Below are positions 1 to 56,477 of a stretch of 56,477 nt of DNA, in pieces. The stretch lies in the NCBI GenBank assembly GCA_964016885.1, contig CAXHJY010001425.1, positions 1-56,477 on the forward strand. Reading direction: 5' to 3'. Source of the stretch: Eledone cirrhosa (Eukaryota). Below the pieces are notes generated by a model that was given only the letters and a program-made list of their open reading frames with translations, searched no databases and was not told the origin of the DNA. Within the stretch, counting starts at the first letter, position 1, and every line of letters begins with the position of its first letter. The position numbers and the translations under genes are program-made.

Positions 1-1213
1 ATAATTGGATGTACAACTCTTTTGAAGCATGTGTAAGAAAATAAATATGGGTTTTTAAATGATAGCAGTTGATTTTCCCATCGATATACTTCTTTATATT
101 TGCTCTATGTTTATGCCTCCGAATCTTTTTCACTTCTTTCTCTTCAAACCTATATATTATATAAACGCATTGAGCTAATCCTAAACCGACGTGGCAATTA
201 CATGATATCATATATAATTCTCTACTTTCCTTCGAGCATTGTATATATATAGTTCTAACTTTTATATATATATATATAACGTATATAACGACGTGTAAAT
301 ACATTCTCAAGTAACAAAGGCATGAACAAGACATACGTAGAAATAAATGCACACATGCAGAATGAGCGCACACACATCTACATACATACGAACACACACA
401 TGTGTTTATATGTATATATATATATTAGTTCTTAATACATCCTTAAGATCCACACGTAACCACTTCACTCTCCACACTTTCATCACACATCAGCTGTAGA
501 CGCAACTACTAGTGATCTGTGACTATCGAACTTCAATTTTCTAACACACGTCAACACTTATCTCGTCCCCCAGCAATCAGTGTCACCACTGCCTCCATGG
601 TAAACTAACACAAATACCGAGTATTACAACCAACCATTTTCAAAGATAACACCCATCCACTACTACATACTGATTTTCAGAGATTCCTAGTTATGTGAAC
701 CTCTACACTGCTACTGCAAGCTCCTTTAGCAGACACACTGAAGATCTACTTCCTTCTTAACTGCTTCCGTCTCCTTCCTATATTTTCAACGCGCATGTCA
801 CTATCTTCTTCGTCTTACATATGACCCTAGGTAAACTTAAATACCGCAGATGTATCATTCCAATAGAAGTCATATATATATGTGTGGGGGGGGGGGATAA
901 CATCAATCATCATGTTACGATGAGATACCATGCTAAAATTTAGATTTAGGTTTAATGGTTCCTTGATCTTAATTGGATCTTTTAAATGCTTGTGGTTATG
1001 TATATGAGTGAGCTTGTGTTTATATGGGCAATTTTAGTTCATCGTCTATACAATTACAGTTATAAGCTTAACAATCCCTCTTTGTACTAATTCCTGCCTC
1101 TATATAGACACAACATGCCACGACAAATGTGATATCTGCATAATAGCGGTTTGCGGTATATAGATATACACACACTTATCCCCCACCCACACGCACACAC
1201 ATACATATATATA

Positions 1214-1305
<92 letters not shown>

Positions 1306-1355
1306 CATATATATATATATACATATGCAGCGAGAGGGGGAAGAAGGAGAGTAAA

Positions 1356-1389
<34 letters not shown>

Positions 1390-1394
<5 letters not shown>

Positions 1395-1829
1395 AGAAGC
1401 TAAAAATTGCTTATTGTGATTCAGTTCTTGATTAAGAAAGTCAGTTTCATGGATGGTTTCAACGTACGGTTAGGGGTAACTCCACAAGTTTGTAAGAATT
1501 CCGTTCAATCTTGGAGTATAAAGTATAGAAGAGAAAACACAGGTAAGCATTAAGAGAAGGATTTTATCCAGGTATTTACGACCGTTTCATTGGTAAGTGC
1601 AACTTTATATTGCTATACTGCAAATAGCAGCCACTCAATTATAATTGTTGTTGACAGTCCACATTTTCACAGTCCACTATTTTGAAAAATTGGACTGTGA
1701 ACAACAATTATAATTGAGTGGCTGCTATTTGCAGTATAGCAATATAAGGTTGCACTTACCAATGAAACGGTCGTAAATACCTGGATAAAATCCTTCTCTT
1801 AATGCTTACCTGTGTTTTCTCTTTTACAC

Positions 1830-1830
<1 letters not shown>
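1390..1830. mobile_element. Asymmetric fold-back element (arms ~1522-1669 and ~1683-1830, ~130-bp unpaired tail on the left); probable PLE pseudo-LTR remnant
   Basis: Near-perfect inverted repeat between TA tracts. Each arm has an HHR 3' half, GAAACGGTCGTA-AATACC; no 5' core found. The inverted repeat is certain, the PLE assignment is inferred. Confidence 0.65.
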
Positions 1831-3731
<1,901 letters not shown>

Positions 3732-3732
<1 letters not shown>

Positions 3733-5171
3733 AAATTTCAGGTTATCAATAATGTAGTGATAATATATCGTTACGTTAGAGATGAACAGCGTACGTGCAG
3801 GTTTGCTCAACGAGTATAAATTATATTCCGGAGAAATGTAGAAAGGATGAATATAAAATGAAAGTGCTTTTGTTAAAAAAGGAATTTATTAGGTATTGAC
3901 ATATGTTTCTGTAACAGACCGAATACCTATGTATCGCTGCTTGCGTAATCATATAATGTTAGCAAGTATTCGATAGCAAATGTATAATCAGTTGTCACTT
4001 CGTCAGAGATTTTGGATAAACTGGATAAAATCAGAAAAATTGAAGTATTTATATTAGTAAAAGAGGAAGGAACAGAGGGGATAGAATATGACAGATGGTA
4101 AATAATTTACTGCTAAACAAGTATATAATGGGTTTTTAATGAGAATACCATGAGTAAATCTAAATAAGAATTTTGGGAGTGCCAATTTTAATCTCTACTT
4201 GACCAACTGGACAGTGGACAGGGCTGGTCATTTGGTGCAGTAGTGTTAATTATAAAGTGTCAATTGGGGAAGGGGGAGATTTCGATTGGTACTAAATAAG
4301 ATCAATGCTAGTAGCCAGCTGGTATATGCATTAGGGAATTGAATCAAGAAATCAGAAATCTCATTTTATCTATAGCAGTTTGTATTAAAAGGTAAATAAT
4401 AGAAGAGTTGATAGAATTAAGACTAATAAAGAATGTTCATATCTATTTTGACAATCAAACGGGGATAAAGACAGGCGTTCAATCCTGGTAGTATTTATAA
4501 TATGAAAATTATAAATACTACCAGGATTGAACGCCTGTCTCTATCCCCGTTTGATTGTCAAAATAGATATGAACATTCTTTATTAGTCTTAATTCTATCA
4601 ACTCTTCTATTATTTACCTTTTATTACAAACTGCTATAGATAAAATGAGATTTCTGATTTCTTGATTCAATTCCCTAATGCATATACCAGCTGGCTACTA
4701 GCATTAATGTTATTTAGTAGCAATCGAAATCCCCCCCTTCCCCAATTGACACTTTATAATTAACACTACTGCACCAAATGACCAGCCCTGTCCACTGTCC
4801 AGTTGGTCAAGTAGAGATTAAAATTGGCACTCCCAAAATTCTTATTTAGATTTACTCATGGTATTCTCATTAAAAACCCATTATATACTTGTTTAGCAGT
4901 AAATTATTTTACCATCTGTCATATTCTATCCCCTCTGTTCCTTCCTCTTTTACTAATATAAATACTTCAATTTTTCTAATTTTATCCAGTTTATCCAAAA
5001 TCTCTGAAGAAGTGACAACTGATTATACATTTGCTATCGAATACTTGCTAACATTATATGATTACGCAAGCAGCGATACATAGGTATTCGGTCTGTTACA
5101 GAAACATATGTCAATGCCCAATAAATTCCTTTTTTAACAAAAGCACTTTCATTTTATATTCATCTTTTCTA
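3732..5171. mobile_element. Large fold-back element (arms 3839-4501 and 4508-5171, 6-nt loop, ~105-bp tail on the left); probable PLE pseudo-LTR
   Basis: ~660-bp arms with few mismatches. CTGA(A/C)GA-A-GTGACA...TGTTAC-A-GAAAC-ATAT-GTC then AATAAA (5004-5125 on +, mirrored on -). Confidence 0.75.
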
Positions 5172-7140
5172 TATATATATATATATGTTATATATATATA
5201 TATACGTTATATATATATATATGCGTTATATATATATATATACGTTATATATATATATATACGTTATATATATATATATACGTTATATATATATATATAC
5301 GTTATATATATATATATACGTTATATATATATATATATACGTTATATATATATATATACGTTATATATATATATATACGTTATATATATATATATATACG
5401 TTATATATATATATATACGTTATATATATATATATATGTTATATATATATATATATATGTTATATATATATATATACATGTTATATATATATATATACGT
5501 TATATATATATATATATGTTATATATATATATATATGTTATATATATATATATACGTTATATATTTATATATATGTTATATATATATATATACGTTATAT
5601 ATATATATATACGTTATATATATATATATATACGTTATATATATATATATATTATATATATATATATATACGTTATATATATATATATACGTTATATATA
5701 TATATATATTATATATATATATATATACGTTATATATATATATATACGTTATATATATATATATATAATATATATATATATATGTTATATATATATAATA
5801 TATATATATATGTTATATATATATATATATATAATATATATATATATATGTTATATATATATATATATAATATATATATATATATGTTATATATATATAA
5901 TATATATATATATGTTATATATATATATATATATAATATATATATATATATATGTTATATATATATATATAATATATATATATATGTTATATATATATAT
6001 ATAATATATATATATATATGTTATATATATATATATAATATATATATATATATATGTTATATATATATATATAATATATATATATATATATGTTATATAT
6101 ATATATATAATATATATATATATATATGTTATATATATATATATAATATATATATATATATATGTTATATATATATATATAATATATATATATATATGTT
6201 ATATATATATATATAATATATATATATATATATGTTATATATATATATATAATATATATATATATATATGTTATATATATATATATAATATATATATATA
6301 TATATGTTATATATATATATATAATATATATATATATATATGTTATATATATATATATAATATATATATATATATGTTATATATATATATATAATATATA
6401 TATATATATGTTATATACATATATATAATATATATATATATATGTTATATATATATATATAATATATATATATATATATGTTATATATATATATAATATA
6501 TATATATATATGTTATATATATATATATAATATATATATATATATATGTTATATATATATATATAATATATATATATATATGTTATATATATATATATAA
6601 TATATATATATATATATGTTATATATATATATATAATATATATATATATATGTTATATATATATATATAATATATATATATATATGTTATATATATATAT
6701 ATAATATATATATATATATGTTATATATATATATATATGTTATATATATATATATAATATATATATATATATGTTATATATATAATATATATATATATAT
6801 AATATATATATATATATATAATATATATATATATAATATATATATATATATATGTTATATATATATATATAATATATATATATATATATGTTATATATAT
6901 ATATATAATATATATATATATATATGTTATATATATATATATAATATATATATATATATGTTATATATATAATATATATATATATATAATATATATATAT
7001 ATATATGTTATATATATATATAATATATATATATATATGTTATATATATAATATATATATATATATAATATATATATATATATATGTTATATATATATAT
7101 ATAATATATATATATATATGTTATATATATAATATATATA

Positions 7141-7812
7141 TATATGTGAATATAGACATAGAATATTCGAAAATATTCTGTATGTTTATAATAAACATTT
7201 TGAAGACCTAATCGCTATAGAATAGAATACGTCACGTATTAAAATTAGATTCTCGATAAAAGCAAGGGAAGTAATCTACGCGTTTCATTCTCGTTAGAAA
7301 TCATCAGGACTACATATCCAGTGCTTTTATCGAGAATGACACAGCTAGAGACTTATAGAATACTTAGCTGTGTACAGGAACTGGTTTGAAAGAGCGGTTG
7401 CCGGTCCGGCAGAAATTAGAAATTGGAATAAATGCTCTGAAATAGCGATATATATGTGAATATAGACATAGAATATTCGAAAATATTCTGTATGTTTATA
7501 ATAAACATTTTGAAGACCTAATCGCTATAGAATAGAATACGTCACGTATTAAAATTAGATTCTCGATAAAAGCAAGGGAAGTAATCTACGCGTTTCATTC
7601 TCGTTAGAAATCATCAGGACTACATATCCAGTGCTTTTATCGAGAATGACACAGCTAGAGACTTATAGAATACTTAGCTGTGTACAGGAACTGGTTTGAA
7701 AGAGCGGTTGCCGGTCCGGCAGAAATTAGAAATTGGAATAAATGCTCTGAAATAGCGATATATATGTGAATATAGACATAGAATATTCGAAAATATTCTG
7801 TATGTTTATAAT
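7141..7812 (-). repeat. ~2.2 tandem copies of the same 310-bp hammerhead-containing unit inside a TA microsatellite
   Basis: TATATGTGAATATAGAC at 7141, 7451 and 7761. Matches the 49-53 kb unit apart from about 3 substitutions. Confidence 0.97.
7271..7313 (-). ncRNA. Minimal type I hammerhead ribozyme (second copy at 7581-7623)
   Basis: Minus strand reads GUAGUC CUGAUGA UUUCUAACGAGAAU GAAACGCGUA GAUUAC; stem II is UUCU/AGAA with an AACG loop. Confidence 0.9.
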
Positions 7813-7884
7813 ATATATGTTATATATATATATATGTTATATATATATATAATATATATATATATAATATATATATATATATGT

Positions 7885-7919
<35 letters not shown>

Positions 7920-8444
7920 TATATATATATGTTATATATATATATAATATATATATATATATATGTTATATATATATATATGTTATATATATATATATAT
8001 GTTATATATATATATATATATAATATATATAATATATATATATATATAATATATATATATATATAATATATATATATATATGTTATATATATATATATAT
8101 AATATATATATATATATAATATATATATATATATAATATATATATATATATGTTATATATATATATATAATATATAGATATATATGTTATATATATATAT
8201 ATATATAATATATATATATATGTTATATATATATATATGTTATATATATATATATATATATAATATATATATATATATATGTTATATATATATATATATA
8301 TAATATATATATATATATATGTTATATATATATATATATATAATATATATATATATAATATATATGTTATATATATATATGTTATATATATATATGTTAT
8401 ATATATATATATATAATATATATATATATAATATATATATATGT

Positions 8445-8477
<33 letters not shown>

Positions 8478-8623
8478 TATATATATGTTATATATATATA
8501 TATAATATATATGTTATATATATATATATAATATATATATATATATGTTATATATATATATATATGTTATATATATATATATAATATATATATATATATG
8601 TTATATATATATATAATATATAT

Positions 8624-8672
<49 letters not shown>

Positions 8673-8685
8673 TATATATATATGT

Positions 8686-8731
<46 letters not shown>

Positions 8732-8944
8732 GTTATATATATATATATAATATATATATATATATGTTATATATATAATATATATATATATATAATATAT
8801 ATATATATATATGTTATATATATATATATAATATATATATATATATGTTATATATATAATATATATATATATATAATATATATATATATATGTTATATAT
8901 ATATATAATATATATATATATATATAATATATATATATATATGT

Positions 8945-8975
<31 letters not shown>

Positions 8976-9043
8976 TATATATATATGTTATATATATATA
9001 TATGTTATATATATATATATATATAATATATATATATATATGT

Positions 9044-9074
<31 letters not shown>

Positions 9075-9103
9075 TATATATATATGTTATATATATATAT
9101 ATG

Positions 9104-9140
<37 letters not shown>

Positions 9141-9197
9141 ATATATATATATATATGTTATATATATATATGTTATATATATATATATATGTTATAT

Positions 9198-9231
<34 letters not shown>

Positions 9232-9800
9232 ACATATATATATATAACATATATATATATATATAACATATATATATATATATGTTATATATATATATAT
9301 GTTATATATATATATATAATAGATATATATATATGTTATATATATATATATATATAATATATATATATATGTTATATATATATATATGTTATATATATAT
9401 ATATATATATAATATATATATATATATATGTTATATATATATATATATATAATATATATATATATATGTTATATATATATATATATATAATATATATATA
9501 TATAATATATATATATATATATGTTATATATATATATGTTATATATATATATATATAATATATATATATATAATATATATATATATATGTTATATATATA
9601 TATGTTATATATATATATATATAATATATATATATATAATATATATATATATATGTTATATATATATATGTTATATATATATATATATAATATATATATA
9701 TATAATATATATATATATAATATATATATATATATGTTATATATATATATGTTATATATATATATATATAATATATATATATATAATATATATATATATG

Positions 9801-9838
<38 letters not shown>

Positions 9839-10011
9839 TATATATATGTTATATATATATATAATATATATATATATATGTTATATATATATATATATAA
9901 TATATATATATATAATATATATATATATAATATATATATATATATGTTATATATATATATGTTATATATATATATATATAATATATATATATATAATATA
10001 TATATATATGT

Positions 10012-10046
<35 letters not shown>

Positions 10047-10205
10047 TATATATATGTTATATATATATATATAATATATATATATATATGTTATATATAT
10101 ATATATATAATATATATATATATAATATATATATATATATGTTATATATATATATGTTATATATATATATATATAATATATATATATATAATATATATAT
10201 ATATG

Positions 10206-10243
<38 letters not shown>

Positions 10244-10509
10244 TATATATATGTTATATATATATATATATAATATATATATATATAATATATATATATA
10301 TATGCTATATATATATATGTTATATATATATATATATATAATATATATATATATAATATATATATATATGTTATATATATATATATAATATATATATATA
10401 TATGTTATATATATATATATATAATATATATATATATATGTTATATATATATATATATATATAATATATATATATATATGTTATATATATATATATATAT
10501 ATATATATG

Positions 10510-10547
<38 letters not shown>

Positions 10548-10711
10548 TATATATATGTTATATATATATATATATATAATATATATATATATATGTTATA
10601 TATATATATATATATAATATATATATATATATGTTATATATATATATATATATAATATATATATATATATGTTATATATATATATATATATATAATATAT
10701 ATATATATATG

Positions 10712-10751
<40 letters not shown>

Positions 10752-10846
10752 TATATATAATATATATATATATAATATATATATATATATGTTATATATA
10801 TATATATAATATATATATATATAATATATATATATATATGTTATAT

Positions 10847-10917
<71 letters not shown>

Positions 10918-11033
10918 ATAATATATATATATATGTTATATATATATATATAATATATATATATATAATATATATATATATATGTTATATATATATATAT
11001 AATATATATATATATAATATATATATATATATG

Positions 11034-11085
<52 letters not shown>

Positions 11086-11210
11086 TATATATAATATATA
11101 TATATATAATATATATATATATAATATATATATATATAATATATATATATATATGTTATATATATATATATAATATATATATATATAATATATATATATA
11201 TATGTTATAT

Positions 11211-11255
<45 letters not shown>

Positions 11256-11271
11256 TATATATATGTTATAT

Positions 11272-11302
<31 letters not shown>

Positions 11303-11437
11303 GTTATATATATATATATATAATATATATATATATATGTTATATATATATATATAATATATATATATATATGTTATATATATATATAATATATATATAT
11401 ATATGTTATATATATATATTATATATATATATATATG

Positions 11438-11470
<33 letters not shown>

Positions 11471-11965
11471 ATATATATATATATATAATATATATATATA
11501 TATGTTATATATATAATATATATATGTTATATATATATATATATATGTTATATATATATATATATATGTTATATATATATATATATATGTATGTTATATA
11601 TATATATATATATGTTATATATATAATATATATATGTTATATATATATATATATGTTATATATATATATATATATATGTTATATATATATATATATATAT
11701 ATATGTTATATATATATATATATATGTTATATATATATATATATATATATATAACATATATATATAACATATATATATATATATATATAACATATATATA
11801 TATATATAACATATATATATATATATAACATATATATATATATATATATATACATATTTTTATGTATACCTACATAAATATATATATATATAACATATAT
11901 ATATAATATATATGTATATACATATATATATATGTGTATGTGCGTGTGTATGCATATATATATTT

Positions 11966-12032
11966 GTTTCTACTTTTAGCAAAAGGCCAGCAAATACCCA
12001 TTGCATTACTGGTACTTTATTTTATCGACCCC
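11966..12032 (-). mobile_element. 3' fragment of a tRNA-derived SINE
   Basis: AAGGCCAGCAA...ACTGGTACTTTATTTTATCGACCCC, homologous to 26405-26602. Confidence 0.75.
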
Positions 12033-12554
12033 CATATATATTGCATATGGATATGAAGATGGAAATATATATATATGTGTGTGTGTGTGTGTATTCACAT
12101 ACACTTGGGTGATTGTGTTTGTGTTTGGATGTGTGCGCACGTGATTGTATGTATCAGTATGTCTCGATGTGTTCATAGTGATATATATTCGGTAACTTAT
12201 CTCTACTTTGTATTAATTTAATAAAGTATTCACATGCTTCCTTCTTCTCTTGATATTTACTGACGTTTTCCATTAATATAAAACTACCACACCCCACATA
12301 CACTACGACCCAGTCTTATGTCTTTCCACTTCAAGAATTGTTCTCACTTAATTTGATAAGAACTTATTCAAAGCCGCCAAGAAACATCCACACAGACACA
12401 CACACACAAATATATATTTATGTAAATATGCGTATATATATATATATATATACATATATATATGTCCGTACATATGTGTGTGCGTGTATATGTTTATATA
12501 TATATATATATATGTGTGTATGTGTGTATGAGGTGAGTATGTATGAGTATGTGT

Positions 12555-12628
<74 letters not shown>

Positions 12629-13423
12629 ACAGAAATATATAAAACAATATAAAACAAAAGAACGTAGGAATATATTCTTTTATAGAATCGAGTCAATACC
12701 CATCCTGTCCATTTATATGATTGTGGAATTGACTGAAATTTCAACTAAAGAAGATATATAAAAACTGTAATATAAAAAGACGAGAGAAAAAAAAGAATTC
12801 ATCATCATATTGATGCTATGAAAGAAGAAAGAAATAATAATAGATTAACTAATATTTCATTTAATTTGAAGGAAGTCAACAAAATTGTCTGTATTTCATG
12901 CTTTTTTAAGCCTTTCATATGATTTATAAGAATCAAAAGAATCTTTATTGGTTAAGTGAAACATGGAAAATGTCTAGGGAGGGTTACGATTTTATACAAT
13001 GTCTTATTTCAAAGACTTTTCAATTTGCAAACACTAATATTCACAAATGCCTCCTTTGTTTGAAATCTGCTTTTATACAAAGAGAGAAAAGCGGCTATGA
13101 TCAATGAACTTCATACATCTTTATAAGTAACAAAACATTAACAGCTTCTCATACAGACATTCACAGACATTTTATATACATGCATATTTCATATATATAT
13201 ATATATATATACGTCTGTAAACACACACACACATATATATAGCATTATATCACTTTCCACATTATATAATATACACACACAACTAAAAAAAATATATAAA
13301 AATATATATATATATATATATAAAAAAAAATATATAATAAAATATATATATATATAAAAATACTATAAAAAAATATATATACAGCATTATGTCTCATATT
13401 ATATAATACACACACACACACGC

Positions 13424-13470
<47 letters not shown>

Positions 13471-13472
<2 letters not shown>

Positions 13473-14000
13473 CGCGGTTTGTCCCAAAGGTAACGGTGAT
13501 ATTGATTTTCCTATGTATGACATGGTAACGCAGCACATGGTTGATGTATATTGGCGTGTTAGTTATGACATTGGCTGCACGTAAATACGTGGTTCAACAT
13601 GACAGATTTCAGGCGTGTATATAACCTGTTACGTTTGCGATACAAGAAAATATCGAATGGCAATACGTGATCTAATTTTGTGTGAAACTCCAGAAATCTG
13701 CCATCGAAACATTTAATTCTTTAAAACAAGATTATGTAGCTACCACTCTATCTAGAAGTAATGATTTTATGTATACAAAGCTTCCAAAGAGGACCTAGAA
13801 AATGTTGAATATGAACGTATTTCTGATTCTGGAAGGCAAAACTCGTCAACAAATAAACAAAAAGAAGTGATGCGGGTGGTGATGGCGAACAATCACCGAT
13901 TAAACGTTAGGATGATTGCAGGAGAATCACGCTTGGATAAAAATGCGGTTCATAGAATTTTAACAAACCATTTGCACATGCGAAAATGAGTGCAAAAGGC
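13471..14000 (+). mobile_element. Decayed mariner transposon 5' part (TIR-like end and HTH region)
   Basis: Starts TA-CGCGGTTTGTCCC. Degenerate translation FCVKLQKSAIETFNSLKQDY...LSRS...ENVEYER...SGR...RLNVRMIAGESRLDKNAVHRILTNHLHMRK matches a mariner transposase N-terminus; contains stops and frameshifts. Confidence 0.88.
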
Positions 14001-14056
14001 GAATCGGTTATCTGATGATCCTGCGCAGGTGAAACTCCAGAGTATATATATATATA

Positions 14057-16517
14057 CTAGCAGAAGTACCCGGCGTTGCCCGGGTGTAAGTCGATCTTTG
14101 GTCTGTTAGAATGTGTGAAAGTTACTTCCCGCGCATCACAGGTTCAAAACTTCGAACTTCAATGAAAAAAAATAGGTTAGTAGACACAGGTGTGTAATTT
14201 ATTAATTGTAGTTACACAGTGTATCGTTGAAATTGTTCTCTGCACGACTGACGGAAGTCAAAATCGCTTGATATTGAATGTTCAGTTAACTTAAAGCAGG
14301 GTGAAAATGTCGATTACTTTCAGGGTTTTTTTTTTTTTACAATTTTTGCGCTCACATGTGCAGAAGAAGAATTAAAAGGGCCTTTATCTTAACCGCGGCA
14401 TAATGGCGAGTCTTTTGTGACAGTTTTCAAGAATATAGGACGTTCCTGTAAAAAGTTTTCCCATGTGTAACTTTGCCTTGTTTTTTTGGCGCAAAGTCGA
14501 GCCCCGCTTCAGTTTTATTGATTTTTTACATCAATGCGTGATCTCTGAAGTAGATTTAAGTAGCTAAAAACCTGTCCCGGTAAATTTGCTATAGGTGAAA
14601 AAAAGTTGATCAAAATTGTATCTAGGGTTATTGCCCTTTGCCACAGCCTCAAGCCTCGTTCGACGGGATGTTGGTGATTCCTCCGTCAGCGCTTGTTGGC
14701 GACGAAGGCGAACATTAGCAAGCCTTGTCGTACGTGATGTTGGTGACTCAACCAGCCGGGAAAGACGTCTATCAGCGAGTCGAGATTCGCGCTCAGCCGG
14801 TGTTTCCTAGAGAAAATTAATTAATTCTACTGGTTAGCTAAGCCAATGGCAGTGTCAATAGTAAATGAGAAAATTCTAACATGAACAAAAGGGAATCAAG
14901 GTAAGACAATAAATTTAATATAACTACGATTAGAATGTTGTAGTTGCTTGAAAGTGGTGACAGTTAGGATAAACACAGTACTTGCTAACATTAAGGGAGA
15001 ATATTGCATAAAGGATTAATCAATTGTGAATTGAGAACGCCTAATTCGTTGTCTCAAAGCAGTAGCTGTACCTTTTTTGGAGGTAAGTCTTGAACGTTTC
15101 CGTGTGGGCATAACGACGTGTAACGAAGCTGTTAGGTTAGAGAGAGGTGATTAAATACAAAGAGAGATGACACCAGATTCGTTAGCATGGTTACTGGTGA
15201 ATGGTAAGGTTTGGAAATATGATTACAATAACTTACCGAATTCTCCGGTCTATAAATTGCACTTAAAATAATTAAATTTAAATAAAAAACAGCTCTGCGC
15301 TTTATACTCCGGTGAGCCTTATGTATAAATAATACAATGGTTATCAATCACGGCTCTAACAGAAGTAATAGATATAGCATTTTCCTGGTTGGCCTTACAC
15401 GCCGTTGCGCGGACCTGATTTTAAATGATACGCCTTATATCCTGGTGAGCCTTATAGAGCGGAAAATATCTATTGGAAAAGAATACGAATTCATGACCAA
15501 GGTGTGACAAAATAGCGCCTGAAACAAACTTGTCCAAAACTCTAGGATTTTTATCGTTAAGTATCCACCTAAAAGGAACCGTTTTTTAGTTACAAAAAAT
15601 AACCAAAGTGTATAGTAGCTATATTTCTGACATATCATGCCAAAAAGAACAATATATTCAAAAAATGTTCTAAAGTACATTCAATCTCTCTTTTTGACCG
15701 ATATCTTAATAAGCAAGTTATCGATTTGTTATTGGCTGTCAGTGTCTATCTGCATGCAGGTGTGCACGTGTGCGCAATTAATTGCAAATACGCTCATAAC
15801 ATTTAGTCGTAATAGAACAAAAAATTCCATTAGAGGTGGGCTAATAAGGAAGACACAAACCCTGGTGAAATTACGTTTAAACACCCGAAAAGTTACTCAC
15901 TTCCTGTGCAAAAGACTATTATAAATTAAGTAATTTTTTTAGAATCTTTTGTTTAAAAAACGAAAACATTTGTACGGACGTAACAATTTTTACAACTTTG
16001 TATGTGTACAATACAACTTGGTCAATTTCTTTTTTCAAAAAGCATGATTATTTAAGACTGTTTGAAAATTTACTCACAGCTTTTAGCATCACAAAAGACA
16101 CCATTAAATTTGGTTCTCTTTTCAGATAGGGATAATACTGTATTTCCACTTGAATAAGGTGGAATATGAAAAGATAAACTCTTTAATGGTCGGTCGTTTA
16201 CTGAGACAGCTGGGAAGACATGCAGCTGGCCGTCCAATCAATAACGCACGTCCTTATATGGGCATATGAAATTTATTTTTATTGCGCCAGATGTAAACTA
16301 AGAGTTCTTGTGTTCGAATTCACATAAAATTTCATTGGAATCGAAAAGCATTTTGTCATAGGGCCCGATTATCGATTTTTCGAAAATTTCAATTAGCCTA
16401 TTCCACTCTACGCGTTGAGTTTTATATATGTGTGAGGTTTCATGAAAATTGGATGAACGGTGTAGCATGCAAGTTCGGTACACCAAACAATGTCCATCTT
16501 CCCTTTATATATATAGA
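14057..16517 (-). mobile_element. Non-autonomous Helitron
   Basis: On the minus strand the 5' end is TCTATATATATAAAG and the 3' end is the hairpin CCCGGGCAACGCCGGG followed by TACTTCTG-CTAG. Inserted between A and T. Confidence 0.8.
14564..14806 (-). pseudogene. Exon-like remnant with E(T/S)PxxRxxRL repeats, as in Helitron RepHel N-termini
   Basis: TTTTCTCTAG acceptor, then ETPAERESRLADRRLSRLVESPTSRTTRLANVRLRRQQALTEESPTSRRTRLEAV..., open for 80 codons. Confidence 0.6.
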
Positions 16518-16706
16518 TATATATATATACAGAGAGAGTCAGTGAGAAAGAGGAAGAGCGTCAATTAAGCATAGGATCAGTCGATGTATGTGGAAATGCA
16601 GAGTGAGTAAGAGTAAGAGAAATCCCGATCACGGCTCCAAACTGACCAACACCACTTGACAACGAGGTAGGAATTTCTGCTATCTCTTTCGCCTCTCCCT
16701 CTCTCT

Positions 16707-16759
<53 letters not shown>

Positions 16760-16760
<1 letters not shown>

Positions 16761-17353
16761 TACCAGTGGTACCCGGCTTTGCACGGGATAAGGTAATTTA
16801 GAACGCGGGCCGCCAACAGACCTAATCTTGGAAAAACTACATGCCTGGACAATATGTAAAGAAAATAAACCGAATAGTCTGATCGCTGGATAATCTTTAA
16901 GATTTTCCTCGATGAAGCAGGAAAAATGTAAGTTTTCACCTAATGCCGGCCCCAAGGTATCAAGAAAATGAATTTTTTTTATGTGCATAATATGCTTTGA
17001 AATTTCGGGAAAAATCGGCTAGACGTTACGCCTCCAAAAAGCCCTAAAAAGCTGAAAAAATGAAGTTTTTCCCCTAAGGTTTTCCTCTAAAGTTGGATTT
17101 TCTTTGCTCCCGGTATGAAGAAGAGACTGACTAATACATAGTTACAATTTCAAGGAAATCGGTCTGACGTAACGCCTCAAAAAACCCCTAAAATCTTAAA
17201 AAACGCAGTTTTTCACCTAATGCGGGCCCTAGGAGATCAAAATGTTGAATTTATGTGCATAACACTCCCTGAAACATAAGTAATAAACATGTAAAGTTTG
17301 AAAACAAACGGTTGGGTACTTCTCGAGTTTTCGGGATTCAAACTCACAGACAC

Positions 17354-17392
<39 letters not shown>

Positions 17393-17703
17393 TCCTCAGA
17401 GAAGTGACGTAGTGCAGACAGGCAGACATACAGACAGATAGACAGATATTATAAGGGCGCGGCGTTATATATATGTATCTATCTAAAAAGAGAAAGAGTA
17501 AGAATTATAGAGAGATATCACTAAATCGCCTAATGCGGTCTCTAGGGCATTGAAAAATTGAAATCTTTTTTGCTCAGAACACTACTTGAAACATAAGTAT
17601 TACATGTGTAAAGTTTGAAAACAGTCGGTTGGGTGGTTTTCGAGATTTAGGGATTCAAACTCACACACATACAGACAGACATCCTCAGTTTTATATATAT
17701 AGA
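16760..17703 (-). mobile_element. Second non-autonomous Helitron with internal subrepeats
   Basis: Minus 5' end TCTATATATATAAAACTGAGG; 3' hairpin CCCGTGCAAAGCCGGG then TACCACTG-GTAG (CTAG variant). Diverged internal duplicates at ~17215-17400 and ~17527-17690. Confidence 0.72.
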
Positions 17704-18687
17704 TATATATTTGTGTGTATATATATGTGTGGTTGTGTGTGTGTGACTAATTTAATTCTTATAAATGCGTGCGTAAAGGTGTCAGAATAAAAGAAAACAA
17801 TCGAAGGTTTTCCACCAAATATTAGAAATGTGACCGTAACTGATGTAGTTCCTACATCAGGCCCATCTGAAGTGGAAACGATAGTAATATAGCCCACAAC
17901 TGCTGCTGGATGGCTGCTGAGGCGGCGGCTGCTGGTGGTTTTGCTGTTGTCACTGAATTGATGTTCGCTGTTCTAACGGAAGCAAATCGTAACAACCTCA
18001 GCCTCAATTATACCTGGGCTCGACGAGGTGCTTCGCAGTGGATCGAAAAATTCACTTCTTTCTGTAGTACTGGTTCTGTCAAATTATTCAAGCGGCAATA
18101 TCACCCGATTGGCTTACGGCGATGAAAGTGAAAATGTACCTGGGAAAAAACTGAAGATATTCGAGGAAAATAAAACGAAAATGATGGCACAAATCAAATT
18201 AGAGCACGACTGATGACATAAGGAAATGTAACAACAGCAAGGCAGCTGTCTATCTACTGTCCCTAAATTTCACGGTTCTCAAAATTAATAGCGACACACA
18301 TATTAAAATATCGGTAAGGGTAAAACAATAGTACAAATAAGCTGCTATTATAGAGGAGATATCGGAGGTAATTCCATCAACAGATTATCAGGCTTTTATT
18401 GGAGTACACTAAATATACTCACGTGTCTGTCCTGTGAAGTCAGAAGTGTAACAGGGAAGATAATTTGAATGTTCTCCATAGGTTTCAATCAGAATGGAAT
18501 GCAATCGTAGTTATGTTGTGTCATGATCTGCTCTAGTTAGAGATTTTTCACCATGTCGTGAATTGGTTTCTTTTTTTTTTTTTTTTTCTTAGTTATTTTT
18601 CATGCTCTTTTACATTTTTCACCACCTCAAATTATGGCGTATGTGTATCTGCACAAGGATAATAAAGAAATTATATTATTATTATTT

Positions 18688-18848
18688 TGGCATAATCGAT
18701 AGAGCATCACACACCTTGCTTTGCAGCATAGAGTGGCAATCCTTTACGTTCTCAGTTCAAATCCCGCCGAGGTTAGCTTTGCCTTTCATCCTTACGGGGT
18801 CGATAAAATAACGTACCAGTAACACTCTGAGGTCGATTTAATTAATCT
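18688..18848 (+). mobile_element. tRNA-derived SINE with a Meta-like central domain
   Basis: B-box GTTCAAATCCC followed by GCCTTTCATCCTTACGGGGTCGATAAAATAACGTACCAG. Confidence 0.8.
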
Positions 18849-19680
18849 TCGTGTGTCTCTTCTTTCTAGTCTTATTCTATTTACTCCATCTTCTCTTTAA
18901 TAGTCATTGAGAATGTCACAGAATGTGTAACGAAAGACCTTTGACAAATTAATATATAACTAATAATAATATAGCTGAAGTGAAAATCAAATAGTGCGTG
19001 CGTTTTTATTGGCAAAATTGGCAAAATATTCTTCTCCAAATATAATAATATATATTGAGTGCTCCATTGGAATTCGTTTATGTGTGGTTGTCTGGGGTTA
19101 TACAGGTCCAAAGCGTATTTACCCGACAGAAGTGGTTATGGCTACAGGATAGTCAAGGGAGGTTTTGTTGCTAACCTGTTTGACACTATACACCATTTCT
19201 TAACTTCATATGTTCTCACAATTCCCTATTTACTCCACAAAAGTGACATTCTTATAAACCATCTTTGTTTAAGGAATCAAATTACTTCTGAGAAGATTTG
19301 CTTTTATTGCAAACAGAATTATCTTTGTGCAAACAACAACATTTTTAATTCTAAGTGAACATATATGACTTCAAAGAGAGAATAGTAATTTAAAGGTGAC
19401 CACATGTCATGAGCAATATCACACAGTGCATTTCATTTAACAAAATAAATTGTCTTCATTTCCTCAATTAAATACAATGTTTTCAATGCTACTACAGGTA
19501 GCATCAACTGGATATGGAATAAAGAAGACGCTGGTTTCCAATACCGCTCGGAGCAAGTGAATAAATTACTATAACCAAGGCCATAGGTTTGAGATAAAGA
19601 TGTTGTTCAATATTTAGACATTATCTGAAGACTGCAACCAAAAGAAACGTCAAATCTGTGTGTGTGTGTGTATGTATGTA

Positions 19681-19721
<41 letters not shown>

Positions 19722-19843
19722 GTCAAATATATGTGTGTGCATGTATGTACGTATATATATATATACAAGTATATGTATATATGTACATACATATACATAC
19801 ATAGGTGTGGGGTGAGGTGTAAGTATGTATTAAGTGTTAAGTT

Positions 19844-19882
<39 letters not shown>

Positions 19883-20270
19883 CTGTGTCTATATATATAC
19901 ATATATATATATAAGTATATGCATATATATATATATCAATGATATTAATAAATGGAAACTATATGTATAAAACCATATTTATTCTATTATATATATTTCA
20001 GGGGTACCAAAACTTTGGTACGTTCTCATCAGATAAAATACAAAATTTGTTTTATAAATATTGACATATCCAGGAACGAGACCTTAACGGTTCAAGTTTT
20101 ACCTGGATATTTTACTCCAGAAATTCTTGTCGAGTGCTTCGAATCAGTTATAAATATATATATTTGTTGAATTAGCAACAAATTAAATATCCATTTGTTT
20201 ATATATATATATATATATATATATGGGGATGCTGTGTAACTATTTATTAAATGTAATGTAAAATTTACGT

Positions 20271-20303
<33 letters not shown>

Positions 20304-20827
20304 CATACGTGTGTGTGTGTGTGCAACTTTACATAGAAACAAGACATTTGACATGATTTTATTCGTATAAAATGATCCAAAGAATTATTTCACAGCAAGA
20401 GATTCCCACATTTTGAAACACACTTCTATATATACACGTTCAGTCACGCACGCATCACCTCCTCATATTCTATATATATATATTCTACATCTATGTGTAT
20501 ACTCGTATATAGGAGTGTGTTTCAAACTCCGCACAAGTAATGGATTTTGTACATAATGTTGCGATAATTTTGTCGTGGAATGAAAACAATAAAGAAAAAC
20601 ATGTCTAGCTTATATATTTCTTATTGTCTGTGCTTTAAGCTACTTACCACTGCTAATTATCTAATTAGTATGCAACCAAAGCTACGTAGAAGTGAAAAGA
20701 ATTGCATTTTTATTTTCTATTTTATAGAACTAGACTGCAACCTCAAGATGATAAATCTCTCCACTTCAAAACAATTCTTCTTTTTTGTATTGCCACTTAA
20801 TTTAATTAAGTAGAATATATAATTATT

Positions 20828-20829
<2 letters not shown>

Positions 20830-20859
<30 letters not shown>

Positions 20860-20958
20860 TGTATGTATGTATGTATGTATGTATGTATGTATGTATGTAT
20901 GTATGTATGTATGTATGTATGTATGTGTGTGTGTGTGTGTGTGTATGTGTGTGTGTGT
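20830..20958. repeat. (TATG)n followed by (TG)n
   Basis: Direct inspection. Confidence 0.95.
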
Positions 20959-22562
20959 TTATGTACAGGACAGTTATATTTAATACACTCATAACTAGAA
21001 TTTTAAATGAAAAGCTTCTCTTTGTAAACATAATCAAATATAAATAAATGCTGTTATATATTCGGTCCACAAAGAAACATAATGATTGCTGTTATATACT
21101 TCATGTATTATCAGTTATTCATCACAAAAGGAGTATTTTTACCGTTCCGCCTATAAAACGTATTTAGAAAAATTCTATTTATATCAATTACGAAGCAAAT
21201 TTCTTAATGTTTCTGTACATTTAACAAGTTTGGAAGCATTTGATGGTGGCTAAACTGGTATAAGTGATAATAGTAATATATACATATTTATAGGACATCA
21301 GACTAATAAAATGACAAGTCAGTCAATCATATTGGTGGCCTCCCCACAGCCCCGGCGAACAGAATGGAGAAGGCGTTTCACCGGAAAATGGGGTGGATGA
21401 TATAGCAGTTTGTTCATAATGTAGTTTGTCGATTTGTAATTTAATTGGACCCCAGTGATTTGGAAAAAAAATATTTCTCTATAGGTCATCAACATATTGA
21501 AATAACAATTTCGTATATGTTGTCAGAATGTTTAGATATATCTCTTTCACCTCTGGTGATCTTTTCTAGAATTTTTATTGCCAAGGTTATTTTCATTCTC
21601 CCAATGTTACATCGTGTCTTATTTGAACCATACTGCCCTCCCTTTATTCAGTTTATTTTTCATTTTTGTTTTGTTTTTCTTTGTTTCTTTTCTCCATTTT
21701 TCCGATACTCTCAGGATTAGTCATACCTACTTAAGTAATTATAGACGTTGCTTCATTTGTAATAAATAAACCGGGTCTTTTGGTTTCATATATTTGTTCT
21801 GTATAAATATTAATATGGCATTTTTGACCTTTCTATTTTCGATGACATCAGTTGCTTTCTTCCTCAATCAATTACTTCCAACAAGAAATTCATATATTCC
21901 GCATAGATACCAATGTGTCGAATTTGCCATCTTATCATAGCTGCAAGAACATTTAATTTTAGCCGGCTTCCAACAAATGACAAGTATCTAGATTAGTCCA
22001 GTTTGTTTGATTTTATATACATAAATATGTATATGTGTGTGGTTACACACATATCATAGAGAGAGAGAGAGAGAGATACATACATAGATGCTTGTTTTTT
22101 TATTATTTCAGTTTCTTTTGTACGAAATATTTATAGGATATTTATCTCCATTAACTATTCTGTGACTCTGTAACAACTTGTGGTGGTTCTTTGTTAATAT
22201 TCGTGGTGTTTTAGTCCTGTGACATCAATTTATAGTGCTTTGGGGATTTATCAAAGTACACGTTTCGCAACGTCATTCCATAGTATCCTCTTATTTTTGA
22301 TCCTTTCAATCATACCCAGCCTTCCTCCCGTCTGTCCAGCTTCGTTTCCAATGTTCAATTTTTGATTCTTCGTTTTATTTTATTTTTTGTTGTTGTTGCT
22401 GTTGTTGTTGTTTTTTCTCTATTTGTTTCTCTTTGCTGTGAAAATTTTTATTCTTCCACAATATTCTTACTTATTTGTCTTTAATTGAAAGTCTCTGACA
22501 GACGAAAGATTCTTCTTGCTAGTTCTGACATTGATCTCAATTCTACATATATTCTTATTTTT

Positions 22563-22716
22563 CTACTACTACGACGACGACTACTACTACTACTACTGCT
22601 GCTGCGGCTGTTACTACTACTACTACTACTAATAATAATAATAATAATAATACTACGACGACGACGTCTATTACTAGTTGTTCTAATGCTAATACTACTA
22701 TAACTACTATTACTAT
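22563..22716. repeat. Compound trinucleotide repeat (CTA/CGA/CTG/TAA)
   Basis: Direct inspection. Confidence 0.95.
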
Positions 22717-23239
22717 GTATGGGGGTGATATTTATAGAGCAATAGGGTTCTCCACATTGGCTTGTACACGCCTAACGTTATAGAAAACGTGCATAGTAGT
22801 TTAATTCAACTATCATTATTGGTGATTAATTCATGGATTGGAAGTTGAATACATAAAGAAAAAACAAACAAATGCCACGATGCATTGTGTCTGAAGCCTT
22901 ACAATATATTACAACAAATAAAAGGAAATATTAAAACAAATAACGCCCATTCAACCATTAAAAGATTATAGCCCCCAAGGGCTTTCATAAAATATTCGCT
23001 GGGAAAGTAAAATGAATGATCCGAATTTAGTCGCAAGCATCTTCGGTTTTAGCCTAACTCCGCCTCTCACCTTTTTAGATAATCCTCCTTTAGCCACCGA
23101 TAGATAACTGGTACAGTTTCCAGCTATAATCTATTTTCGGCGGTTCTTTATATTCATTGATCAGCTCTTCATCCATCACCACAATAAGTTATTTGTCCTC
23201 CCTTTTTAACTTTCCCAGGTGTGTGTGTGTGTATGTATG

Positions 23240-23270
<31 letters not shown>

Positions 23271-23275
<5 letters not shown>

Positions 23276-24891
23276 TCACAGGAATCAAAGTTATGTTCAA
23301 ATCATTTATTAGCTTACAATTGTTTCATCCAAACCGAGGCTTGGTGTCTTCGGAGCATTTTTCAATGTTTGTATACATACATGACCTCCTTTCCAACGCT
23401 AGAGACATACAGATACATATGTATATATTGATGTACAGTGGGGTGACATATATTATTTTATTTCTGAATGGCAATTTAAATTCAAAAATTACAATCATAT
23501 TAAAACAGAATCAAAGGAAAATTAAAATTAAAATACATCGGCAGTTAACGTAGATAATGCAAGAGGATAGTTTGTTAGTCAGTTGTAGTAGCTATTGTAT
23601 GCATTAGTTACACGTGGGGCATGCACGTGTGTCTTATTTATATATGATTATTGTGCGGCAGGGTGTTATTTGCAATACAAGCACTTTAAGCGGGTAATCA
23701 AGAGTATAGACGTGGTTCTAATAGGGCCCCTGACAGGTTCTGTGAGTAGACTACATTTACAAAGAACTTTGATATGTAGATCTTACTCTTCGTATGGAAT
23801 ATTTAGTTGTAGCACCCTATGATAGGGAGTAATCATCCTAATATAGATACCTTTAGTACTTCATGATAGAGTAGACTGTAATCAGCTAGTTACCTCCCCT
23901 CACGCATTAACTCCCCTTAATCACACACATACTTCCGGATAATAAAACGTATTAAATTCTCGCAACAGAAACAACCTGCTCTATAAAATTGGATTAAAGA
24001 TCACTGAGCTGCAACACGCTATAATAATTTAACTTAATACATCAAACATCCAATACGGAATCATCGTTAATTATGTGAAAGAAACATAAACTATATATTA
24101 AGTTTCCTGAATTGTGAAAATGGTGGTGTATACAAAAACCATAACATTATTTTGCTTCTCATTTATACTATTTCTCCGCACACAAGCTTCTTTATCATAC
24201 ACAAAAAATACCTTACCACTACAACCTCCATAATACTCTTGATTACCCGCTTAAAGTGCTTGTATTGCATATAACACCTTGCCGCACAATAATCATATAT
24301 AAATAAGACACACGTGCATGCCCCGCGTGTAACTAATGCATACAATAACTACTACAACTGACTAACAAACTATCCTCTTGCATTATCTACGTTAACTGCC
24401 GATGTTGTATTTTAATTTTAATTTTGCTTCGATTCTGTTTTAATATGATTGTAATTTTAGAATTTAAATTGCCATTCAAAAATAAAATAATATCTGTTTT
24501 AATATGATTGTAATTTTAGAATTTAAATTGCCATTCAAAAATAAAATAATATATGTCACCCCACTGTACATCAATATATACATATGTATCTGTATGTCTC
24601 TTGCGTTGGAAAGGAGGTCATGTATGTATACAAACATTGAAAAATGCTCCGAAGACACCAAGCCTCGGTTTGGATGAAACAATTGTAAGCTAATAAATGA
24701 TTTGAACATAACTTTGATTCCTGTGAATTCTATATAACTGCTCTGTAGTACAACTGATGTTTTTACATTGAGCTATTTATCTTACTGGTAATAAGGTAGT
24801 AATAAATTACTGTCTTTCACTGTTTAGGGATTATAATATATATAACTATAAAAAGTGTTAGTATATACATAACCATAAATAGTATCCTTAA

Positions 24892-24895
<4 letters not shown>
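23271..24895. mobile_element. Fold-back element (arms 23271-23707 and 24233-24731, ~525-bp spacer, ~160-bp tail on the right) with an HHR in each arm
   Basis: Inverted arms; the duplicated ORFs MYALVTRGAC and MFKSFISLQL in the track reflect this. 59-bp tandem duplication at 24434/24493. Bounded by (TA)n. Confidence 0.8.
24646..24690 (+). ncRNA. Minimal HHR variant (CCGAAGA core); mirror copy at 23312-23356 on -
   Basis: GCU-CCGAAGA-CA-CCAAGC-CUCG-GUUUGG-AU-GAAAC-AAUU-GUA-AGC, then AAUAAA at 24692. Confidence 0.7.
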
Positions 24896-24949
<54 letters not shown>

Positions 24950-24996
24950 AATGAAAAGTATAGAAATTATTGTGAGCATGAAGCCAACAGTATTTC

Positions 24997-25062
<66 letters not shown>

Positions 25063-25063
25063 G

Positions 25064-25142
<79 letters not shown>

Positions 25143-25191
25143 TATATGATACTTGGACACGCTGCGGGATGAAATATATATATATATATAT

Positions 25192-26165
25192 AAATAAAAT
25201 AACAGGATGCTAGACTGGTGTAAATCCTTGAAAGGTTTATTATACTATGTTCATTTCAATGACCGGGTTCCATATGAATCCGGTGATATCATCAGATATT
25301 CGAAATATAACAAAGGAATATGTAAAAAACTATGGGTCCGAAAAATCAGAGACAGAGAGGACGACTGACCAACTAGCTGCTTTCACTCGGCCAGTCGCCC
25401 TCAAAGTGATGGCAACTCAGTCTACTAATGACGATCTGGTGAGGGGGCGAAGGCTTATAATGCACTACCACCTCTCCGTCAAAGAATAAAAAAGGGGAAG
25501 AAAGAAAGAAAGAAAGAAGAAAAAAGAAAGAATTCAGCATAAGGGTCACACTACAGTCATGCTAGAAAACGCCGCGAAAAATGTTATTCCAAAGAATCTA
25601 TATTTTAACAAAGGCATATATAATGGGTGTCTGTATGGTCTTAATGTGTGAAGAGAAAATTGGAACGTTAAACTTATGTTACGAGTTATAGGATGAAATT
25701 AAATTAAAAAATAATAAATTGAAAAATGATAAATTGAAATATAAATTTAAAAAAATAGAAAAATTATTAGAAAATTAAAGGTTAAGGTAGTGAGATCTAT
25801 TTAATGAACTTACAGAGAGAGTCTTATATGAAAAAGTTAATCTCGATAAGATATCAGGGTGGGATATAGAGTAAAGATTAAAGCCTTCGATTGTAAATCC
25901 CAGCCAGCATCTCCTAACCACGTGTCAGCCAGTTTCGAGTGGTATCGTCCAGCGAAAGAAATGGAAATTGATTTTTCCGAGTACTCTAGGAACGTAGCTA
26001 CCTTAGGCCCCGGGTGTGCTAGCGGGAAGTCTACAATTTCGACAGGCCATACTATTAATTCACACATGAGGGGTTTATTTACGTGCCAGTAGAGGCATGA
26101 TACAGCTAACAGTTATGCCTAAGCCTTGAGTTTATAGGTATAAGTATAATATGGCGGTCAAAACA
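25192..26165 (-). mobile_element. Probable PLE 3' remnant with an HHR-bearing pseudo-LTR
   Basis: HHR plus AATAAA close to the TA-flanked end. The upstream minus-strand peptide (DFPLAHP...KALIFTLYP) only weakly recalls a GIY-YIG C-terminus. Confidence 0.5.
25242..25299 (-). ncRNA. Type I HHR with intact core
   Basis: AUAU-CUGAUGA-UAUC-ACCGGAUUC-AUAUG-GAACCCGGU-CAUU-GAA-AUG-AA-CAU-A / GUAU, then AAUAAA. Confidence 0.65.
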
Positions 26166-26168
26166 GGC

Positions 26169-26257
26169 TTTCATCCCGCAGCGTGTCCAATATCACCCTC
26201 CTCGCCAAGCAAGCTTGGTGGGATTGCCGGTTTAGTCGCCGGCGATCCGACCATGGA
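26169..26257 (-). mobile_element. 5' fragment of a related RTE family
   Basis: Homologous to ~35525-35608 (TGTCCAA..TCACCCTCCTC.CCAAG..A.CTTGGTGGG.TTGCC.GTTTAGTCGCC..CGA.CCGACCATGG). Confidence 0.7.
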
Positions 26258-26270
26258 TATACACATATAC

Positions 26271-26311
<41 letters not shown>

Positions 26312-26404
26312 TTAGTTAAGTAAAAACAGGACCACAAATTTCACAAGGAAGACATTATCTAAAGATTGTCAACATAGTTGTAGTTTAAAGTAAGGAATGT
26401 AAAG

Positions 26405-26602
26405 AATAATAATAATTGTTTCAACTTTTGGTACAAGGCCAGCAATTATCCCAGTGTATTACTGGTACTTTATTTTATCGACCTCGTAAGGACGAAAGGC
26501 AAAGTTAACCTCAGCGGGATTTGAAATCAGAACGTAAAGTGCCGTAACTCTATGCTGCAAAGCATGGCGTCTGACTCTACCGATACTGCCAATCCACCAC
26601 CC
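26405..26602 (-). mobile_element. Near full-length tRNA-derived SINE
   Basis: Minus strand: A-box-like TGGCAGTATCGG, B-box-like TTTCAAATCCC, GTCGATAAAATAAAGTACCAG core and (TTA)n tail. Confidence 0.82.
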
Positions 26603-27739
26603 ACATTAATATGAAATCCCATATTAATGCTGAATACATACTACCGACTTTGAGGGCTTCATCCTGTTTACACTATAATTAATTGATTGAGATTCTGCGA
26701 AAGCAATACTCAGGAATAAACATTTAAGTAATTGCCGACAACTATATATAGTGTTAATGTAATGTAAGTAAAATGTTAATGTTCTACTTGATTATATGTT
26801 GTTTTTTATGCAACGTATTAATAATGTTATAACTTTAACACTGTCTGTATTAGTGCTCTTTGTTTTTGTTTGTATTTTAGCGTCAAAGTTACATCAAAGA
26901 GTTATAATCAACGAGTCGATAATTTATATAGCAATATAATTTCATTGTATATATATAAATGTGTGTGTGGGTGTGGGTGTGTGTGTGTCTCTCTCTATCT
27001 ATCTATCTCCCTCTCACCCTCCCTCTCTCTGTCTAGGCTAAGTTAATCGTGAAGATCTATGAGATAATGAGCACTTTGTTAAAGACTTCTAACATCCAAT
27101 TTGTCTTACTTGTCTTTAGCTTGGAGCTCTTATATTTTCCTCTTCTCACTCTTTCGATTTTACTCTCCTTTTCCATTGCGTGTCATTTCTTATCCATCAC
27201 TGCAAGATAATATAATGTAATAGTCTTTCCGTGGCTCTTGTCAACTCTGTGCTGCATATGGAGACATTTTTTCTACCAGGTGTCCTACCACGCCAACCAA
27301 TATTATCAGTGTCAACAGAAATAGGACGTCTCTAATTCCTCTCTGGCCTTCTTCTAAGATGCGCTCAGTAGAGCCGAGGAAACAGTGATGACAGCAGACT
27401 AAATGGCTTCAACTCTGCTTCTTTTAGATCAAAGACTTGTTGTTGCAGCCCTCTCTCCTCCTGTCCGCCACTAATCTACTTTTCATTTCACTTTTCCTCG
27501 GAGAACTTCGAACTAGCACAATTTCAGAAATTAGGTCTTCTTTCTGCATCACTACCACAATTGATTTCCTCTCCACTTCTACATAGAAAATGTTTAATTT
27601 TCTTTTTGCTTATTGGGACATAGATTTCTCTGCAGACACCACACGATAATTGCGAATCACCTCTGCTCTCACTATATGTACAATCTATGAAGTAGAGTTG
27701 ACCAGCAATGGGTAACCGTCGTATCAATATCGTCCCATT

Positions 27740-27900
27740 GGTCGGACGCCATGCTTTGCAGCATAGAGTTACGCCCCTTTATGATCTGAGTTGAAATCCC
27801 GCTGAGGTTAACTTTCCCTTTCGTCATTACAGGGTCGATAAAATAAAGTATAGGATGATTGTTGACCTTGTGCCAAAAGTAGAAATAATTATTTTATTAT
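27740..27900 (+). mobile_element. tRNA-derived SINE, same family, opposite orientation to 26405-26602
   Basis: GACGCCATGCTTTGCAGCATAGAGTTACG...GTTGAAATCCCGCTGAGGTTAAC...GGGTCGATAAAATAAAGTA. Confidence 0.8.
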
Positions 27901-28800
27901 ATATCATTTCTTACTCATGTACTGCATCACCATCCTGCATAACGGCGGTGATTTACTTCTGTCTAACTAAATATTTCATTATCAATATTAAATAATTGAC
28001 AGGCAATTCTATATGAACTTTTTTTGTCGCTGAGGCAGATGTATTGCCAAATATCAGCCAGGATTTCTTTCAGTGTATTTTGCAAACCAGAGACACGTCA
28101 CCTTTCCTTTTGACCTTTACCTGGATAAGGTTTCCAAGAAAATGAGCAATTTTCTTCTTGCACTCATTCCTTACTTTTGTTTTTGCCTGAATCTGCTTGG
28201 TTTCTAACACATACCAAATGATGAGTTATATGTCTCATTGGTGTTTTTGTTATTGTTAAAATACCATTTAAAATGGCGTTAAATTACTTTCTTTTTCTTG
28301 TGCTTTTCGCATTATGGCTTTAAGGATTTGTTTGAAACTCCGTCTCATCATTTAATTGTCGTGTTTTCTGTGCGTTCTCAAGTTTGTTTGTATGTACAAC
28401 ACGTTACAAAGAATATTAAATATTAACATTGGTATCGTTATTTGTAGCTAGCATTTCCATCCCTTAAAGGGAATAATTTTTACTCCGATTATACAATTCA
28501 GATGTAAAAACAGTGCGCAGACACAACTTACTTCTCCCACATGAAATCATAAAACTTCAAGGTTTCACATGTAAGCAGTCACCATTTTTTTTTTGTGGTG
28601 GACATTCTTACAAATGATTCTTCGTTTCATTCTTTTTCCCTAATCTAACGATCGGTGACGTGAAATTCGGACATATGAAATGTTAAATTTTTACACACAT
28701 CTAATATCAATACTCCTTCTTTTCCTTGTTTACACAGAAGTGTTTATATATATAAAATATACATATATGTATCTATGTATATATATATATATATATATAT

Positions 28801-29610
28801 AAATTACACAATAATCAAAGCTATGTTCAAATCATTTTATTGCTGACAATCGTTTCTTCCAAACTATCGTTTAGAGTCATGGGAGCATTAGCAATGTTTG
28901 AACATACAATTAACCTCCTATTTAACTGAACAATCATATAGATACATGGATATTAATGTTGCCAACAACAGTTTCATATTTACAGAGTGGAATGGATGCG
29001 ACATAGATTTCAAGAGAATTGTACAATGATTAAAATTAGAAATTAAAAGTTAAAAGGTAAAAAGGCACAGAGTGGAATGCATAGAAAGTGCACTCTCTAT
29101 ATATATGTACGCTTATATATGTACTGCTAGTGTCCTCGTTTCACGAGTAACTTTCTACCTTAATGCCTCTCTAATTGTTATACTAATCTCTGTCGCATGC
29201 ATTCCACTCTGTGCCTGTTTAACTTTTAACTTTTAATTTTTAATTTTAATCATTGTATAATTCTCTTGAAATCTATGTCGCATCCATTCCAATCTGTAAA
29301 TATGAAACTGTTGTTGGCACCATTAATATCCATGTATCTATATGATTGTTCAGTTAAATAGGAGGTTAATTATATGTACAAACATTGCTAATGCTCCGAT
29401 GATTCGAAAGGATAGTTTGGAAGAAACGATTGTCAGCAATAAAATGATTTGAACATAGCTTTGATTATTGTGTAATTTATATTCCGGCTCTGTAAAACAT
29501 CTCATGTATTTACATTGAGCTATTTTTCTTACTGATAATAAGGTAATAATTAATTAATGACCTTTCCTGTTTATAGTTATATATAGTGTATACATAACTA
29601 TAAATAATAA
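28801..29610. mobile_element. Fold-back element (arms 28801-29082 and 29197-29478, ~130-bp tail on the right), related to the 23.3-24.9 kb element
   Basis: Inverted arms. The terminus ATCAAAG(C/T)TATGTTCAAATCATTT and the tail TTTACATTGAGCTATTT.TCTTACTG.TAATAAGGTA are shared with the 23-25 kb element. Confidence 0.8.
29392..29438 (+). ncRNA. Minimal HHR variant (CCGAUGA core); more decayed mirror copy at ~28841-28887 on -
   Basis: UGCU-CCGAUGA-UUCGAAAGGAUAGUUUGGAA-GAAAC-GAUU-GUC-AGCA, overlapping AAUAAA. Confidence 0.65.
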
Positions 29611-29680
29611 TATATATATATATATAGTGAAAGAATGAAGAGTAATATGGTTGGCTGAACAATAAGGGGCTTTATTTCAA

Positions 29681-29791
29681 GTACTGACAATTGTTTCATT
29701 GATCAGGCGAGTCTAGAGGTCGCTGATCGCTTGAAGTTGCGTCACTCGATCTCCAATACATTATTTACCTCTAATCAACACATCAGTGTAC
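29681..29791 (-). ncRNA. HHR-like motif with long stem II in the PLE pseudo-LTR (one core substitution)
   Basis: GUACA-CUGAUGU-GUUGAUUA...UGAUCAAU-GAAAC-AAUU-GUC-AGUAC, then AAUAAA. Palindromic stem III ACAAUUGU; core A9 replaced by U. Confidence 0.65.
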
Positions 29792-30436
29792 GTAGATGTA
29801 AAAATAATTCACTCGAGGCAAGATATATATAGAAGAGTAGCGTATAATCAAAACAATAACATAATAAAATATATATGCTAAATAGGTAGAGAAGCTACAG
29901 ATATAATAATTAAAAAGTAAAAGATAAGATAGGGTACATTAAAAAAGTAAGGAAATAAAAAAATGGAAAATGTAAAGAAATAAATAAGGATAAGTGAGAG
30001 CATGTAAGTACAGAGTATGTTTGTGGGGGTGGTGAGTAAGTGTTCTTATAAGAATTATTTGGTGGGTTTAGTGCTAACATGAAAAGCAAATTCGAAATAT
30101 ACATAGATACGTGTAGTGAGTCTGATGTAGTGACAGATAAAAGAAAAAAGAAAAAGCAATAAATTAGAGATTAATTGGGGGATACAAGTGAGAGATTTAA
30201 GGGCTAGGGGTGGATTATGAAGGGAGGTTTGACAAACGTGTGTGGTAAATGTTTTGCTGATTGTCTCGTCTTAATGGGGTTGATGCTGTTTCAGGGAAAG
30301 AGGGTGAAAGAGATGTTCAAAGATTTATGATCCAGTGACCAGTTGGCCGGTTGACAGCTAATAGCAGTGTGAGAGAATGTATTCTATATGCTAAATCCAG
30401 GTGGTTCAGTTCTAATTTTAGTATTGCTGGTTCGAA

Positions 30437-30844
30437 TCACGGTGGTTTGAAGTTTGTGAATCTGGTAGTTATTTTATGCCTACAGAAAATTGATCTTTCT
30501 ATTTTGCTGTTAAGCAGCATCTTATCGTACCTTAAAATATGAAGTAGTTCTAAATTACAAAGTCCGCAGTGGAACATTCCGTTGCAGTAGGCCCTTGCTA
30601 CCGATAATTTTGACCAGCTAATCTTATATACTTGGTTTTAGTTTTTAACATGCCAGATTTTCTTGGCGAGCGTCGTAGAGTTCTCCAGTGTACGGTTCTT
30701 CATGGAGTGTCTCTGGACGTACCACCTTTTCTTGAACTCCCCAGCCGTAGAACCTATGTAGTGCCAAGTAGAGTTGCCTGAATTAACAGTACACAGGTAC
30801 ACCATACTCGAATCCAGGCATCTATTTTGTAGTGGGCACTTATC
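30437..30844 (-). pseudogene. GIY-YIG endonuclease domain of the PLE, one in-frame stop
   Basis: DKCPLQNRCLDSSMVYLCTVNSGNSTWHYIGSTAGEFKKRWYVQRHSMKNRTLENSTTLAKKIWHVKN*NQVYKISWSKLSVARAYCNGMFHCGLCNLELLHILRYDKMLLNSKIERSIFCRHK. Contains VY...YIG, the catalytic R, CxLC, LN and CRH motifs. Confidence 0.88.
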
Positions 30845-49371: not shown

Positions 49372-51169
49372 ATATCCAGTGCTTTTATCGAGAATGACAC
49401 AGCTAGAGACTTATAGAATACTTAGCTGTGTACAGGAACTGGTTTGAAAGAGCGGTTGCCGGTCCGGCAGAAATTAGAAATTGGAATAAATGCTCTGAAA
49501 TAGCGATATATATGTGAATATAGACATAGAATATTCGAAAATATTCTGTATGTTTATAATAAACATTTTGAAGACCTAATCGCTATAGAATAGAATACGT
49601 CACGTATTACAATTAGATTCTCGATAAAAGCAAGGGAAGTAATCTACGCGTTTCAATCTTGTTAGAAATCATCAGGACTACATATCCAGTGCTTTTATCG
49701 AGAATGACACAGCTAGAGACTTATAGAATACTTAGCTGTGTACAGGAACTGGTTTGAAAGAGCGGTTGCCGGTCCGGCAGAAATTAGAAATTGGAATAAA
49801 TGCTCTGAAATAGCGATATATATGTGAATATAGACATAGAATATTCGAAAATATTCTGTATGTTTATAATAAACATTTTGAAGACCTAATCGCTATAGAA
49901 TAGAATACGTCACGTATTACAATTAGATTCTCGATAAAAGCAAGGGAAGTAATCTACGCGTTTCAATCTTGTTAGAAATCATCAGGACTACATATCCAGT
50001 GCTTTTATCGAGAATGACACAGCTAGAGACTTATAGAATACTTAGCTGTGTACAGGAACTGGTTTGAAAGAGCGGTTGCCGGTCCGGCAGAAATTAGAAA
50101 TTGGAATAAATGCTCTGAAATAGCGATATATATGTGAATATAGACATAGAATATTCGAAAATATTCTGTATGTTTATAATAAACATTTTGAAGACCTAAT
50201 CGCTATAGAATAGAATACGTCACGTATTACAATTAGATTCTCGATAAAAGCAAGGGAAGTAATCTACGCGTTTCAATCTTGTTAGAAATCATCAGGACTA
50301 CATATCCAGTGCTTTTATCGAGAATGACACAGCTAGAGACTTATAGAATACATAGCTGTGTACAGGAACTGGTTTGAAAGAGCGGTTGCCGGTCCGGCAG
50401 AAATTAGAAATTGGAATAAATGCTCTGAAATAGCGATATATATGTGAATATAGACATAGAATATTCGAAAATATTCTGTATGTTTATAATAAACATTTGA
50501 AGACCTAATCGCTATAGAATAGAATACGTCACGTATTACAATTAGATTCTCGATAAAAGCAAGGGACGTAATCTACGCGTTTCAATCTTGTTAGAAATCA
50601 TCAGGACTACATATCCAGTGCTTTTATCGAGAATGACACAGCTAGAGACTTATAGAATACTTAGCTGTGTACAGGAACTGGTTGAAAGAGCGGTTGCCGG
50701 TCCGGCAGAAATTAGAAATTGGAATAAATGCTCTGAAATAGCGATATATATGTGAATATAGACATAGAATATTCGAAAATATTCTGTATGTTTATAATAA
50801 ACATTTTGAAGACCTAATCGCTATAGAATAGAATACGTCACGTATTACAATTAGATTCTCGATAAAAGCAAGGGAAGTAATCTACGCGTTTCAATCTTGT
50901 TAGAAATCATCAGGACTACATATCCAGTGCTTTTATCGAGACGTATTCTATTCTATAGCGATTAGGTCTTCAAAATGTTTATTATAAACATACAGAATAT
51001 TTTCGAATATTCTATGTCTATATTCACATATATATCGCTATTTCAGAGCATTTATTCCAATTTCTAATTTCTGCCGGACCGGCAACCGCTCTTTCAAACC
51101 AGTTCCTGTACACAGCTAAGTATTCTATAAGTCTCTAGCTGTGTCATTCTCGATAAAAGCACTGGATAT

Positions 51170-51212
51170 GTAGTCCTGATGATTTCTAACAAGATTGAAA
51201 CGCGTAGATTAC
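51170..51212 (+). ncRNA. Minimal type I hammerhead ribozyme (representative; further + copies start at ~51480, 51790, 52099, 52409, 52719, 53028)
   Basis: GUAGUC (stem I 5') - CUGAUGA - UUUCUAACAAGAUU (stem II) - GAA - ACGCGU (palindromic stem III) - A / GAUUAC (stem I 3'). Predicted cleavage after GUA at 51206. Stem I is extended by ATTCTCGATAAAAGCA (51146-51161) pairing with TGCTTTTATCGAGAAT (51219-51234). Confidence 0.9.
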
Positions 51213-53234
51213 TTCCCTTGCTTTTATCGAGAATCTAATTGTAATACGTGACGTATTCTATTCTATAGCGATTAGGTCTTCAAAATGTTTATTATAAACA
51301 TACAGAATATTTTCGAATATTCTATGTCTATATTCACATATATATCGCTATTTCAGAGCATTTATTCCAATTTCTAATTTCTGCCGGACCGGCAACCGCT
51401 CTTTCAAACCAGTTCCTGTACACAGCTAAGTATTCTATAAGTCTCTAGCTGTGTCATTCTCGATAAAAGCACTGGATATGTAGTCCTGATGATTTCTAAC
51501 AAGATTGAAACGCGTAGATTACTTCCCTTGCTTTTATCGAGAATCTAATTGTAATACGTGACGTATTCTATTCTATAGCGATTAGGTCTTCAAAATGTTT
51601 ATTATAAACATACAGAATATTTTCGAATATTCTATGTCTATATTCACATATATATCGCTATTTCAGAGCATTTATTCCAATTTCTAATTTCTGCCGGACC
51701 GGCAACCGCTCTTTCAAACCAGTTCCTGTACACAGCTAAGTATTCTATAAGTCTCTAGCTGTGTCATTCTCGATAAAAGCACTGGATATGTAGTCCTGAT
51801 GATTTCTAACAAGATTGAAACGCGTAGATTACTTCCCTTGCTTTTATCGAGAATCTAATTGTAATACGTGACGTATTCTATTCTATAGCGATTAGGTCTT
51901 CAAAATGTTTATTATAAACATACAGAATATTTTCGAATATTCTATGTCTATATTCACATATATATCGCTATTTCAGAGCATTTATTCCAATTTCTAATTT
52001 CTGCCGGACCGGCAACCGCTCTTTCAAACCAGTTCCTGTACACAGCTAAGTATTCTATAAGTCTCTAGCTGTGTCATTCTCGATAAAGCACTGGATATGT
52101 AGTCCTGATGATTTCTAACAAGATTGAAACGCGTAGATTACTTCCCTTGCTTTTATCGAGAATCTAATTGTAATACGTGACGTATTCTATTCTATAGCGA
52201 TTAGGTCTTCAAAATGTTTATTATAAACATACAGAATATTTTCGAATATTCTATGTCTATATTCACATATATATCGCTATTTCAGAGCATTTATTCCAAT
52301 TTCTAATTTCTGCCGGACCGGCAACCGCTCTTTCAAACCAGTTCCTGTACACAGCTAAGTATTCTATAAGTCTCTAGCTGTGTCATTCTCGATAAAAGCA
52401 CTGGATATGTAGTCCTGATGATTTCTAACAAGATTGAAACGCGTAGATTACTTCCCTTGCTTTTATCGAGAATCTAATTGTAATACGTGACGTATTATAT
52501 TCTATAGCGATTAGGTCTTCAAAATGTTTATTATAAACATACAGAATATTTTCGAATATTCTATGTCTATATTCACATATATATCGCTATTTCAGAGCAT
52601 TTATTCCAATTTCTAATTTCTGCCGGACCGGCAACCGCTCTTTCAAACCAGTTCCTGTACACAGCTAAGTATTCTATAAGTCTCTAGCTGTGTCATTCTC
52701 GATAAAAGCACTGGATATGTAGTCCTGATGATTTCTAACAAGATTGAAACGCGGTAGATTACTTCCCTTGCTTTTATCGAGAATCTAATTGTAATACGTG
52801 ACGTATTCTATTCTATAGCGATTAGGTCTTCAAAATGTTTATTATAAACATACAGAATATTTTCGAATATTCTATGTCTATATTCACATATATATCGCTA
52901 TTTCAGAGCATTTATTCCAATTTCTAATTCTGCGGACCGGCAACCGCTCTTTCAAACCAGTTCCTGTACACAGCTAAGTATTCTATAAGTCTCTAGCTGT
53001 GTCATTCTCGATAAAAGCACTGGATATGTAGTCCTGATGATTTCTAACAAGATTGAAACGCGTAGATTACTTCCTTGCTTTTATCGAGAATCTAATTGTA
53101 ATACGTGACGTATTCTATTCTATAGCGATTAGGTCTTCAAAATGTTTATTATAAACATACAGAATATTTTCGAATATTCTATGTCTATATTCACATATAT
53201 ATCGCTATTTCAGAGCATTTATTCCAATTTCTAA

Positions 53235-56477
<3,243 letters not shown>

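Follow-up and report, generated by a model that had tools for sequence, protein, structure and literature searches.

The segment at 7138..7813 (minus strand) of the window, by which we mean the whole stretch of 56,477 nucleotides of Eledone cirrhosa DNA analysed here, is a dispersed copy of a non-LTR retrozyme. Together with a large palindromic array at 49163-53235 it represents an added family in this known class, and it occupies two loci within 56 kb. The copy probably arrived through an RNA intermediate, whether the template was a circle or a linear multimer. More specifically, and tentatively, we propose that it was inserted into (TA)n by a Penelope-like reverse transcriptase which copied a predicted circular monomer slightly more than two times.

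Aligned to the unit, the copy measures 670-676 bp, i.e. 2.16-2.18 head-to-tail units of 310 bp with 34% GC, running from u84 to u139 in RNA sense (numbering of the unit begins, at u1, with the base that follows the GUA cleavage triplet, and in this copy the minus strand has RNA sense). The preliminary description had placed a roughly 2.2-mer of the array's unit at 7141..7812, in a different register and 42 kb away from the array, and all of this is confirmed. The start-to-start distance is 42,022 bp, with a gap of 41,350 bp, and both outer ends of the array lie at u172. Identity between copy and array is 99.1%, and the two repeats within the copy are 100% identical over 360 bp. Exactly three differences per unit separate copy from array, namely u35 (7242 and 7552), u295 in loop II (7292 and 7602) and u299 in stem II (7288 and 7598), each shared by the two repeats and lacking from every array unit. 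Two of the three fall within the 14-nt stem-loop II (p about 0.006), which reads UUCU-AACG-AGAA in the copy and UCU-AACA-AGA in the array, just as had been described along with an estimate of about three differences. It had also been remarked that none of them touches the core. This is true of the three sites but uninformative, since absence of changes from the 15-nt core has p about 0.86, and we dropped the unchanged core as a sign of selection. The u35 variant is private to the copy, being missing from the array and from two public sequencing runs, X1 and X10, described below; the other two fixed variants are independently present in X1. The open reading frame listing contains no stop-to-stop frame of 80 amino acids within 7138-7813, and no reverse transcriptase or endonuclease was found in the unit.

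Every unit carries the motif of a type I hammerhead ribozyme, consisting of CUGAUGA, a short stem II, GAAAC-GC-GUA and a 6-bp stem I that continues, beyond an internal loop, into a 15-16-bp extension. In the copy, one hammerhead with this extended stem I occupies 7559..7648 (minus strand; core CUGAUGA from 7617, predicted cut between 7587 and 7586) and the other 7249..7338 (minus strand; core from 7307, predicted cut between 7277 and 7276). Cores are found in 2/2 hammerheads of the copy and 13/13 of the array, one of the latter with an extra base in stem III, and all three stems (I to III) form. The palindrome ACGCGU makes up stem III and pairs over 6 bp between two copies in the unconstrained fold. 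None of 3000 simulated units displayed a hammerhead with 6-bp stem I and palindromic stem III by chance. Helix I has 6 bp plus the extension, helix II has 3-4 bp (5 in run X10), and a U-U apposition sits at the base of stem II in the ribozymes of the window. A relaxed hammerhead scan found the ribozyme in one polarity only. No Rfam family reached its gathering score in the window, and for the copy, searched up to E 5, there were four chance matches and no ribozyme.

The unconstrained minimum-energy fold of 7250-7650 (minus strand) is a double hammerhead with both cores open and stems II formed, and the cofold agrees; its z of -6.3 is inflated, as shuffling destroys the repeat. According to these models, two neighbouring ribozymes would fold as a double hammerhead and release exactly one unit, 7586-7277. 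The predicted 310-nt monomer freed by both cuts (7277..7586, minus strand, 34% GC) gives a branched circular fold with 60% of bases paired and z of -4.2. Dimer-dependent type I hammerheads are recognized by a 1-2-bp stem III whose palindromic loop pairs between copies, and the predicted structure shows this feature. Both ribozymes of the copy are complete, with cores at 7617 and 7307 and full stem I, and correspond to the at least two consecutive complete ribozymes that define an "active" copy for Li et al. (10.64898/2026.07.22.740005; here and below, published work is cited from the available portions of the sources). The copy is thereby predicted to retain the minimum for restarting the cycle.

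The copy forms an island within a 10-kb (TA)n satellite. The host satellite with A and TGT variants, delimited at 5174..11923, has equal polarity left and right of the copy. At the left junction (7138..7147, plus strand), corresponding to the RNA 3' end and putative priming end, unit and satellite share a 10-nt microhomology at u139. At the right junction (7807..7813, plus strand), corresponding to the RNA 5' end, 7 nt are shared with the A variant of the satellite at u84. A 10-nt match is reached at 2 of the 310 unit positions and a 7-nt match at 8, for a joint probability of about 1.7e-4, calculated post hoc. Both ends of the copy thus lie on the two edges of one TA-like segment of 56 nt, u84-139 (minus strand; 7758..7813, also 7138-7193 and 7448-7503), in line with the earlier statement that both junctions fall in TA-like bases. 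Among the 310 windows of 56 nt in the unit this segment ranks first in TA content; it is about 75% like the satellites and constitutes the terminal redundancy of the copy, its extra 0.18 unit. The junctions fit priming by pairing followed by microhomology joining, and they fit repair synthesis from a DNA donor equally. At the array ends (u172) the homology to the satellite is limited to 2-3 nt, so TA pairing is no general rule. Target-site duplications of retrozymes, where they occur, exceed 4 bp. A 14-20-bp satellite motif, A(TA)nTGT, flanks the copy on both sides, but the chance of such an agreement is about 0.67; a target-site duplication is therefore unprovable and the claim was dropped.

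The array at 49163-53235 comprises 13 units in a head-to-head palindrome, with RNA 3' ends pointing outward. Its left arm (49163..50941, minus strand) has 5.75 units and six hammerheads, with the RNA 3' end u172 toward the satellite; its right, inverted arm (50940..53235, plus strand) has 7.4 units and seven hammerheads, including the one with the extra stem III base, and its RNA 3' end is also u172. The inversion joins u252 to u46 (50928..50945, turn at 50941) at the 3' end of a 14-bp hairpin derived from the extended stem I of the ribozyme. At the turn the antisense strand can pair with itself over these 14 bp, and pairing of at least 13 bp is available at 4 of the 310 unit positions. The right arm exceeds a pure fold-back copy (1677 nt) by 617 nt, about two units. 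On the right flank (53236..53540) the satellite polarity is reversed: the first 34 nt are an exact mirror of the left flank, about 100 nt are reversed, and mixed sequence follows. The 34-nt mirror is weak evidence by itself, for an equally good match is given by 7 of the 1502 left-satellite positions, all of them within 270 nt of the array. Within the array, matches amount to 99%, 7 of 10 differences are single-base indels, and the three later substitutions are each private to one unit. The inversion on stem I and the mirrored flank suggest snap-back priming. We infer a single insertion for the array, after which snap-back synthesis ran through the junction; this would explain its identical outer ends without two independent events, and the window would thus record two events, not three.

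The route that we propose, with a circular template, may be envisaged as follows. Each unit has an observed motif of a type I hammerhead with palindromic stem III. Neighbouring ribozymes are predicted to co-fold and excise a 310-nt monomer, to be closed into a circle by a host ligase. At a nick or break in the satellite, the free end would then pair over 10 nt with the TA-like segment of the RNA, priming cDNA at u139. The enzyme would circle 2.18 times, and the cDNA end would be joined to the other satellite end through the 7-nt microhomology at u84. The array would be a second event, primed at u172, in which the cDNA end folded back upon stem I and synthesis then ran through the junction into the target, yielding the palindrome.

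Several observations speak for this route. All three variants of the copy occur in both repeats and u35 is private, whereas array substitutions are private to single units; this is what is expected of a monomer template. The longer microhomology is located at the RNA 3' end, which counts for priming on RNA. The outward RNA 3' ends of the array with a 5' inversion inside reproduce the arrangement of Penelope-like elements (PMC8557442), and the same outward-3' polarity recurs in the inverted repeats 23266-24736 and 28797-29482, both points counting for an RNA reading. Location of the inversion where the antisense strand self-primes by 14 bp counts for snap-back. On the other side, both ends of the copy lie on the edges of the one satellite-like segment, which DNA repair explains equally. 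The lack of a provable target duplication, the lack of a Penelope match in the unit among the matches listed, and the presence of other inserts in the satellites count against an RNA reading as well, as do the U-U at the base of stem II and the inactivity of 8/9 Xenopus dimers (10.64898/2026.07.22.740005). The route is further opposed by the behaviour of a purified enzyme which starts at RNA sites non-homologous to the target and accepts unprocessed RNA without need of cleavage (PMC11167929). The preliminary description had proposed that a circular RNA was copied by rolling reverse transcription from (TA)n primers. Published work advances this same model, with which the sequence is compatible, but multimeric RNA, a tandem DNA donor or repair of (TA)n fit too, and two insertions cannot prove target-primed circle copying. 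We infer cleavage, circle, helper, priming and snap-back from sequence.

Among the alternatives, a DNA-level templated insertion survives best, and we regard it as unlikely although a serious contender. Long (TA)n tracts are fragile, and a broken one might have been repaired by invasion of a tandem array or DNA circle at its TA-like segment, with 670 bp copied and the ends rejoined by microhomology, the ribozyme being a mere passenger. Microhomologies at both junctions, bordering the 56-nt segment with the strongest TA likeness, are what such repair would leave; equal satellite polarity on both sides, the unprovable target duplication and the many unrelated inserts housed by the satellites agree with it. 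It requires, however, a donor array homogenised for the private u35 variant; no such array was seen in the window or in runs X1 and X10. It also leaves unexplained the u172 ends of the array, with their 2-3 nt of homology, and the outward-3' polarity common to three palindromes.

A linear template is, in our estimate, rather improbable. Here the same Penelope-like enzyme would start internally on an uncleaved multimer transcribed from another array, with 5' truncation and no circle. A Penelope-like enzyme did take unprocessed RNA in vitro and began internally, cleavage being unneeded (PMC11167929). Moreover, dimer-dependent ribozymes are slow (PMC6765202, PMC4209133) and 8/9 tested dimers were inactive (10.64898/2026.07.22.740005). 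Identical repeats with a private variant nevertheless suit a monomer better, and circles are abundant in the three retrozymes studied in PMC7229834.

An assembly or read artefact, such as a chimeric or fold-back read that made the small copy or the palindromic array, is very improbable. The single-base indels that prevail among array differences do resemble long-read consensus errors. The copy, however, has three fixed variants, two of them seen independently in X1; the arms of the array are unequal in length, their differences are not mirrored, and the turn falls on a ribozyme stem. Other palindromes of the window have arms diverged by 2-5%, so palindromes are real here. Static satellite DNA duplicated inside a larger segment can practically be dismissed: the large array is homogeneous, as a static satellite would be, but registers, variants and flanking satellites (A/TGT-type at the copy, CA-type at the array) differ and there is no common unique flank, so that segmental duplication with shared unique flanks, named beforehand as the case against mobility, is excluded and the unit is better described, as had been suggested, as mobile. 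Single-crossover integration of a DNA circle was rejected too, for it would yield a whole number of units and not a 56-nt redundancy.

A candidate class of helper is present in the genome, as the window contains a broken Penelope-like reading frame outside the repeat, with the end of a reverse transcriptase followed by a GIY-YIG-type endonuclease (30440..31262, minus strand; tblastn E about 1e-12 twice). This remnant adjoins a 17-kb satellite at 31700, and a hairpin lies at about 31520-31600. When the unit was compared with the Penelope pieces of the window, the best of the matches listed had E 0.001 or worse and all were TA-like. The inverted repeats 23266-24736 and 28797-29482 are related to each other, have arms 96-98% alike, abut (TA)n and share a one-sided extension; they are likely Penelope pLTR pairs. 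Hammerhead-like motifs occur in them at 24676 (plus), 23326 (minus) and 29396 (plus), with the same outward-3' polarity as in the array. A second, unrelated single hammerhead motif is found at 19980-20045 (minus strand), with core at 20032, an 8-bp stem I, a long stem II and a palindromic AU stem III. Further palindromes at 1517-1835, 3836-5174 and 46873-47397 lie in or beside (TA)n satellites, show arm divergence of 2-5%, and have a one-sided extension of one arm; at the palindrome centred at 4504, the polarity of the satellite is opposite on the two sides.

The satellites of the window carry the 3' end of a LINE and other unrelated inserts, and may be general sinks for inserts. The LINE end with its reverse transcriptase (41834-42622, minus strand) lies within CA-type satellite and is about 50% identical to many reverse transcriptase proteins. 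For the fragment 41920-42621, the highest identity among the matches listed was to a protein of Argonauta hians (66% identity, 59% of the query covered). Pfam recognized no family in the Penelope pieces, the LINE pieces or P0121, and one protein search was without match. A direct repeat of about 600 bp, 95% alike (35031-35644 and 37512-38128), encloses (CATA)-type satellite, with a related piece at about 26180-26260. One SINE in the window presumably resembles an octopus SINE, and 13480-14045 we take, from its motif, to be a mariner-like transposase fragment. A hammerhead-like string at 14012, inside this fragment and without stem I, was judged a chance occurrence.

Much of the unit is also present in other data sets. 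In 20 of 24 listed sequencing runs, covering 18 coded organism labels and 17 studies, 59-93% of the unit's 31-letter words were found (one run may be the window's own source). The listed holders include no RNA run, so these figures say nothing on expression. Four of the 24 runs, X1, X10, X23 and X24, were analysed further. Runs X1 and X10 each gave one closed head-to-tail contig, 1 and 3 letters away from the copy and without loose ends, hence without flanks or further junctions, although tandem arrays and circles alike would yield a closed contig. Down to 85% identity, neither X1 nor X10 contained a decayed relative. X1 carries the stem II of the small copy, which shows that this variant is real, and in X10 stem II is longer by one pair at its base. 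Among the four haplotypes, 3 of 4 variable sites belong to stem-loop II (p about 4e-4), and stem II has 3, 4 or 5 pairs. Presence of the unit was discordant between runs of one sample or study. X23 and X24, Hi-C runs with the label and study of the holder X2, had no unit reads in 1,938 Mb each; this counts as no test. About 35 reads would be anticipated if a 3-Gb genome held 15 unit copies, a conditional figure only. X21 and X22, from the same sample as the holder X13, had no unit words, which is no proof of absence. Pattern scans gave no match in metagenome contigs and viral contigs.

It is conceivable, but we consider it doubtful, that the 310-nt RNA spreads between animal species as a free circle and that both loci are its fresh footprints, with a Penelope-like enzyme priming the second strand on stem I. 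Near-identity across labels is explained as well by closely related hosts, by prey, or by a high-copy repeat that cross-contaminated the libraries. Should the copies under many labels prove to be genuine residents, they would be a rare instance of passage between species by a ribozyme RNA; if not, the retrozymes gain one more family.

Movement of animal retrozymes is still a proposal, with helper enzyme and use of circles unproven in the field. It can be tested well on a young family like this one, whose copies are nearly identical, whose junctions are clean, and which offers two registers and an inversion on the ribozyme stem; natural stem II variants with 3, 4 and 5 pairs offer a ready cleavage series. 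This is probably the first retrozyme family to be noted in an octopod. No cephalopod retrozyme and no case of animal retrozyme transfer were found in the literature, in the portions of openly available sources that were covered; nor did these portions contain, for retrozymes, a palindrome turning on ribozyme stem I or junctions in a TA-like segment. The available part of an octopus repeat annotation (PMC13282606) leaves ribozymes unmentioned. What is added to the known class is the anatomy of the junctions, the fold-back on stem I and the near-identity across labels.

Comparison with known systems places the unit as follows. It shares with viroid-like circular RNAs bearing ribozymes (PMC7761336) a stable circular fold of a 310-nt unit (z -4.2), but those RNAs are rod-like and usually have ribozymes in both polarities, whereas here the ribozyme has one polarity, the 60%-paired fold is branched and tandem copies are genomic. 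With no other ribozyme in Rfam besides, assignment to viroid-like RNAs was rejected. The Neptune and Naiad types of Penelope-like elements (PMC8557442, PMC11167929) offer further likenesses, including partial tandems, an inverted 5'-truncated copy, (TA)n bias, internal start of reverse transcription and palindromic stem III. Inverted 5' copies and (TA)n bias were reported for these elements by Craig et al. 2021 (PMC8557442), and Frangieh et al. 2024 (PMC11167929) showed, with a purified Penelope-like enzyme, cleavage of AT-rich DNA and initiation within the RNA. Unlike them, the unit has no reverse transcriptase or endonuclease and, among the matches listed, no detected similarity to the Penelope pieces of the window. 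An autonomous Penelope-like element is thus rejected, as the unit lacks a reading frame joining telomerase-like reverse transcriptase and GIY-YIG. So is the minimal Penelope hammerhead, whose helices do not match in size: its helix I and helix II have 4-5 and 7-8 bp, and the 6 bp and 3-4 bp of our unit are canonical for metazoans (PMC4209133).

Satellite hammerheads of newt and axolotl (PMC7229834, PMC4209133), with units of 330-350 nt, resemble ours in an unstable 2-bp stem III with a palindromic loop acting as a dimer; they differ in host, ours being an invertebrate, and in unrelated sequence context, and cleavage here is predicted only. The non-LTR retrozymes were defined in PMC7229834, where target-primed copying of circles into tandem cDNA was proposed, and more-than-unit copying from a circle had been proposed earlier (PMC4209133). 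Li, Clavereau and Pollet 2026 (10.64898/2026.07.22.740005) tied retrozymes to Penelope pLTRs, with Penelope-like elements as helpers, and found that 1/9 predicted Xenopus retrozyme dimers cleaved in vitro and 8/9 did not. The U-U at the base of stem II sets the units of the window apart from described retrozymes. With a unit size inside 150-450 bp, GC below 45-50%, no protein frame and a hammerhead in every unit, they agree with the class, and the likeness to animal non-LTR retrozymes (PMC7229834; 10.64898/2026.07.22.740005) extends to a low-GC tandem unit of about 300 bp, type I hammerheads, occurrence as dimers to multimers and absence of open reading frames.
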